Position numbers and translations under genes: made by a program. DNA of 64,000 nt from Fibrobacteria bacterium GUT307 (GTDB lineage Bacteria > Fibrobacterota > Fibrobacteria > Fibrobacterales > Fibrobacteraceae): NCBI GenBank assembly GCA_001462235.1, contig LIUI01000155.1, positions 1,766 to 65,765 on the forward strand, written 5' to 3'. This document shows, piece by piece, positions 1 to 64,000 of this stretch; position 1 is the stretch's first letter, and each line of letters opens with the position of its first letter. A model generated the notes under the pieces. That model was not told where the DNA came from, searched no databases, and saw only the letters and a list, made by a program, of their open reading frames with translations.

Positions 1-1
1 T

Positions 2-130
2 TTGAATAGCCAAATTGAAAATTTACTAGATTTACTGCGGGCAGAATTCTGCAATGCCAACACCAGGATTGCAGGAGCGACCCAAAAACAGTCCAGCGGA
101 ACGCTCACAACCGGGCAACCGGCGAGCTAG
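2..130 (+). CDS. 3' end of an ORF entering from the left edge; position fits a DGR accessory (Avd-like) gene, but this is unproven
   Basis: Open frame from the window edge to TAG at 128-130 (..LNSQIENLLDLLRAEF..). It lies immediately upstream of the template repeat, where Avd genes usually sit. No family motif recognised. Confidence 0.2.
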   Translation: MNSQIENLLDLLRAEFCNANTRIAGATQKQSSGTLTTGQPAS

Positions 131-194
131 GAGAATGGCTAGTGAGATTTTCTTTTAGAACCTCTTGCCGGCCAGCAAAAAGTTTCCGCTTATG

Positions 195-389
195 TTTCTG
201 CTCTGCCGGGCGGCAACGGCAACTCGGATGGCAGTTTCAACAATGTTGGCAACAACGGCAACTGGTGGAGTGCCAGCGAGAACAATAGCAACAACGCCTA
301 CAACAGGAACATGAACTACAACAACGACAACGCGAACTACAACAACAACAATAAGAACAACTTGTACTCTGTTCGTTGTTTGCAGGACT
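195..389 (+). repeat. DGR template repeat (TR)
   Basis: 195 nt matching 32167-32361 with 23 mismatches, all at TR adenines. Contains 21 AAC codons in the frame of the target gene. Lies directly 5' of a DGR-type RT. Confidence 0.93.
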
Positions 390-1489
390 GTAACGGGGAA
401 GCGGTAGGGGCGTTGCATGCAACGCCCCTACAGGCTTCCCCTATCTTTTTGGAGTTGCACAGAGCCTACCTAGATGCCCGTAAACACAAACGCAATACAA
501 TAAATCAACTTAAATTTGAACGCCGTTTAGAAGTGGAATTGCTTTCTCTTTGCAAAGAGCTTGAAACCCATACTTACGAGCTTAAGCCGGGAATATGCTT
601 TATCAATGAATTGCCTGTAAAGCGTGAAATTATCGCCGCAGATTTTAGAGACAGGGTAATCCATCATTTTCTCTACAACAGGATTTATCCCGCCTTAGAC
701 AGAAAGTTTATTTACGATTCTTACAGTTGCAGGGTAGGCAAAGGAACATTGTTTGGCATAAAAAGGGTGCAAAAATTTTTGAAATCGTGCGGGGCAACGC
801 CCTGGGTTTTGCGTTTGGACATACAAGGATTTTTCATGGCTATAAACCGCAGCATCTTGTTTGATTTGATAATCAAAGGATTGCAAAATGAGATTTGCGA
901 TTTATCCAAGTTTTTAATCCGTAAAATAGTATTCAACAACCCTTTGAAAGATTCTCTTTTCAAAAGCCCAAAATCCGCTTGGAATGATTTGCCTCCGGAC
1001 AAATCCTTGATGTATTCTGCCCCAAACTGTGGCCTCCCTATAGGCAACCTAACAAGCCAGGTTTTTGCGAATGTGTATCTGAATCCCTTAGACCATTTTA
1101 TAAAAAGGGATTTAAAAATAAAGTGCTACGGCAGGTATGTTGACGACATGGTTTTAATCCACAGCGACAAGCAAATTTTGCTGAATGCAATCTTGCATAT
1201 AAGGGAATTTTTATTGAAGAAACTGAAATTGACTTTGCACCCCCGCAAAATCCGCTTGCAGCAAGCATATAAAGGCTTTGATTTTTTAGGTGCCCGCATA
1301 TCGCCTTTTTATTTAGGCCCCGGAAAACGCATTGCAGGTAATTTTTGCGAATGTATTTTTGACCCCTTGCCAAATTTTGAAAAGCAAGTGCAAAGGGTGC
1401 AGAGTTATTTGGGATTGTTGGGAAGCTTTAGCAAGCGGTGCAACATCGGGGGCATCGGAGTTCAGACAATTTTACTATGTTTACAATAA
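311..1489 (+). CDS. DGR-type reverse transcriptase
   Basis: YVDD catalytic box (YGRYVDDMVLI), PIGNLTSQVFANVYL (the DGR-typical [ILV]GxxxSQ motif) and ADFRDRVIHHFL. The ATG at 311 lies inside the TR, and there is no other ATG before the RT domain. The real start may be TTG at 449 or 455, after the hairpin. Confidence 0.9.
   Translation: MNYNNDNANYNNNNKNNLYSVRCLQDCNGEAVGALHATPLQASPIFLELHRAYLDARKHKRNTINQLKFERRLEVELLSLCKELETHTYELKPGICFINELPVKREIIAADFRDRVIHHFLYNRIYPALDRKFIYDSYSCRVGKGTLFGIKRVQKFLKSCGATPWVLRLDIQGFFMAINRSILFDLIIKGLQNEICDLSKFLIRKIVFNNPLKDSLFKSPKSAWNDLPPDKSLMYSAPNCGLPIGNLTSQVFANVYLNPLDHFIKRDLKIKCYGRYVDDMVLIHSDKQILLNAILHIREFLLKKLKLTLHPRKIRLQQAYKGFDFLGARISPFYLGPGKRIAGNFCECIFDPLPNFEKQVQRVQSYLGLLGSFSKRCNIGGIGVQTILLCLQ
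395..441. other. Long GC-rich hairpin in the TR-RT spacer
   Basis: GGGGAAGC-G-GTAGGGGCGTTGCA / TGCAACGCCCCTAC-AG-GCTTCCCC, about 22 bp of near-perfect stem. The core palindrome recurs at 11748-11775. Confidence 0.8.
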
Positions 1490-1516
1490 TGAACTTGAAA
1501 AGAAGTTTTGACGCAT

Positions 1517-2635
1517 TTACATTTTTTCTTGATTTTCTCGCAAGCAAACAACTTTTATGAACCAAGTGCAGAGCGGCACGCTCAAAATCAAACCCCATAG
1601 CCCAAATATTTTCCCGAATACCGTTAAAATACCTAGAACAACAACTGGATTCATGTGCAAGTGAGAACCATATATGCGTGGATTGAGTATATATGCCTCA
1701 ATAGCGTGTATAATGCAAATTAGGCCTACTGCCAAAAACATTTGAAAAAGCCCGTGATCTTGCAAAGATACCATGCAAATAGGCACAGAAGACATGAACA
1801 CCCCCGCTATAGGCACAAAACTGCACAAAAACACGGTAGAAAGCAAAAATGCCGAGTATTTTCCAATGCCTAGCAGCCAAAGCCCAATTCCCGTTAATAC
1901 GGTATTCAAAATAGCTATAAAGAACTGCGCTTCAAAAGCCTTCCCAAGCATTTTTGAAAATTGCACTATGCCGGGTTTTATCTCTTGAACAATAAACGAC
2001 ATTCGCGATTGTTCTAGCTTTCTCATAGAGCGAACCAGGCGAGGGGAGTCTAGGGTAATTAAAAAGGAAAAAAGCAAGGACAGCAAAAAGGAGCTGGCAA
2101 TCCCAGCTACCTTCCCGGAATAAAGCAAAACTCTGGCGAGATTTTTTTTGATATTCCCGCTCTGTTCTGCGGTAGGCAAATCAAAAGCGTGATGCAAAAT
2201 CAAAAGAGTTGGTGATTTTATGCTGTAGCCTTCTGCTAAGTTGGAATGCTCAATATCTGCTATCATTTGATCAACAATAGGGAAAGACACCCTAAGGGTA
2301 TTGATTTGGGTATCCATTGCTCCTATATAACTGTCAAAATTATTCAAAAACAAACGAGTTTGGATTTTAACTTCCGTAGCTAAGAAATATATGCTTCCGC
2401 TTATGGCTAACAAAAGCACCATGCCTATTAACCAAGTTCTAAGGCGATAATTTTTTATTTTGGGTTTAAGTTTTTCTCCTGCTCTATATTGCAAAAAAGA
2501 AAACACAAAGGTAAGGAATATGAGTAAAAAGAAGGAACGCAGTAAGTAAAGGGCTACAAAAAACCCAAGCCAAACTGCGATTTTAGCGAACTGCGGATAC
2601 TTAGTGACGAGCCAGGGCGGTGCCGAATTTAACAT
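1517..2635 (-). CDS. AI-2E family transporter (PerM/UPF0118-like permease)
   Basis: 372 aa polytopic membrane protein with the layout and C-terminal ILNPRIYG-type segment typical of AI-2E/PerM permeases. Confidence 0.6.
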   Translation of the reverse strand: MLNSAPPWLVTKYPQFAKIAVWLGFFVALYLLRSFFLLIFLTFVFSFLQYRAGEKLKPKIKNYRLRTWLIGMVLLLAISGSIYFLATEVKIQTRLFLNNFDSYIGAMDTQINTLRVSFPIVDQMIADIEHSNLAEGYSIKSPTLLILHHAFDLPTAEQSGNIKKNLARVLLYSGKVAGIASSFLLSLLFSFLITLDSPRLVRSMRKLEQSRMSFIVQEIKPGIVQFSKMLGKAFEAQFFIAILNTVLTGIGLWLLGIGKYSAFLLSTVFLCSFVPIAGVFMSSVPICMVSLQDHGLFQMFLAVGLICIIHAIEAYILNPRIYGSHLHMNPVVVLGILTVFGKIFGLWGLILSVPLCTWFIKVVCLRENQEKM

Positions 2636-2673
2636 TTGAACTTTAATTTAGAAAATTCCAACCGTTATTTTTT

Positions 2674-2679
2674 TATATT
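2674..2679 (+). promoter_or_regulatory. -10 box 7 nt upstream of the fur-family ATG (leaderless candidate)
   Basis: TATATT-tctcttt-ATG. Confidence 0.45.
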
Positions 2680-2686
2680 TCTCTTT

Positions 2687-3115
2687 ATGGATTTGGAAAA
2701 AGCCATCAAAATTTATAAGGATTTTTTGAAATCCAAGGGTTTGCTGTACACGCAACCGCGCGAAATTGTTTTAAAAGAGGCAATATCTGCTACGTGGCAT
2801 TTTTCTGCAGACGAACTTATTTTACAAATGCACAATCATGGAATAAGCATAAGCCGAGCCACGGTTTACAGAACTCTTGCTTCCATGAAAGAAGCGGGCA
2901 TTTTGAATTCCGTTGATTTTGGGCACGGGCATATACACTACGAGGCTCCAAAAGCAAGGAAGCAACATGAGCATATAAGCTGCGAAAAATGCGGCACTAT
3001 TTGCGAAATACAAATAGAAAACCTCGATAAGGCCATAAACTCAGCCGCTGCAAAAGCCAAATTTAAGCACATACAATACGCCATAAGAATTTCCGGCGTG
3101 TGCGAAAAATGTTAG
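2687..3115 (+). CDS. Fur family transcriptional regulator
   Basis: Winged-helix N-terminus (TQPREIVL..ISRATVYRTL), HGHIHYE, CEKCG..(x)..CEKC metal-binding pairs. ATG at 2687 preferred over the TTG at 2636. Confidence 0.8.
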   Translation: MDLEKAIKIYKDFLKSKGLLYTQPREIVLKEAISATWHFSADELILQMHNHGISISRATVYRTLASMKEAGILNSVDFGHGHIHYEAPKARKQHEHISCEKCGTICEIQIENLDKAINSAAAKAKFKHIQYAIRISGVCEKC

Positions 3116-3129
3116 TAAACCCATATTTC

Positions 3130-3135
3130 TACATT
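3130..3135 (+). promoter_or_regulatory. -10 box 9 nt upstream of the guaA ATG
   Basis: TTTCTACATTACCCCCatcATG. Same TTTCTAYATTAYCCCC block as dapA and 30634. Confidence 0.45.
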
Positions 3136-3144
3136 ACCCCCATC

Positions 3145-4947
3145 ATGGAAACCGATACCCTTGCTGTTTTAGACTTTGGTGGGCAATATGCGCACTTAAT
3201 TGCAAATAGAATTAGAAGGATTGGCGTATTTACCCGCATATTTTCGCCAGATTCTCCCGCAGAAACGCTGAACGGCGTAAAAGGCATTGTTTTTAGCGGC
3301 GGCCCTACAAGCGTTTACGGAAAAGATGCGCCTGCATTCAATAAAGAAATTTTGAATTTAAAAATTCCAATGCTGGGAATATGCTACGGCCACCAACTCA
3401 TAGCGCAATGCTTGGGTGGCAAAGTATCGCCGGGAAAAATAAAAGAATATGGCATAGCCAACTTAGAAATCACAGATAAAGAAAGTTTACTTCTTAAAAA
3501 TATTCCTTCAAAAAGCCGTGCATGGATGAGCCACGGAGACCAGGTTTCAAAACTTCCGGATGGTTTTAAAATCATAGCAATCACAAATGATTGCGAATTT
3601 GCGGCAGTTGAAAATCTTGAGAGAAAATTTTACGGCATACAGTTTCATCCGGAAGTAACGCATAGCGAATATGGCGAAAAGGTTTTGGAAAATTTTGCGA
3701 TAAATATATGTAAATGCAAAAAATCTTGGGACGTCAAAAGCTACTTGCCGCAGATAAGCGAAAAAATAATCGAAACAGTTGCAAATAAAAAAGTGTTCTT
3801 GCTGGTGAGCGGCGGTGTGGATTCTACCGTGGCATTTGTGCTTTTGAATAGAATTTTGGGCAGCGAAAAAGTCTTGGGTTTGCATATAGACAACGGCATG
3901 ATGAGGCTAAATGAAAGCCGCCAAGTGATGGATTTTTTGCAAAAAGAAGGCATGAACAATTTGCAAGTTTGCGATGCAAGCGAAGATTTTTTAAAAGCAT
4001 TGCAAGGCATTGCAGAACCGGAAGCAAAACGAAAAATTATCGGTGATACCTTTCTCAAAATAAAAGATAGGGAAATGCAGCGCCTATCGCTAAATGCAGA
4101 AGAATGGCTAATAGCCCAAGGCACTATTTACCCAGATACCATTGAGAGCGGCGGCACAAAAAATGCAGATGTGATTAAAACCCATCACAACCGAGTGCAA
4201 GGCATTCTGGATTTGCAAGAAAAGGGGTTGTTGTTAGAGCCGCTAGCAGATTTGTACAAAGATGAAGTTAGGTATTTAGGTGAAGAACTCGGCATTCCTA
4301 AAGAACTTGTTTGGCGGCATCCTTTCCCTGGCCCCGGGCTTGGGGTTCGCCTGCTATGCAGCGATGGAAAGGTTACTCACAAAACTTTTGACGAAATTCC
4401 TGATTTAAAAAACACTCTGGAAACGAATTCCTTAAAAGGGACATTGCTTCCCATAAAAAGCGTAGGTGTGCAAGGGGATGCAAGGACTTATGCCCAGCCA
4501 TTACTTATAGAAAGCGAACTTCCGTGGCAAATTTTGGAAAAGCACAGCACCGCCATTATAAACCGTTTTGCAGAAATCAACCGTTTGGCGTGGCTAGTTG
4601 GGCGTGTTGCAGATTTACCCCCGGAACCTTTGGAATTGCACTCTGAAAGAGCAGCTTTTGACCAACTCAGAATTTTTGACAATATTTGCAATAATTTTTT
4701 GCTTGAAAATAATTTATACAATAAAATATGGCAAATGCCGGTTGTTTTGCTGCCGCTTAAAGTTGCAGGCAAACCCTGCGTTCTTATGCGCCCCGTGAAC
4801 AGCGCAGAGGCAATGACGGCGAATTTTGCAAAAATAGACCAAGAATTGCTGAAAAATACTCTGTGGCCAAAGTTAAAAGAAGCTGGAGCCGGAGCATTAT
4901 TTTATGATATTACACACAAGCCGCCTGCTACTATTGAGTGGGAATGA
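3145..4947 (+). CDS. guaA: GMP synthase (glutamine-hydrolysing), long form
   Basis: GATase-1 motifs (GICYGHQL, FHPEV), ATP-PPase SGGVDS loop, C-terminal dimerisation region. METDTL start chosen because a -10 box lies just upstream. Confidence 0.9.
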   Translation: METDTLAVLDFGGQYAHLIANRIRRIGVFTRIFSPDSPAETLNGVKGIVFSGGPTSVYGKDAPAFNKEILNLKIPMLGICYGHQLIAQCLGGKVSPGKIKEYGIANLEITDKESLLLKNIPSKSRAWMSHGDQVSKLPDGFKIIAITNDCEFAAVENLERKFYGIQFHPEVTHSEYGEKVLENFAINICKCKKSWDVKSYLPQISEKIIETVANKKVFLLVSGGVDSTVAFVLLNRILGSEKVLGLHIDNGMMRLNESRQVMDFLQKEGMNNLQVCDASEDFLKALQGIAEPEAKRKIIGDTFLKIKDREMQRLSLNAEEWLIAQGTIYPDTIESGGTKNADVIKTHHNRVQGILDLQEKGLLLEPLADLYKDEVRYLGEELGIPKELVWRHPFPGPGLGVRLLCSDGKVTHKTFDEIPDLKNTLETNSLKGTLLPIKSVGVQGDARTYAQPLLIESELPWQILEKHSTAIINRFAEINRLAWLVGRVADLPPEPLELHSERAAFDQLRIFDNICNNFLLENNLYNKIWQMPVVLLPLKVAGKPCVLMRPVNSAEAMTANFAKIDQELLKNTLWPKLKEAGAGALFYDITHKPPATIEWE

Positions 4948-4977
4948 GTCAAAATGTGAATTTTCCCCTATATTACC

Positions 4978-5006
4978 TTGCCAAAGTGAAAAAAAATTGC
5001 TATATT
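4978..5006 (+). promoter_or_regulatory. Sigma-70-type promoter of the CBM48 gene
   Basis: TTGCCA, 17 nt, TATATT. The CTATATTTGTGTA block is identical to the one in the rpsU promoter. Confidence 0.6.
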
Positions 5007-5035
5007 TGTGTACGCATTTCTAAAAAGGAGGCTAT

Positions 5036-5395
5036 ATGGCATTAAAAAAAGAAACGAAGCCGGCTAAAAGCGTTGCTAAAACTGCACCCAAAACTGCGGT
5101 AAAAGCGGTAAAAACAGTTAAAGAGACTGCTAAAAAAGGCAAAACTTCCGAAGTGGAGTTCAAAGCCTATTCCCCGGCTTCTGGTTCTGTTGCCGTTGCC
5201 GGTGATTTTAACGGTTGGAAACCGCAAGCTCTCAAAAAAGGCAAAAACGGAAACTGGAGCGCAAAACTCAAATTGCCTTCTGGCGTTCACCAATACAAGC
5301 TCGTTTTTGACGGGCAATACTGGCAAGTGGACAACGGAAATCCAGAGCGCATTTCCGACGGTCATGGCGGTGAAAACAGCATTGTGAGAGTTTAA
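5036..5395 (+). CDS. CBM48/AMPK-beta-like glycogen-binding domain protein with Lys/Ala-rich N-terminal tail
   Basis: VAVAGDFNGW..W..L.L..G.HQYKLVFDGQYW.D motif pattern. Strong AAGGAGG RBS at about 5024-5030. N-terminus KKETKPAKSVAKTAPKTAVKAVK. Confidence 0.7.
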   Translation: MALKKETKPAKSVAKTAPKTAVKAVKTVKETAKKGKTSEVEFKAYSPASGSVAVAGDFNGWKPQALKKGKNGNWSAKLKLPSGVHQYKLVFDGQYWQVDNGNPERISDGHGGENSIVRV

Positions 5396-5419
5396 CAATA
5401 AATCCTAAACTAAACTTCA

Positions 5420-6673
5420 GTGCAAGAATACAATGTTTCTTTTGGTGACAATGAAATAGCTCTAGCGGTTGAGCGCTTTGGCTCTCCGCTTTGGCTTTAT
5501 GATATTGGAGTTATAGAGAAACGTATTTGGGATTTGCGTTTTTTTGGCGTTATTCGCTACGCTCAAAAAGCTGCTCCAAATATAAATCTGCTCTCTAGAG
5601 TTAGGCACATGGGAGTTGATGTAGATGCGGTAAGCGCAGGCGAAATTGTCCGTGCTTTGCGGGCTGGTTTTGCACCAAACCAAATAAGGTACACCGCAGA
5701 TATCTTCGATAGAGACGCTCTTGCTTTGATAAAGGAGCATTCAATCCCTGTCAATATAGGCAGTTTGGATATGCTTTTTCAACTGCGCGAAGCAGGTATA
5801 AAAGTTCCTTTGGCAATCCGTATAAATCCGGGGTTTGGGCACGGGCATTCTAATAAGGTGAATACCGGCGGTGAACACTCAAAGCACGGAATTTGGCATA
5901 GTGAGCTGGAATATGCTGTTAAAAAAGCAAAGGAATTTGGTTTTAAAGTTGAATGTTTGCACATGCACATAGGTTCTGGTTCAGATTATATACACCTTTC
6001 ACAGGTAGCTTCTGCAATGCAGCGAGCCGTTGATTCTATTGAAGAATTCACTTCAACACTAAAAATAATAAGCATTGGCGGCGGTTTACCCATATCTTAT
6101 AAAAGAGACGAACCTTGGCACATAAGCATGGATAAATACTACGGTATTTGGGATGCTACACGCAAAGAAATCAGCGGGGTAGCGGGCAATTATCTTCAAC
6201 TGGAAATTGAGCCGGGGCGTTATTTAGTAGCCGAGAGCTGTGTTTTAGCTGCAGAAATTCGGGCTGTGAAAAAAATGGGAAATAACTTGTTTTACCTAGT
6301 AGATGCGGGTTTTACGGATTTGGTGCGCCCGGCTTTTTACGGGGCCTATCACCATATTTCCATTATTCACAAAAATAAAAGAGAAACCAACGAAGAGGTA
6401 GATGTAATAGTCGCAGGCCCGCTTTGCGAAAGTGGCGATGTTTTTACCCAAGAAGAAGGCGGCGTTGTTGTAAGCCGTAAATTGCCGCTTGCACAGGTTG
6501 GCGATTTGCTTGTAATTCACGATGCAGGCGCTTATGGTTCTGCTATGAGCAGCAACTACAATTCTCGCCTGCTTGCACCAGAAGTTCTTTGGGAAAAAGG
6601 AGAGTTCACGCAAATAAGAAGGCGGCAGACTTTTGAACAATTATTGGAAAATGAGCGCGATGAATCGTTATGA
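5420..6673 (+). CDS. lysA: Diaminopimelate decarboxylase
   Basis: Fold-III PLP decarboxylase motifs: YAQKA (PLP lysine), HIGSG, EPGR, CESGD, DAGAY. GTG start. Confidence 0.85.
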   Translation: MQEYNVSFGDNEIALAVERFGSPLWLYDIGVIEKRIWDLRFFGVIRYAQKAAPNINLLSRVRHMGVDVDAVSAGEIVRALRAGFAPNQIRYTADIFDRDALALIKEHSIPVNIGSLDMLFQLREAGIKVPLAIRINPGFGHGHSNKVNTGGEHSKHGIWHSELEYAVKKAKEFGFKVECLHMHIGSGSDYIHLSQVASAMQRAVDSIEEFTSTLKIISIGGGLPISYKRDEPWHISMDKYYGIWDATRKEISGVAGNYLQLEIEPGRYLVAESCVLAAEIRAVKKMGNNLFYLVDAGFTDLVRPAFYGAYHHISIIHKNKRETNEEVDVIVAGPLCESGDVFTQEEGGVVVSRKLPLAQVGDLLVIHDAGAYGSAMSSNYNSRLLAPEVLWEKGEFTQIRRRQTFEQLLENERDESL

Positions 6674-7280
6674 CTTGGTTTTGCTGGGATTTATATTAGA
6701 GGAAAATTCCAGCGGTTACGACATTATCTCTAAAATAAAGGAGCGGGAATTGGAGCGGTGGGCTATGATAAGCACATCTACCGTGTATAATCGCCTGAAT
6801 TACCTTGAAAAGCACAAATGTATAGAGGGTAAAACCGTCCAAAAGGCAAAGTACCCGCCTGCAACGGTTTATAGCATAACCGCAAAGGGCAAAGATGTTC
6901 TCAATAGGGAAGTGATGAAGCATTTAATAGGCTTTAACGATGACCCAAGAACGCTAGGCTATGCTTTTTTGTTTGGATTAGAAGACAAACGCAATTTAAT
7001 GCGGCTCTTAGAAGAACACGAGGTAAAATTGCGGGGAGAGATTGCCCGGCTAGACAAAATGATAGAAGATGAGCCAAGGCCAACTCTTTATCCCGAGGGT
7101 CCTTTTTTGAATTGCATGAGCCGCGATCACATTTTAGTTGAGCTAAAATATTTACGAGCCGCGATGCTAATTCTGCAAGACCCGGAAAAATCTGCCATGC
7201 TAAACGGATACTTTTTCATAAACTTTGGCAACCGCGAATGGCAAAAAAAAACAATCATTGGCACAGAGCATCCTGTTTAG
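6651..7280 (+). CDS. PadR family transcriptional regulator
   Basis: N-terminal PadR winged helix (LVLLGFILEENSSGYDI..STVYNRLNYLEKHKCIEG). Start uncertain (6633 TTG, 6651 or 6660 ATG). Confidence 0.65.
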   Translation: MSAMNRYDLVLLGFILEENSSGYDIISKIKERELERWAMISTSTVYNRLNYLEKHKCIEGKTVQKAKYPPATVYSITAKGKDVLNREVMKHLIGFNDDPRTLGYAFLFGLEDKRNLMRLLEEHEVKLRGEIARLDKMIEDEPRPTLYPEGPFLNCMSRDHILVELKYLRAAMLILQDPEKSAMLNGYFFINFGNREWQKKTIIGTEHPV

Positions 7281-8478
7281 GGCTAAAGCCAAGGCACCAA
7301 GATACTCCATCCGTGCGGTTTGCATAATTTGATATTGGAAGCTGCATGGCTGTTCTTTGCCCCAGAGGGAAGGGGTTATCTCCGGTTTTTGAATAGTACA
7401 GAGAATCTACAACCAAGTCATCGCAAAAAAATCCAAGACTTTGCTGGGAATCCGTAAGTCCAAAACTTTTATAATTAAAATCTGCATTGCTAACGCTGTC
7501 GCGTCCTAGAAGGAGGTACTCCATAGGTGGCAAAATCAAGGTTTCCGGTGTAGCAGATATACTAGACATAAGAATTCTATATGATGCCGAAGTTTCATTC
7601 CTGCCTCTTGCTATGCGGCAAGATGATAATTTTAGAGTGTCTAAGGTTGCGTTGTAAATTTCCATATATTCAAAATTGACTCCATTTTTAGGGTCTGTAA
7701 AAATTTCCGTGAAAAATAATTCCCCGTATTTTTGTGGCGGCCTGGAACCCGATGTGGGAAGGATTGCCACAATTTGCATGGGCTCTGTAGAGCTGCTTTC
7801 TAATTCCAGAATTGCAGAACCCATATTTGATCTTAGCTGCATTGTTTCGGTTTGCAAAATTGAAGATATCATTATTTCCTTTTCCCCTAAGAATAGAATA
7901 GCGCCGCTTGGGTCTTTGAGTTCCACTTTTATGGTTAGAGTTTGGCTTAAAGGCAAAGCACCGGTGTTAAAAATTCCCTTGCCGTTTTCAATTTGCATTT
8001 GAAATTCCAGACCATCTATAGATAGTGTTCCTGAGTGGATATTCTCACTATTTGCCAGCCCTATGGGAATTTCCAGCTTTAAAAAGCCGTAAAGAGGCGT
8101 TAAGGATATTGGGATGGTAGCCGTTTGATTTGCGATTATATCTGCGTTTGCCTCGCCTTTTTGAACTAGTTTGCCGTTGTCTGCATATACTTTTACCTCA
8201 AATTTTCTGTTTTCCCCAAGCGGAATGCCATATATCTTTATATCCTCACCTATTGATTTCGCGGATACGTATATGTTTTCAATATCCTCAGCAGACACAA
8301 GAACGGAAATACTGTCTAGCAAGGGAACCTGAATTTTCCCTAAAAACAGTTTAACTGTTCCATCGTCCCCTTCCTTGATTCCGTTGCCATAATCACTGCA
8401 GGCCACCACAAACAACGCGATTACTACGGCCCACATACTGCAAGCTGCAGCACACAAAAAGCAAAAATGCCTTATCAT
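7255..8478 (-). CDS. Lipoprotein with C-terminal lamin-tail-like domain
   Basis: Signal peptide plus lipobox (FVVAC). ELFFTEIFTDP..FEYMEIYN resembles LTD signature. GGAGG RBS before the ATG at 8478. Confidence 0.5.
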   Translation of the reverse strand: MIRHFCFLCAAACSMWAVVIALFVVACSDYGNGIKEGDDGTVKLFLGKIQVPLLDSISVLVSAEDIENIYVSAKSIGEDIKIYGIPLGENRKFEVKVYADNGKLVQKGEANADIIANQTATIPISLTPLYGFLKLEIPIGLANSENIHSGTLSIDGLEFQMQIENGKGIFNTGALPLSQTLTIKVELKDPSGAILFLGEKEIMISSILQTETMQLRSNMGSAILELESSSTEPMQIVAILPTSGSRPPQKYGELFFTEIFTDPKNGVNFEYMEIYNATLDTLKLSSCRIARGRNETSASYRILMSSISATPETLILPPMEYLLLGRDSVSNADFNYKSFGLTDSQQSLGFFCDDLVVDSLYYSKTGDNPFPLGQRTAMQLPISNYANRTDGVSWCLGFSPKQDALCQ

Positions 8479-8503
8479 AAAAACCTCCAATGTTTCTATA
8501 TAC

Positions 8504-8532
8504 TTAGACGGAAAAAATGGGGGGGTTGGTTC
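8504..8532 (-). promoter_or_regulatory. ECF-type promoter (GAAC-N18-CGTCTAA) upstream of the LTD lipoprotein gene
   Basis: Minus strand reads GAAC (8529-8532), 18 nt, CGTCTAA (8504-8510), 26 nt before the ATG. Confidence 0.55.
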
Positions 8533-8539
8533 AAAAAAA

Positions 8540-8573
8540 GTGATTTTGCAAACAACTGTTGACGTTTTTTTGC
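8540..8573 (+). repeat. Conserved intergenic box GTGATTTTGCAA-CA-TGTTGACGTTTTTTTGC (copy 1)
   Basis: Near-identical to 33409-33442 and 35172-35200. Confidence 0.75.
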
Positions 8574-8597
8574 ATTTTTTTTCATTGATTATGATTT

Positions 8598-8969
8598 TTA
8601 GGAAAAACGCACCGATTTAACCGCTATTTTCCCTAAAATTTTGTTACATGCGGCTATAATGCTTGTTTTTATAGCCATAGCCTCGGCACGCCAAACGGAT
8701 GAATTTATTTTTAAGATAAGAGTTTCTTCTTTTAAAGTGACGATTATTGCTTTTTCTTGCAGATTTTTTGGTAAAATTTTGGCTTTATTCTCGTTCAAAA
8801 TAAGGACATCTTTTTGTTCCTGGCTCAAAAAATTGTTTAAAATATTTGCAGCTAAGAAGCCTGCACCGAGCGGTTCATTTTTGCATAAAGCCGGATTTCT
8901 GCGTTTTTTTTTCAATTTATCGTAAATATCGCAGGCTTCAACAAAAAAATTAGGTTCGTATTTAGTCAT
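8598..8969 (-). CDS. DUF721/DciA-like small protein
   Basis: 123 aa with size and C-terminal pattern (..LILKINSSVWRAEAMAIKTSII..) resembling DUF721 family. Confidence 0.4.
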   Translation of the reverse strand: MTKYEPNFFVEACDIYDKLKKKRRNPALCKNEPLGAGFLAANILNNFLSQEQKDVLILNENKAKILPKNLQEKAIIVTLKEETLILKINSSVWRAEAMAIKTSIIAACNKILGKIAVKSVRFS

Positions 8970-8972
8970 AAA

Positions 8973-10022
8973 TCAAAAACTTATGGATGTGTTATGCCTT
9001 TCTGTGGTGCCACCGTAAAGCCCTATATCGTGCTCGCCTTTTTCGTTTTTAAAGAAATTTGTTCTGGGTGCGGCATTTAAAGCGGGGGAGTATGTAGAAA
9101 GCCTGTATGGCAAGGAATCAAGAGGGCTTGCCTGTGGTTTAGGTGGGGCAGCCTGAGACTCCTTGTAAATATTTTGCAAATCCGGGTCTTTTACTTCTTT
9201 GATGGGAGTTGGCAGCTTAGGGTCTTTTTTTATCATGATTTTTTCTGCTTCGCTGAATTTGAAAATGGGGTCTGTGTTCATGTTTTCAAATTTGTCTTTG
9301 GTATCTTTTTTGGAAGCCAAAATTCCAACGGGGCAATAACGGCAATCGGTATCTGCGTTTCCAAAGAATATATTGTTGCGTATGCGTGGGCTGGGTCTTG
9401 AATCGGACAAAATTCCAAAACTTGAATTTTTGTAGAAGATGTTTGCTATTATTGAAGGGCGTGAGTTGTCTATATAAATGCCTGCACTCAGATTTTTGGT
9501 AAACATACAATTAAAAACAGATACATCGCCTTCGTTTTGCAGCCAAATTCCCGTGCCGTTAGATTCAAAAAGCGTGTTCCCAATATTAAACCTGCTGAAT
9601 GAGGCATTTATCGCTTTGCTTGCACCCATAATATGCAAATATTCTATGTGGATGGTTGCTCTATCTCTGTAAGGCAATCTTATTCCATCCCATTGTATTT
9701 TACCCGGGACGTGTTCTACCGGCAAAATTCGCACAGGCTTTGTTGGCGTACCTTTTATAACCAAAGTACCATAAGCCTTTATGCTTATGCCCGTAGAATC
9801 GGACCAATCAAGTTGCTTGGTTTCACCGCATTTTTCGCCCGGCACAATATACACCACCACACCGGAATCTATGGTTAGCCGCGATGCAGGCGGAATTTGA
9901 ATATCCCCGGTTATGTAATAAGGAGAACCCTCTTCTGTCCAGGTTATAGGCATATCAATTATGCCGCAAAACTCCTCTGCAAACGCAGAAACTGCCATTA
10001 TTGCAAGAATTAAAATCCTCAT
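8973..10022 (-). CDS. Secreted right-handed parallel beta-helix repeat protein
   Basis: Signal peptide. Repeated N.F..N / I..N motifs (NCMFTKN, ANIFYKN, NNIFFGN) typical of PbH1 repeats. Confidence 0.55.
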   Translation of the reverse strand: MRILILAIMAVSAFAEEFCGIIDMPITWTEEGSPYYITGDIQIPPASRLTIDSGVVVYIVPGEKCGETKQLDWSDSTGISIKAYGTLVIKGTPTKPVRILPVEHVPGKIQWDGIRLPYRDRATIHIEYLHIMGASKAINASFSRFNIGNTLFESNGTGIWLQNEGDVSVFNCMFTKNLSAGIYIDNSRPSIIANIFYKNSSFGILSDSRPSPRIRNNIFFGNADTDCRYCPVGILASKKDTKDKFENMNTDPIFKFSEAEKIMIKKDPKLPTPIKEVKDPDLQNIYKESQAAPPKPQASPLDSLPYRLSTYSPALNAAPRTNFFKNEKGEHDIGLYGGTTERHNTSISF

Positions 10023-11125
10023 TTACGGGAAATATAGAAATCTCTATAACTTCCGTTCCCGAGTAAAATGTCTATTGGCAGTTTTTTGAATTCGTATTCG
10101 TATGGCGGGGCTTTCCATGCAAAGTCGTTTTTGTGGCGGTGGAATAGGTATTTTAAGATTTGGATTGTTGTTTCAAAGGGTAAAAATTCTTCACGCTCCA
10201 AAACATGGATTTGCGCTCCGTGGCAAATTTGCCCGGAGTATTTGTGGAATGTGGGCTGGAAATGGCTTTCCCTAAAATAAACGCCCGGCAATTTAAGGTT
10301 GTTTAGATAGTCGCACATTTCTTGGGCTTCAATCCAGGGAGCGCCAAAAAGCTCAAAGGGCTTTGTTGTGCCGCGTGCTTCGCTGATATTTGTTGCTTCT
10401 AGCAAGCATTGCCCGGGATAAACTATTGCGGTATCTAGGGTTGGCATATTAGGGGAGGGCATAATCCAAGGCAAGCCGGTTTGGTCAAACCACATATTTT
10501 TTTTATAGCCCTGCATTTCCAAAACATGAATTTCTGCACTTGGGAAGCATTCTTCTTTGAATTGCAAAGCGAGTTCGCCTATGGTTTTTCCGTGCCGCAC
10601 TTGAATGGAATGCAAACCCACAAAGCTTTTGTATTCCAAATCCAAAACCGGTCCCTCCGTTATATGGCAGCCTATAGGGTTTGGGCGGTCTATTACAATA
10701 ACAGGGATGCCGCATTTTTCTGCGGCTTTTATGCAAAGATAAAGAGTCCAAATAAAGGTGTAATACCTTGCACCTACATCCTGCAAATCAACCAAAAGCA
10801 TATCAAGATTTTTTAGCATTTCTGGCGTGGGTTCTCTGTGCTCGCCGTATAAACTGTAAATAGGAATGTTTAAGCGTGGGTCTGTGGAGCCTTCCCATTC
10901 TATCATATTGTCTTGGGTGTGCCCCAGAATTCCGTGCTGCGGGCCAAAAAGAGCAGCAAGTTTGAAGAGCGAACCGTTGTGCTTTTCTAGCGTTGCAAGG
11001 GTGTGGTGCAGGTTTGCGGTTATTGATGCGGGGTGCAAAACCGCTCCTAATCGCTTTCCCTTTAATTTTTCCGGGAAATGTTTTTCCAAATTTTCAAGGG
11101 CTAGTTTTACCATAAATCGTTCCAT
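10019..11125 (-). CDS. DUF1343 family protein (NamZ-like exo-beta-N-acetylmuramidase)
   Basis: GPQHG, YSLYG, DLQDVGARYYT and IDRPNP motifs characteristic of DUF1343. Confidence 0.75.
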   Translation of the reverse strand: MERFMVKLALENLEKHFPEKLKGKRLGAVLHPASITANLHHTLATLEKHNGSLFKLAALFGPQHGILGHTQDNMIEWEGSTDPRLNIPIYSLYGEHREPTPEMLKNLDMLLVDLQDVGARYYTFIWTLYLCIKAAEKCGIPVIVIDRPNPIGCHITEGPVLDLEYKSFVGLHSIQVRHGKTIGELALQFKEECFPSAEIHVLEMQGYKKNMWFDQTGLPWIMPSPNMPTLDTAIVYPGQCLLEATNISEARGTTKPFELFGAPWIEAQEMCDYLNNLKLPGVYFRESHFQPTFHKYSGQICHGAQIHVLEREEFLPFETTIQILKYLFHRHKNDFAWKAPPYEYEFKKLPIDILLGNGSYRDFYISRK

Positions 11126-12141
11126 GCTTTAACCTCATTGTTTTTTGTGAGCATTCCTGCTTGTTTTCTAAAAATAGCCGCTGCTGCTATCATTGCTCCG
11201 TTATCTGTGCATAGCGGGGGAGGGGGGCAAATAAAATTTAGCCCGCTCTTTTCCGCTCGTTTTGCCATGAGTTCTCTGAGCCTATAATTTGCACTAACGC
11301 CACCGCACAAAACAAGATTTTCAACGCCGTGCTTCTCTGCAGCTTTAACCGCTTTTAATGATAAAATATCCGCTATTGCCTCTTGCAAACTTGCGCAAAT
11401 ATCTGCAATATGCTCTTTTGCAAATTCCTCGCCCTTTGCTTGGACATAGCGAAGCACTGCGGTTTTTAACCCGCTAAAGGAAAAATCAAAAGAATTTGCT
11501 TCGTTCAGTGCCCTTGGAAATTCGTGAAAATTTTTATCTCCGCTTTTTGCCAAATTGCTTATTTCCACACCCGCAGGGTAGCCAAGCCCAAGAATTTTCC
11601 CGCTTTTGTCAAAAGCCTCGCCTGCAGCATCGTCTCTTGTTTTGCCAATAGAAACATATTCAAAATTAGGTTTTGCCAAAACCAATTCCGTGTGCCCACC
11701 GGAAACTATTAAGGATATTGTTGATTGTAGTAGGGGCGTTGATTTCAGTAGGGGCGTTGCAGGCAACGCCCCTACTGAATATATATGCCCTTCTAAATGG
11801 TTTATTCCGTGGCATTCCACATTTAAATCTTTCGCTAGGCCTTGGGCAAAATTGGCCCCTACCAACAAGGAACCCATTAAACCGGGGCTACAGGTGAAGG
11901 CTATTTGTTTTATTTCTTCTATGTTTATTTTTGCTTCTGTTAATGCTTGTTCTAAAACAGGGACAATTTTTTCTAGGTGAGCGCGGGATGCTAGTTCCGG
12001 GACTATGCCTCCCCAGGCTTTGTGTTCGTCTATTTGGCTATATAGGCAGTTAGATAGAACTTCTATGGAGTCTTTGTTTTCTCTAAGCACGGCGCAGGCG
12101 GTATCGTCGCAACTGCTTTCTATTCCAAGCCATAAACTCAT
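11107..12141 (-). CDS. tsaD: tRNA N6-adenosine threonylcarbamoyltransferase
   Basis: GIESSCDDT, HLEGHI, VSGGHTEL, DDAAGEAFDK, LCGGVSAN motifs. Contains an in-frame palindromic repeat (next feature). Confidence 0.9.
   Translation of the reverse strand: MSLWLGIESSCDDTACAVLRENKDSIEVLSNCLYSQIDEHKAWGGIVPELASRAHLEKIVPVLEQALTEAKINIEEIKQIAFTCSPGLMGSLLVGANFAQGLAKDLNVECHGINHLEGHIYSVGALPATPLLKSTPLLQSTISLIVSGGHTELVLAKPNFEYVSIGKTRDDAAGEAFDKSGKILGLGYPAGVEISNLAKSGDKNFHEFPRALNEANSFDFSFSGLKTAVLRYVQAKGEEFAKEHIADICASLQEAIADILSLKAVKAAEKHGVENLVLCGGVSANYRLRELMAKRAEKSGLNFICPPPPLCTDNGAMIAAAAIFRKQAGMLTKNNEVKAWNDLW
11729..11777. repeat. GC-rich palindromic element inside the tsaD coding sequence
   Basis: AGTAGGGGCGTTG occurs twice (11729-11741, 11747-11759). 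The second copy forms a perfect 15-bp hairpin CAGTAGGGGCGTTGC-AG-GCAACGCCCCTACTG (11746-11777). It shares a 13+13 nt core with 404-431. Confidence 0.8.
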
Positions 12142-13076
12142 CTTTCTACTAGGCCAAATTTATCCGGAATAACTTGCCAACCTGCTACGGAGTGGGGAAT
12201 ATGCACGGTTGGGCTAAGCTCGTCTGTATTTTCAATGGAAAATCTTGAGAACTCAATGTAAAGGTTTATGTCTTGGGGGTCTATTTTTAACAATAAATCC
12301 TTACCGCCAGAAACTTCAACATCTGCTTTTGAAGGGGATAGCGAATAGAGGTCTCTATCAAAATTGCCTATTAAACGCACGGGAATGCCGGAGAATATTC
12401 TGTGGTCTAGGGGTTCTATTTGAACCTGCACAAATACGGATGTATCTGCTATATCAACCACGGAATAAAGCGAAGACAAATCCAGTTTTACCGGCAACGA
12501 ATTGCTCCATTTTAAGTTTGTTATGGAGGCTTCCTCTGTTGGAATATGCGTTATTTTTGCTATGGTGCTTCTAGCGCCGGAAATACGGACAGAATCCGGC
12601 ATAATCTCATACTTGCCAAGAAATGTAAATCCGGGCGCAGCATTAACTTGTATTCTAGATTGAACAGGGACTTTTTTTTCTATTCTGGAATCAACTTCAA
12701 GGCTTACGGGATTTGTTTGCTTTAACCCAAGCATTTTTAAATCCGGTATGCTTGGAGAAACAAAGTTAATCCGCTCGCTTGTCACTCTGGAATATCCAAT
12801 TGGCATGTCTTTCAAATCAATTTCAAGGCGTGCGGTGCGGTTCAATTTTAAGTGAATAAGGTTTAATGCCTTCCCTTCCAGTTGCACGGGTATGGTTGGC
12901 GGTGGTGGGTAAGCCAAAGCCATATTGTCTTGAAGGTTCATAATCCTAATGGGCAAATCCATTTCTGTTATGGCTTCTTCTCTTGAAGTTACGCCAAACC
13001 AAACTATGAATCCGCACAGCAGGGATAAAAGTTTGAGGGAATGTGCCGTAAAGAATTCTTTTATTCTCTCAAACAT
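12138..13076 (-). CDS. YbbR-like domain protein
   Basis: N-terminal TM (LKLLSLLCGFIVWFGV) followed by repeated beta-rich modules of about 80 aa, as in YbbR/CdaR proteins. Confidence 0.5.
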   Translation of the reverse strand: MFERIKEFFTAHSLKLLSLLCGFIVWFGVTSREEAITEMDLPIRIMNLQDNMALAYPPPPTIPVQLEGKALNLIHLKLNRTARLEIDLKDMPIGYSRVTSERINFVSPSIPDLKMLGLKQTNPVSLEVDSRIEKKVPVQSRIQVNAAPGFTFLGKYEIMPDSVRISGARSTIAKITHIPTEEASITNLKWSNSLPVKLDLSSLYSVVDIADTSVFVQVQIEPLDHRIFSGIPVRLIGNFDRDLYSLSPSKADVEVSGGKDLLLKIDPQDINLYIEFSRFSIENTDELSPTVHIPHSVAGWQVIPDKFGLVER

Positions 13077-13091
13077 CTAATTCCCCTTTTT

Positions 13092-14705
13092 TTAAGAAGC
13101 TACGCCTAGTTTTTTCTGGTAGGAATTTAAGGAATCTATAGCATTTGTGAGAACATGGATAAAGTCCTGTGCTCCTGCCGCTTTTAAATCTTCTGCTTCT
13201 TTGGGGTTGCCTGCAACTATGCGGATAATGTTTGGGAATTCCTTTTCAAGAACAGGGAAAATTTCTTTTGCGAGTTCCAGATATTCTTCGTCTTTGGAGC
13301 AAAGAACAACTACTTGAGGAACATCCTTTTTTATGAGTTCAATGCCTGCCGCCACATTTGGAACACCATTGGTGTCTATGATGCTATAGCCGGCACAGCC
13401 AAAAAAGTTTTTGATAAATGTTGCACGAGCAAGACGCATTCCCAAATCCCCGGCAGTCCACAGGAATACCTTTGGAGCGCTTCCTGTTTTTTTGGCGTAT
13501 TCCTCTGTTTGCAAGCGGAGTTTTTCAAACACTTCCGGGCCGCGGCGAATGTTCAAAGTTGTTGTGATTTTATCGCTCATTTTTTCTTGCAAATTGGGAT
13601 ACTGGTTTGTGCCTATAAATACTTCGCGGCGTTGTGCTATGAGTTTTTCTTTTTGCTTCCAGCTTTCGTCAATGGCTTTTTGAACCGAGCCGCTTTTGAG
13701 AGCGGCTAGCAAGCCACCTTCGCTTTCCAGTTTTTTGAAGGCTTCCAAAGATTTGGAGGCTATTTGCTCAGTTAGGGTTTCTATATAGTATGAACCTGCA
13801 GATGGATCAACTATTTTGTGGAAATTGCATTCGTTTTTTAAGAGCAACTGAATATTGCGGGCTATGCGGCAACTGAATTCATCTGGTTTTTTGAATACTG
13901 CATCGTAGGGAATAACGGTGATGGAGTCTGCGCCTGCTATGGCGGCACTCATGGCTTCTGTTGTTGCACGGAGCATATTCACATTAGGGTCAAATACTGT
14001 GGCATTCCACAGCGATGTGCTTGCGTGTATTTTTGCCGTGCCTGTTACCCCGTATAATTTTAGAATATTTGCCCATAAAATGCGGAGTGCGCGAATTTTT
14101 GCAATTTCAAGGAAATACCTTGAACCAACGCTTATGCTAAAGCTTATTTGCGTGGCTGCTTGTTCTGCGGTTTGACCTGCCTCTGTAAGGGCATTTATAC
14201 GTTCCAAGCCAGCAGAGAGGGCTATGCTGAGTTCTTGTATTATATTTGCGCCTGCATTGTGGTAGCCGTGTGTTTTAACTACCGAGTTATCTTCTATAAA
14301 GTCAAAATAAACTTTGCTTTTATCTATGCCGGCAGCGAGGGCTTCTGTGTTTGCTTGGGTTCCGTACAAAAAGCATACTGCATCTGTGCCGCGTTCTAAA
14401 GCGTATTTGGCTGTAGCATTTGCAACGGCTGCATCTTGTTCGTAAATGTTTTCCCTAATTTCCCAGTTATTATCCGTTTTTTTTGTGCCACGGGCAAAGG
14501 GGAACTCTCCGGGCAGGTTATCTAAAAGCCAAGATATGCCGTCTGTGTCTGCTTTGCGGTAGTAGGGTTTAACAGCAATGCCTTCTAGGGTTTTCCAGAT
14601 AAGCTTTTTTTCGTAATCTGCCCCTTTAAGGTCTGCTTGTATAGTAGCTTCCCAATCCTCGGTGGAAATAGCCGGGAATTCTGCGAATAATTTTTCTTGG
14701 CTCAT
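13092..14705 (-). CDS. Methylmalonyl-CoA mutase family protein, small (non-catalytic, MutA-like) subunit
   Basis: MCM N-terminal pattern (WE..I...LKG..YEKKLIW.T.EGI.VKPYY). The C-terminal Rossmann region lacks the DxHxxG cobalamin-ligand motif. Confidence 0.65.
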   Translation of the reverse strand: MSQEKLFAEFPAISTEDWEATIQADLKGADYEKKLIWKTLEGIAVKPYYRKADTDGISWLLDNLPGEFPFARGTKKTDNNWEIRENIYEQDAAVANATAKYALERGTDAVCFLYGTQANTEALAAGIDKSKVYFDFIEDNSVVKTHGYHNAGANIIQELSIALSAGLERINALTEAGQTAEQAATQISFSISVGSRYFLEIAKIRALRILWANILKLYGVTGTAKIHASTSLWNATVFDPNVNMLRATTEAMSAAIAGADSITVIPYDAVFKKPDEFSCRIARNIQLLLKNECNFHKIVDPSAGSYYIETLTEQIASKSLEAFKKLESEGGLLAALKSGSVQKAIDESWKQKEKLIAQRREVFIGTNQYPNLQEKMSDKITTTLNIRRGPEVFEKLRLQTEEYAKKTGSAPKVFLWTAGDLGMRLARATFIKNFFGCAGYSIIDTNGVPNVAAGIELIKKDVPQVVVLCSKDEEYLELAKEIFPVLEKEFPNIIRIVAGNPKEAEDLKAAGAQDFIHVLTNAIDSLNSYQKKLGVAS

Positions 14706-14833
14706 TGTGTCCTCTTTGGGTTCTAAACTAGTGTAATATAGAAAAAAGCTTTATACGCAATCTCCGGCTTTCTGCTCGCTGAATTTGGAGGCCGGAACCT
14801 TGCACTGAGGGCACTTCTCAGGCGGCTCAAAAA

Positions 14834-16144
14834 TCACCGAACAAAACACTCCGTTCGGCGGTAACCGGAACCTTCTGAACCTTTTGAATAGATGAAAATG
14901 CGCTTTTCGTTTATGCCAAAAAAGTTAGATAGGGTATAGAGAATATGGAAAGACCTCTGGTAAGCTATCTCGTATGCTGCTGCTGCGGAAACCAGTTTTT
15001 CCGAATAGCCAACGCAATGGAGTTGCGAATTGGGCTTTGCCTTAAGGGTATCTGCTATTTGAGAAATTAATGCTAAATGAACCGAATCGCTTGGGCTTGT
15101 GTGGGTTTCCGGGTAATTGAACACAAAATCTGCCTCTCTGTTCAGCAAAAAATCAGGAATCGGCCGTACTGGGAAAGTATCTCTTGGAGGTGGGCTGGGT
15201 GGTAGCGGCGGCGGAGGTAGCACTGCAACCGGATGTGGTGGAGTTTCTGGTTTTATTACAAGGCTATGGCTTGTGTCAATTATTTCTTTTACAGGCTCCT
15301 GCGGTTCCTGTTTGGTTATTTTTATTATATCTTCCTCCTCCTCCTCTTCTTCAGGATTTTTTTCCAGTTCATAAGAAAAAGATAATTTTATAACAGCTCC
15401 AACACTCCAAGGGCGCCAAGATTTCCAAGTGCTGTTCACCACTACGGCCGCACCATCCGAATTTTCTACCCTTTCTACAAGCGGTAAATCTCTGTCAAAA
15501 ACCTTGTTAAAGGAATAGTCTGCGAATACACCAGCGAGTAAGGCAAAATTATCGTTTAATTTCAGTTTTATTCCACCTTCTAAAGCAAGCATTACCGATG
15601 TTTTTTTGGAAGATATCTTAGTTTTATAAGAAGTGTCTCTTTGCATGCCAAAACCTTGAAAAAGCGGCTCGGTAAGGGTTAAGGCGTATTCCGGATAATA
15701 ACCCTCGGTTTTTAAACCTCTGTAATTTATGTTTGCGTTAGCTTTTTGAGTAATCCCTATTTTTAAACCTGCAGCGGTATAATACAAATCATTGCTGTAT
15801 TTTAGCAAAATGGGAATTTGCAAAATTTGTCCGTAAAGTTCTTCCTTATAACTGTCTATTTTATAATTAAAAATTAGAGAATCCCCTGAGTTATCAAGTA
15901 TAATTGGGTTGGTTCCGCTCTGTTCGTTTGTTTTTGTGCGCCACCGCCATGAATATTCAAGACCAAGGGAGAACCCAACATTTTTAATAGGGTAAAGTGA
16001 AACAGCAAAACCCGGAACGCTATTAAATGCAAGCTCAGAAGCACCAAAGCCATAATGCACATCAATTTCATAAGAAGGTTGGGCAAAAAGCAGAGCGGGA
16101 AAAATAGCAGTTAATATAAGAGTTGAAAATTTATTCTTCAACAA
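14834..16144 (-). CDS. Outer-membrane beta-barrel protein with poly-Glu/poly-Pro linker and OmpA-like C-terminal domain
   Basis: Signal peptide, alternating beta-strand N-terminal half, EEEEEEE and PPPPLPPSPPP linker, C-terminal OmpA-like segment. Confidence 0.55.
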   Translation of the reverse strand: MLKNKFSTLILTAIFPALLFAQPSYEIDVHYGFGASELAFNSVPGFAVSLYPIKNVGFSLGLEYSWRWRTKTNEQSGTNPIILDNSGDSLIFNYKIDSYKEELYGQILQIPILLKYSNDLYYTAAGLKIGITQKANANINYRGLKTEGYYPEYALTLTEPLFQGFGMQRDTSYKTKISSKKTSVMLALEGGIKLKLNDNFALLAGVFADYSFNKVFDRDLPLVERVENSDGAAVVVNSTWKSWRPWSVGAVIKLSFSYELEKNPEEEEEEEDIIKITKQEPQEPVKEIIDTSHSLVIKPETPPHPVAVLPPPPLPPSPPPRDTFPVRPIPDFLLNREADFVFNYPETHTSPSDSVHLALISQIADTLKAKPNSQLHCVGYSEKLVSAAAAYEIAYQRSFHILYTLSNFFGINEKRIFIYSKGSEGSGYRRTECFVR

Positions 16145-16853
16145 AGTAAACCCCCGCTGGAGTATTTTCGGATTTAGCTATTGCCGGAGCTATGCTTTTT
16201 GCATTGTATTCACAAGTAGAAACTCTCATACCATCTTTTGTGTGCATGGTGGCTGTGTAGGCAGCTTGGGAATCTAAAGTATCTTTGCTACTGGGGCCTG
16301 CGGAATAGAATTGCATTTCGCTTATTGCGATTTTATTTTTAAACCATTTGTAGTCTATAAATTCATAGCCTCCGTTTGTTTGCGGATTACTGTTTATGAA
16401 TAATACATTATTCCATTTTTGCCCTGCTACGGTATCAAATGGAACTGGGGTTTCTATGAGTAGGGTATGGTTTTCCGTATAAGTGAGGTCTGATGAGAGT
16501 AGGGTATAAGTGATGGTGTCTAGTCTGGGCTTGCCGGAATTAGCAATGGGCCATTCAAATTCGTAGAGAAAAAGACCGCCGTCTTCGTTAATCTTTATAG
16601 GAGAGGGACGATCTTTATTGCTCAAAGCCAAAACTATGCCTGCTTCACGTATTTTTATTTGGAAATTCAGTTTTTTTATGTTGCATTCTTCTACTACATA
16701 GTATTTTTGCAGTTTCTGTACATCGCTCAAAGCGGAGTCCATGTAAAATTTTGGTGTTCCTTCAATCTTGTGCCAAATACTTGTTTGGCTGCCCGCCTGC
16801 GCTCTTGCCATGGAAAGGGCGGCAAAAAACACTGCAATACATAGCTTTTGCAT
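16131..16853 (-). CDS. Hypothetical secreted protein
   Basis: 240-aa ORF with signal peptide (AVFFAALSMARA). No family recognised. Confidence 0.5.
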   Translation of the reverse strand: MQKLCIAVFFAALSMARAQAGSQTSIWHKIEGTPKFYMDSALSDVQKLQKYYVVEECNIKKLNFQIKIREAGIVLALSNKDRPSPIKINEDGGLFLYEFEWPIANSGKPRLDTITYTLLSSDLTYTENHTLLIETPVPFDTVAGQKWNNVLFINSNPQTNGGYEFIDYKWFKNKIAISEMQFYSAGPSSKDTLDSQAAYTATMHTKDGMRVSTCEYNAKSIAPAIAKSENTPAGVYFVEE

Positions 16854-16854
16854 A

Positions 16855-17388
16855 TCAAAGCCCCATCAATTTTTTTACCGTTTTTTCCACCAAATCCAAT
16901 GGAATATCACGAGTTTCGTCAAAGCTTACATCAACTGCATCTTGCCCGGGTTTTAGAGCTACATAAGCTTTGCCTTGTATTTTGAATTTTTTTACGCTGG
17001 GCAATGCCAAAATCTTAAAAAGGTCTAGCTGAACCGCACCGGAAAAACTTATCTGGCTATTGCCAGACGATATCCATTTTGATTGTTGCAGGCTAAATGG
17101 GACTTCAAATAGGGAATCTAAATGAATTAAACCGTTTAAATCTTGAACAAATAAGGAATCTTTGCCTGCGTTGTATGAGTTTAGAATTATGCTGAATTTG
17201 AGCGAATCTCCGGTAAAGCCATCTATCTGGGCTTTTTGGAATGTAAATTTGCATTTTTTTAGAATATTTGCGGCTTGTATTTTTTTTGAGGTGGAACAGG
17301 AGAAAATTAGGAATGCAAGCCCTAGGCAAATTACTACCTTTGCCAATATGCTTGAATTTTTAACAAAAAGAGTTCCAGAGTTACGCAT
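16855..17388 (-). CDS. Hypothetical lipoprotein (possibly LEA14-like fold)
   Basis: Internal Met at 17388 gives a lipoprotein signal (LAFLIFSC). The longer 281-aa version upstream looks non-coding. Confidence 0.45.
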   Translation of the reverse strand: MRNSGTLFVKNSSILAKVVICLGLAFLIFSCSTSKKIQAANILKKCKFTFQKAQIDGFTGDSLKFSIILNSYNAGKDSLFVQDLNGLIHLDSLFEVPFSLQQSKWISSGNSQISFSGAVQLDLFKILALPSVKKFKIQGKAYVALKPGQDAVDVSFDETRDIPLDLVEKTVKKLMGL

Positions 17389-17950
17389 ACGGGTTGAATT
17401 TACAAACTTTGCAGCGGTTATATTGCTTTTTGCAGGGCTTGCAGTGGCGGCTATAAACGTAAGCACCGCCGAGAATGCAGAAATAGCCGCTTTTATTGAA
17501 AACGAGAGCAAAAAAATTTTGCAAGTCCCGGATTCTCTTGTTTTGAATTTGAATTTTCTCACAGCAAAAAACGAGCATAGCCGTGCTGGGATCTTATTTT
17601 TTATAGGCGAGCGGGAAGTTTCAATCAAGGCAGAATACACTATGGATTTGCCGGTAGGGCAGTTCAAGGGAACTTTACGAGCAGATACATCTTGGTTCAC
17701 CGGCTATTGCGGAATGGTTGAGTGCCTTGCCAAGCCTATGCCTGCGGAGCAGAGGATAGATACTCTAAAAGCACTTGTTTTAAGGATTTTGGCAGAATTG
17801 AATAGCAAAATGCGTGGTTTAAGCGTAAACTCCGCTGCCGCTGTTCCTGCTGTTGATACCACAACTGCCGATACCACTACTGTTCCTGCTAATGTTACTG
17901 CAGATAGTGATAGCGTTCCTGCGGTGGAAGAAGTTTCGCAAGGGGATTAA
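17348..17950 (+). CDS. Hypothetical membrane-anchored protein with Thr/Ala/Val-rich tail
   Basis: ATG at 17348, TM segment FAAVILLFAGLAVAAINV. Overlaps the divergent lipoprotein start by about 40 nt, so the start, or the gene itself, is uncertain. Confidence 0.35.
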   Translation: MLEFLTKRVPELRIRVEFTNFAAVILLFAGLAVAAINVSTAENAEIAAFIENESKKILQVPDSLVLNLNFLTAKNEHSRAGILFFIGEREVSIKAEYTMDLPVGQFKGTLRADTSWFTGYCGMVECLAKPMPAEQRIDTLKALVLRILAELNSKMRGLSVNSAAAVPAVDTTTADTTTVPANVTADSDSVPAVEEVSQGD

Positions 17951-17970
17951 CTCAAAAATGGGAGGAAAAG

Positions 17971-18435
17971 ATGCAAAAAGAAACGATAACAAATGATGGC
18001 TTGCATAGCTTGATAGAGCATAATATCCTTATTGTATGGAAGCCAGAATACAATTTGGGAATATCTATTATTGACGAGCAGCATCGGGGAATTGTGACCA
18101 CCATAAATTCTCTTTTTTATGCAATGCAAAACAAGCATGGCGAAAATGTTCTCAAATCGGTGATTAACATGGTTACCGAATACACGCACATTCATTTTCA
18201 GGTAGAAGAAGACTTCCTCCGCAAGTGCAATTTCCCGGATTTTAAAAAGCATCTGGAATGGCACGATAATTTGAGGCAAACGCTCTCCAATACAGGTAGC
18301 AAAAGCCTATGGGATCGCGATCCGCAAAAATTTTTGGAGTTTCTCAAAGACTGGTGGATTGACCATATTTGCGAAAAAGACAGGATTTTCCGGGACTACC
18401 TTTTTCCGCGAGCGGAACAAGGGGTTCGCCTATAG
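17971..18435 (+). CDS. Hemerythrin-like metal-binding protein
   Basis: W...Y.LGI..IDEQH..., H.HF..EE, H...H and DWW..HI motifs of bacteriohemerythrins. Confidence 0.8.
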   Translation: MQKETITNDGLHSLIEHNILIVWKPEYNLGISIIDEQHRGIVTTINSLFYAMQNKHGENVLKSVINMVTEYTHIHFQVEEDFLRKCNFPDFKKHLEWHDNLRQTLSNTGSKSLWDRDPQKFLEFLKDWWIDHICEKDRIFRDYLFPRAEQGVRL

Positions 18436-18451
18436 CCACGGGGGGAGGCTC

Positions 18452-18961
18452 TTAATATCTCAGCCTTTTTGCAAATAAATATCTAGAATAAAAAAAAGGC
18501 TCGTCTAAGGATGAGTATTTTACCCCTTGCGAACTGGTGGCATTTGCAAATTTATTTTCTCCCATGTATATTCCAACATGGCTTACAGAATCGTTCTCCG
18601 TTTCTCCAAAAAACACCAAATCGCCCGGCAAAAGAGCATACTTTGGAACTTCAATTCCCAATTTGCTCTGCCAAACAGAATACCTTGGCAAATCAATCCC
18701 ATATATTTCATATACTTTCTTGACAAAACCCGAACAATCTATGCCATTTTCGTCGTCACCACCCAAAAGATACGGAATGCCTAAAAATGTCTCGATATGC
18801 TCTTCAAGTTCTATAGGATACCTAAAATCACTCGCTATATTTTTCCATTCGTGCTTTCCTTGAAAATAATATTCTCTCTTATTTCCACTTCCCTTTGCCG
18901 CACAAGAAAGCAGTATACAGGAAAAGGATAAAAAAACACTAATAAAGAAAATTTTCACCAC
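18452..18961 (-). CDS. NlpC/P60 (C40) peptidase lipoprotein
   Basis: Lipobox (ILLSC), catalytic GIDCSGFV, and the downstream VSHVGIY and N.. motifs. Confidence 0.8.
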   Translation of the reverse strand: MVKIFFISVFLSFSCILLSCAAKGSGNKREYYFQGKHEWKNIASDFRYPIELEEHIETFLGIPYLLGGDDENGIDCSGFVKKVYEIYGIDLPRYSVWQSKLGIEVPKYALLPGDLVFFGETENDSVSHVGIYMGENKFANATSSQGVKYSSLDEPFFYSRYLFAKRLRY

Positions 18962-18967
18962 AATATT

Positions 18968-18973
18968 ATTATA
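18968..18973 (-). promoter_or_regulatory. -10 box 6 nt upstream of the nlpC/P60 GTG
   Basis: Minus strand: TATAAT-aatatt-GTG. Confidence 0.45.
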
Positions 18974-18981
18974 GCAAATTA

Positions 18982-19028
18982 AATTTACTATATTTACACC
19001 GATATGTGTTTAGATTTAACTGAGGAAG
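18982..19028 (+). promoter_or_regulatory. Promoter plus conserved leader of the first T6SS-linked transcription unit
   Basis: AATTTACTATATTTACA...TGTGTTTAGATTTAACTGAGGAAG. Homologous to 22053-22100. Confidence 0.55.
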
Positions 19029-19534
19029 CTCCACGGCAGGGAGTGGGAGTATTATTCGGAATATTATTTGCTGTTTGGGGATTTTTTTCGCCATATTTGT
19101 ACGCAAATGAGCTTTATGGGCAAGCTTCACTTAGAGCATTGCAGGGCGTTGAAGTTTTTGTGCATTTATCCGGTGACCCAGAAATTAAAAAAATGGAAAA
19201 TGAAATAAAAAGCAGGTTAAAAACAAGACTTGAATATGTTAAAGTGCCTATAATCCCCTACAACAAGCTAAACGATATAGGTGATAAAATATCAAATAGC
19301 GGGGCGCTTAAATTTTTTATGACCGGTTTTAAACAAAAAGATGGCGACTATGTTATTTATGCAACTTTGCAATTACACCAAAGGGCATATTTGGCTATAA
19401 GCCACGAATATATGGATTGCCAAACTTGGGATAGATGGAAAATGGGTGTTTTTAAAGATGTTCAATTCTATTTAGAAGTAGAAGACATGATAAGGGATTT
19501 CGCAAATGATTTTATTGCAGCAACTGGATTTTAA
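19004..19534 (+). CDS. Hypothetical secreted protein, first gene of the T6SS-linked unit
   Basis: ORF with signal-like segment (VLFGILFAVWGFFSPYLYA). The true start may be GTG at 19043, 15 nt after GAGGAAG. Confidence 0.45.
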   Translation: MCLDLTEEAPRQGVGVLFGILFAVWGFFSPYLYANELYGQASLRALQGVEVFVHLSGDPEIKKMENEIKSRLKTRLEYVKVPIIPYNKLNDIGDKISNSGALKFFMTGFKQKDGDYVIYATLQLHQRAYLAISHEYMDCQTWDRWKMGVFKDVQFYLEVEDMIRDFANDFIAATGF

Positions 19535-19982
19535 GTTAGCAACCAAGCTCCTGATATTCCTGATAGTCGGGATTCAGGCCGCTTTTGCTATTCAGATAGA
19601 GGCGCCTAAAGAAATTGAGGAGCATGTTTTGGCATACTCAAACGAAGCAGGAGCAGAAAATATGAATGCTACTTTAAGGGTTAGCATCATAAAAAAAATA
19701 AATTGCAAGGCTTTTGCTATGAAACTTATAGATAAAAGCAAAGGAAAAACCCTCAAAGAAACAGAGCGTTGCTTTACCGAATTTCCGAATTCCGCTTTGC
19801 AAAACGGAATTTTTGAACTTTTTGGGCACAAGGTAAATACAGAAACCGAATTGAGCGAATATACAAAAACGGTTTTATTCGGAATAGGCTTTGCGGCGAC
19901 GGGGGCTTTGCTCTATTATTCAAAGCAGCCAAAGCCGGTTTACGGGTACAGCAAAAATAAAATTTCAGAGGTTGCCGAATGA
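19506..19982 (+). CDS. Hypothetical membrane protein, T6SS-linked
   Basis: N-terminal signal/TM and C-terminal TM (VLFGIGFAATGALLYY). Overlaps tssK start (ATGA). Confidence 0.45.
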   Translation: MILLQQLDFKLATKLLIFLIVGIQAAFAIQIEAPKEIEEHVLAYSNEAGAENMNATLRVSIIKKINCKAFAMKLIDKSKGKTLKETERCFTEFPNSALQNGIFELFGHKVNTETELSEYTKTVLFGIGFAATGALLYYSKQPKPVYGYSKNKISEVAE

Positions 19983-21211
19983 CCATGTTAGTTGCTTGGA
20001 AAGAGGGGATGGCTTTGTCGCAGCAACACCTGCAACAATCGGATAAATTTATCCTTGGGCATATAAAAAATGTTTCTGGTTTGCCAAAAGGAATGCATTT
20101 TGGTTTTAGCAAGTTGATATTTGAAGAAGACTTGATAAAAGACGGACAATTTGCGCTTAAAGAATGTGAAGCTGTTTTTCCAAGCGGAATTTCTTTTATT
20201 GATTACGAAAGTAAATCAGTAAAAATAGAAGCTAGAAATTTTACCCAAATTTTTGACAAGAGCTTGAATAGCCTTAATGTGTATTTGGCTTTGGATTTGA
20301 ATAAGCCAATTGAATTTTCCGAAGAGCACACTTCTCGTTTCAAGGTTGTGTGGGAAAATTGCTGGGATTTGTATTCTACAGAAAATTCAGTGCTTATACC
20401 AGTTTCCATTCCGGTTCCTTCTGTTGTTTTTGACGGGGAGTCTTTAGACGGAAAGGAATTTTTGCCGATTGCAAGGCTTTTGAGAAATTTGCAAGGCTCT
20501 TTTGAGCTAGATAAAAATTTTTATCCGCCTTTAATATCCTTGAACGGTTACGAATATTTTTCGCAAAAATTAAAATATTTTGATGCGCTTTTGCAAGGCA
20601 GAATAGCAAACATTTCTTATTCAAAAGAATTATTGCTTAAAGATTTAAAAACCTTAAGAGTGGCTTTGGGTTGTATGCAAGGCACGGATGGAGTATTGCC
20701 TTTCTTGCTTTTTTGTGAAATAGCGAAATGTTTGCAAGAGCCGTTTAATTATAATCATGCAGAATTTGACAAATGTTTCGGTAAAATCTTCACTGCATTA
20801 AACGATTTTTTATTATCCGAGAAAAAAGTTGCATTTTTGCAAAAACGCTTGCAAAAAGAAGGGCCAAGTTCATTTTTTGCAAATCTGGCAGATTTGGATA
20901 TTTCAAATGCCACTTCTGTTTGGCTTGCGGTGGAATCTAAATTATCACCGGAAGAAGCTATTAAATTTATTCCTATGCAACTTAAAATTGCTCCTAAGTC
21001 AAAATTATCCGGCATAGTTGTTAGTGCAACGCATGGCATAAACTGCATTCACAGCATTGTTCCAAAAACCATTCAAGAGATGCCCGGAACATTTTATTTT
21101 AAGCTGCAAACGGATTCTTCTCTTTGGAAAAGTTTATGCGAAGAAAGAGAACTCGGCATTTACGCACCAATAACATTGCGGGTGGATTCCATAGATATCA
21201 TAAAGGTGTAG
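19979..21211 (+). CDS. tssK: Type VI secretion baseplate protein TssK
   Basis: N-terminal WKEGMALSQQHLQQSD matches the TssK signature W.EG..L.PQHFQQ.D. Length 410 aa. Confidence 0.8.
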   Translation: MTMLVAWKEGMALSQQHLQQSDKFILGHIKNVSGLPKGMHFGFSKLIFEEDLIKDGQFALKECEAVFPSGISFIDYESKSVKIEARNFTQIFDKSLNSLNVYLALDLNKPIEFSEEHTSRFKVVWENCWDLYSTENSVLIPVSIPVPSVVFDGESLDGKEFLPIARLLRNLQGSFELDKNFYPPLISLNGYEYFSQKLKYFDALLQGRIANISYSKELLLKDLKTLRVALGCMQGTDGVLPFLLFCEIAKCLQEPFNYNHAEFDKCFGKIFTALNDFLLSEKKVAFLQKRLQKEGPSSFFANLADLDISNATSVWLAVESKLSPEEAIKFIPMQLKIAPKSKLSGIVVSATHGINCIHSIVPKTIQEMPGTFYFKLQTDSSLWKSLCEERELGIYAPITLRVDSIDIIKV

Positions 21212-21213
21212 GG

Positions 21214-21951
21214 TTAATCCTTTATGCAACGGACGGAAAGTAAATTAGTTTTTTTACCATTGTTATCATTTCTTATAGCATCGTAATCATGTAATATTCG
21301 CTTGTAATGAGCCTCACCACTTGACTCCGTAGCACTCCACCAATAACCTATGTCACCTATATCATCTAAAAAGTTACCTCCAGGCAATGCCGAAAAACCG
21401 TAATCGTTTGTACCCGTGTTAGTAGTCCAAAGATCATCATTTGCTTTTAATGCTTTTCCTGCTATTTCTGTACCGCCAACGGTTGTTATTAATGCTTCCC
21501 AGTCGGTATCATCTGGCAACTTCCAACCAATGGTAGAACAAGCAGCAGTTGCGTCTATCCAATTATACAATCTTCCGTAAATATCGCAGTTACTTTCTAT
21601 GTCACCATAACATTTACTACTTGCAGTCGCTATATTCAAGTTCTTTGCCATCCAAATTTGGTTACCTATTGTCACCCCAACAATACCATCATCACATGCC
21701 ATATATTTGGGGTCATAAGCTACTGTTCCGCATAATGCTTTAGGCCATCTGGCTTTTTCAATGTTTCCGCATTTAATTACAAATTCGGTACCATCTTCAT
21801 AAGCATCGCAACTTTGCCCATCTTTTCCATTTGTGCCTGGAGAGCCAGCTGCTTTTACACCTGTATCTACATTGTCAATAAGCCAATTGCCGTTACTGCC
21901 AATGGTTACAACGCTGCCAGATACACCCGGCAGACCTGGCTCACCAGGCAA
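21214..21951 (-). pseudogene. 5'-truncated gene fragment: collagen-like Gly-X-Y stretch plus FISUMP domain
   Basis: Frame opens right after a TAA with no ATG/GTG and no signal peptide. It begins mid collagen repeat (QPGLPGEPGLPGVSGS). The C-terminus carries YGRLYNW, GW.LP, GFSALPGG, YWWS and SVRCIKD FISUMP motifs. Confidence 0.6.
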
Positions 21952-22052
21952 GCCTGGCTGACTAGCGGAACCACTCGCTAATATAGAAAATTATTTTGCC
22001 GTGAGCCACCAGCACAAGGTTGAAAGGTGAATAGAAAAATTCTTCGATTTTT

Positions 22053-22100
22053 AATTTACTATATTACAATCTTGTGTGTGATTAGACTTAACTGTGGAGG
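22053..22100 (+). promoter_or_regulatory. Promoter plus conserved leader of the tssL-tssB-tssC unit
   Basis: AATTTACTATATTACA...TGTGTGATTAGACTTAACTGTGGAGG. The start codon lies 14 nt after GGAGG. Confidence 0.55.
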
Positions 22101-22114
22101 TATGAGGCAGTTTT

Positions 22115-23947
22115 ATGAGAAAATCTTTTATTGAGCTTTCTGAAAACATTTTTTGTTCCGTGCTTTTACTGCCGTGCGATAAAGAAATTTCGGCAGAAGA
22201 AACCAAAGGCGATTTTATAGAAAAAATAAAGGAATTTTGCAATGATTCCACAAATAACGGTTACACTGCAGGTGAAATAGAAAACGCTAAATATGCTTTG
22301 TGTGCATGGATAGACGAATATATTTACACAAATTCCGCTATATCTTCACAATGGTTTTCGCATTCCCTTGCTTTGAGCGAATTTGAAGATGCCGAAGCCG
22401 GAATACATTTTTTTGAAAGAATTGAAAATTTTCATAAAAATAAAAACTCAACTCCTTTGCTTGAATTGTATGTAAAATGCATTCTGTTTGGCTTTATGGG
22501 CAAGTTCAGAATAGGAAGCACGGCAGAGTTAAAACAAATTTTAAATTCTGCAATTTCTAAAACAAGTATGTTTTTAGATAAAATAAATTATAAACCCATA
22601 ACAAAAAACAAACACCTATTTTCATTTAGGCGAGGCATAAAAAATATCCTAATAACAGGATTTTACGAAGATAAATGTAAAAGTTCAGCAAAAACACAGG
22701 AACCACCAAAAGGGTACAAATATATATATTCCGATATGAAAAATATAGAAGAATTACCCTTTATTGACGGTATTATTTCAATAAATCCTTTATTTGAAGA
22801 AAAAGACCAAACCGAATCTTTAGAAAAGCTTTTCTCAAAGCAAAAATGCAAAATACCGCTTTATGCCGTGGCAGATTTGGAAATTCAGGAATTTGACCAG
22901 ACGTTGGATAAAAATTACGAATTTAACAGCAATCATTTGAATTACTATTTGCACAAATATTTCTTGGACGAAATTGCCTGCAAAAAGATTCTCTCCTTGC
23001 CTAGAAAATTGAAACAATTTAAAGAGACAGAAGCTTTTTATTCGTTGCCATTTTTTCCATTCATGAAAAATGAAAAACCACTTGCGTACAGCTTAGCTAA
23101 GAGAGTATTTTTTATTTTGCTTTTGGTTGCGCTTGTATTGGCTATTTTATTTTTTGTATTCTCTATTATTAATCAGCATAAAGAAGAAATCAAATCTGAG
23201 GCAATGCTTATATTGCAAAAAAGCAAACTTGATAGCATAAAAGCAGCAGAAGATAGCATGAGAGCAGCCGAAGACAGTGTTAAAGCCATGCGAGATAGCA
23301 TTAAAGCCGCGGAAGATAGCCTGAATCTTGAATTTGAAAAAAATCTTAAAAACTTAGAACTTAAATATCAAAAGCAAATTTTAGAGAAATTCCCTTTTAA
23401 GGAGGGTAAAATCCCGTCTGTAGGCGAAGTTAGCGATTATTTTGGCAAGGAGAGCGATTTTTACAAATTCCTTGACATGATAGACACAATTTCCGATGAT
23501 AGGATAAAATTCAACAAAAAAACTTTAGCTACGCTTTCGCTTCTAAAAAATAACACTTGGAGCGGCATTCCTATTAGTATAACTATTCAGGCTCCAAAAA
23601 TGGCATCCGTGACATTTGGGTTAGATAGTCAATATGTGGAAATTGAGCGTGGAAAAAGCAAAACAATAGAAATAGTTTTCCCGCAGAAAAGCAAAGGTGG
23701 CATTGAGATTGTAGCAAAAACAGCGAACAATATTTTTAGTGAAAATATCCGTGGCGAATGGAGTTTGCTTAAAATCCAAGATAGGCATGTATTTTCCTTC
23801 ATAGATAAAAGCTATTCGATTGATGTAGAATTAAACATTCGTTGGTATTTGCCAAAGGATGCTATAAAACCAAATGACTGGTTTAAACTCCGCATGGAGC
23901 CAAATTTAATAGAGAATTCCCGTTTAACCAATAACCTAGGAGAGTAG
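22115..23947 (+). CDS. tssL: TssL/DotU-like T6SS membrane protein with long extension (possible TssM-like periplasmic region)
   Basis: DotU motifs (YALCAWIDEYI, GIHFFERIE, LELYVKCILFGFMGKFR). Single TM at about residue 335 (FFILLLVALVLAILFFVF). AAEDS[MV][KR]A repeats. C-terminal FPF...EVSDYFG...F.KFL segment. Confidence 0.7.
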   Translation: MRKSFIELSENIFCSVLLLPCDKEISAEETKGDFIEKIKEFCNDSTNNGYTAGEIENAKYALCAWIDEYIYTNSAISSQWFSHSLALSEFEDAEAGIHFFERIENFHKNKNSTPLLELYVKCILFGFMGKFRIGSTAELKQILNSAISKTSMFLDKINYKPITKNKHLFSFRRGIKNILITGFYEDKCKSSAKTQEPPKGYKYIYSDMKNIEELPFIDGIISINPLFEEKDQTESLEKLFSKQKCKIPLYAVADLEIQEFDQTLDKNYEFNSNHLNYYLHKYFLDEIACKKILSLPRKLKQFKETEAFYSLPFFPFMKNEKPLAYSLAKRVFFILLLVALVLAILFFVFSIINQHKEEIKSEAMLILQKSKLDSIKAAEDSMRAAEDSVKAMRDSIKAAEDSLNLEFEKNLKNLELKYQKQILEKFPFKEGKIPSVGEVSDYFGKESDFYKFLDMIDTISDDRIKFNKKTLATLSLLKNNTWSGIPISITIQAPKMASVTFGLDSQYVEIERGKSKTIEIVFPQKSKGGIEIVAKTANNIFSENIRGEWSLLKIQDRHVFSFIDKSYSIDVELNIRWYLPKDAIKPNDWFKLRMEPNLIENSRLTNNLGE

Positions 23948-23948
23948 A

Positions 23949-24446
23949 ATGGCGAACAGTTATCAAAACGAGATCCCGCCCGCACGAATAAATATCCAAT
24001 TAAACGTGGATACGGGCGGAGCACAGAAAAAAATGGAACTTCCACTGAAGTTGCTGGTACTTGGCGATTTTAAAATGGATGGCGATGAGTCCAGACTTAT
24101 GGAACGGGAAAAGATAAACATAAATAAGGATAATTTTGATGGGGTTATGCAGTCTATGAATATAGAATTGAAAACTTCCGTTGAAAATCGCCTCAAAAAA
24201 GACGATTCAGAAATGCCCATAGAATTAAAATTCGACAGCATGAAATCCTTTGAGCCTATGGAGATAGTGAAACAAGTTCCCGATTTGAATCGCTTAATGG
24301 CTGTTCGCAATTTGATAAAAGATTTGGGTTCAAATTTACTGGACAATAGAGAATTCAGAAAAAAAATGGAAGCTATTTTGAAAGACAAAAATTCCATGAA
24401 TTCTGTTTTAACCGAACTCAAAGCAATACCGAGTGATAAGGAGTAG
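23949..24446 (+). CDS. tssB: T6SS contractile sheath small subunit TssB
   Basis: EIPPARINIQLNV...KKMELPLKLLVLGDF matches the TssB/VipA N-terminal signature. Confidence 0.9.
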   Translation: MANSYQNEIPPARINIQLNVDTGGAQKKMELPLKLLVLGDFKMDGDESRLMEREKININKDNFDGVMQSMNIELKTSVENRLKKDDSEMPIELKFDSMKSFEPMEIVKQVPDLNRLMAVRNLIKDLGSNLLDNREFRKKMEAILKDKNSMNSVLTELKAIPSDKE

Positions 24447-24454
24447 GAGGATAT

Positions 24455-25936
24455 ATGGAAGACACTCAGCTTTCTTCAATTTATAAGAGTGTAAATTTGG
24501 ATTTGCCGTCTAAGTTTATAGACCTTTCAGAGTTTAGCGACGAAACATCGCTTTCCAAGTATAGCCCTAGCGAGCGAATAAGTTCGGGTCTTAAGGCGTT
24601 TGTGCAGAGTGTTTTAGACAGTTCTGCAAGCGTAGAAAAAATAGACCGTGCCTTTATAGATTCGCTTGTGGCGTGGATAGATAAAATAGTGAGCGAACAA
24701 CTGGATGCAATTATGCACAGCACAGAATTTCAGAAATTGGAATCTTCTTGGCGTGCTTTGCATTTTTTGGTTCAACGCACCAATTTTAGAAAAAATGTAA
24801 AGATAGAATTGATAAATGCAGACAAAGAATCTATAAAATATGATTTTGAAGATTCGCCAGAAATCATTCAAAGCGGCCTTTACCGTCATATTTACAGCGA
24901 TGAGTACGATACTCCGGGTGGCGAGCCTTATGCTGCGATGATAGCAAATTATGAATTTGATAACTCCGCAGACGATATTGACCTTTTGCAAAACATATCT
25001 TGTGTTTCTGCCGCTTCGCATTGCTTGTTTGTTTCTTCCGTAGGGTCTAAATTTTTTGGAAAATCGGATATTGGCGATTTGCCAAAAATAGATGATTTAG
25101 AAAACTTTATGGAAAAAGCAGAATACACAAAATGGCGTGGATTCCGCAAAACAGACGATTCTCGCTATATAGGCCTAACTTTGCCTAGATTTTTGTTGAG
25201 GAATCCTTATGGCGAGGGCAAGAGTGCCAGGGGTTTTAAATATACGGAGTCTGTTCTGGGCGGAGAGCACGAAAAATATTTGTGGGGAAACTCGGCATTT
25301 GCTTTTGCCGCAAATATGGTTCGTTCTTTCCAAGATAATGGTTGGTGCGTTCAAATCAGAGGCCCGGAGAGTGGTGGCAAAGTTGAAGATTTGCCAATAC
25401 ATCTCTTTAACTCTGGCAAAGGAGCGCAAACAAAAATCCCAACGGAAATTTTGATTCCTGAAACCCGTGAATTTGAATTTGCAAAGCAGGGCTTTATTCC
25501 GCTGAGTTTTTACAAAAACCGCAATTATGCTTGTTTTTTCTCGGCGAATTCCACTCAAAGGCCAGAAGAATACGATGATGCACAGGCTACCGCAAACTCA
25601 AGGGTGAATTCTCGTTTGCCTTATATATTCCTTACCGCAAGGCTTGCGCATTACCTAAAAGTTTTGCAGAGAGAGAATATTGGAGCAAGCAAGAGCGCGG
25701 GCATTTTGGAAGCGGAACTTAACAACTGGATAAAAGGGCTTGTGACGGAAATGGAAAATCCAGGTCCAGAGCTTGCAGCAACTCATCCTTTGAGTTATGG
25801 GCAAGTGACGGTTGCCGAGAATCCAGATAATCCCGGATTTTTCAAGGTTGCTCTTTCCGTTGTTCCACATTTCCAGGTAGAAGGCGTGAATGTGAATTTG
25901 TCATTGGTGTCTAAGATGCCAGCGGCAAAGCAGTAG
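24455..25936 (+). CDS. tssC: T6SS contractile sheath large subunit TssC
   Basis: F.KLESSWRALHFLV, LYRHIYSDEYDTPGGEPYAAMIANYEF and SAASHCLFVSS match conserved TssC/VipB blocks. Confidence 0.9.
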   Translation: MEDTQLSSIYKSVNLDLPSKFIDLSEFSDETSLSKYSPSERISSGLKAFVQSVLDSSASVEKIDRAFIDSLVAWIDKIVSEQLDAIMHSTEFQKLESSWRALHFLVQRTNFRKNVKIELINADKESIKYDFEDSPEIIQSGLYRHIYSDEYDTPGGEPYAAMIANYEFDNSADDIDLLQNISCVSAASHCLFVSSVGSKFFGKSDIGDLPKIDDLENFMEKAEYTKWRGFRKTDDSRYIGLTLPRFLLRNPYGEGKSARGFKYTESVLGGEHEKYLWGNSAFAFAANMVRSFQDNGWCVQIRGPESGGKVEDLPIHLFNSGKGAQTKIPTEILIPETREFEFAKQGFIPLSFYKNRNYACFFSANSTQRPEEYDDAQATANSRVNSRLPYIFLTARLAHYLKVLQRENIGASKSAGILEAELNNWIKGLVTEMENPGPELAATHPLSYGQVTVAENPDNPGFFKVALSVVPHFQVEGVNVNLSLVSKMPAAKQ

Positions 25937-25937
25937 T

Positions 25938-27236
25938 TTACACTATAGCCGCAATTTCCTTCATTGCGGCTTCCGTGTCTTCGTATTTTGAACTCTCGCC
26001 TATGCCTTGAATCAAAAATTTATCCAATGCGGCGTGCCTTTTAATAGAAACATCTATTTCTGGGTCTGAACCTTTTGCGTATGCACCTATGTTTATCAAA
26101 TCCTCGTTTTTGCGATAAGTTGCAAGGCTTCGCAAAAGGGTTGCAGATAGTTCTTTTAGTTGCGGGTTTGCTATATCTGTGCGGCAACGGCTTATGCTTG
26201 CCAAAACATCTACGGCAGGGTAGTGGTTTTTGTTTGCAAGCGCACGAGAAAGCACTATATGCCCGTCTAAAATGGAACGGACAGCGTCTGCTATAGGGTC
26301 TTCCAAATCATCGCCGTCCACCAGAACAGTGTAAAGCCCTGTAATGCTTCCTTTGTCGCTATTGCCAGACCGCTCAAATAACTTTGGCAAAAAGGCAAAA
26401 ACAGATGGGGTGTAACCCTTTGTTGCGGGTGGCTCGCCAACTGCCAAACCTATTTCTCTTTGCGCCATTGCAAGGCGTGTGCTTGAATCCATCAAAAAAA
26501 ATACATCATCGCCGGAGTCCCTGAAAAACTCCGCTATGCTCATAGCTAAAAAACTCGCCTTTAAGCGGACAAGGGCGGGTTGGTCGCTGGTTGCAACTAT
26601 TACCACGGAACGCTTTAATCCTTCCGGGCCTAAATCTTTTTCTATGAATTCCCTCACTTCCCTGCCACGTTCTCCGATTAAAGCAATTACATTTACTTTT
26701 GCAAGGCAGTTCCTCGCTATCATGCCCATGGTAACGCTTTTGCCAACTCCGGAACCGGCAAAAATCCCCATTCTTTGCCCGCGCCCAATGGTTAAAAAAC
26801 CATCTATGGCCCTAATCCCTGTGTACATGGGTTCTTTTATGCGTGCTCTTTGCATGGCGGTTGGGGGGCTTGAATAAATGGAGCGGCGAGCTTCGTATTT
26901 AATTTCCCCTAGGTTGTCCATTGGGTTTCCCATGCCGTCTAAAACCCTGCCCAAAAGTTGGTAACCAACGGGTGCGGTTAGCGTTTCCCCTTTTGCCACA
27001 ACAGACATTCCGGGCCTTATGCCTTCTAACACGCCAAGCGGCATGATAAGGGTTCTGGTTTCTCTAAAACCTACTACTTCTGCATGGCATACGGTTTTTC
27101 CATTTTGCTCAATAACGCAAAGTTCGCCAATGCCGGCGTTTGGCCCCTCGCATTCAATAACCAAGCCTATTATTTTCACAATGCGCCCACGCACATCTGC
27201 AAGGCGAATGCGGGAGATTTTTTCCAGCTTATTCAT
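25938..27236 (-). CDS. fliI: FliI/YscN family type III secretion ATPase
   Basis: Walker A GSGVGKS, ALIGERGREV, Walker B FFLMDSSTR and TVLVDGDD motifs. Confidence 0.9.
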   Translation of the reverse strand: MNKLEKISRIRLADVRGRIVKIIGLVIECEGPNAGIGELCVIEQNGKTVCHAEVVGFRETRTLIMPLGVLEGIRPGMSVVAKGETLTAPVGYQLLGRVLDGMGNPMDNLGEIKYEARRSIYSSPPTAMQRARIKEPMYTGIRAIDGFLTIGRGQRMGIFAGSGVGKSVTMGMIARNCLAKVNVIALIGERGREVREFIEKDLGPEGLKRSVVIVATSDQPALVRLKASFLAMSIAEFFRDSGDDVFFLMDSSTRLAMAQREIGLAVGEPPATKGYTPSVFAFLPKLFERSGNSDKGSITGLYTVLVDGDDLEDPIADAVRSILDGHIVLSRALANKNHYPAVDVLASISRCRTDIANPQLKELSATLLRSLATYRKNEDLINIGAYAKGSDPEIDVSIKRHAALDKFLIQGIGESSKYEDTEAAMKEIAAIV

Positions 27237-29007
27237 ACATCTCGTTTATTTCATTCACGTATATTTTTTCAACCATCCTGCGGCGGAGTTTTAGAGTTGG
27301 AGTTAAAAGCCCGTTTTCTGTTGAAAGCGTGGCAAAAACAGCCCTCCACTTTTTGATTTTTTCCCAGTCGTTTAATTTCTTATTCACAGAATCCACGTGT
27401 TTTTGCAATAGTGCATTGACTCTGCGGGATTTCAGGGCTTTTTCGGGGGTGAATTCCGCTTCGCTCCTTCTCAATTTGCTTCTGATTATGTCTTGATTTA
27501 AGAACAAAATAGCGGATGTGAATTTTTTCCCTTCTGCAAATACTTGTGCGGCTTCTATAAATGATCTATGGCAAAGAGCCTGTTCTATTGGAACCGGGCT
27601 AACATATTTGCCTGTGCTGGTTTTGAACATTTCTTTTAAGCGTCCCGTTATCCAAACATAACCGTCTTTGTCTATGCGGCCCTTGTCTCCGGTTCTAAAG
27701 AAACCGTCTTCCGTAAAAGTCTCTTTATTTAAATCCGGGCGGTTAAAATACCCGCTGAACACGCTAGGCCCTTTAACTTGAATTTCTCCTTCGGAAGAAA
27801 TCCTGACTTCTAAATTATGCAAGGGCTTGCCAACCGAACCCATCCTATTATTAGTTGGGCATTCTGCAGAAATAACAGGTGAAGTTTCCGTTAATCCATA
27901 ACCCTCATAAAGCGCCAAACCTATGTTTCTCAAAAACCTGTTAACCGAAATGTTTAAAGCAGAACTTCCAGATACCATAAGGTAAAAATTATCGCCAAGC
28001 GCAGCGCGCATTTTTGAATATACAAGTTTATCCCAAATGGTGTTTCGCAAATTCTTTTTGCTTGGGTCTGTGTTTTTAGCTTTGTTTATGGCATACTTCA
28101 CTAGCCATTTTACAGGTATAGGTTTTTTGTTAGCTCCGTCTATGAGTTTTTCGTAAAGTTTTTCCAAAACTCTTGGCACTACGGTCATAATGCTTGGGCG
28201 AATTTCTGGCAGGTATTTCCCTACATTGTTAGGACTGTCTGCAAAATAAACAGGCAAGCCGCAACTGGAGAAATAATAAACTACCATTCGCTCGAATATG
28301 TGTGCAACCGGCAAAATACTCATGCATACGTCGCGGTCTTTATCAACAGGGAAAAATTCTGCAATTGCTTTAAGATGCAAATTCATGTTTTTTTGCGTTA
28401 AAGGAACGCCTTTTGGAGTCCCGGTTGAACCGCTGGTGTAAATAACGGAAAAAATTTCATCACCCGCTATATTTTTTATGCGTTTTGAAAAGTTTTCTCG
28501 CTCGGAAGCCGAATCTATTTTTTTTCCTTTTTCTATAAAATCGCTCCAGCCAAAGGAATTTTTGTGTTTTATTTTGTTTGGAAGAGGAGAAAGATGAATC
28601 AGAGTGGGTACGGAATCTACAAGCGGGTGAATTTGCGGAGAAAGCGTTTCCCAAGAGTCTATCGTTAAAACTTTAAGCTGGGCATCTTTAACTTGATATT
28701 CAAAATGGGCAGAAGATATATTTGAAAATATGGGGACGGTATAGCCGCCGCAAATTTGCGTTGCAAGGTCAACCATAAACCATTGCGGGGAACTTGGTGC
28801 GATTATTCCAACTCCAACCCCTTTGCCAACACCGATTTCTCGCATGGCGAGGCTTAAAAAGTAAATTGTATTTTGCAAATTCTCCGAATCGTAGTGAATC
28901 CATTCTTCGCCTACGCGGTGAAAAAGCCCCTTAAAACCCGGCTGGCTAAATGCATTTAGCGATAAAGCCGGCAATGATTCTATTCCTTCAAAGCTGTTCA
29001 TATTCAT
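27229..29007 (-). CDS. Long-chain fatty acid-CoA ligase (AMP-forming)
   Basis: YTSGSTGTPKGV AMP-binding motif, GYGLTETS and TGD.G..D..GY..ITGRLKE motifs. Confidence 0.85.
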   Translation of the reverse strand: MNMNSFEGIESLPALSLNAFSQPGFKGLFHRVGEEWIHYDSENLQNTIYFLSLAMREIGVGKGVGVGIIAPSSPQWFMVDLATQICGGYTVPIFSNISSAHFEYQVKDAQLKVLTIDSWETLSPQIHPLVDSVPTLIHLSPLPNKIKHKNSFGWSDFIEKGKKIDSASERENFSKRIKNIAGDEIFSVIYTSGSTGTPKGVPLTQKNMNLHLKAIAEFFPVDKDRDVCMSILPVAHIFERMVVYYFSSCGLPVYFADSPNNVGKYLPEIRPSIMTVVPRVLEKLYEKLIDGANKKPIPVKWLVKYAINKAKNTDPSKKNLRNTIWDKLVYSKMRAALGDNFYLMVSGSSALNISVNRFLRNIGLALYEGYGLTETSPVISAECPTNNRMGSVGKPLHNLEVRISSEGEIQVKGPSVFSGYFNRPDLNKETFTEDGFFRTGDKGRIDKDGYVWITGRLKEMFKTSTGKYVSPVPIEQALCHRSFIEAAQVFAEGKKFTSAILFLNQDIIRSKLRRSEAEFTPEKALKSRRVNALLQKHVDSVNKKLNDWEKIKKWRAVFATLSTENGLLTPTLKLRRRMVEKIYVNEINEMYE

Positions 29008-29016
29008 GTACTCTCC

Positions 29017-30531
29017 TTAACCACGAACGCGAGTTTCGTCAACCGAATATCTTTTTACCGTTTCCACTAAGGTTTTTAATCCAAATGCCGTTGCGCCATG
29101 CTCGGTGTATTTATATCCTTTTGCGGAGAATGCTACTCCGGCTATATCTAAGTGCGCCCATTCCAAATTTTTATCTACAAATTCTTTTAAGAACAAGGCA
29201 GCGCTTATGGCTCCGGGACCGCCATCGGTTATGTTGCGAATATCGGCTACCTTGTCTTTCAAGTCTTCTGCGTATTCTTCGTCTAGAGGCATTCTCCACC
29301 ATTTTTCGCCGCTCTCTGCACCAGCTTCTGCAATGGTAAGCGCAAGCCCTTCGCTATTGCTAAAAAGCCCGCCTATGGAAGTTCCAAGTGCGCGCTGTAT
29401 TGCTCCAGTTAAGGTTGCTATGTCTATTACATGAGTTGCGCCAAGCGTTGCTGCTTCCATTAAACCGTCTATTAAAACAAGCCTGCCTTCGGCATCGGTG
29501 TTTTCTACCATAATGGTTTTTCCGTTTTTGGCTTTGAAAATATCCCCGGGCAGCATTGCGTTTTCTCCGGGGCGGTTTTCTGCCAGGCAAAGGATAGCGT
29601 CCACTTCTATTGGGAGTTTAAGTTCTGCTACCACTTGAATGGTTGCCAAAACTATTGCCGCGCCAGACATATCGCTTTTCATTTCGTACATTTTATCTTG
29701 GGGTTTTAAGCATATTCCGCCGGTATCAAAAGTTATGCCTTTGCCTACAAGAGCTAGGTGAGAAGGGTTTTTGTATTTGGGCCTGTAGCTTAGGGTAAGC
29801 ATTGCCGGCTCGTTTTGGCTGCCTCGCCCAACGGTTAAGATTCCGTTATAGCCGTCTTTTTCCAGTTCTTTGCTACGGCGCACTCTTATTGCAAGCCCGT
29901 ATTTTTGCGCTATGCCTTGTGCTATGTTTGCCACGATTGTTGGGGTTAGGTAGCCGCCCGGTTCGTTTATGAGATTTTTTGCTAGGTCAATTCCGGAGAA
30001 CATGGCTTGGAGCGAGCGCCCGTCTATTTCCATATCGTCTGCGAAAAGGTATTCAATGTCTGCTTTTTTGTGCTTTTTGCTTTTGTATTTATCAAAGGCG
30101 TAGCTTGCGTGGCACAGGCCTTGCAAAATAGCATCTCTCTTTTTTTCCGAATCATCTACTAGTGGCGGTATCATCAGGGTTTTTACCGAGTTATTTTCTG
30201 CCCATTTTGCAAGGCGGTAAGCCGCCATGCGCAGGTGATCCAAGAAATCCAGCCCGGCTTCTTTTCCTGTGTCAACAAATAATACCGGATGCGAATATTC
30301 GTTATCAATTCTTATTATACGTAGAGCTTCTGATTCGTGCAAGACGTGTTCTGAGTCTTCTATAAATTGCAGAATTTCTTTTGCAGTGCCATTGGTTATG
30401 GCTTTTTTAGTTTTTTTGCTATAAAGGAACACAAATACAGGACCATCGCCCCACCATCCGCTATGTTCTTTGAATGAGGCTGTGCCTTTTTTATGCGCGC
30501 TGCTTTTTGAATTGGCGGTTTTCTTTTTCAT
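29017..30531 (-). CDS. pepA: Leucyl aminopeptidase (M17)
   Basis: VGKGITFDTGG, NTDAEGRLVL and metal-ligand pattern of M17 peptidases. Confidence 0.9.
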   Translation of the reverse strand: MKKKTANSKSSAHKKGTASFKEHSGWWGDGPVFVFLYSKKTKKAITNGTAKEILQFIEDSEHVLHESEALRIIRIDNEYSHPVLFVDTGKEAGLDFLDHLRMAAYRLAKWAENNSVKTLMIPPLVDDSEKKRDAILQGLCHASYAFDKYKSKKHKKADIEYLFADDMEIDGRSLQAMFSGIDLAKNLINEPGGYLTPTIVANIAQGIAQKYGLAIRVRRSKELEKDGYNGILTVGRGSQNEPAMLTLSYRPKYKNPSHLALVGKGITFDTGGICLKPQDKMYEMKSDMSGAAIVLATIQVVAELKLPIEVDAILCLAENRPGENAMLPGDIFKAKNGKTIMVENTDAEGRLVLIDGLMEAATLGATHVIDIATLTGAIQRALGTSIGGLFSNSEGLALTIAEAGAESGEKWWRMPLDEEYAEDLKDKVADIRNITDGGPGAISAALFLKEFVDKNLEWAHLDIAGVAFSAKGYKYTEHGATAFGLKTLVETVKRYSVDETRVRG

Positions 30532-30538
30532 GATGATA

Positions 30539-30544
30539 AATATA
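30539..30544 (-). promoter_or_regulatory. -10 box 7 nt upstream of the pepA ATG
   Basis: Minus strand: TTTCTATATT-tatcatc-ATG. Confidence 0.5.
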
Positions 30545-30620
30545 GAAAAATTGATATAATTTCCGAAAATGGAAACTCGTAAACTATACTGTATCGTTGA
30601 TTTTTTTATGTAAATTTTTC

Positions 30621-30626
30621 TACATT
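30621..30626 (+). promoter_or_regulatory. -10 box 7 nt upstream of the 30634 ATG
   Basis: TTTTCTACATT-atccccc-ATG. Confidence 0.5.
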
Positions 30627-30633
30627 ATCCCCC

Positions 30634-31515
30634 ATGAACGCATTTATGAGAAAAATACTATGCATCTCGTTTCTCTTTGCTATTGCCGCTTATGGGCAGC
30701 AGGAACGCATAGCAATAATGAACACTGTTGACAACAAAGATTCCATAGCTTTTTTGGATTTGAGCTATTTAACGGACAAGCTCCGCGACATAGCAGGCAA
30801 GATTCTGCCTCAAAGCCGCTATGGCATAATGACCCAGCAGAGCATAGTTGACCGCTTAGGCTCTCAAGAACGGGCTATAAAGGAATGCAAGGAGGCAACC
30901 TGCTTGGCAGATTTGGGCAGGAAAATCAGTGCAGATTACATAGCTCAGGGGCATGTTGGGCGTTTTTCTGGTGAATTGACTATAAAGGTAGAGCTTTACA
31001 ATGTAGGTAGCAGCAACTTGATTGGCTCGTTCACTGGGGATTCCAAAGATTTGAAGGGTTTGCTTTCTGTTTTGGAGGCTAAGGCTCCTAAGCTTTTTGA
31101 AGATATGATTTCTACAACTAAGGAAAAAGAAAAGCCTGCACCGCCACCTCCTGCTCCGGAAAGTGCCTGGGATTTAGTGGGGAGGGCGAGCGATTTAGAG
31201 GATGCTGTTGATGTTGAGCTTGGCTACAAGTTGCCGGCGAGGGTTGACTCTCAGGTGAATACGGAAGAATACCGGCCTTCCAATAACTCTTTTTGGATTG
31301 CTCTTGCATTGGATGTAGCAGGTGCCGCATTTGTGGGTTATGGCATATACAAGAATAGTGAAGTGCTTAACAAGCATGAAGAATACGGTGATTTACGTTC
31401 CGGTTTTGGCAATTCTTGGGAAAAAGTGGAGGATGCCAAAACATCAAGGAATGTTTCTTATATTTTGGGCGGCGTGCTTTTGGCATCGGGAATAGGAGTG
31501 CATATATGGTTTTAG
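30634..31515 (+). CDS. Hypothetical secreted/membrane protein
   Basis: Signal peptide, Pro-rich linker (KPAPPPPAPE), two C-terminal TM segments. Overlaps the start of the DGR target gene. Confidence 0.5.
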   Translation: MNAFMRKILCISFLFAIAAYGQQERIAIMNTVDNKDSIAFLDLSYLTDKLRDIAGKILPQSRYGIMTQQSIVDRLGSQERAIKECKEATCLADLGRKISADYIAQGHVGRFSGELTIKVELYNVGSSNLIGSFTGDSKDLKGLLSVLEAKAPKLFEDMISTTKEKEKPAPPPPAPESAWDLVGRASDLEDAVDVELGYKLPARVDSQVNTEEYRPSNNSFWIALALDVAGAAFVGYGIYKNSEVLNKHEEYGDLRSGFGNSWEKVEDAKTSRNVSYILGGVLLASGIGVHIWF

Positions 31516-32363
31516 TTATGATTATAGCATTCCTGTTTTTGGGGTGCGCAGAAGTTGAGCGAGACAATCCTTATGATCCGGATGGGATTAATTACAACCC
31601 CAGCCTTGTTGCAATTTCCAGCTCCTCTGTCCGCAGCTCAAGTTCATCCATTCCACCGCCAAGCTCCAGCTCCTTTGCTCCAAGTTCAAGTTCGTCAAGT
31701 GTTGCTCCGAGCAGTAGTTCAATTAGTTCGTCTTCGTTGTCTAGTTCGTCTGCACCGCCACCAAGCTCTAGCTCCTTAGCCAACGTTGTTTATGGTACTC
31801 CCGTAGATTATGGTGGCGAAACTTATCCAACGGTTATTATAGGCACTCAAACTTGGTTTGCTAAGAATTTGAATTACGATCCCGGCACAGGCAATTCTGG
31901 TTGCTATGATTGTGCGACTTATGGCCGTTTATACGATTGGGCAACGGCAATGGATCTTCCATCAAGTTGCAACTCAAGTAGTTGCTCAAGCTCAATACAG
32001 TCAAAGCATCGTGGTATTTGCCCTTCTGGTTGGCATATACCGAACAATAATGATTGGGATGCGTTGATGACAGCTGTTGGCGGTAGTGGTACAGCAGGCA
32101 AGCATTTGAAGGCTAAAGAAGGCTGGAATCCCTACAGCGGCATAGAGAACTTGGACACCTACGGATTTTCTGCTCTGCCGGGCGGCAACGGCTACTCGGA
32201 TGGCAGTTTCGGCAATGTTGGCTACGACGGCTACTGGTGGAGTGCCAGCGAGGTCAATAGCAACTACGCCTACGGCAGGGGCATGAACTACTACTACGAC
32301 TACGCGAGCTACAACTACAACGATAAGTTCGGCTTGTACTCTGTTCGTTGTTTGCAGGACTAA
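31506..32363 (+). CDS. FISUMP-domain lipoprotein, DGR variable target protein
   Basis: Lipobox (FLFLGC), Ser-rich linker, FISUMP motifs (YGRLYDW, GWHIP, GFSALPGG, YWWS, SVRCLQD). The last 65 codons are the VR. Confidence 0.85.
   Translation: MVLVMIIAFLFLGCAEVERDNPYDPDGINYNPSLVAISSSSVRSSSSSIPPPSSSSFAPSSSSSSVAPSSSSISSSSLSSSSAPPPSSSSLANVVYGTPVDYGGETYPTVIIGTQTWFAKNLNYDPGTGNSGCYDCATYGRLYDWATAMDLPSSCNSSSCSSSIQSKHRGICPSGWHIPNNNDWDALMTAVGGSGTAGKHLKAKEGWNPYSGIENLDTYGFSALPGGNGYSDGSFGNVGYDGYWWSASEVNSNYAYGRGMNYYYDYASYNYNDKFGLYSVRCLQD
32167..32361 (+). repeat. DGR variable repeat (VR)
   Basis: Matches TR 195-389 over 195 nt. All 23 differences are at TR adenines (16 of 21 AAC codons plus one AAT). The 3' 28 nt are identical to the TR. 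Confidence 0.93.
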
Positions 32364-32389
32364 GCGGTTGGGTGCTTGCACCTAGCCGC
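32364..32389. other. Hairpin immediately 3' of the VR and stop codon
   Basis: GCGGTTGGGTGC-TT-GCACCTAGCCGC forms a 12-bp stem (two G-U pairs). A second 7-bp stem follows (CGCCGCT...AGCGGCG, about 32388-32414). Confidence 0.7.
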
Positions 32390-32474
32390 CGCCGCTAGCC
32401 TTGGCAAGCGGCGCAACATGAAGCTGTGAGCGTTTATGTATGGCATTGCGCCGGGGCGTGGCGGGGCGAATTTT

Positions 32475-33339
32475 TTAGCTTAGACTATGCGTCCCGGTTA
32501 GGCGGAAATGTTTTTTTTTGGCTTTATCCATGGCAATCTTCTGTTTCACATCAGCTAAAGACATGCCGCTTTCCCAAAGAGAAAATACTTTCTCAACGCC
32601 AATCTCAATGCCTTCTTCCTTCTCAACCTCAAGGGCTGTTTCAAGATTCCATTCTTCGTCAAACATATTCAATACCTCCGAGCCGTGCTTTTCAAGAAAA
32701 TATACTAAAATACCACGCTCAATGCAAGTTTTTATGGCTGCCGCTATGGCTGCGTCTTTATCCATAGTTTCCATGTTCTTCTTAACCTCTGCTATCAACT
32801 CACTGTAACCGCTTAGATTGGGACTCCTTTGAATCATGCTCGCATTGCGGCCTTTGTTGATGTTGTAAGCCTTAACTACCAACTCAAGATTGGGAACGCC
32901 TTGACCAAGCTCAAAAAAATCGGACAATCTCATTTCCGTGAAATCGGCCATCTCTTTTTCGCCATTGTATAATGGCTATAAATTCCGGGGATGGTATTTT
33001 AATTTTATGCTCCTTGTACAAATCTCTGCGATTTGTGAGCCTTTCGTATTCGCGAGCTATGTATATAAGCATTCTGAGCGGCATATTTTCGTTTATTGAC
33101 GACTGGTGCTCTATCAATACCACCAGTTTATCCTCAATCACAAAAGAGATGTCGTTCAGTTGTTCCATGTAGAGGGCGTCAGAAAGAGTCACAATTTTGA
33201 TTTTTGTACTTTCTGGGTAGTTTTTACCGCTAATAGCGTTGTATAGCTCCAGAGCTTTTTCGGGTGTTCCGAAGAGCTTTGTGAAGACGCTGTTTTTGTA
33301 TTGGCGGTTGGTCGCGGCTTTGCCTGCATTTTCTTCCAT
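32475..33339 (-). pseudogene. Frameshifted Rpn/YhgA-like PD-(D/E)XK nuclease (putative transposase) gene
   Basis: ORFs 32911-33339 and 32475-32951 are two halves of one gene. A third frame reads ..PEFIA-LYNGEKEMADFTEMRLSDFF across about 32952-32976. YKNSVF and LIEHQSSINENMPLRML motifs. Confidence 0.7.
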
Positions 33340-33372
33340 TGTTGCAATCTCCTATTTTGGGTGTCTATGTAC

Positions 33373-33400
33373 TTAGACGCGTTTCGGAGGGAAAAAGTTC
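33373..33400 (-). promoter_or_regulatory. ECF-type promoter (GGAAC-N17-CGTCTAA) upstream of the Rpn-like pseudogene
   Basis: Minus strand reads GAAC (33397-33400), 17 nt, CGTCTAA (33373-33379). Confidence 0.55.
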
Positions 33401-33408
33401 CGGAAAGG

Positions 33409-33442
33409 GTGATTTTGCAACAAGTGTTGACGTTTTTTTGCG
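33409..33442 (+). repeat. Conserved intergenic box (copy 2)
   Basis: GTGATTTTGCAACAAGTGTTGACGTTTTTTTGCG. Same position relative to the ECF-type promoter as copy 1. Confidence 0.75.
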
Positions 33443-33739
33443 TTTTTTGCAATTTTTTAAAATCCCCTAAATCCCAAAAATCGGGGGCATCGAGGTTCTG
33501 ACATTTTTTTTACACTTTTTTTACATTTTTTTTTGACTTTCTCTCAAAAAAAAATATATATTTATGTGTATAATGTTGTATAACACCCCAAATACAGCGA
33601 AAGGAGCTTGCAGTGCAGGCAAAGCCTTGCACCCTTGACCCAAGCGTTGGCAATGTCATCATAATATATATATACGCATTCAAATTTCTTCCATATTTAA
33701 GCCCAAAAAAGCCCAAAAATTTACAAGAATTTTACAATT

Positions 33740-33781
33740 CTCAAAAAATTAGTTGCAAAACTCAAAAAATTATTTGCAAAA
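33740..33781 (+). repeat. 21-bp tandem direct repeat (2 copies) upstream of the OMP paralog pair
   Basis: CTCAAAAAATTAGTTGCAAAA / CTCAAAAAATTATTTGCAAAA, ending 33 nt before the ATG at 33814. Confidence 0.8.
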
Positions 33782-33813
33782 ATTTCCCCTCAAACAACAA
33801 TAGGAGGTATTTT

Positions 33814-34446
33814 ATGAACAAAGTGAAGTTCATATTTTTGGCGGTAAGCCTTGCGTTTACCATGGCATTAGCTCAACCCACTGTATCAATAAACGGCTCT
33901 GCCGGCTATTATAGAGCTGTGGTGGATGGTCTGGATGATTATCCATTTACCGGACCGGGGTTCGAAGCGGGTTTTTCTGGCTTAATTCCTATAGCGGATA
34001 TTGCCCAATTTGGAGCCGGGGCAAGTATAGGCTATTACTCAGTATCTGCAGATGAAAACGGTATAGAATATACTATTTCCAGTCTTTATTTGGGTTTAAA
34101 TCCAAAACTTAGATTGGGGCTGGAAAAAACATATGTTGATATAGCTTTGCCTATACAAATACCTCTTTCGAATAAAATAACAGTGAAAGTTCCAGGATAC
34201 GGAAGTACGAGTGAGGATGTGGAGGATGTGGAAACCAGTTTTGCTGTTTCATTATTTGGGCGATACAATTTTATTGGCATAGGTATAGGCAAGATTTTAA
34301 CTGGTAGCAGTGGAGCAACAATATTAGCAGCCTCCGTACTCATACCTATATCTGAGCAATTCGAAATAGGACCTTCTATAAGTTATGCCATGGGAAAAGA
34401 TGAAACCGATTTAAACGTATCCTTTGGGGTTGAGTACACATTTTAG
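33814..34446 (+). CDS. Small outer-membrane beta-barrel protein (paralog 1)
   Basis: AGGAGG RBS, signal peptide, alternating strands, C-terminal ..GVEYTF. Confidence 0.6.
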   Translation: MNKVKFIFLAVSLAFTMALAQPTVSINGSAGYYRAVVDGLDDYPFTGPGFEAGFSGLIPIADIAQFGAGASIGYYSVSADENGIEYTISSLYLGLNPKLRLGLEKTYVDIALPIQIPLSNKITVKVPGYGSTSEDVEDVETSFAVSLFGRYNFIGIGIGKILTGSSGATILAASVLIPISEQFEIGPSISYAMGKDETDLNVSFGVEYTF

Positions 34447-34459
34447 GTAGGAGGTTATT

Positions 34460-35161
34460 ATGAATAACGTGAAAACGACCATGTGCATGCTTTTTTTTAG
34501 CGTAGCAATTGGCTCGGCTCAATCGATAACTTCGTCTGTGTTTTATGCAGGGTACTTGAAGGAGACCGTAAATGGATTGAAAGATTATCCACTTACTGGT
34601 CCTATTGTCGGTGGTGGCGGAACGTTAGAATTTCCTATATCTGATAATTTTTCCGTGCAGTCTTTTGCAGGCTTAGAATTTCTAATAGTGTTTGCTAAAG
34701 ATGATAATTATGATCTTTTAATTTCACAGCTAGCAATGGGAATTGATCCTGCACTGAAATTTGGCTCGGAAACCAAAAATTTTTGTGTAGGAACGTCGAT
34801 ATCCGTGCCAATTCAAAGTACTGTTCGGCTAAAGGATAAGCAAGACAATAATATTGAATCTGCTAATGTATATGGCAATGATATCAATGTCGCTCTCATA
34901 CTGTCATCACGATATGAATATATCAGTGTTTTACTGGGCAAAGAAATGACAGGAAAGAACGCGGCTGCGATATACGGGGCGGGATTTAATATACCATACG
35001 GATCCGATAACTTTATAGTCAAGCCACAAATACAATACAGTAATGGCAATCAAAAAAGCGACTTAGTTATTTCACTGGGCTTTGAATATAACTTCAATGC
35101 TAGTAGCGAAAAATTGAATTATAATGACGATTATGATGAATATGATGAAGAAGATTACTAA
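34460..35161 (+). CDS. Small outer-membrane beta-barrel protein (paralog 2) with acidic Tyr-rich tail
   Basis: Similar to the preceding gene (..GL.DYP.TGP..). ..GFEYNF is followed by YNDDYDEYDEEDY. Confidence 0.6.
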   Translation: MNNVKTTMCMLFFSVAIGSAQSITSSVFYAGYLKETVNGLKDYPLTGPIVGGGGTLEFPISDNFSVQSFAGLEFLIVFAKDDNYDLLISQLAMGIDPALKFGSETKNFCVGTSISVPIQSTVRLKDKQDNNIESANVYGNDINVALILSSRYEYISVLLGKEMTGKNAAAIYGAGFNIPYGSDNFIVKPQIQYSNGNQKSDLVISLGFEYNFNASSEKLNYNDDYDEYDEEDY

Positions 35162-35171
35162 GATTTGGCGC

Positions 35172-35200
35172 GATTTTGCAACAGTTGTTGACGTTTTTTT
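35172..35200 (+). repeat. Conserved intergenic box (copy 3, opposite orientation relative to its promoter)
   Basis: GATTTTGCAACAGTTGTTGACGTTTTTTT, about 40 nt upstream of the -35 at 35241. Confidence 0.7.
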
Positions 35201-35240
35201 ATGTGTCTGCCCGGATTCGTGAATTTTTTTCATTTTTTTT

Positions 35241-35268
35241 GAACTTTTTTCCCGAAATTTCCGTCTAA
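35241..35268 (+). promoter_or_regulatory. ECF-type promoter (GAAC-N17-CGTCTAA) upstream of 35275 gene
   Basis: GAAC (35241-35244), 17 nt, CGTCTAA (35262-35268), 6 nt before the GTG. Confidence 0.55.
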
Positions 35269-35274
35269 TGATAT

Positions 35275-36339
35275 GTGAGAACATATCTTTTTTTATTTTC
35301 GCTTTTTTGCCTGTTTTTTGGCTCTTTTTGCTTTGCCCAAGATGGTTTTTCTTATTGGTGGCAGAGCGATGGGCTTATAGATTATATGCAAATGGAAGAA
35401 TTGGATGCCCTTAGCGGGGACCAAGAGTTGTGGTGCGCCTTGGCAGAGCTTTATGTTGGCAAGGAGGTGGCAGAAGAAGCGGAGTGCGTTTTTGAAAGGC
35501 CAAAGGAAGCAAAGGGAAAAAAATGGAAAACAACTGCAAATTTGAGCAGTGGGGCAAATTTGGATACAAATGGGAACTTGAAGAACAAGTTTGCAAAAGT
35601 CAGTGGCAGGGTAGGGGGATTTTATGCAAATGTTAATTTAAGGGAAAACAAGGATGTAAAGGGAACTGCGGCTTTTAGGCATGGGATTTTTTACGCAAAG
35701 GGCGGAGATTTAACTAGCAAAAACAGGGGAATTTTATCTGAATTCAATGTTGGCGATTTGCATTTGGGCGGTGAATGGCTTTTCAAAGAGGGCAGGGATT
35801 CCTCTTGGATTTATGGAAAATTCAGCAAAAATTTCTGGGAAAAGAGGATATACGCCGGCGGCAATTTTAGGATAGTAGAGCCGTATGCTCATGGAACCCG
35901 GCTTTGGAGCAGAACTTGGCAAGGCGTGCGGCTTGGTGATTTTAATTTTAAGGCAACGGAAATAGCTGTGGTAAAAGAAAGAGAAAATACCCTTGACTTT
36001 GCCTTTATTGCCGAGAGAAAGCGAAAAGGTGCAAGGCTTGCCTTTAATTGGGACAAAAACAAAAGCAGCATAAGCGCAGGAGTAAAACCCCTTTTGCAAG
36101 GCACAGACAGCTTGTGGGCAAAGGCAGAACACCCCTTGCGTTTGCGGAGCGGCTGGGACAAAAAAATGAAAAATGTGCGAGTTTCCAGTTCATTTTCATT
36201 CAGGGAAAATAAACCCCCAGAGTTCAGAAGCGAAAGCAAAATAAAAATTCCCCTGCCGTTTTCGCCGCTTTTAACCATAAGATGGACAATGAACAAAATG
36301 GACCTAAAGCAGTTTTATATAGGCTTGGCTATAAAGTGA
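35275..36339 (+). CDS. Hypothetical secreted/outer-membrane protein
   Basis: GTG start and signal peptide (LFSLFCLFFGSFCFA). An ECF-type promoter lies directly upstream. Confidence 0.5.
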   Translation: MRTYLFLFSLFCLFFGSFCFAQDGFSYWWQSDGLIDYMQMEELDALSGDQELWCALAELYVGKEVAEEAECVFERPKEAKGKKWKTTANLSSGANLDTNGNLKNKFAKVSGRVGGFYANVNLRENKDVKGTAAFRHGIFYAKGGDLTSKNRGILSEFNVGDLHLGGEWLFKEGRDSSWIYGKFSKNFWEKRIYAGGNFRIVEPYAHGTRLWSRTWQGVRLGDFNFKATEIAVVKERENTLDFAFIAERKRKGARLAFNWDKNKSSISAGVKPLLQGTDSLWAKAEHPLRLRSGWDKKMKNVRVSSSFSFRENKPPEFRSESKIKIPLPFSPLLTIRWTMNKMDLKQFYIGLAIK

Positions 36340-36387
36340 CGGAAGGCCGCCTATTTCTGGCACGATTTTTGCACATATCCCTATGAT

Positions 36388-37119
36388 ATGTCTATTAACG
36401 GAACAGATGGCTTAGGAATGCGTTTGCCAAACGCTTCTTCCGATGATGCTAAAAAATGGAAGGTCGCTCAGGATTTTGAAGCGATGTTCGTGCATCAAAT
36501 GCTAAAATCCATGCGAAATACCGTGCCAAAAGACAAAGATATGAGCACCGGCAGGCGTATTTTTACAGAAATGCTAGACGAACAAATTGCAAATAAGGCA
36601 AGCCAAACAGGGAGTTTTGGTCTTGCACAGATAATTTATAAAGAATTGGCCGGCAAAAACGCAGAAGATCCGCGAAAAATCATGGCTGCTCAAGGAGCAT
36701 ACGGAGCTACGCGGGCATCTGAAAATCAAATAGAAAAATGGATTACGGAAGCATCAGAAGCTATGAGCATGGATAAAAATTTGATAAGAGCCGTAATTCG
36801 CCAAGAGAGCAGCGGAAATTCCCTTGCCCGCTCCAATAAAGGAGCAAAAGGGCTTATGCAGCTCATGGATTCCACCGCAAAAGAATTAGGGGTTGCAAAT
36901 CCCTACAATGGTCGGCAAAATGTTATGGGCGGCGTAAAATACCTAAAACAACTTTTGACCAAGTACGATGGAGATGAAAGCAAAGCCCTAGCAGCTTACA
37001 ACGCAGGCCCTGGCGCAGTTGAGCAATACGGCGGAATCCCGCCTTTTGAAGAAACCCAGAACTATGTAAAAAATGTTCTTAAATACAAGGAAGAATTTTC
37101 TCAGGAGGAGGTATTATGA
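36388..37119 (+). CDS. flgJ: Flagellar rod-assembly protein FlgJ-like: rod-binding domain fused to SLT lytic transglycosylase
   Basis: Rod_binding motif (VAQDFEAMFVHQMLKSMR). SLT motifs (ESSGN, GLMQL, AYNAGPG). Confidence 0.75.
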   Translation: MSINGTDGLGMRLPNASSDDAKKWKVAQDFEAMFVHQMLKSMRNTVPKDKDMSTGRRIFTEMLDEQIANKASQTGSFGLAQIIYKELAGKNAEDPRKIMAAQGAYGATRASENQIEKWITEASEAMSMDKNLIRAVIRQESSGNSLARSNKGAKGLMQLMDSTAKELGVANPYNGRQNVMGGVKYLKQLLTKYDGDESKALAAYNAGPGAVEQYGGIPPFEETQNYVKNVLKYKEEFSQEEVL

Positions 37120-37649
37120 ACTCAGATAAGGAATCAAAGCAGGAATTTGATACTTTGGTAATGGTGCTTGGCAAAATGAAGGAGCAATATACTCTTTACA
37201 AGGAAGTTCTTGTAAAGCAACGTCACGCCATAATAGCCAATAATACCACCGTACTAACCGAGATTATAAGCGAGATAGAAAATATTACCGAGGGCATAAA
37301 CCGTCTGGAAACTCGCCGTATTTACAACACGGAAGTTTTGGCGCGTAATGCCAATTTAAAGCTAAAAACCATCCGGGAGATAGTTAAGGCATTTCCCGAA
37401 TTTGACGGCGAAAAACTGGAAAATGTTTCTGCAGAATTGAAAAAAGAGGCTTTGGAAGTAAAAAGAATATCAGACTCCAATACGGAACTTTTGGAAATTT
37501 CACGCAGCATAGTCAAAGAAACTATGAGAACCATAATGGTTCAAGATGTTGACCCTCGCGACCGAGCTTGGCGAACCTACGGCAACAGCGGTGCCTACGC
37601 CAGAACCGTGACCAGAGCACCTATACATTTGGTGAATAGGCAAGGGTAA
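37116..37649 (+). CDS. flgN: FlgN-like flagellar chaperone
   Basis: 177-aa helical protein directly after flgJ. N-terminal pattern (L...L..........L..Q..AI) resembles FlgN. Confidence 0.5.
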   Translation: MNSDKESKQEFDTLVMVLGKMKEQYTLYKEVLVKQRHAIIANNTTVLTEIISEIENITEGINRLETRRIYNTEVLARNANLKLKTIREIVKAFPEFDGEKLENVSAELKKEALEVKRISDSNTELLEISRSIVKETMRTIMVQDVDPRDRAWRTYGNSGAYARTVTRAPIHLVNRQG

Positions 37650-37654
37650 ATTTC

Positions 37655-37660
37655 TATATT
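37655..37660 (+). promoter_or_regulatory. -10 box 10 nt upstream of the cimA ATG
   Basis: AATTTCTATATTACCtcccttaATG. Confidence 0.45.
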
Positions 37661-37670
37661 ACCTCCCTTA

Positions 37671-39233
37671 ATGCTCATATCCCTTTACGATACCACATTA
37701 CGAGACGGCAACCAAGCCAGAGGCATAAACTTTTCTTTGAACGATAAAATTAGAATTGCGCATTTATTAAACGATTTTGGAGCGGACTATATTGAAGGAG
37801 GCTGGCCCAATAAAGGTAACCCAACCGATGAAGAATTTTTCAAGGCAATTCGCACAGAGAATATTTCAAATTCAAAAATAGCGGCATTTGGCAGCACCAG
37901 AAGGCCCAAAATCAAGGCAGAACAAGACCAAATATTGCAAGACCTTGTTAGGAGCGAGGCCCCAGTGAAAACCATATTCGGGAAATCTTGGGATATACAT
38001 GTAACAGAGGTAATCCATACCGAGTTAGAAGAAAATTTGGATATGATAAGTTCCTCTTTGGAATTCTTGAAAAAACATTCCGAAGAAGTTATTTACGATG
38101 CGGAGCATTTTTTTGACGGCTATAAGGCAAACCCGGAATATGCAATAAAAACCATAAAGAGGGCAGAACTAGGCGGTGCGGAGTGCATTGTTTTATGCGA
38201 TACAAACGGTGGGACTATGCCTTGGGAAATTGAGAAAATCCTAGGTGATGTTTTTAAGAATGTCAATTGCAAAATAGGAATACATTGCCATAACGATACA
38301 GGTTTGGCTGTTGCTAATTCACTCAGTGCCGTGAAGGTTGGCGCGGTTCAGGTGCAGGGTGTTATAAATGGTTATGGCGAGCGTTGCGGGAATGCAAATT
38401 TAATCACCATTGCCGCAGACCTCTGTTTGAAAATGGGCTATGAAATGAAATGCAAAAATAATTTGCCACGTCTCAGATATTTTAGCCTTGCTGTTGACGA
38501 AGTGGCAAATATGCAAAGCGATATTCGTGCGCCTTTTATAGGAGATACAGCTTTTGCGCATAAGGGCGGGGCACATATAGACGGCGTGTTGAAAATATCA
38601 AAGAGTTTTGAGCATATACAACCTGAACTTGTTGGCAATTCCAGAGAATTTATAACCAGCGACCAAGCAGGTGGGGCTTTGATAGCAGAAAAACTTTCAA
38701 AAATTTTGCCCGGAATTGATAAAAAATCCAAGGTAGTTGCAGAACTTTTGGAATGCGTTAAGCAAAAAGAAAATCAGGGTTTTGCCTTTGATACCGCCGC
38801 AGGCAGTTTTGAAATACTGGCTCGCCGCCACCTGGGGCTTTACCAAGACAAATTCAAAACGCTGGGCTATCGCGTTATAGAAGATATGGGCGAAGACGGT
38901 GTTCATGTTTCCGAGGCATCCGTTAAATTGCAAATTGGCGAAAAAATTATCCATGAAGTAAGCGAGGGGGATGGCCCCGTTAATGCTTTGGATTCTGCCC
39001 TTCGCAAGGCATTGATTGAGCATTTTCCGTGCATTGAATCCGTGAAATTGGACGATTACAAAGTGCGTGTTCTTGGAAGCAAAGTAGGGACGGATGCTTC
39101 TGTGCGAGTATGGATAACCTTTGGCAATAGCAAGGAAACTTGGCATACCGCAGGGGTTAGCACAAATATTATAGAGGCATCTTGGTTTGCCTTGCTCGAT
39201 GGTATTCATTATAGAATTATGAGGGATGGCTAA
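37671..39233 (+). CDS. cimA: Citramalate synthase
   Basis: LYDTTLRDGNQ, GADYIEGGWP.. and HCHND motifs. About 520 aa with C-terminal LeuA-dimer-like domain, as in CimA. Confidence 0.8.
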   Translation: MLISLYDTTLRDGNQARGINFSLNDKIRIAHLLNDFGADYIEGGWPNKGNPTDEEFFKAIRTENISNSKIAAFGSTRRPKIKAEQDQILQDLVRSEAPVKTIFGKSWDIHVTEVIHTELEENLDMISSSLEFLKKHSEEVIYDAEHFFDGYKANPEYAIKTIKRAELGGAECIVLCDTNGGTMPWEIEKILGDVFKNVNCKIGIHCHNDTGLAVANSLSAVKVGAVQVQGVINGYGERCGNANLITIAADLCLKMGYEMKCKNNLPRLRYFSLAVDEVANMQSDIRAPFIGDTAFAHKGGAHIDGVLKISKSFEHIQPELVGNSREFITSDQAGGALIAEKLSKILPGIDKKSKVVAELLECVKQKENQGFAFDTAAGSFEILARRHLGLYQDKFKTLGYRVIEDMGEDGVHVSEASVKLQIGEKIIHEVSEGDGPVNALDSALRKALIEHFPCIESVKLDDYKVRVLGSKVGTDASVRVWITFGNSKETWHTAGVSTNIIEASWFALLDGIHYRIMRDG

Positions 39234-39303
39234 ACAGTCCACACCACTCCTACATCTCCGGTTTTTCGGCGAATATAGGCAATAATATAGTTAAATTCTT
39301 ATA

Positions 39304-40443
39304 TTAAAATCCAATTTTCACAGACATATTCAATAAGCCATCCATTGGGCTTATGCCTTGCATAAGCGTGTAATAAATAGCTATGCCTGCATTAGAGATG
39401 CCCTGTTCCCAACCCAAACCATAAGCCAAAACCCTTTCCCAACCCCTAAAAGGCGGGTTATTCCTATAAATTCCGTTTTGCCCAAATACGTGCAAAGCCG
39501 AGTTTTTTAACCCGTGCCATTGAAAATCCACTTCCGAAAGCCCGTAAGCTCTTGTTCTAATGCTACGTGGCTGCAAACCTATAAAATCATTGCGGCCTCC
39601 TACAAAAAATAAATCCTCTTTTGCATAATTCTTTGCCGGCAACATTCCAAAACCTTTTGCTGCCAAAAGCATAGTCCAGTTTTCAAAAAAAGGTTGGTAA
39701 TATTCCCCGCTCAAACCCATTGCGGCAAATTTTGAAAACTCAGCAAATATCTCCGTAAACAAACCCTTGAAAGCCAGCGGAATTTTATCCCTGCTATCAA
39801 ATCCAAGCGAAAGGGAAGAAAATAATTTGTCGTTTTTATAGCCACCACCAACGGAATATTGCCATTCCCAGCCTAGCTTTTGAAAATATTTTATATCTGC
39901 ATTTCTTTGCCTGGTAGAATCGTATTCCAAAAATTCGCCATGAAGTTTTAGCGAGCCGCTCAAATCAAATATAAAAGGTTCTTTGTAAAATATTTCTGCC
40001 GAGCGATAATTCTTTGCATTTTCGCCGCCAAAAGAAAAATCCCTTGCCGTGCCGGCAATATTCATAAGCTGCACCATTACAAGCCCGTTAAAATCTCCGT
40101 TTTCTGCATTGTACGTAAAGGAAGCCTCTGCAAAATTTGCGGTTGCATCCGTTAAATCAAAAACCGGAACAATGCGATTTCTGTTTGCAATGCGGTAAAG
40201 TTTTGCTTCGCCGTTTTTTGAAAAATACCCTAGCCGGAGCAATGAACTTTCTGCCTTTTGGATTTGCGAGAGATCTGCAATGGTGCCGGGTTTTATCTGT
40301 GCCAGTTTTGCAAAGACGGCAGAATCTGTTTTGCCTTTTTTATATTGGACTGCCGCATTCCAAACCCAAGCTTCGTTGCTCTCTATGTGCAAAGGCATAG
40401 CATACAGCGCTACCGCCAAAACCCCGATTAACCAAACTCTCAA
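39304..40443 (-). CDS. Omp85/BamA-family-like outer-membrane protein
   Basis: Signal peptide, POTRA-like segment (LRLGYFS...), beta-barrel ending ..VKIGF. The TTG start lies inside a heptamer repeat, so the start is uncertain. Confidence 0.5.
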   Translation of the reverse strand: MRVWLIGVLAVALYAMPLHIESNEAWVWNAAVQYKKGKTDSAVFAKLAQIKPGTIADLSQIQKAESSLLRLGYFSKNGEAKLYRIANRNRIVPVFDLTDATANFAEASFTYNAENGDFNGLVMVQLMNIAGTARDFSFGGENAKNYRSAEIFYKEPFIFDLSGSLKLHGEFLEYDSTRQRNADIKYFQKLGWEWQYSVGGGYKNDKLFSSLSLGFDSRDKIPLAFKGLFTEIFAEFSKFAAMGLSGEYYQPFFENWTMLLAAKGFGMLPAKNYAKEDLFFVGGRNDFIGLQPRSIRTRAYGLSEVDFQWHGLKNSALHVFGQNGIYRNNPPFRGWERVLAYGLGWEQGISNAGIAIYYTLMQGISPMDGLLNMSVKIGF

Positions 40444-40466
40444 TTCTCAACTCTCAATTCTCAACT
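40439..40466. repeat. Heptanucleotide tandem repeat (CTCAAYT)x4 with degenerate flanks, between dapA stop and the Omp85-like start
   Basis: CTCAATT CTCAACT CTCAATT CTCAACT. Another CTCAACT at 40477-40483 supplies the dapA TGA. The TTG start (40441-40443) lies inside the array. Confidence 0.85.
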
Positions 40467-40477
40467 CCTACCAACTC

Positions 40478-41431
40478 TCAACTATATTTTAGCAAACTTT
40501 GAGCTTTTTCTTTAATTAACTTTTGAATACGCGTTTCTGCTTCGTCTCCGCGTTCTGTGTCTTTGACGCTTACTAAAGGCAGTAAAAGGGGGCTGTTGAA
40601 GAAACTTCCAAGAGGGATAGGGTTTTTACGGCAGAATACGGCTTCTACATAGTCGCGGGCATCGTCTTGCAACTTGTCGCATTCATCGGCTTTGCCTTTT
40701 TGGAAATTGTTGTAAAGATCTACGAAAATTTTTGCTGCTTCCGGGATGTTTGCCGTTGCGCTTATTAAACCGGTGCCGCCAAATTCCAGCATATCTATAA
40801 AGGCACCGTCTTCGCCGGATACAACTGTGAAGTCAAGGTTTTTGGTTTGCTCAATTATGCTTTTTGTGTCTTCGCAAAATTTTTCGCCAATGCGAAATTC
40901 AACGGCTTGTTTTAAGCCTATTATGTTTTTGTCTTCTGCGAGTTTTATTATTGTGTTGGGGTGCATGTAGTTTGCGGTGCGCCCCGGCACATTATACATT
41001 ACAATCTTTGCACCGGTTTCTCTGCTCAATGCTTTGAAGTGAGCGTAAATGCCCTCTTGAGGAGGTGTGTTGTAATAACCAGTAAGGCAAAGCATGGGAA
41101 CTTCGGCAATTTTCAAAACATCCTGTATTATTTCTATTGATTCTTTTGTGCTGTTAGAACCGGCACCTGCGATTATAGGCACCCTGCCATCTACATAGTC
41201 TAGCGTGAACTTTACAAAGTCCAAATGCTGCTCGGTGCTAAGGGTTGCGCTTTGCCCAGTTGTTCCCACAGGAGCAAAACCGTGAACACCTGCACCTATA
41301 AGGTCATCTATCATTTTTTTGGCTTTTTCGTAATCTATGGAATTATGCAAGCAACGAGGGTCATCGTTTTTCAAAGGGGTAAAAAGGGCAGGGAACACCC
41401 CGCGCAACTGTGAGGAAGTGGTAATTTGCAT
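40478..41431 (-). CDS. dapA: 4-hydroxy-tetrahydrodipicolinate synthase family protein
   Basis: FTPL, GTTGQS, GAGSNST and YN.P motifs of the DapA/NAL family. Confidence 0.8.
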   Translation of the reverse strand: MQITTSSQLRGVFPALFTPLKNDDPRCLHNSIDYEKAKKMIDDLIGAGVHGFAPVGTTGQSATLSTEQHLDFVKFTLDYVDGRVPIIAGAGSNSTKESIEIIQDVLKIAEVPMLCLTGYYNTPPQEGIYAHFKALSRETGAKIVMYNVPGRTANYMHPNTIIKLAEDKNIIGLKQAVEFRIGEKFCEDTKSIIEQTKNLDFTVVSGEDGAFIDMLEFGGTGLISATANIPEAAKIFVDLYNNFQKGKADECDKLQDDARDYVEAVFCRKNPIPLGSFFNSPLLLPLVSVKDTERGDEAETRIQKLIKEKAQSLLKYS

Positions 41432-41437
41432 GGGGGT

Positions 41438-41443
41438 AATGTA
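41438..41443 (-). promoter_or_regulatory. -10 box 6 nt upstream of the dapA ATG
   Basis: Minus strand: TTTTCTACATT-accccc-ATG. Confidence 0.5.
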
Positions 41444-41479
41444 GAAAATTTCTAAATTTCTTTTACAATAGGAGTTTAT

Positions 41480-44380
41480 ATGGCAAAAAGAGTTTATCTT
41501 TTCGGTAAAGGTATTACGGAAGGCAATGGTTCTCAGCGTAATTTGCTGGGTGGCAAGGGCGCAGGGTTGGCAGAGATGGCAAAAAGGGGCTTTAATGTTC
41601 CACCGGGATTTACAATAACCACAGAAGTTTGCACTGAGTATTATGCAAACAAGCGTAAAATGCCGGTTGGTTTAGATGCAGAGATTAAAAAAGCTATTAC
41701 CACAATAGAAAAGCAAACCGGAAAACAATTTGGCGGGAGCATGAACCCTCTTTTGGTGGCAGTTCGCTCCGGTGCAAGAGAATCCATGCCCGGCATGATG
41801 GATACAATTTTGAATTTGGGCTTGAACGATATTACCGTAGAAGTGCTTAAAGCAAAGAGCAATAACGGGCGTTTTGCCTACGATTCTTACCGCCGCTTTA
41901 TACAAATGTATTCCGGGGTGGTTTTGCACATTGAGCGGGCAAGCGAAAACGAGCACGACCCTTTTGAGGTGATTTTAACAGATGCACGCAATAAAAGAGG
42001 CGTTGCACACGATAATCAGCTTCCCGAAGAGGACTTGAAAAGCATAATTGAAAAATTCAAAAAATTAGTTTTGGAAAAAACAGGAAAAGCTTTCCCAAGC
42101 GACCCTTACAAGCAACTGGATGGTGCAATAGGAGCCGTCTTTGCCAGTTGGATGAACGACCGTGCCATCCTTTACCGCCGCAAATATAAAATCCCGGAAG
42201 AATGGGGGACTGCTGTAAATGTTCAATCAATGGTATTCGGCAATTTGGGAGATAGTTCGGGAACAGGCGTTGCTTTTACCCGCAACCCTGCCACCGGAGA
42301 AAATGAATTCTACGGCGAATTTTTGGTAAATGCTCAGGGCGAAGACGTGGTTGCAGGCATTCGCACGCCGCTTAAAATTTCTGCAATGGCAACTACCTTG
42401 CATTTGGAGCATTGTTACAAGGAATTATGCGAAGTTCGCAAACAGTTGGAAAAAGAATTTGGAGATATGCAGGATTTTGAATTTACCATAGAAGATGCCA
42501 AACTGTATATGCTTCAAACCAGAAACGGCAAACGCACCGCAAGAGCCTACGTAAAAATAGCTCACGATATGGTAAAGCAAAACCTTATGACCCAAGAACA
42601 CGCAATTGCAAGCGCAGATCCAGAAGCCTTAGAACAGTTGCTAGCCCCTGTGTTCGATAGAGATGCTTACCAAAAAGCCATCATGGAAAAATGCCTGCTC
42701 ACAAAGGGTTTGCCTGCTGGCCCCGGTGCCGCTACCGGCACCTTGGCATTTACCGCAGAAAAAGCGGAACGCTGGGCAACTCACGGGCCTGTGGTTTTAG
42801 CCAGGGTAGAAACCAGCCCGGAAGATTTGCGGGGAATGATCGCTGCAAGCGGAATAGTCACCGCAAAAGGCGGAGTATCCAGCCACGCTGCTGTGGTTGC
42901 AAGGCAAATGGGCAAAGTTTGCGTTGTGGGTGCCTCGGATATGGATATCAACTACAATACAGGCATTTTAACCTGCGGCGATAAAGTTATAAAGGAAGGC
43001 GAGTTTATTTCAATCAACGGTTCCACAGGCGAGGTTCTAAGCGGCAAAATAGATACCGCTCCCTCAGAGCTTATTCAGGTATTGATAGACAAAACCCTTG
43101 CGCCAAGAGATTCCGAGTTATTCGCAGATTACGACTTTATAATGAAACTCGCAGACAAATATCGCAAGCTAGGCATTCGCACCAACGCAGACCAGCCGGA
43201 GCAGGCGATAAACGCAGTGGCATTTGGAGCGGAGGGCATTGGTCTTTGCCGCACAGAGCACATGTTCTTTAAAGGGGACCGCATAGACCTTGTGCGTGAA
43301 ATGATAATTTTTGCCGCAGAATATGCAGAGTATAAAACAAAACTTGCGCAGCGCCCCGGCGATGCGGTTTTGCTGGAAAATGAATACCACATTCCAATTA
43401 GGCATTTTCGTTATGTTTTGGATAGGTTGCAGTCTATTCAGCAAGAGGATTTTGAAGGTTTGTTTATGGCTATGGGCGAACGCCCTGTTACCGTGCGCTA
43501 TCTTGACCCACCGCTGCACGAATTTTTGCCACACTCAAAAGACCAGATAGATGAGCTTGCTCGCAAACTTAACCTTCATTTTGTGCGTGTTTCGCAAACG
43601 GTTGCTTCACTTGAAGAATCCAACCCCATGCTAGGGCACAGAGGTTGCCGCCTTGGAATTGTATATCCGGAAATTTCAGAAATGCAAAGCCGTGCTTTGT
43701 TCCGTGCGGCTTTGACTGTTGCGGCAAAAAGCAAAAAGGATCCAAAGCCGGAGATTATGATTCCTCTTGTTGGTTTTGAAAGGGAACTTGAATTGCAGCT
43801 TGAAATTGTGCATAGAGTAGCAAAAGAGGAATTTGCCGCAGCCAAGCGTACCCTGGAATACAAGGTAGGGACTATGATTGAAATTCCAAGGGCTGCCATT
43901 ACCGCGGAGCAAATAGCAAAGCACGCAGAATTCTTCTCTTTTGGCACCAACGATTTAACGCAAACCACGCTTGGCATGAGCCGCGATGATGCGGGGCATT
44001 TCTTGCCTTTTTACGAAAAGGAAGCCGGCATTATAAAGAGCAATCCTTTTGCTACTTTGGATCAAGTTGGCGTTGGCAAACTTATGGAAATCGCCGTTCA
44101 GGGCGGCCGCATAACTCGCCCGAATATTAAGTTGGGAATTTGCGGAGAGCATGGCGGAGACCCGGCATCCATTGAATTTTGCAATGATTTGGGACTCAGC
44201 TATGTGAGCTGTTCGCCATTCAGAGTGCCGGTTGCAAGGATTGCAGCGGCAAAGTCTGCGGTAAAAGCTCTCCCCCTGGCAAAACCAAAAGCAACACAAA
44301 AAGCAACATCAAAACCTACTGTGAAAAAAGCCGTAAAGCCGGTAAAAAAGGTGGTTAAAGCTAAAGCCAAAAAGAAATGA
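41480..44380 (+). CDS. ppdK: Pyruvate, phosphate dikinase with Lys-rich C-terminal tail
   Basis: [10 protein letters not shown], phospho-His region [15 protein letters not shown] and [10 protein letters not shown]. Extra approx. 45-aa tail [38 protein letters not shown]. Confidence 0.92.
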
Positions 44381-45489
44381 AAACTATTTACACCTTGGCT
44401 TCTCAATGCGGCCATTGGAACAATACCCAGCTCTTAAAGGAGTGCGGGTTAATTCCATTTGTGCTGCATAAAAATTTTGGCTATAAGGCGGTGATGGTTG
44501 GTGAAAATACGGGAAGTTATCCATACTTGGAAAATTTGCCCGGTTTGGAAATGGATTTTATTCCAAATTCAAATGGGGATATAAATACCCTGATAGATAA
44601 CCAAATAAACTATATAAATCAGAATTTTCAAAAAATGGATGCTTTGATAGTAAGAGGGCTTTATTATGCCACTTATAGCTTTTTGCTAGCTTATAAACAA
44701 AAGCGTAAGGATGGAAAGGTTTACCTCTATTTAGATGCAAATTCCGGATGGATGGACAAAATTCCATGGACTGTGCCAGAAATTTTTTACATGCTAAACG
44801 CTTGCGATGTTATTTCAACATCTTGTTGGAAAATGGCTAATTTTTTGAGCAAAAAATGGCCGGATTTTATTGTTGAGCATATTCCCAACGGATTCTACGG
44901 AAAGGTGTGGGAGGGAAATAGCCAAAAAGAAGATATAATCTTAACCGTAGGCCGCATAGGCACAGAACAAAAAGCAAACGATGTTCTTTTAAATGCTTTT
45001 GCTATTGTAGCAGATAAGCTCCCAAATTGGAAACTTCGCCTTGCCGGGCCAGTGGAAGGCAAATTCAGCAACTTTACGGACAATTATTTTAATAAATTTC
45101 CACATCTAAAAAAAAGGATTGAGTTTTTAGGCAATATCACAGACAAGGAAAAACTATATAGGGAATATGCCAAAGCTAAAATTTTTGCTTTAACTTCCAT
45201 AGTTGAAGGAGGTGCGCCGAATGTAACCGCAGAAGCGTTGTTCCATGGCTGTTACACAATAACCAGCAATGTAGATGCGGCAAACGATATTACAGACAAT
45301 GAAAATTGCGGCAGGATATTTCCCAAAGAAGATTCTAATGCTCTCGCAAAAGTTTTTTTAGAAGTTTGCTTGGATAAAAAACTTTTGCAAAATGCTCCGC
45401 AAAAATCAGTTCAATTTGCCAAAAGCCATTATGATTGGGATTTGATTGTAAATAGGATAAATTACTTGTTATTTGAGGTTACAAAATGA
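44377..45489 (+). CDS. Glycosyltransferase (GT4-like, GT-B fold)
   Basis: C-terminal E(x7)E-type region ([18 protein letters not shown]). Overlaps ppdK stop (ATGA). Confidence 0.6.
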
Positions 45490-46388
45490 GAATTATCGGA
45501 GAAGGCTTTAATATTTACGCTTCGGAAACGGGCAAAAACAAAGACAAGCTATTGTTATCGCTAAAAGATAACACTGAAAATTTAAGCAGACTTCCTCTTG
45601 TAGATAGCTTGGCTTTTGGAACGGAATCCGTTTTTAGCATCTTTGATCAAATTGTAGGGGATTACGATAAACTTTCAAAAATTCCTAAAAATCCGCAGAG
45701 CCTTATTTGTATTTTGGAGGTTATAGGCAAGCTGGTAAAATGCTTGTGCCAAAAACATCGCCCTTATAATATTTTGGAACTGGGTGCAGAGCAAGGATTA
45801 CTGAGTTATTTTTTAACTTATGCAGCAAGAAATTTTAATGAAGAGAATATGGTGCATTGCGTTTCTGAAAATTTGCTCTGCAATGAATGGCTTTCGCTTT
45901 TGCTGGAATACGGCGATGTTGCAGAAAATTTGAATTTGCATATGACACAGTTGCAAACTTTATCTTTGCAGGAAAATTATTTTGATTTTTGTGTGTTAAA
46001 TAGTTCTGAAAATGAAGTTTTGAATAATGCTATTAGACTTTTAGCTGTAGGCGGAACTTTGGTTTTTATTGCACAAAACGGCAAGGTTATAGAGCAAAAA
46101 ATCACATTAAAAGAAAAGCAAGCCGCGTACGGGCAAAGCGGTGGCGCGGCAGTGGATTTGCAAAAAGAGGAGTTGAAAATTCTCTGGCAGCATACCGAGA
46201 AAAAACTTACGGAAATTGATAATATGGCAAAGGAAGATTTAAGCAGGATGGTAAAGGATTTGAGCTATCTGGAAAAATTGGCGGCAAAACTCTTTTGCAA
46301 AACAGAAGACATGGAATTGAAATACAAATTGAATCAGGCAAAGGAAAATGTTTTGAATAAACTATTTATTTCTAGTTTTAGGCTATGA
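45486..46388 (+). CDS. Hypothetical protein (weak class I methyltransferase-like motif)
   Basis: NILELGAEQG resembles SAM motif I. Otherwise unrecognised. Confidence 0.35.
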   Translation: MRIIGEGFNIYASETGKNKDKLLLSLKDNTENLSRLPLVDSLAFGTESVFSIFDQIVGDYDKLSKIPKNPQSLICILEVIGKLVKCLCQKHRPYNILELGAEQGLLSYFLTYAARNFNEENMVHCVSENLLCNEWLSLLLEYGDVAENLNLHMTQLQTLSLQENYFDFCVLNSSENEVLNNAIRLLAVGGTLVFIAQNGKVIEQKITLKEKQAAYGQSGGAAVDLQKEELKILWQHTEKKLTEIDNMAKEDLSRMVKDLSYLEKLAAKLFCKTEDMELKYKLNQAKENVLNKLFISSFRL

Positions 46389-47761
46389 TTAATCTAATTT
46401 TGTGCGGCGGCGCTGGCACAAGGCTTTGGCCTTTGAGCCGTGCCTTGATGCCCAAGCAGTTTGTGAAAATTTTTGGCGAACATTCGCTGTTTCAGCGTAC
46501 GGTGCTCACGAATAATGATTTTTGCTCGGAACAGTGCATTGTGAGCAATGCAGAGCAGTATTTTTTAGCTAGGGAACAGTTGCAGCAAGTTGGAGCAGAA
46601 AAAACATCTTTTATGCTTGAACCCATAGGTAGAAACACCGCTCCCGCCATTGCCCTTGCTTGTTTAGGATTGCCGGAAGATAAAATTGTTTTAGTTTCAC
46701 CAAGCGACCATTTAATTAGAAACGCCCAAAGTTATTCCAAGGCGGTGGCAAAGGCTGCTAAATTGGCAGGCGCAGGGAATCTGGTTACATTCGGCTTAAA
46801 ACCCACCGGGCCAGAAACAGGCTATGGCTACATAGAAGCCGATGGTGAGCGTGCAAAAAAATTTGTTGAAAAACCGAATTTAGAAACCGCTAAAAAATAC
46901 GTGGCGGCGGGGAATTATTATTGGAATAGCGGCATATTTTGCTTTAAGGCAGGCGTATTTTTAGACGAACTTAATAAATATGCACCGGCAATGCTGGCTG
47001 CCTGTAAAACTGCCCGCGAAAAAGCGGCAATGGAAAGCTCGCTGGTGCGCATTCACCACGAAGACATGGCAGAAATTCCTGCGGATTCCATTGACTACGC
47101 CGTTATGGAAAAATCAAAAAAGGTAAGCGTTGTTCCATGCTCAATAGGCTGGTCTGATTTGGGCAGTTTTGAAAGCCTATACAACGAGCTTCCCCACGAT
47201 AAAAACGGAAATACGGAAGATGAGCAACATATAGCCATAGATTCAAAAAATAATCTGGTTATGGGTTCAAATAGGCAAATAACCACAATAGACTTAAACG
47301 ATATGATGGTTGTTGATACCGCAGATGCTCTTTTGGTAGCACCGCTTGCAAGCAGCCAAAAAGTGAAAAAACTTGTAGAAACATTAAAGGAAAAGCGGCC
47401 TGATTTGCTGCATTCCCCGCAAACCGTTATTCGTCCTTGGGGCACATATACCGTTATATACGAGTATGAGCATTTTAAAGTTAAGTGCATTTCTGTGAAT
47501 CCGGGTGCAAGAATTTCTCTGCAAAAGCATTTATACCGTTCTGAGCATTGGGTTGTTGTAAGCGGAATGGCTACAGCAACTGTTGGAGACAGAACCGTTT
47601 ATGTTAGCCCAAATGAATCTATTTATATTTCTGCAGGTTCAATTCATCGTTTGCAAAACGAGGGTAAGCTGCCCTTGGTTATTGTAGAAGTGCAGGTTGG
47701 CCAATACACCGGCGAAGATGATATTATAAGAGTAGAAGACGATTATAAGAGGCATGAATAG
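46385..47761 (+). CDS. manC: Mannose-1-phosphate guanylyltransferase / mannose-6-phosphate isomerase
   Basis: LCGGAGTRLWPLSR, GYGYIE and C-terminal cupin (RPWG.Y......F.VK.I.V.PG..LSLQ.H..R.EHW.VV.G). Confidence 0.9.
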   Translation: MINLILCGGAGTRLWPLSRALMPKQFVKIFGEHSLFQRTVLTNNDFCSEQCIVSNAEQYFLAREQLQQVGAEKTSFMLEPIGRNTAPAIALACLGLPEDKIVLVSPSDHLIRNAQSYSKAVAKAAKLAGAGNLVTFGLKPTGPETGYGYIEADGERAKKFVEKPNLETAKKYVAAGNYYWNSGIFCFKAGVFLDELNKYAPAMLAACKTAREKAAMESSLVRIHHEDMAEIPADSIDYAVMEKSKKVSVVPCSIGWSDLGSFESLYNELPHDKNGNTEDEQHIAIDSKNNLVMGSNRQITTIDLNDMMVVDTADALLVAPLASSQKVKKLVETLKEKRPDLLHSPQTVIRPWGTYTVIYEYEHFKVKCISVNPGARISLQKHLYRSEHWVVVSGMATATVGDRTVYVSPNESIYISAGSIHRLQNEGKLPLVIVEVQVGQYTGEDDIIRVEDDYKRHE

Positions 47762-47770
47762 CGGGGTAGT

Positions 47771-48727
47771 ATGCGTATAGCCATGCTGTTAATATTAACT
47801 TCGGTCTTTGCTTTTTCTGCAGAGGATTTTTTTAAGAAGGCAAATGAGCTTTACGATGCCGGCAAATACTCCGAGGCTGTTCCCATTTATAGGGCGGCAA
47901 TAAAGCATGGGCAGCTTGAGCCTTATGCTTGGTTCAATTTGGGGAATACCCTTGTGCATATAAAACAAAATCATGTTGCGATAGTTGCCTATAAAAGGGC
48001 AGCAGAGCTTGCGCCTGATTTTGCAAAGCCCTGGGTGCTTTTGGGCGATATTTCCTATTCTTACGGAGATTACGGGCAGGCTGTGGCATATTACGGCAGG
48101 GCGCTTGAACTCGGAGAAAGGAGTGAGCATTTGCATTACGCTGTGGCATCTGCGTATTTGAATTTAAAGGCTTATGTTTTGGCAGAGAGATATTTTGAGC
48201 AAACATTGAATGAAAACCCAGACCGGCTTGAAGCGTGGTTTGGCCTTGCGGAGTGCGCTCGCCAAACGGGGGATTTTCCCTTAGCCTCAGAGATTCTGCA
48301 AAAAGCTTTGCAAAAGAGCATCAATGTTTCCCCGGATTTGCATTACACTTTGTCTTATTATTATTTGCAGCAAGATTCGCTTAAAGCGGCAATTCGTTCC
48401 ATGGAAAACGGTTTGTATTCAGACAGCAAAAATTACAATGCCCGCAGGTATTTAGCTTCGCTTTACGAAAAGAGCAATTCCCCGTGGATGGCTATTTGGA
48501 CTTTGGAGCAAGGTATTGCTGCAAAGAATGGCCTTAAAGAATTAGAGATGGACCTGGCAGAAATTTATTTTAAGCAAAAGAGATACAACGAGGCATTAGA
48601 GCATTACCAAAAAGCGATGAAGTCCGGAAGTTCTGCGGCACGGACAGGCATAGAAAATGTTGGCCACGCCCTATACAATCAAGGCGACAGTTTGCAAGCA
48701 GAAACGGCGTATAAAATGCTGAGGTGA
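47771..48727 (+). CDS. TPR repeat protein (secreted)
   Basis: Signal peptide and multiple 34-aa W/Y-L-G-Y-A-F-P type repeats. Confidence 0.6.
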   Translation: MRIAMLLILTSVFAFSAEDFFKKANELYDAGKYSEAVPIYRAAIKHGQLEPYAWFNLGNTLVHIKQNHVAIVAYKRAAELAPDFAKPWVLLGDISYSYGDYGQAVAYYGRALELGERSEHLHYAVASAYLNLKAYVLAERYFEQTLNENPDRLEAWFGLAECARQTGDFPLASEILQKALQKSINVSPDLHYTLSYYYLQQDSLKAAIRSMENGLYSDSKNYNARRYLASLYEKSNSPWMAIWTLEQGIAAKNGLKELEMDLAEIYFKQKRYNEALEHYQKAMKSGSSAARTGIENVGHALYNQGDSLQAETAYKMLR

Positions 48728-48732
48728 ATTTC

Positions 48733-48738
48733 TATATT
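48733..48738 (+). promoter_or_regulatory. -10 box 6 nt upstream of the GT2/GtrA ATG
   Basis: AATTTCTATATT-acctaa-ATG. Confidence 0.5.
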
Positions 48739-48744
48739 ACCTAA

Positions 48745-49890
48745 ATGCAACAAATTGCGGGCAAAACCCTTTCTTTAATAATTCCTTGCTATAATGAAGA
48801 AAATTCTTTGAGTCTTTGCGTTGAAAGATGCTTGGAACTTTCAAGCCTTGGGCTTAATTTAGAGCTTTTGATAGTAGATGATTGCTCAAAAGATAAAAGT
48901 TTATCAATAGCCCTGGATTTGGCAAAAAAGCACGGAGCGGTTAAGGTTTTTCACCATGAAGAAAATAAAGGCAAGGGAGCAGCCTTGCGAACGGGATTTG
49001 AAGTGGCAACCGGTGATTTTGTTGCAATTCAAGATGCCGATTTGGAATATAATCCCATGCAGTACGCACATCTTTTGAAGATTTGCGTTGAACATAATGC
49101 AGATGTAGTTTACGGTTCTCGTTATTTGCGCCCAAGCGCAGAGCGCAGGGTACTTTATTTTTGGCACACGTGGATGAACAAGTCTTTGACTTTTGTATCT
49201 AATATGTGCACAAATCTGGACATAACAGATATGGAAACCTGCTATAAATTATTTAAAAAGGATTTTATAAAAAAAATTGCCCCTTTGCTAAAAGAAAATC
49301 GTTTTGGTTTTGAACCGGAAATCACGGCAAAAGTTGCGCAAACAGGCGTGAAAATTTACGAAAGCGCAATAGATTACAACCCCCGCTCTTACGAAGAAGG
49401 CAAAAAAATCGGCTGGAAAGATGGAGTCCATGCTCTCTATTGCATATTGCATTATTCTGCGAATACTGCCCCCCTGCCCATGCAATTATTGCTGTACTTC
49501 TTTATAGGTTCAGTTTCGCTTTTGGTAAATGTTTTTTGCTTTACCGTTTTTGATGCAATAGGACTTCCGCTTGTAAAAGGCGTGGACTCTGGGATTGTAA
49601 TTGCATATATTTTAGCTACCCTAACCAATTACCTGCTTTGCATAGCGATTTTATTTAGGCACAAGGCACGGTGGAGTTCTGGCGGGGAGTTTGTTATTTA
49701 TCTGATAACGGTTATCGCTATGGGCTTTGTAGATTATGGGTTTATGCAGGTATTTACCATAGCGGGGGTAAACCCTATTATTTCAAAAACCATTTCTGCT
49801 GGTTTAGGCTTTATATTGAATTTTGCTCTCAGGCGGAATTTAGTTTTTGCTGAACGCTCTTCCCGTAGCCATGCCCACATAAGAACATAG
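48745..49890 (+). CDS. GT2 glycosyltransferase fused to GtrA-like membrane domain
   Basis: IIPCYNEE, DDCSKD and QDADLEY motifs (Dpm1-like). Four C-terminal TM helices of GtrA type. Confidence 0.8.
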   Translation: MQQIAGKTLSLIIPCYNEENSLSLCVERCLELSSLGLNLELLIVDDCSKDKSLSIALDLAKKHGAVKVFHHEENKGKGAALRTGFEVATGDFVAIQDADLEYNPMQYAHLLKICVEHNADVVYGSRYLRPSAERRVLYFWHTWMNKSLTFVSNMCTNLDITDMETCYKLFKKDFIKKIAPLLKENRFGFEPEITAKVAQTGVKIYESAIDYNPRSYEEGKKIGWKDGVHALYCILHYSANTAPLPMQLLLYFFIGSVSLLVNVFCFTVFDAIGLPLVKGVDSGIVIAYILATLTNYLLCIAILFRHKARWSSGGEFVIYLITVIAMGFVDYGFMQVFTIAGVNPIISKTISAGLGFILNFALRRNLVFAERSSRSHAHIRT

Positions 49891-51516
49891 ATTGCCTGTA
49901 TCGGAAAAGCGTTTTGCATGGAGCCGTAAAATAAAAACTTTGTGAGGAGCACTGGAATTTTGCATTAGAATTTCAAAGTTATCTCTTGATGTCCACACAA
50001 CGCCGCTCCATCTATCGCCATAACATTCCGTTATTCTAACCGCAACGCCCTCGCCCAAAATTCCGGTTTCTTTTTTCAAAAAATGCCCGAATAAATCCGG
50101 GATATAATCATAAGAATTTGTGCTTACAGAGTTTGTTATAATGGAACGTGTTGCATAGAATTGATTTCTGGAATCAAAGAAAACCGTATTTTCATAGGCA
50201 GAAGGCTCTATATTGTATCTTTCGTAAAAAGTTCTTTCGTCAATTTTATGAAATCTGGTTACCGAATATTTTGAAAAGAATTCCTTAAAAGTTGCACCGT
50301 AATGTACCAAATAACGGCCGGAGTCATCGTAATCTGATTTTTCGCTTTCTTTTAAGGCAGCAATTGTTTTTGCCAGCGAGTCTGCTAATTTTTTGCTGTT
50401 CAATGGCAGTGGGGGAGGGGTGAAAATCTTTTGCTGCTCTTCTGAAGATTCGTCAAGTAGCTTTCTTATATTTGGATATTCAAAATCCTGTGCATAAATT
50501 TCTGAGAATTGAGTGCGGGCTTCTTTTAGCATACGAGATTTTAGATAAATCTTTCCTAATGCCTCGCGGAGCGGCAAGTTTTCTGGATATTCTTCAATTA
50601 TGGGTATAATCACTTTTGCGGCTTCTCTTGCTTGGTCTTTTAGAGATATGGTTGTTGCAAGGCCTGTTTCTGGCATTCTTTTTTCGCCTAAGGTAATCAT
50701 GGCGGTTGTGGCATTTGCATCACCCGGTTTAAGGGCAAGGATTTTTTTATAGGCATTTTGCGCATTGTCAAAATCTCTGGAATATTCGCTTAAATATCCG
50801 TGTATAAGGAGCAAATCGGTTTGAGACGGGAACCTAGGCAAGGCGTAATTCACAAGCTCAGAACACTCCTCTATTTTGCCTGTGCTGTGCAACGCAAAAG
50901 CTAGGTTCACGTATGCCCTTACGTCTGTGCCGGCAGATATTGATATGGCGGCTCTGGCTTCATCTATTGCTTTGGATGCTTGCTCTGTTTTAAAAAGCAA
51001 GTCTGCGTATTTAAGCCGTGCCTCGGAAAATGCGGGAGACCTTGCGGCTAATTTGGCTGCCATTTCCAATGCATGGCTGGCATTTCCCTCGTGTTCTTTG
51101 ATAAAAATCAAAAGCAGTTCAACCCACACGGAGCCGGGCATTTGCTGTGCAAGCCCTTCTATCAGATTCTTGGCTTTGCTTATTTTTGCTGCAGAAGCGG
51201 TATCTTCTGCTACTATGGAATAAGCCGCTCCAAAAAGCGCAGCCGGTAAATTAGGGTATTTTAGCAGGATAGTTTCGTAATTGTTTTGGGCTGCTTGCAA
51301 TGCCCCTGCCATTCGCAAATCATTTGCCTGGCGCAGTTCGGCTTCTGCTCCGGAGGGCATGGATGGGAATTCTGCCCTTTCTTGAATGGGTATTCTTGTC
51401 CCGGCAGGCAATCCAAAGGGTACAGCAGAAACGCTTATGGTTCTGTCTGAGAGGGCAAACCACACAGAAATTACGAACACAAACGCAAACGCAGCTATTA
51501 TCGGGTATTTTTTCAA
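49840..51516 (-). CDS. TPR repeat protein (secreted)
   Basis: Signal/TM N-terminus and TPR-like repeats in the N-terminal two thirds. Confidence 0.5.
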   Translation of the reverse strand: MKKYPIIAAFAFVFVISVWFALSDRTISVSAVPFGLPAGTRIPIQERAEFPSMPSGAEAELRQANDLRMAGALQAAQNNYETILLKYPNLPAALFGAAYSIVAEDTASAAKISKAKNLIEGLAQQMPGSVWVELLLIFIKEHEGNASHALEMAAKLAARSPAFSEARLKYADLLFKTEQASKAIDEARAAISISAGTDVRAYVNLAFALHSTGKIEECSELVNYALPRFPSQTDLLLIHGYLSEYSRDFDNAQNAYKKILALKPGDANATTAMITLGEKRMPETGLATTISLKDQAREAAKVIIPIIEEYPENLPLREALGKIYLKSRMLKEARTQFSEIYAQDFEYPNIRKLLDESSEEQQKIFTPPPLPLNSKKLADSLAKTIAALKESEKSDYDDSGRYLVHYGATFKEFFSKYSVTRFHKIDERTFYERYNIEPSAYENTVFFDSRNQFYATRSIITNSVSTNSYDYIPDLFGHFLKKETGILGEGVAVRITECYGDRWSGVVWTSRDNFEILMQNSSAPHKVFILRLHAKRFSDTGNLCSYVGMATGRAFSKN

Positions 51517-51536
51517 GGCTAGATTAAAATATAAAT

Positions 51537-52373
51537 TTATAAGAAGGAATCTTTTAAATTTTGCAATTCTTTATTTCTTTGCATTTTACGAAGCGCTTTA
51601 TTTTTTATTTGCCTAACTTTTTCACGGGAAAGCTGCATATCTTCGCCTATATCGCGCAGGGTATTGTCTTCTGCAGAATCAATGCCGTAGAACATTCGGA
51701 GAATATCGCTTTCCCTTCTCGGGAGCTTGGATAGTATATCGCTTACCATATTGTGAAGCTCGGATTCCCTTATAAATTGGTCTTGAGTATCTGCATTTCC
51801 CTCTAAAACATCTAAAAGAGTCCCTATGTTATCTGTGCTTGGATCATCGTTTGCGGGGGAATCCAGTGAAATTTCCATCATTTTTTCCATTATATCTATT
51901 ATGTCTTTTTCGCTATCTTTAAATTCCGGTAAATTGAAGGTTTTTTCGTAATCGCCAAGGTTGGTAGATAATGCTTTTTTGAAACGGCTCACAAGTATAA
52001 GTTTATTTGGCGGAATTCTCATTGCGCCTATTTGTTCAAAAATAGCCTTTTGTATAGCCTGCCTTATCCACCATACCGCATAGCTTATAAAGCGAATATC
52101 CTTTGCGCAATCAAAACGGAGCGCTGCTTTGAAAAGCCCAAGATTGCCTTCGTTTATTAGGTCTAGCAAACTTAGGCCCCTTCCCTGGTATTTACGGGCT
52201 ACGCTTACAACAAAACGCAAATTCCCGCATATAAGCTTGCGAAGGGCTGCATTGTGTATATTTTTTTTGTTATCGTCACGCAATATTTGTATAAGAGCTA
52301 GTTCTTCTTGAGTGGATAAGGTTTGATAATGGTTCAAATCCTTAAAATAGAGGGCTTCCACTGGGGTTGTCAT
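51537..52373 (-). CDS. Sigma-70 family RNA polymerase sigma factor (non-ECF; regions 2-4)
   Basis: NLRFVVSVARKY, DLINEGNLGL, FISYAVWWIRQAI and region 4.2 LSREKVRQIKNKALRK. Confidence 0.85.
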   Translation of the reverse strand: MTTPVEALYFKDLNHYQTLSTQEELALIQILRDDNKKNIHNAALRKLICGNLRFVVSVARKYQGRGLSLLDLINEGNLGLFKAALRFDCAKDIRFISYAVWWIRQAIQKAIFEQIGAMRIPPNKLILVSRFKKALSTNLGDYEKTFNLPEFKDSEKDIIDIMEKMMEISLDSPANDDPSTDNIGTLLDVLEGNADTQDQFIRESELHNMVSDILSKLPRRESDILRMFYGIDSAEDNTLRDIGEDMQLSREKVRQIKNKALRKMQRNKELQNLKDSFL

Positions 52374-52807
52374 TGGCGTACCCCACTGAATTTTGCAAGG
52401 ACACTGCTTGTACAGTGCTCTAAAACAACAAATGTTTCAAAGAGCTTTGCCTCATGCCATTTAACCGCATATTCTGCCTGCCATTGCTCCGCAATGTCTT
52501 TGGGGCTTTGGTAGTAATGTCCCATTTCGCCTCTGTACCAAATTTCCTTGTTGATTTCCCTTATTATCTCTGCTAGCTCTGCTGCAGGCTGTATTGAGCC
52601 TCTTGCGAGTATTTCCCCTTTTACAGCATCCAGAATATCCTCGTCTTTAGGATCTCCGTTTTCGTTTGCTATGGCCATGATTTCTTCCAAATGCCTTTCT
52701 ACAAAATCGAGCAAATAAGCCTCTGTTTGTTTAAGAGCGCCTTTCCAATATTTTTTCTCCGCTTCTTCGAGCGGATAATATATATGAACAGGGTAGAAGT
52801 CAACCAT
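52370..52807 (-). CDS. Hypothetical protein translationally coupled to the sigma factor gene
   Basis: 145-aa ORF whose stop overlaps the sigma start by 4 nt. No family recognised. Confidence 0.45.
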   Translation of the reverse strand: MVDFYPVHIYYPLEEAEKKYWKGALKQTEAYLLDFVERHLEEIMAIANENGDPKDEDILDAVKGEILARGSIQPAAELAEIIREINKEIWYRGEMGHYYQSPKDIAEQWQAEYAVKWHEAKLFETFVVLEHCTSSVLAKFSGVRQ

Positions 52808-52834
52808 TTGTAATAATATAGTAAATTACTTGTA

Positions 52835-53815
52835 ATGCCTATATTCGGTGCAATTCTAGGTGCTACGGGTTCCGGAAAGACCAAACTAGCCGTTATGCTC
52901 GCCCAAAAAATGGGTGCAGAGGTTATTTGCATGGATTCCAGGCAGCTTTACAAAGGTTTTAGGGTAGGCACAGCGCAGCCCACCGCAGAAGAAAGGAGTG
53001 CCGCTCCCCACCATATAGTTGATTTTTTGCCACCGGAACAGCAATACAATGCGGCTAGGTTTGCAAGTGATGTAAAGGAATTGCTGGCTCAAAAACCAGA
53101 GGCAAAATTTATCCTTGTTGGCGGTACAGGGCTTTACCTGCAAGCTCTATGCCAAGGCTTAAATCCCTTGCCACCGGTAAATCCGGAAATTAGGGAAAGG
53201 CTAAAAAGGCATTATGAGAACAAAGAGCAAAAGGAACTTTATTCAGACGCCCTAAAAGCAAACCCCGGCATAGAAGGCAAAATTATGCAAGGAGACACAC
53301 AAAGGCTACTCCGCATTTTAGAACTCAACTCTCAATTCTCAACTCTCAACTCTCAACTAAATAGAGTTGGCGGCATAGGCCCCATTCCTTCTGTTTGGAT
53401 TGATTTTCCAAGGGATATGCTTTATAAGAGAATTAACGAGCGTGTTGTTAAAATGCTAAAAAACGGATGGATAGAAGAGGTAATGGAGCTTTCCAAAAGC
53501 GTGCCTCTAAATGCTCCTGCTTGGCAAAGCCTTGGGTATTTGGAATTAAAAGAGGCTTTGGAAAAAAACAAAGACCCCTTTTCAATAGCAGAGGAGGTGG
53601 CTCTAAAAACACGCCATTACGCAAAACGGCAAATAACCTGGTTTAAGCACAAAGAAAAGCCCGTTTACACTATAGAAGGCTCACAATTTCCAATAGACGA
53701 TTCTGTCTTGGTAAGCCTGTGGGGGAGGCTCGTGGGAGGCCATAATCCACCATTGGTTGGTTTCGGTTGTGGCATTCCAAAAGGCTTTGAAAATAGGCTC
53801 CCGCAGGCTTTGTGA
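52835..53815 (+). CDS. miaA: tRNA dimethylallyltransferase
   Basis: P-loop GATGSGKT, MDSRQLYKG, GGTGLY and AKRQITWF. Contains a heptamer repeat. 3' end overlaps the convergent ABC gene by 135 nt. Confidence 0.85.
   Translation: MPIFGAILGATGSGKTKLAVMLAQKMGAEVICMDSRQLYKGFRVGTAQPTAEERSAAPHHIVDFLPPEQQYNAARFASDVKELLAQKPEAKFILVGGTGLYLQALCQGLNPLPPVNPEIRERLKRHYENKEQKELYSDALKANPGIEGKIMQGDTQRLLRILELNSQFSTLNSQLNRVGGIGPIPSVWIDFPRDMLYKRINERVVKMLKNGWIEEVMELSKSVPLNAPAWQSLGYLELKEALEKNKDPFSIAEEVALKTRHYAKRQITWFKHKEKPVYTIEGSQFPIDDSVLVSLWGRLVGGHNPPLVGFGCGIPKGFENRLPQAL
53324..53358. repeat. Heptanucleotide tandem repeat (CTCAAYT)x5 inside the miaA coding sequence
   Basis: CTCAACT CTCAATT CTCAACT CTCAACT CTCAACT, translated as ..ELNSQFSTLNSQLN.. 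Confidence 0.85.
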
Positions 53816-55258
53816 AATAAAAGCCAAAGGTTCGTCTAAAAACAAGAAGGGTGCATTGCTCACAACTGCCCAAGCAAGAGCCAGCTTTTGCTGTTCTCCG
53901 TTTGAATGCCCATGTTTTTTTAGAAGAACTTCCAAATCTAAAACTTCAAATAGTTTGCTTATGGTTGGGCTCCATTTATTTTCTTTTATCTCTTGTTCAA
54001 GCCAAGAAATAGGGGGCAAAAATAATCTTTGAGAGAGGTAAAAAGAATTGTTTTTTGTTTTTCTGGGCGGCATAAAAATACTCCCTTCTTTGGGAATTTC
54101 CAAACCAGACAAAATGCGGAGCAGGGTAGTTTTTCCGCTGCCGTTTTCCCCTTGCAGCATTAACGGGTGGTTTAGCCGTATCATATTGCTAAGCGATTGA
54201 AATACCCAAGGCTCATTCTCTCCGTATTTAAAAGACAGATTTTCAATTTTAATGCATTCTTCGTTTCTTTCTTCAATAAACGGGACAAGATGTTCCATAT
54301 ACTCCAGCTTGCTAAGCCCGGCGTATGCAATTCTTAAATCTCTTAAATTTGAAAATATTTGCGAACAGTCTTTTAATGGTTTATAGCATATAAAAAGGGC
54401 AGCGCAAAACAAAATTATCTGGAATGGCTCCATTACTCCCATCCCTATAAAATTGGCACAGGTGGCTAAAACAATGCACATTATCATTATAGAAAGGCTT
54501 TCTATGTTTTGAGTTATGGTTACGTCTCTAACTCCCATGCTTGCAGATATATTCCTTAAATTGCGAATTTTGTTAAAAAGCAGGGATACATATTTTGAAA
54601 GTTCGGCTTGGTTATTCCAAAATTTGCGAAGAGCTACCCATTGCCATAAATTAGAATCATAGTCCCCGGAATAGCGGCTAAAATCGTCAATTCCTTTGCC
54701 TGCTTTTTTAAAAGTTTTTTGCAAATACAGCACTATAGGCGTAAAAACAAATATCAGCACAAGGGTTAATTGCCAAGAGAGCAAAAATAAAACAGGTATA
54801 AAGAACAGCAACTGCGATATTGCTTGTATTGATTGGGTTATTATTTTGCAACCCTTTGGCATTGCAGAAACAGAGAGGTTTGAGTTGTGCAAAATACCGC
54901 TTGTGTTATCTTGGTAAAATTGCGAGGGATGCAGGTGCTTTACCGTGTGTATCCACCAAGCCCGCAAATGGCTTTCTAGCCCGCAGTTAAGCCTTTCTTC
55001 CGAGCGTGCCCTTAGCGTTATTATTGAATAGCGTATAGCTATTAGGGCAATCATTATGAACATCCATTGCAAAACGGTTATATTTTTTATCCATTCAAAA
55101 TCAAAAAGGTAAAAATTCCAAGAAGGCGATATTATAGACAAAAACAAGCGTATGCCGCCCAGCAAAAGCAAATCTGCAAAACTCGCAAGAACTGCCAGAG
55201 GAACAATAAGTACCCAGCTATAGAGCCAAACGTCTTTTAAAAGTTGTTTTAATGACAC
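53681..55258 (-). CDS. ABC exporter, fused permease/ATPase
   Basis: N-terminal TM domain, Walker A GENGSGKTT, signature SNGEQQK, Walker B FLFLDEP. GTG start. Confidence 0.8.
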   Translation of the reverse strand: MSLKQLLKDVWLYSWVLIVPLAVLASFADLLLLGGIRLFLSIISPSWNFYLFDFEWIKNITVLQWMFIMIALIAIRYSIITLRARSEERLNCGLESHLRAWWIHTVKHLHPSQFYQDNTSGILHNSNLSVSAMPKGCKIITQSIQAISQLLFFIPVLFLLSWQLTLVLIFVFTPIVLYLQKTFKKAGKGIDDFSRYSGDYDSNLWQWVALRKFWNNQAELSKYVSLLFNKIRNLRNISASMGVRDVTITQNIESLSIMIMCIVLATCANFIGMGVMEPFQIILFCAALFICYKPLKDCSQIFSNLRDLRIAYAGLSKLEYMEHLVPFIEERNEECIKIENLSFKYGENEPWVFQSLSNMIRLNHPLMLQGENGSGKTTLLRILSGLEIPKEGSIFMPPRKTKNNSFYLSQRLFLPPISWLEQEIKENKWSPTISKLFEVLDLEVLLKKHGHSNGEQQKLALAWAVVSNAPFLFLDEPLAFISQSLREPIFKAFWNATTETNQWWIMASHEPPPQAYQDRIVYWKL

Positions 55259-55264
55259 GGAGGT

Positions 55265-55270
55265 AATCTA
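55265..55270 (-). promoter_or_regulatory. -10 box 6 nt upstream of the ABC exporter GTG
   Basis: Minus strand: TTTTCTAGATT-acctcc-GTG. Confidence 0.45.
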
Positions 55271-56104
55271 GAAAATAACGCTTTCTCCGTTTACTTTGCA
55301 TATTCCTTGAATTTCCAGTTCTGTGAGGGTTGCTAAAATTTCGTTTATGGGTTTTTCGCTTTGCTCGCAAATATCGCTGATTTGTAGGATTGTGCCTTTT
55401 GTGGCCCAGTTGGGGAGGGAATTTTCATTTTTTGCAGGATTTGGGGTATATGGGAAAAGGGAGTTTAAGCCTAAAATTTCCGGTAGTTCATTTATACTCC
55501 AAATTATTTGCGCTTGTTTTTGGTAAATCAGCTGGTTGCAACCCTCAGATACAGGATTCATGGGGGAGCCTGGTATGGCAAATATGGGCTTGTTTTCTCT
55601 AAGGCAAAAATTTGCGGTGTGCATTGCGCCGCCTTTACACCTGCTTTCTACAATCATGGTTGCATTTGACATTCCGGATATTATGGTATTTCTTTTTACA
55701 AAACTGCTCAAATAAGCTTTTGTGCCCGGAGCAAAAGGTGTTATTATATTCCCGCCGTGTTCTAAAATTTTTTCTGCTAAAATTTTTTGCGTTGCTTGCA
55801 AGGGCACGTCCAAACCTTGGGCTATTACGGCGGTGGTTGGCAAATTGTTTTCAATGGCGGCTGTGTGGCAAAAAGAATCTATGCCTTGGGCAAGCCCGCT
55901 TATAACGCGAATTTTTGAGTTCTTTAAGGTTTTAACCGCAGATTTAACCGTATTTGCAGCCAAACCGCTCGGGCTTCTGGTGCCTACCATGGCTAGGCAA
56001 AATTCATCGCCGCAGGCTTTGCCTTCAATCCAAAGCGGTACGGCATATCTTGACTTAGCCAGCACCGCAGGATATTCTGGGCTATTCACGGTTAGATATT
56101 TCAA
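55268..56104 (-). CDS. dprA: DNA-processing protein DprA
   Basis: GLAQGIDS, IISGMS and GGAMHTA motifs of the DprA Rossmann domain. Confidence 0.8.
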   Translation of the reverse strand: MKYLTVNSPEYPAVLAKSRYAVPLWIEGKACGDEFCLAMVGTRSPSGLAANTVKSAVKTLKNSKIRVISGLAQGIDSFCHTAAIENNLPTTAVIAQGLDVPLQATQKILAEKILEHGGNIITPFAPGTKAYLSSFVKRNTIISGMSNATMIVESRCKGGAMHTANFCLRENKPIFAIPGSPMNPVSEGCNQLIYQKQAQIIWSINELPEILGLNSLFPYTPNPAKNENSLPNWATKGTILQISDICEQSEKPINEILATLTELEIQGICKVNGESVIF

Positions 56105-56435
56105 TTTCTGCCCTTGGTTTTAATTCGTTTAGTTTTATGCAATAAACTTTTGCTTTTGTTATTTTAGGCGAGAATGCCATAATTTTTTTTGCAATTTCTG
56201 CGGTTAAGGTTTCTAAAAGGCTAAATTTGCTGTTGCAAATAAATGTTTTTAATTCTGCTGCTAAAACGGCGTAGTCCACGGCATTTTCTATGGAATCGGT
56301 GCTTATTGCCTGCTTGCAATTATATTCAAAAGAAAAACCAAACTCCAACTCTTGTGGAGTATGGAGTTCACCGGGGTAAACCCCGATGATTGTTTTGCAT
56401 AAGATTTTATCTACAGAAATCCAAGCCCTTACCAT
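56082..56435 (-). CDS. folB: Dihydroneopterin aldolase
   Basis: 117 aa; IGVYP.E....QEL.F, VDY and LLETLA-type pattern of FolB. Confidence 0.7.
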   Translation of the reverse strand: MVRAWISVDKILCKTIIGVYPGELHTPQELEFGFSFEYNCKQAISTDSIENAVDYAVLAAELKTFICNSKFSLLETLTAEIAKKIMAFSPKITKAKVYCIKLNELKPRAEIEISNRE

Positions 56436-58474
56436 GCAAAGAAAACTATGCTAAGTGCTGCGGAAACTGCGGCCCCGCTCCACCAACTTATGAAACTTGT
56501 TTTATAGGAATCCCTAGTTGCTCCGTTTGTATCTTTAGCGAGTTTTGTCCAATACAGCCCATTAGCAGGAACTCCATCAACCTCATTGCTTATGTCCTGG
56601 GCTTTCTTTATGTAGAATTTGGAGCAAGGATCATTCCGATTGCTCTCGCCGCACTGCTCTATTATAAAGTTTTCAATTCTCCTCTCTTCTGCATCTGCTA
56701 CATTGTATTTATCGCTTGCATCCTTGAATTTAGAGAATTGCAGGTATCCAAAAACTCCGGTGCCTATTGCGGCGGCAGCAAATAAAACGCCAGTCCAGAA
56801 TAGATATTCGTCTGTGTTTCCAAAAACATCTTTTGCACTGCTAGTGGCTCCATAGCGAGCATAATCATATTCTTCTTGGTCTTGCACTCCTTGCTCATAT
56901 TCTTCATCGTCTTCATCTTCGTCGTAGTAGGCTGAGTCTTCTTCTTCTTCTCCGTATTCTTCTACCGGTGATGGGGCAGATTTTTTTGCAGAAGAACCAC
57001 CGGAAACTTCACCGGAGCGGAGTGCATCAAGGGTTGCTCCCTCGTCTCTTTTATCCCAAGCGGCTTTGCCTGAGTATTTGGCTATGCGGGAATTCAAGTC
57101 TTTTTCTGTGCTACGAGAAGCAGAAGTTGCTTGGCCCATGGTAAAAGAGCCTTTGGTTAGGATTTTTAGCGGAGTTTCGTTATAAAAAAAGGCAATGTCG
57201 TAAATGGATGCATATTTTCCGCTTTCGTTTGGAACATTCCAGATTTTTAACACTCCGTGGACACTTTCTTGGTCTTCGGCAACTTCGTTGCGCGGCACCG
57301 AGCCGTAGGCTAACTTGGCTTTGTTGTATTTGAAGTCAACACGGGAATTTGAAATTTCTGCGTTTAACGAAAAGTCCTTTACGCCTAAATTGGTGATGGA
57401 TATTGCCGAATTGGGAATATACTCGTATTTTAAGACAAAATCCATGTCTCCTACGGCAGCATCAATATCTACCAAGAGGTCTTTGAGTTCTATGAAATTG
57501 TTTTGAGCCTCTTTATTTAAGGCGTCCCTTTCCCTAGCTTGGGCATTTGTCCATATACTTTGGCGCGCAGAGTACTCTGTTGAGCTTTCTGATGCGGCTT
57601 TTGCCGGATTTGCCGGGAATTTAGCCATAATAGCATCTATTGATTTCTTGCTTTCTGAAGAGAAGCTATTCACGGCTTTTTGAACATTTGCCTTTATGTT
57701 TTTTACTTCGTTTGCATCCTTGTTTGCAACTGCGGTTTGTAATTTAGACTTATAGGTTTGGGCTTGGTTTTCTAGGGGAACTCTTTGTGTTAAAAGAATT
57801 CCCTCTTGAGTAGCTTTGCCAGAAACAGGAGTAACGAGTTTAACAATGGTGTAGTAACCGTCTTTAGATACAACCAAGGCTACTGTTTTTGCAGAAGGAA
57901 CAGTAAAAGTGGTGGGAGTTTGGCCTTTGCTTACACCGCCAACAGTGATGTTTGCTCCGGAAGGGTCTGAGGTTACAGAAATTTCGTATTCTCTTGAAGC
58001 TATGGGCTTAAACTCCTCCATTCTGCCGTTCAGGTTCATGTAAACAGGGTCTTCGCCTTCAACATAGATATCTTTTCCGTCGTAATATACGGTTTCTAAA
58101 TCGTCGTCACCGGAAGCAGATTTGGTGTAAAAGAGTTTCATTTTAAGAAGGGTTTGGTATGGGATGCCTTCTAGGCTTACTTTTCCAAGACCCTTAGCTG
58201 CCTCCGTAGCGCGTCCCTGGAAAATTTGGTAAGTTGCCTCTTCGTCTCCAAAGGCATCTTCAAACTTTTGCCTTACATAAAGGCGGCCGCTCTGCGGGGT
58301 AACCTGCGATGGCTGAACAGGTTTTAAGTCATTTCCGGATTCTCCCGCTATATATTTGTCTGGCTCGCCGGGGTCGGGAGAATCGTCAAAAGAATCTACA
58401 GTCCATGTGCTTGCCCACGCAGAAGCGCAAAACAGCAAAAAAACTATTGCTAAAATCTCAACTTTAACCTTCAT
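56429..58474 (-). CDS. PEGA-domain membrane-anchored protein with acidic Tyr-rich segment
   Basis: Signal peptide from the Met at 58474. PEGA-like SVTSDPSGANITVGGVSKGQTP. EEYGEEEEDSAYYDEDEDDEEYE stretch. C-terminal TM helices. Confidence 0.55.
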   Translation of the reverse strand: MKVKVEILAIVFLLFCASAWASTWTVDSFDDSPDPGEPDKYIAGESGNDLKPVQPSQVTPQSGRLYVRQKFEDAFGDEEATYQIFQGRATEAAKGLGKVSLEGIPYQTLLKMKLFYTKSASGDDDLETVYYDGKDIYVEGEDPVYMNLNGRMEEFKPIASREYEISVTSDPSGANITVGGVSKGQTPTTFTVPSAKTVALVVSKDGYYTIVKLVTPVSGKATQEGILLTQRVPLENQAQTYKSKLQTAVANKDANEVKNIKANVQKAVNSFSSESKKSIDAIMAKFPANPAKAASESSTEYSARQSIWTNAQARERDALNKEAQNNFIELKDLLVDIDAAVGDMDFVLKYEYIPNSAISITNLGVKDFSLNAEISNSRVDFKYNKAKLAYGSVPRNEVAEDQESVHGVLKIWNVPNESGKYASIYDIAFFYNETPLKILTKGSFTMGQATSASRSTEKDLNSRIAKYSGKAAWDKRDEGATLDALRSGEVSGGSSAKKSAPSPVEEYGEEEEDSAYYDEDEDDEEYEQGVQDQEEYDYARYGATSSAKDVFGNTDEYLFWTGVLFAAAAIGTGVFGYLQFSKFKDASDKYNVADAEERRIENFIIEQCGESNRNDPCSKFYIKKAQDISNEVDGVPANGLYWTKLAKDTNGATRDSYKTSFISWWSGAAVSAALSIVFFAW

Positions 58475-58528
58475 ACTTGCTCCATTTAGTAAATATACAT
58501 AAAAAATCAAAAATAGTTAAAAAAAAAG

Positions 58529-58996
58529 CTATTTATAGTCCAAAATCTCCAATTTTATTACTTTTTTGGGTGTTTGAACTTCAACTCTATCCCCTCTGGT
58601 TTTGCCAATAAGTGCTTTTCCTATGGGGCTTACCGAACTTATTTTGCCATTAACAGGGTCAGAACCCTCTGGCGAAACTAGGGTGTACTCATATTCTTTG
58701 CCAAGTGTAAGGTCTTTTACCTTTACCGTTGCCCCAAACAAAATGCGGACAGCAGAGGAGGTATCGTGCTCAATAATCACAGACCTGGCAACCCTGTCTT
58801 CCAAAAACTGTATCCTTGATTCAATTTTGCCCTGCTGGTCTTTGGCAGAATGATATTCAAAATTCTCGCTTAGGTCGCCCTGCGCCCTAGCGTCTGCAAT
58901 TTCCTGCAAAATGCGAGGCCTCTGGACTTTTTTTAATTCGTCTAGTTCCTCCACCAACAGGTTATAAGTCTCTTTTGTAACCGGAATCGTATCCAT
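58529..58996 (-). CDS. greA: Transcription elongation factor GreA
   Basis: PVTKETYNLL..EL..L, AR..GDLSENFEYHSAK and C-terminal SP.G.AL.GK. Start at MDTIPVT. Confidence 0.9.
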   Translation of the reverse strand: MDTIPVTKETYNLLVEELDELKKVQRPRILQEIADARAQGDLSENFEYHSAKDQQGKIESRIQFLEDRVARSVIIEHDTSSAVRILFGATVKVKDLTLGKEYEYTLVSPEGSDPVNGKISSVSPIGKALIGKTRGDRVEVQTPKKVIKLEILDYK

Positions 58997-59005
58997 ATTT
59001 GAGTT

Positions 59006-59011
59006 AATATA
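59006..59011 (-). promoter_or_regulatory. -10 box 9 nt upstream of the greA ATG
   Basis: Minus strand: TTTTCTATATT-aactcaaat-ATG. Confidence 0.45.
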
Positions 59012-59016
59012 GAAAA

Positions 59017-60219
59017 TTAATTCTTTAACCATTTCATAGGGTCTTGGGTTTGGGTGCCCTTGTAAATTTGGAAAAAGAGCTTGTAGCCGTTGGTTGACTC
59101 TGCATTGCCTACTGTGCCTATTTCTTGGCAGTTTTTCAAGGTTTCGCCTTCTTTTACCTTTACGGTGGCTAAATGCCCGTAAACGCTGTAATAAGAACCC
59201 TTGTGGTCAAGGATTACCGAGGGACCATGCCCCGGCAGGTTCCCTACCATTACAACCGTGCCTGCAGCGGCGGCTTTAACGCCTTCTCCCTTTTGCCCCC
59301 TTATTTCTGTGCCCAGATGCATTATTTTTATGTTTAAGTCTTTGTTTACATGGTAGCCGTAATCGCTTATTATTTCTCCGCTTAGCGGAGTGCATTTGGG
59401 ACCAATGGCAACAGGGGGTTCTTTGGGAACAGCCACTTTGGATTTTTTTTGCTCCTCGCTTCTTTTTTTTGCTGCGAGTTCTTCCTGCCTTTTGAGTTCC
59501 GCTTGCCGTCTTTTTTCAAGAGCGGCTATTACTGCGGCTAAACTTCCCTGGTTTCGCTTATATTCTTCAATAGCCATTTCTTGGGTTGATTTGTCTTTTT
59601 TAACCTTTGTAAGAACATCGTTTTGGAATATCAATTGGTGCTGGAGTTTCATTTCTTCTTTTGCTTTGTTTTCATGGAGAGCCGCCATCTCTTGCTGCCT
59701 TTCTCCCAACTGCTGTTTTTTTTCACCTAGGCTATTCATGGATGCAAGGTAGTTTTCAACCACGCCTTTATCGCTATCTAAAAGTCTTTGAACCCAATAG
59801 AGCTTGCGCTCGGGGTTTTCGTTTTCTTTTAAGAGGTTTAGCAGGAGTTCCCATTCTTCTTGTTTGTGCGTATATAAAGTTCTTATCCTTGTGGCTATGG
59901 CTTTTTTTTGCTCATCTATGTTTCCTTGCAAAACTTCTATTTCTCTCTCTATGCCTTTTATGGTGTTCTTTAGCGAGTTTTCTTTTTTTTGCAAATCGTG
60001 CAAGTATTCCCGCGTTTGTGTTAAGCCGTTGTCTATCTCTGCTATGGTTTTTAGAACCCCGCTTTCTTTGTGCTCCAGCTCCTTTACCTTTGCCTCTGCT
60101 TTTTGAATATTCGCCTCTGTTTTCTTTAACGCGTCCGTATTGCTTTTCAACTGCTTGTCCACAGAAGTAGCTGCAAAAGGCGATAAAAACAATGCAAATA
60201 CAAAAATTAAGACCAGCAT
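59017..60219 (-). CDS. Coiled-coil M23 peptidase-domain protein (EnvC-like)
   Basis: Long coiled coil followed by an M23/LytM-like C-terminus (GTEIRG..G..V.A...G.V). Sits next to ftsX. Confidence 0.7.
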   Translation of the reverse strand: MLVLIFVFALFLSPFAATSVDKQLKSNTDALKKTEANIQKAEAKVKELEHKESGVLKTIAEIDNGLTQTREYLHDLQKKENSLKNTIKGIEREIEVLQGNIDEQKKAIATRIRTLYTHKQEEWELLLNLLKENENPERKLYWVQRLLDSDKGVVENYLASMNSLGEKKQQLGERQQEMAALHENKAKEEMKLQHQLIFQNDVLTKVKKDKSTQEMAIEEYKRNQGSLAAVIAALEKRRQAELKRQEELAAKKRSEEQKKSKVAVPKEPPVAIGPKCTPLSGEIISDYGYHVNKDLNIKIMHLGTEIRGQKGEGVKAAAAGTVVMVGNLPGHGPSVILDHKGSYYSVYGHLATVKVKEGETLKNCQEIGTVGNAESTNGYKLFFQIYKGTQTQDPMKWLKN

Positions 60220-61088
60220 TTTTTTACCAAGAATTGGCGTACGGTTAAGAAACTCACTACGGCTTCTGATGTTGCAACAAATAAGAGTACAAAAAGGCTT
60301 ACGTTTAAATCTTTTGGCATAAACTCAAAAAATAATGGGAAATACTCGTAAATTGTTCTTTCAACATAGATGAATAAAATTACAGAGAGACCTGCACCCA
60401 CAAGCCCTTGGAGCAAGCCTTCCAGCACAAAAGGGAATTGTATAAAAAACGGGGTTCCGCCGGAATACTTTATGTTGTTCACAAGCTCCCTTCTGGAAAT
60501 GAGCGTTAACCGCATGGAATTCCACATTATAAGCCATAAAATGCCCAGCATAAGGGCAGAAATCCCTATTGGGATAGCAAAGAAATGCCACTTAAAGCCC
60601 TCCCACCGCTTAATCCATTCGGTTGGGGATTGAACATGGTAAATTTCTGGCATGGCAAGCAGGCGCGCAGATACTTTTTGGATGGTTTCAATGCTTTGCG
60701 AATTTGCCCTTATTTGAATGCGAAGAGAGGCCGGGAGCGGGTTCCCTTCTACATGGTAAAGCATGCTTTCCGGGAAGCTCTTTTTGAATTCTTCCAGTGC
60801 TTGCTCGTCTGAGACATAAATTAGCGAACTTATGCTTTCAAAAGATGCCACTATCCTAGAGATGGAGTCTGCCTGGGATTGGGTTGGGGGGTCCAAGAAA
60901 AATGCTTCTAATCTATAAAGCGAGGCAGATTGAGAGGAGAGCGAAACAGCAAAACTCAGGGCTTTCATGCTTGCTATTAGCAAAAAAGAGCATAAAAAGG
61001 TTGTAGCAAGCGAAGGAATTATTACAAGGCGGTGCCTTAAAAGCCCTCTAAAGGCCTCTGCTACAAGATATGGCAATCGGTGGAACAT
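60207..61088 (-). CDS. ftsX: Cell-division permease FtsX
   Basis: 4-TM FtsX topology with large periplasmic loop. Conserved gene order with the EnvC-like gene. Confidence 0.7.
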   Translation of the reverse strand: MFHRLPYLVAEAFRGLLRHRLVIIPSLATTFLCSFLLIASMKALSFAVSLSSQSASLYRLEAFFLDPPTQSQADSISRIVASFESISSLIYVSDEQALEEFKKSFPESMLYHVEGNPLPASLRIQIRANSQSIETIQKVSARLLAMPEIYHVQSPTEWIKRWEGFKWHFFAIPIGISALMLGILWLIMWNSMRLTLISRRELVNNIKYSGGTPFFIQFPFVLEGLLQGLVGAGLSVILFIYVERTIYEYFPLFFEFMPKDLNVSLFVLLFVATSEAVVSFLTVRQFLVKKCWS

Positions 61089-61108
61089 TTTTTTAGAAAG
61101 TAGAAATA

Positions 61109-61137
61109 TTGACAGGCTTTGTAAATTTTTCTATATT
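61109..61137 (+). promoter_or_regulatory. Sigma-70-type promoter of rpsU
   Basis: TTGACA (61109-61114), 17 nt, TATATT (61132-61137). Confidence 0.7.
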
Positions 61138-61166
61138 TGTGTATAGAATTTTAACCCGAGGACACA

Positions 61167-61376
61167 GTGATAGGAGTAATAGTAAAGCCAAATGAACCTT
61201 TTGAGAAGGCTTTGAAGAGATTTACAAAATCTTGCGAGAAGAACGGAATAATTTCCGATGTAAAGCAGCACCAGCGTTTTGAAAAACCCTCAGAAAAAAA
61301 GAAGCGTATTAACACGTCTGCCCGCCGTAAACTTCAAAAAGAAATTGCGGAGCAGCATAAAAAGCGTTTATATTAA
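61167..61376 (+). CDS. rpsU: 30S ribosomal protein S21
   Basis: V.V..NE.FE.ALKRF.K.CEK.GI..........EKPSEK.KR pattern. GTG start. Confidence 0.9.
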   Translation: MIGVIVKPNEPFEKALKRFTKSCEKNGIISDVKQHQRFEKPSEKKKRINTSARRKLQKEIAEQHKKRLY

Positions 61377-61380
61377 CCGA

Positions 61381-62169
61381 ATGATTTTCGTTGATACTCA
61401 TTGCCATATAGACACAATCTTAGAACGGACCGGTGGCTTGGCAGGGAATTTATTTGAACAAATGGAGCCTGCACCGGAGGCTATTATTCACGTGGCTTGC
61501 GATCCGGGCGATTTTAATTGGGGCAAGGAATTTTTGCTAAAAAAAACGCTCAACGGGGTTAAGCTTTACGGTGTTTTTGGAGTGCATCCCCTGGTAGCAG
61601 AAAAATACAACAAAGAAGCGGAAGCGGGGATTTTGGAATGCTTAAAGCAGCCTGATGTGCTTGCTCTAGGCGAAATTGGGCTTGATTACCATTACCCAGA
61701 TTACAATGCGGATTTGCAGAAAAAGGTTTTTTTGAGGCAATTGGAAATTGGTTTGGAATTAAAGAAAAGTTTAGTGTTCCACCTGCGGGAAGCAGACGAT
61801 GATGCTTTTGAAATTTTGCAAAAAATAGACAGCAAAAACATCAAAGCGCACATTCATTGCTACACAGGCACGGCAAGTTTTGCAGAAAAGGTTTTAGCCT
61901 TAAAGGGAAATTATTTCTTTGGCTTTACCGGCGCGGTAACCTTTAACAAAACGGAAACAATTAGGGAAGCCGCTGCCGCCATTCCTCTAAACAAAATCCT
62001 TTTGGAAACCGATGCTCCCTACCTTGCACCCGTGCCTTTTAGGGGCAAAACCTGCACCCCAGCCATGATACCTTGCATAGCCCAAGTTTTGGCAAACATA
62101 AAAAACATCTCTCTAAATGATTTGCTTAAAAAATGCAGAGAAAACACTGCAGAAATGTACGGATTTTAA
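61381..62169 (+). CDS. tatD: TatD family metal-dependent hydrolase
   Basis: FVDTHCHI, GEIGLDY, H.R.A and ETDAPYL motifs. Confidence 0.85.
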   Translation: MIFVDTHCHIDTILERTGGLAGNLFEQMEPAPEAIIHVACDPGDFNWGKEFLLKKTLNGVKLYGVFGVHPLVAEKYNKEAEAGILECLKQPDVLALGEIGLDYHYPDYNADLQKKVFLRQLEIGLELKKSLVFHLREADDDAFEILQKIDSKNIKAHIHCYTGTASFAEKVLALKGNYFFGFTGAVTFNKTETIREAAAAIPLNKILLETDAPYLAPVPFRGKTCTPAMIPCIAQVLANIKNISLNDLLKKCRENTAEMYGF

Positions 62170-62552
62170 TTCTCTTCTTCGTCGTCTGGGAATAGCTTAA
62201 AGAATGCTTTTTTTTGCTCTTCAAATAGGTGCAGTATTTGGTTTTGCTCAAATTGCTCTCTATCTATATTTTGCATAAAATAAGGCTCTAATACAAAGCT
62301 GCGGCTTGTTATTTGCCTTTTTATTTCTGCTTCCATGTTCATATTAGACCATAATATGAGCACGCTACCCAAAGGCATATTCGCAAAAACGTTTATGTCT
62401 GCGAATACGGCTTGGTTTGCCGAGCTTGTATCTGTGGCTGTGCTAGTATTGCCAGCATTGCTGCCTTGGGCAAAACAAATAGATACAGCCATAATTATGA
62501 TTATTAACCACATTGGGTTGAATATAGTAAAACAAAGAGGATATGTAGGCAC
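62166..62552 (-). CDS. Hypothetical small membrane/secreted protein
   Basis: 128-aa ORF with an N-terminal hydrophobic segment. No family recognised. Confidence 0.4.
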   Translation of the reverse strand: MPTYPLCFTIFNPMWLIIIIMAVSICFAQGSNAGNTSTATDTSSANQAVFADINVFANMPLGSVLILWSNMNMEAEIKRQITSRSFVLEPYFMQNIDREQFEQNQILHLFEEQKKAFFKLFPDDEEEN

Positions 62553-62819
62553 CTCGAACTTATCAGGAGGGGAGCGATAGAGTGTCTTGAGGATTTACCA
62601 CTACATATCCATCGCCAAGTATAGAAATTTTTTTAACTTTTGTCAAGAGTATTTCTTAAAAAGCGAGTATTTTTTAAAAAAGTAGAAAAAACCTTTGTAA
62701 ACTTTAGATACTCTTTTCGTTGACACTTTATTTACATTTTTATTACATTCGTGGGATTTATGGCATTTATGTCATTTTTTTTCTACATTACATCCCGAAT
62801 CAACAAAGGAGTTTATTTT

Positions 62820-64000
62820 ATGAAAGGTACTCTGTTTTTAGCGGCGCTGGTTTTGGCAACCGGCTTATTCTTTTCCTGTACCTCGGAACGCGAGAGTTTG
62901 GGCGATATTTCGGGGTCTTCTAATTACTGCGTTTTCCTTGCAGATGAGCTATGTCTCCCTGCTCACAACAGCAGTACTTGTCCGAGTGGCGGGCAGTTGA
63001 GTAATACTTGTCCATATAGCTCTGCTTCCGATTACTCTTCTAGTGGCGGCATAAGCAGCAGTTCTGGCGAAAACGAAAGCGAGAGCAGCAGCTCCGGCGT
63101 GGTAGGCGTGAGCAGCAGTTCCGGTGGTGCTGAATTGCCGAGTTTTGGTTTTTGCATTTTTAGCACAGATAAAATTTGCTGGCCAGGACCAGTAAGTAAG
63201 TGCCCACAAGGCGCGGAGTTGGGTGATGTTTGCCCGTATAGCTCAAGCTCGGCTGGTGTTCCTTCAAGTTCGTCAAATTTACTCGGTATTTCTTCTTCTT
63301 CTTCTAGTATTAGCCTTATTTGCCCAAGCGCAACCGGCAATGTTTTTGTTGACCCAAGGGATTGCCAAGAATATAAATATGAGGTTGCTCCAAATGGAAA
63401 GATTTGGATGTCTGATAATTTGAATTATTCAAAAGATAATACACTTGGTTATTGCTGGGGAGTTGATATTGACGATATAAATCCTCACCAAGATGCTCCC
63501 GGTTGCAATAACGGCTATGGCAGGGTTTATGAATATGCAGTAGCAATTGACGGAAACCCGCCGCAGGGTTTGTGCCCGCCCGGTTGGCATATACCAAGCA
63601 CCGTGGAATGGAGCTATGTAATAAGCGAAGAAATGGGTAGAGCATATCGAAAAATGTCTTCTGATTTTTATATCTATGCCGGAAATTACAATGTGAATAG
63701 CGAGTACCCGCCTCTTGGCTGGAAAGACAAGGGTAAAAGCGGTTTTTACTGGACCAGCAACGGCAATAGTTATTATACCGGTTTTTGGCAGGGTCCGGAT
63801 TCAAATTATCCTTCCAATCCTTTTGAAGAGGCCCAAACAACCACTATTGGAGGCCAGGAAAAATTTTCCGTTCGTTGCATTTCAAATGAAAGCCCAACAC
63901 CAAGTTCGTCAAGTGCAGCACCGAGTTCATCTAGCGTTGCTTCAATACCAAGCAGCAGTTCGGCAACGCCGTCTAGTTCGTCTTACTATGGCAATTCTTC
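62820..64000 (+). CDS. FISUMP-domain lipoprotein, 3'-partial (runs off the window)
   Basis: Not in the supplied ORF track because there is no stop. AAGGAG RBS, ATG at 62820, lipobox (LFFSC), Ser-rich linkers, YGRVYEY, GWHIPS and FSVRCIS motifs. Frame is open to 64000. Confidence 0.8.
   Translation, partial: MKGTLFLAALVLATGLFFSCTSERESLGDISGSSNYCVFLADELCLPAHNSSTCPSGGQLSNTCPYSSASDYSSSGGISSSSGENESESSSSGVVGVSSSSGGAELPSFGFCIFSTDKICWPGPVSKCPQGAELGDVCPYSSSSAGVPSSSSNLLGISSSSSSISLICPSATGNVFVDPRDCQEYKYEVAPNGKIWMSDNLNYSKDNTLGYCWGVDIDDINPHQDAPGCNNGYGRVYEYAVAIDGNPPQGLCPPGWHIPSTVEWSYVISEEMGRAYRKMSSDFYIYAGNYNVNSEYPPLGWKDKGKSGFYWTSNGNSYYTGFWQGPDSNYPSNPFEEAQTTTIGGQEKFSVRCISNESPTPSSSSAAPSSSSVASIPSSSSATPSSSSYYGNS

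Follow-up and report, generated by a model that had tools for sequence, protein, structure and literature searches.

The closest described DGRs are those of Treponema denticola, Legionella pneumophila and Bordetella phage BPP-1. It was shown experimentally long ago that DGRs act in trans. In T. denticola (TvpA, multiple dispersed targets), one template repeat (TR) serves non-adjacent targets that are separated from it by unrelated genes and that differ from it by A-to-N changes only; these targets are of the FGE-sulfatase type. The DGR of L. pneumophila is chromosomal and non-phage, its TR is rich in AAC codons, and it diversifies the C-terminal ~60 residues of LdtA, a lipoprotein of the Fib_succ_major/DUF1566 type that is encoded beside its cassette. 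The BPP-1 DGR (mtd-avd-TR-brt) consists of an Avd-type gene, a TR, a reverse transcriptase (RT) with an IGxxxSQ motif, and a variable repeat (VR) at the 3' end of the target gene. For homing, BPP-1 depends on GC-rich inverted repeats that follow the VR at 4-34 bp (Guo et al. 2011, PMC3240598).

Among 372 DGRs, 45 (~12%) have non-adjacent targets at distances from a few kb to Mb, and the term 'remote' is used for targets at >100 kb only (Wu et al. 2018, PMC5758913). In the same study, targets overlapping DUF1566, DUF823 or Fib_succ_major form category d, which comprises 14% of DGRs, all with CLec2 VRs, and has LdtA as its exemplar (PMC5758913). Metagenome surveys miss non-adjacent targets (Roux et al. 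2021, PMC8144416).

Here, we analysed a 64,000-nt stretch of DNA, i.e. the window, with a G+C content of 41.4%, a value that agrees with the 41.5% given for the population genome IN01_307 (PMC4704652), from which the DNA may derive. We are confident that a chromosomal DGR of a termite-gut Fibromonadaceae bacterium has a non-adjacent target in this window, namely a VR at the 3' end of a lipoprotein gene. The features of the locus are as follows:

2..130, forward strand: 3' end of an Avd-like accessory gene (last 42 codons and TAG stop codon), identified by a translation match to P0250
195..389, forward strand: TR of 195 nt with 65 adenines, identified by a repeat search and base-by-base comparison
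395..441, forward strand: GC-rich extended stem-loop 3' of the TR, GGGGAAGC...GCTTCCCC around GTAGGGGCGTTGCATGCAACGCCCCTAC (predicted fold)
449..1489, forward strand: DGR RT, identified by PF00078 (E 1.5e-16), motifs and relatives in the PDB
30634..31515, forward strand: partner gene for a protein of 293 aa that has a signal peptide and hydrophobic C-terminal segments; no Pfam match
31506..32363, forward strand: target gene encoding a 285-aa probable lipoprotein with the signal MVLVMIIAFLFLGC..., a linker and a Fib_succ_major (FISUMP) domain
32167..32361, forward strand: VR, encoding the last 64 residues (222-285) of the target, identified by the TR/VR alignment
32334..32361, forward strand: 3' end of the VR, 28 nt at the position of the IMH, identical to TR 362-389
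32364..32389, forward strand: hairpin 1, 3 nt past the VR (predicted fold)
32390..32413, forward strand: hairpin 2, CGCCGCTAGCC-TT-GGCAAGCGGCG (fold and covariation)
32422..32476, forward strand: conserved box with the core GTGAGCGTTTATGTATGG, then GGGGCG..., and a T-run at the end (sequence conservation)

The repeat search over the whole window returned one long direct repeat, which pairs 195-389 with 32167-32361 over 195 nt, ungapped and at 88% identity. The start-to-start distance is 31,972 nt, and 31.8 kb separate the VR from the TR. Similarity stops sharply at each edge of the repeat. All 23 mismatches (12 A>G, 11 A>T and no A>C) affect adenines of the TR, and the two repeats agree at each of the 130 non-A positions; with 65 adenines in 195 nt, such a restriction of all 23 mismatches to A has a hypergeometric probability of 4.8e-13. 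Under equal misincorporation, the absence of A>C among 23 changes has a probability of (2/3)^23, i.e. ~9e-5, which points to a bias of the RT or to selection. Read in the frame of the VR, the TR contains 21 AAC and three AAT codons, and its adenines are at codon positions 1 (31) and 2 (34), with none at position 3. The changes affect 16 of the AAC codons, one of the AAT codons and no others, so that the VR-encoded protein differs from the TR-encoded protein at 17 residues. The repeats begin with 26 identical nt on the 5' side and end with the 28 identical nt TTGTACTCTGTTCGTTGTTTGCAGGACT, a sequence that occurs exactly twice in the window (0 expected). Thus, the preliminary description of this DNA, which had claimed an ungapped alignment of 195 nt, mismatches at TR adenines only, changes in these AAC and AAT codons and an identical 28-nt 3' end, holds on each of these points.

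The match is specific to this TR. When compared with the TRs of seven other members of the family, the VR fitted none (15-36 non-A mismatches each); against the TR of the window, it has 23 A mismatches, no non-A mismatches and no gaps. A scan of the window with only the non-A positions of the TR detected no further VR, the next best site matching at 58 of 130 positions, and near the VR neither an RT nor a TR is present. In collections of genome and metagenome contigs in which the source genome is not searchable, the exact 28-nt TR/VR end had no match, and a 22-mer scan of contig collections matched VRs of other DGRs only, without any TR.

The cassette at the start of the window comprises an Avd-like accessory gene, a TR and an RT, and in this it resembles that of BPP-1. 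In frame +2, bases 2-127 encode the peptide LNSQIENLLDLLRAEFCNANTRIAGATQKQSSGTLTTGQPAS, followed by a stop codon, and this peptide is the exact C terminus of P0250, a 262-aa protein encoded on the window's own contig of 77,968 nt; the same contig records the RT and the target of the window as well as other genes. Because the rest of the accessory gene lies upstream of the window, the start of the window cuts the DGR cassette. P0250 shares 86% identity with its counterpart in a sister locus, L001, and the C-terminal half of the L001 protein has a weak match to bAvd (PF22296, E 8.9e-5, 23 bits, under the 40-bit cut-off). Several homologues have precomputed PF22296 matches or are named 'four helix bundle protein'; a sequence search of the PDB with the Avd-like protein gave no match. 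The protein carries an N-terminal extension and is roughly twice as long as a typical Avd.

The ORF of the RT, which is identical to P0121, begins 60 nt beyond the TR. Its start codon is uncertain: TTG 449, TTG 455 or the in-frame ATG 311 within the TR. The last of these is the start chosen by database gene callers, and from it the end of the TR (389) and the RT ORF (449/455) share one open frame. The translation of 449-1489 contains the motifs LPIGNLTSQ, which is of the IGxxxSQ type, and YVDD. Among solved structures, its closest relative is the 328-aa reverse transcriptase 8ub7_A (entries 8ub7-8ube; E 3.8e-30), which we take to be the DGR RT of BPP-1; group II intron maturases, retron RTs and a Cas6-RT-Cas1 fusion matched at E 4e-8 or worse. 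Among the matches listed, relatives at 77-87% identity are from termite-gut Fibromonadaceae MAGs only, and those at 45-51% identity include many DGR RTs of Legionellaceae. Judged by its sequence, the RT adjoining the TR is of the DGR type.

Between the TR and the RT, and separated from the TR by a gap of 5 nt, lies the predicted stem-loop at 395-441; the predicted fold energy of 380-479 is -48.2 kcal/mol. A stem-loop of other sequence was predicted at the equivalent place in all five sister loci that were folded (L001, L003, L007, L021 and L051), and an Rfam search of the TR flank returned chance-level hairpin matches only. We infer that this stem-loop is the structured 3' part of the DGR RNA.

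The VR runs to the end of the target gene, and its last base is the T of the TAA stop codon. The target protein, which is on record exactly as P0241, has the lipoprotein-type signal MVLVMIIAFLFLGC, a Ser/Pro-rich linker and a FISUMP domain at residues ~104-285. The matches to Fib_succ_major/TIGR02145 have E-values of 4.7e-41 and 7.8e-26, with PF09603 spanning residues 110-283 and TIGR02145 residues 104-285. The claim that the VR forms the C terminus of a FISUMP-domain lipoprotein was therefore correct. As in L. pneumophila, a chromosomal, non-phage DGR with a TR rich in AAC codons diversifies the C-terminal ~60 residues of a lipoprotein of the Fib_succ_major/DUF1566 type; unlike LdtA, the target lies 31.8 kb from the cassette. 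Moreover, category d was described with weak and mixed domain matches, whereas the domain here is a clear match to Fib_succ_major (E 5e-41).

The fold of the domain was examined with an AF2 model, which is confident (pLDDT 87.6, pTM 0.84). In a Foldseek search of the PDB, this model had no match at E <= 0.001. The best matches were weak and comprised the C-terminal domain of Legionella Lcl (E 0.02), 4eps and Bd2740; many C-type-lectin-like domains followed at non-significant E-values of 0.1-3. The weak matches include a Bacteroides fimbrial protein. In BFVD, the model matched phage FISUMP proteins (E 4e-13) and, weakly, DUF1566 proteins. The FISUMP profile matched no sequence in the PDB, and the disordered linker made a Foldseek search with the full-length model uninformative. 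The preliminary description had placed the FISUMP domain family with C-type-lectin-fold DGR targets. This agrees with the published classification of such targets as category d with CLec2 VRs, and the assignment rests on that classification; our own fold search yielded only the weak, non-significant matches given above.

The 3' end of the partner gene overlaps the start of the target gene by 10 nt and, given this overlap, the two genes are probably co-transcribed. In L056, a domain homologous to the partner is fused with a FISUMP domain in one ORF. A scan for sigma-70 promoters and terminators around the target gave background level only. In a protein search, the target had no orthologue at >76% identity and, therefore, no allele series was available. 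A split Rpn-like gene adjoins the target, indicating that local gene decay occurs in this region.

As had been claimed, ~30 unrelated genes separate the TR and the VR. These are ordinary chromosomal genes, including those for GuaA, LysA, NamZ and methylmalonyl-CoA mutase as well as a type VI secretion cluster. The housekeeping genes and the type VI secretion cluster in this interval argue that the element is cellular and not a prophage, which sets it apart from BPP-1. As for the non-adjacent targets of Wu et al. and of T. denticola, the VR differs from the TR by A-to-N changes only, is not part of another DGR and is separated from its TR by unrelated genes. The resemblance to T. denticola has limits: here, one non-adjacent target was detected within the window, at a distance of 31.8 kb that is below the >100 kb class, and its fold class, FISUMP, differs. 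The preliminary description had called the target remote and its distance unusual. Because 31,972 nt is less than 100 kb, the target is 'non-adjacent' and not 'remote' in the strict sense, and 'unusual' was an overstatement with 45 of 372 DGRs having such targets (PMC5758913).

The window contains three members of the FISUMP family. In comparisons with the TR, the 3' end of the FISUMP gene at 21214-21951 (reverse strand) showed 62 non-A mismatches and 18 gap columns and is not TR-like, while the FISUMP gene at 62820-end scored no better than shuffled sequence. The earlier assertion that targeting is selective, with the two other FISUMP genes having no similarity to the TR, was thus substantiated.

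The sequence immediately downstream of the VR is shared with sister DGRs. Hairpin 1 differs in sequence and length among loci; nevertheless, a hairpin was predicted there every time. Hairpin 2 has nine base pairs, 98.7% of the cells in an alignment of nine sequences are paired, and compensatory changes are present at three of the nine pairs; its covariation score was reached by none of 500 shuffles. It is common to the non-adjacent VR of the window and the cassette-adjacent VRs of sister DGRs. Further downstream, the core of the conserved box (32426-32443) occurs once in the window (0.08 expected) and once each in L001, L003, L007, L021, L051 and L053, ~50-75 nt past the end of the VR; the T-run is at 32471-32476. 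In L001, L003, L007, L021 and L051, hairpin 1, hairpin 2 and the box follow one another as in the window and take up the whole space from the cassette-adjacent VR to the start codon of avd. RNAalifold detected hairpin 2 only in the post-VR region, with no convincing structure for the box, and an Rfam search of the VR flank returned nothing.

The two hairpins lie within ~50 nt of the VR and, by analogy, agree with the target-site requirement in BPP-1, including the position of GC-rich inverted repeats 4-34 bp past the VR (Guo et al. 2011, PMC3240598). Their presence downstream of the FISUMP gene 31506-32363 would explain why this gene is targeted and not its paralogues. The locus also differs from BPP-1 in several respects. 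It has two hairpins and a conserved box, whereas BPP-1 has one hairpin with a GRNA loop; hairpin 2 departs from the consensus of phages by a bulged A.A and by its loop, which is TT/CTTG and not GRNA. A (GC)14 element is absent. Finally, the 3' ends of the TR and the VR are identical over 28 nt, with no IMH versus IMH* distinction inside the repeat, so that directionality must come from sequences after the repeat.

A second copy of the target module is present in L053, an 80.6-kb contig in which the partner gene, the FISUMP lipoprotein gene and the downstream sequence lie in another genomic context. The gene pair keeps the same 10-nt overlap, and hairpin 1, hairpin 2 and the box follow the VR in the same order. 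Hairpin 1 of L053 is longer and at the same place (GGGGTGCTC-TAG-GAGCACCC). In both contigs, the module of partner and FISUMP lipoprotein lies in a different context beside a gene for an Rpn/YhgA-like nuclease. Flanking identity between the two modules is 84-92% (~85%). By contrast, the two VRs are identical at 127 of 129 TR non-A positions (98.4%) and at 31 of 63 TR-A positions (49%). Because the VRs diverge at TR-A positions only, while the flanks are ~15% diverged, we conclude that both VRs were recently overwritten from near-identical templates.

Among the family TRs tested, the L053 VR fits that of the window only, with 26 A mismatches, two non-A mismatches and a 3-nt deletion. The two non-A changes and the deletion argue that it is not simply a second product of the window TR. 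A TR of its own was not found for the L053 VR, and none of the best 120 RT relatives is recorded on the L053 contig, suggesting that this VR also is located away from its cassette. From these differences, the probable template is a closely similar TR of a sister genome or, less likely, a paralogue in the same genome. Alternatively, L053 might be a third target of the window TR within the same genome; the fit to this TR only is in favour of this possibility, and the 3-nt deletion speaks against it.

These observations raise a tentative idea, which we consider rather doubtful, i.e. that the ~110-nt post-VR stretch comprising hairpin 1, hairpin 2 and the GTGAGCGTTTAT...GGGGCG box is a portable target-site cassette that this lineage needs in cis and that was carried without avd to a distant gene together with the module of partner and FISUMP lipoprotein. 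If this were true, the lineage would recruit new targets by moving a unit of VR end plus recognition module, and the conserved box would be a new recognition element beyond the single hairpin of BPP-1.

Sequence upstream of the TR was available for six sister loci, and each of the six has a FISUMP VR there, ~0.9-1.7 kb away. The distance is 1.1-1.2 kb in L001, L003, L007, L021 and L051 and ~0.9 kb in L046, and L007 has a second VR ~1.7 kb upstream of the TR. The full order of FISUMP target with VR, Avd-like gene, TR and RT was read in L001 only. Given the upstream VRs in 6/6 sister loci, a cassette-adjacent target probably lies just upstream of the window, and the VR at 32167-32361 would then be an additional, second target.

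Could the pair at 195-389 and 32167-32361 have arisen otherwise? FISUMP proteins are a large paralogous family with three members in the window, which would be in favour of two FISUMP-like sequences kept similar by ordinary conservation of paralogues or by gene conversion, without a retroelement. However, the mismatches are solely at the adenines of one copy, at codon positions 1 and 2 (P ~5e-13), the A-rich copy is not itself a coding sequence and lies 60 nt from a DGR-type RT, and the other FISUMP paralogues have no nucleotide-level similarity to the TR. This reading is refuted by the mismatch spectrum, and we give it practically no chance. We also find it highly unlikely that the VR was templated by a near-identical TR of a second DGR elsewhere in the genome and that its pairing with the TR at 195-389 is incidental. 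Two cassettes each are present in the sister genomes GUT31 (L001, L051) and Nx346_bin46 (L003, L021), and in GUT31 the VR beside one cassette fits the TR of the other cassette perfectly. Nevertheless, the window TR fits the VR at every one of the 130 non-A positions, and the duplicate cassettes in sister genomes differ at 9 or more non-A positions, so that another TR with a perfect fit would be a coincidence; the exact-match scans of contig collections, in which the source genome is not searchable, yielded no such TR.

A further alternative accepts the DGR as the author of the VR but holds that the VR was written formerly and that the site, or the whole element, is now inactive, leaving a frozen variant. 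Decayed TR/VR pairs do exist in the family, i.e. the adjacent VR of L001 has 9 non-A mismatches with its own TR and the downstream VR of L021 has many, and the split Rpn-like gene beside the target is a sign of decay in the vicinity. Yet no non-A mismatch has accumulated at 130 positions, although the homologous flanks are ~15% diverged; the ORFs of the RT, with its catalytic motifs, and of the target are intact, and the accessory gene has its full length; and the downstream hairpins are kept, with compensatory changes. We therefore regard a fossil target as unlikely, and retain the reading of the VR as a non-adjacent target of the DGR at the start of the window.

By analogy with Bordetella phage BPP-1, diversification of this target would proceed as follows. 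The cassette of Avd-like gene, TR and RT would be transcribed to give an RNA that contains the TR, and the RT together with the Avd-like protein would copy the TR to cDNA with misincorporation opposite template adenines. The cDNA would then take the place of the homologous 195 nt that close the lipoprotein gene. On the 3' side, its integration would be guided by the 28-nt identical end and the hairpins past the stop codon, and on the 5' side by the 26 identical nt with which the repeats begin. The outcome would be a variable ligand-binding tip on a lipoprotein that is predicted to be exposed on the surface, and by the same analogy the element may be active at present. Because the TR adenines are at codon positions 1 and 2 only and mostly in AAC codons, up to 24 Asn positions can be recoded without generating stop codons; AAY codons alone allow ~15^24 variants. 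The proposal that the VR is templated in trans by the TR 31.8 kb away has support from the DGR-type RT, the Avd-like gene, the adenine-only pattern and the hairpins.

The arrangement is one that is already described for DGRs, FISUMP/DUF1566 targets are a recognised class, and the finding leaves the current understanding of DGRs unchanged. In a literature search, we found no paper linking DGRs with termite-gut Fibrobacteres. The locus adds a well-documented case in which a chromosomal DGR of an uncultured termite-gut Fibromonadaceae bacterium diversifies a surface lipoprotein away from the cassette. The added value lies in the lineage, in the comparative evidence for recent rewriting restricted to adenines, and in the post-VR module common to adjacent and distant targets; moreover, adjacent and distant target sites across related genomes are a natural data set for what DGRs need past the VR. 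FISUMP proteins are a signature paralogous family of Fibrobacteres. Programmed hypervariation of the C-terminal tip of a FISUMP domain supports that this tip has a role in ligand binding or recognition, which may be of relevance for fibre attachment, phage evasion or cell-cell interactions in the gut.

The window starts within the DGR cassette (window 1-130). Bases 2-127 encode the C terminus of P0250, an Avd-like protein of 262 aa encoded on the same 77,968-nt contig. Because a FISUMP target with a VR is located immediately 5' of the Avd-like gene in the sister loci, a cassette-adjacent VR likely lies outside the window, upstream of its start.

At the other side of the TR, the TR and the RT ORF share a reading frame (window 311-1489) and, therefore, database gene callers report the two as a single protein. 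P0128 and P0129 are examples of such annotations with both a Fib_succ_major and an RVT_1 domain. The joint Fib_succ_major and RVT_1 protein is an annotation artefact, which is common across the family. The palindrome GTAGGGGCGTTGCAYGCAACGCCCCTAC, which is the core of the stem-loop following the TR, is also present within the avd coding region of the sister locus L001; at the matching place, the window Avd protein reads VGALPATPLL. With copies after the TR and within avd, a structured element is thus repeated on both sides of the TR. The palindrome sites are:

window 404-431, post-TR stem-loop
L001 9438-9466
L001 about 9955-9982

The sister-locus segments L001 8561-8755 and L051 9768-9962 are from the same MAG, GUT31 (LIUH01). 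The cassette-side VR of L001 fits its own adjacent TR poorly, with nine mismatches at non-A positions; by contrast, it fits the TR of the other GUT31 cassette perfectly, with 21 mismatches at adenines and none elsewhere. This comparison suggests either that templating occurs across cassettes in GUT31 or that the TR in L001 has decayed. In Candidatus Fibromonas termitidis (L007), one TR is preceded by two tandem VRs (2611-2804 and 3169-3362), both with 31-32 mismatches at adenines and none at other positions; the first of these VRs is followed by neither a stop codon nor the hairpin module.

In the metagenome contig L056, which contains three VR-like segments, a single ORF combines a domain homologous to the partner protein (window 30634-31515) with a FISUMP domain that has a VR-like end. 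This fusion suggests that the partner and FISUMP proteins are functionally linked. The L056 coordinates are:

3306-4526, fused ORF
2552-2740, additional L056 segment
7050-7186, additional L056 segment

Directly downstream of the target is the following gene, which is broken into two overlapping ORFs:

window 32475-33339, minus strand, Rpn/YhgA-like PD-(D/E)XK nuclease/transposase gene

The 2.2-kb module common to the window and the contig L053 includes the 3' part of this gene, where conservation of the module is highest (92%). A T-rich direct repeat of 41 nt with 83% identity, AACAACTGTTGACGTTTTTTTGC..., is present at window 8551-8591 and 33419-33459; both copies are intergenic, are spaced 24.9 kb apart and may represent a shared promoter or regulatory element.

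The window also contains a type VI secretion cluster (19979-25936), in which an undiversified FISUMP gene is inserted:

19979-21211, TssK/VasE
21214-21951, minus strand, undiversified FISUMP gene, between tssK and the DotU-like gene
22115-23947, DotU/IcmF-like gene
24455-25936, TssC, sheath gene

The 23 substitutions in the VR at 32167-32361 comprise 12 A>G and 11 A>T changes and no A>C change. The recoded residues are Tyr (8), Gly (4), Asp (2), Val (1), Ser (1) and Phe (1). The absence of A>C and the dominance of Tyr and Gly could reflect a misincorporation bias of the RT or selection for an antibody-like surface rich in Tyr and Gly.
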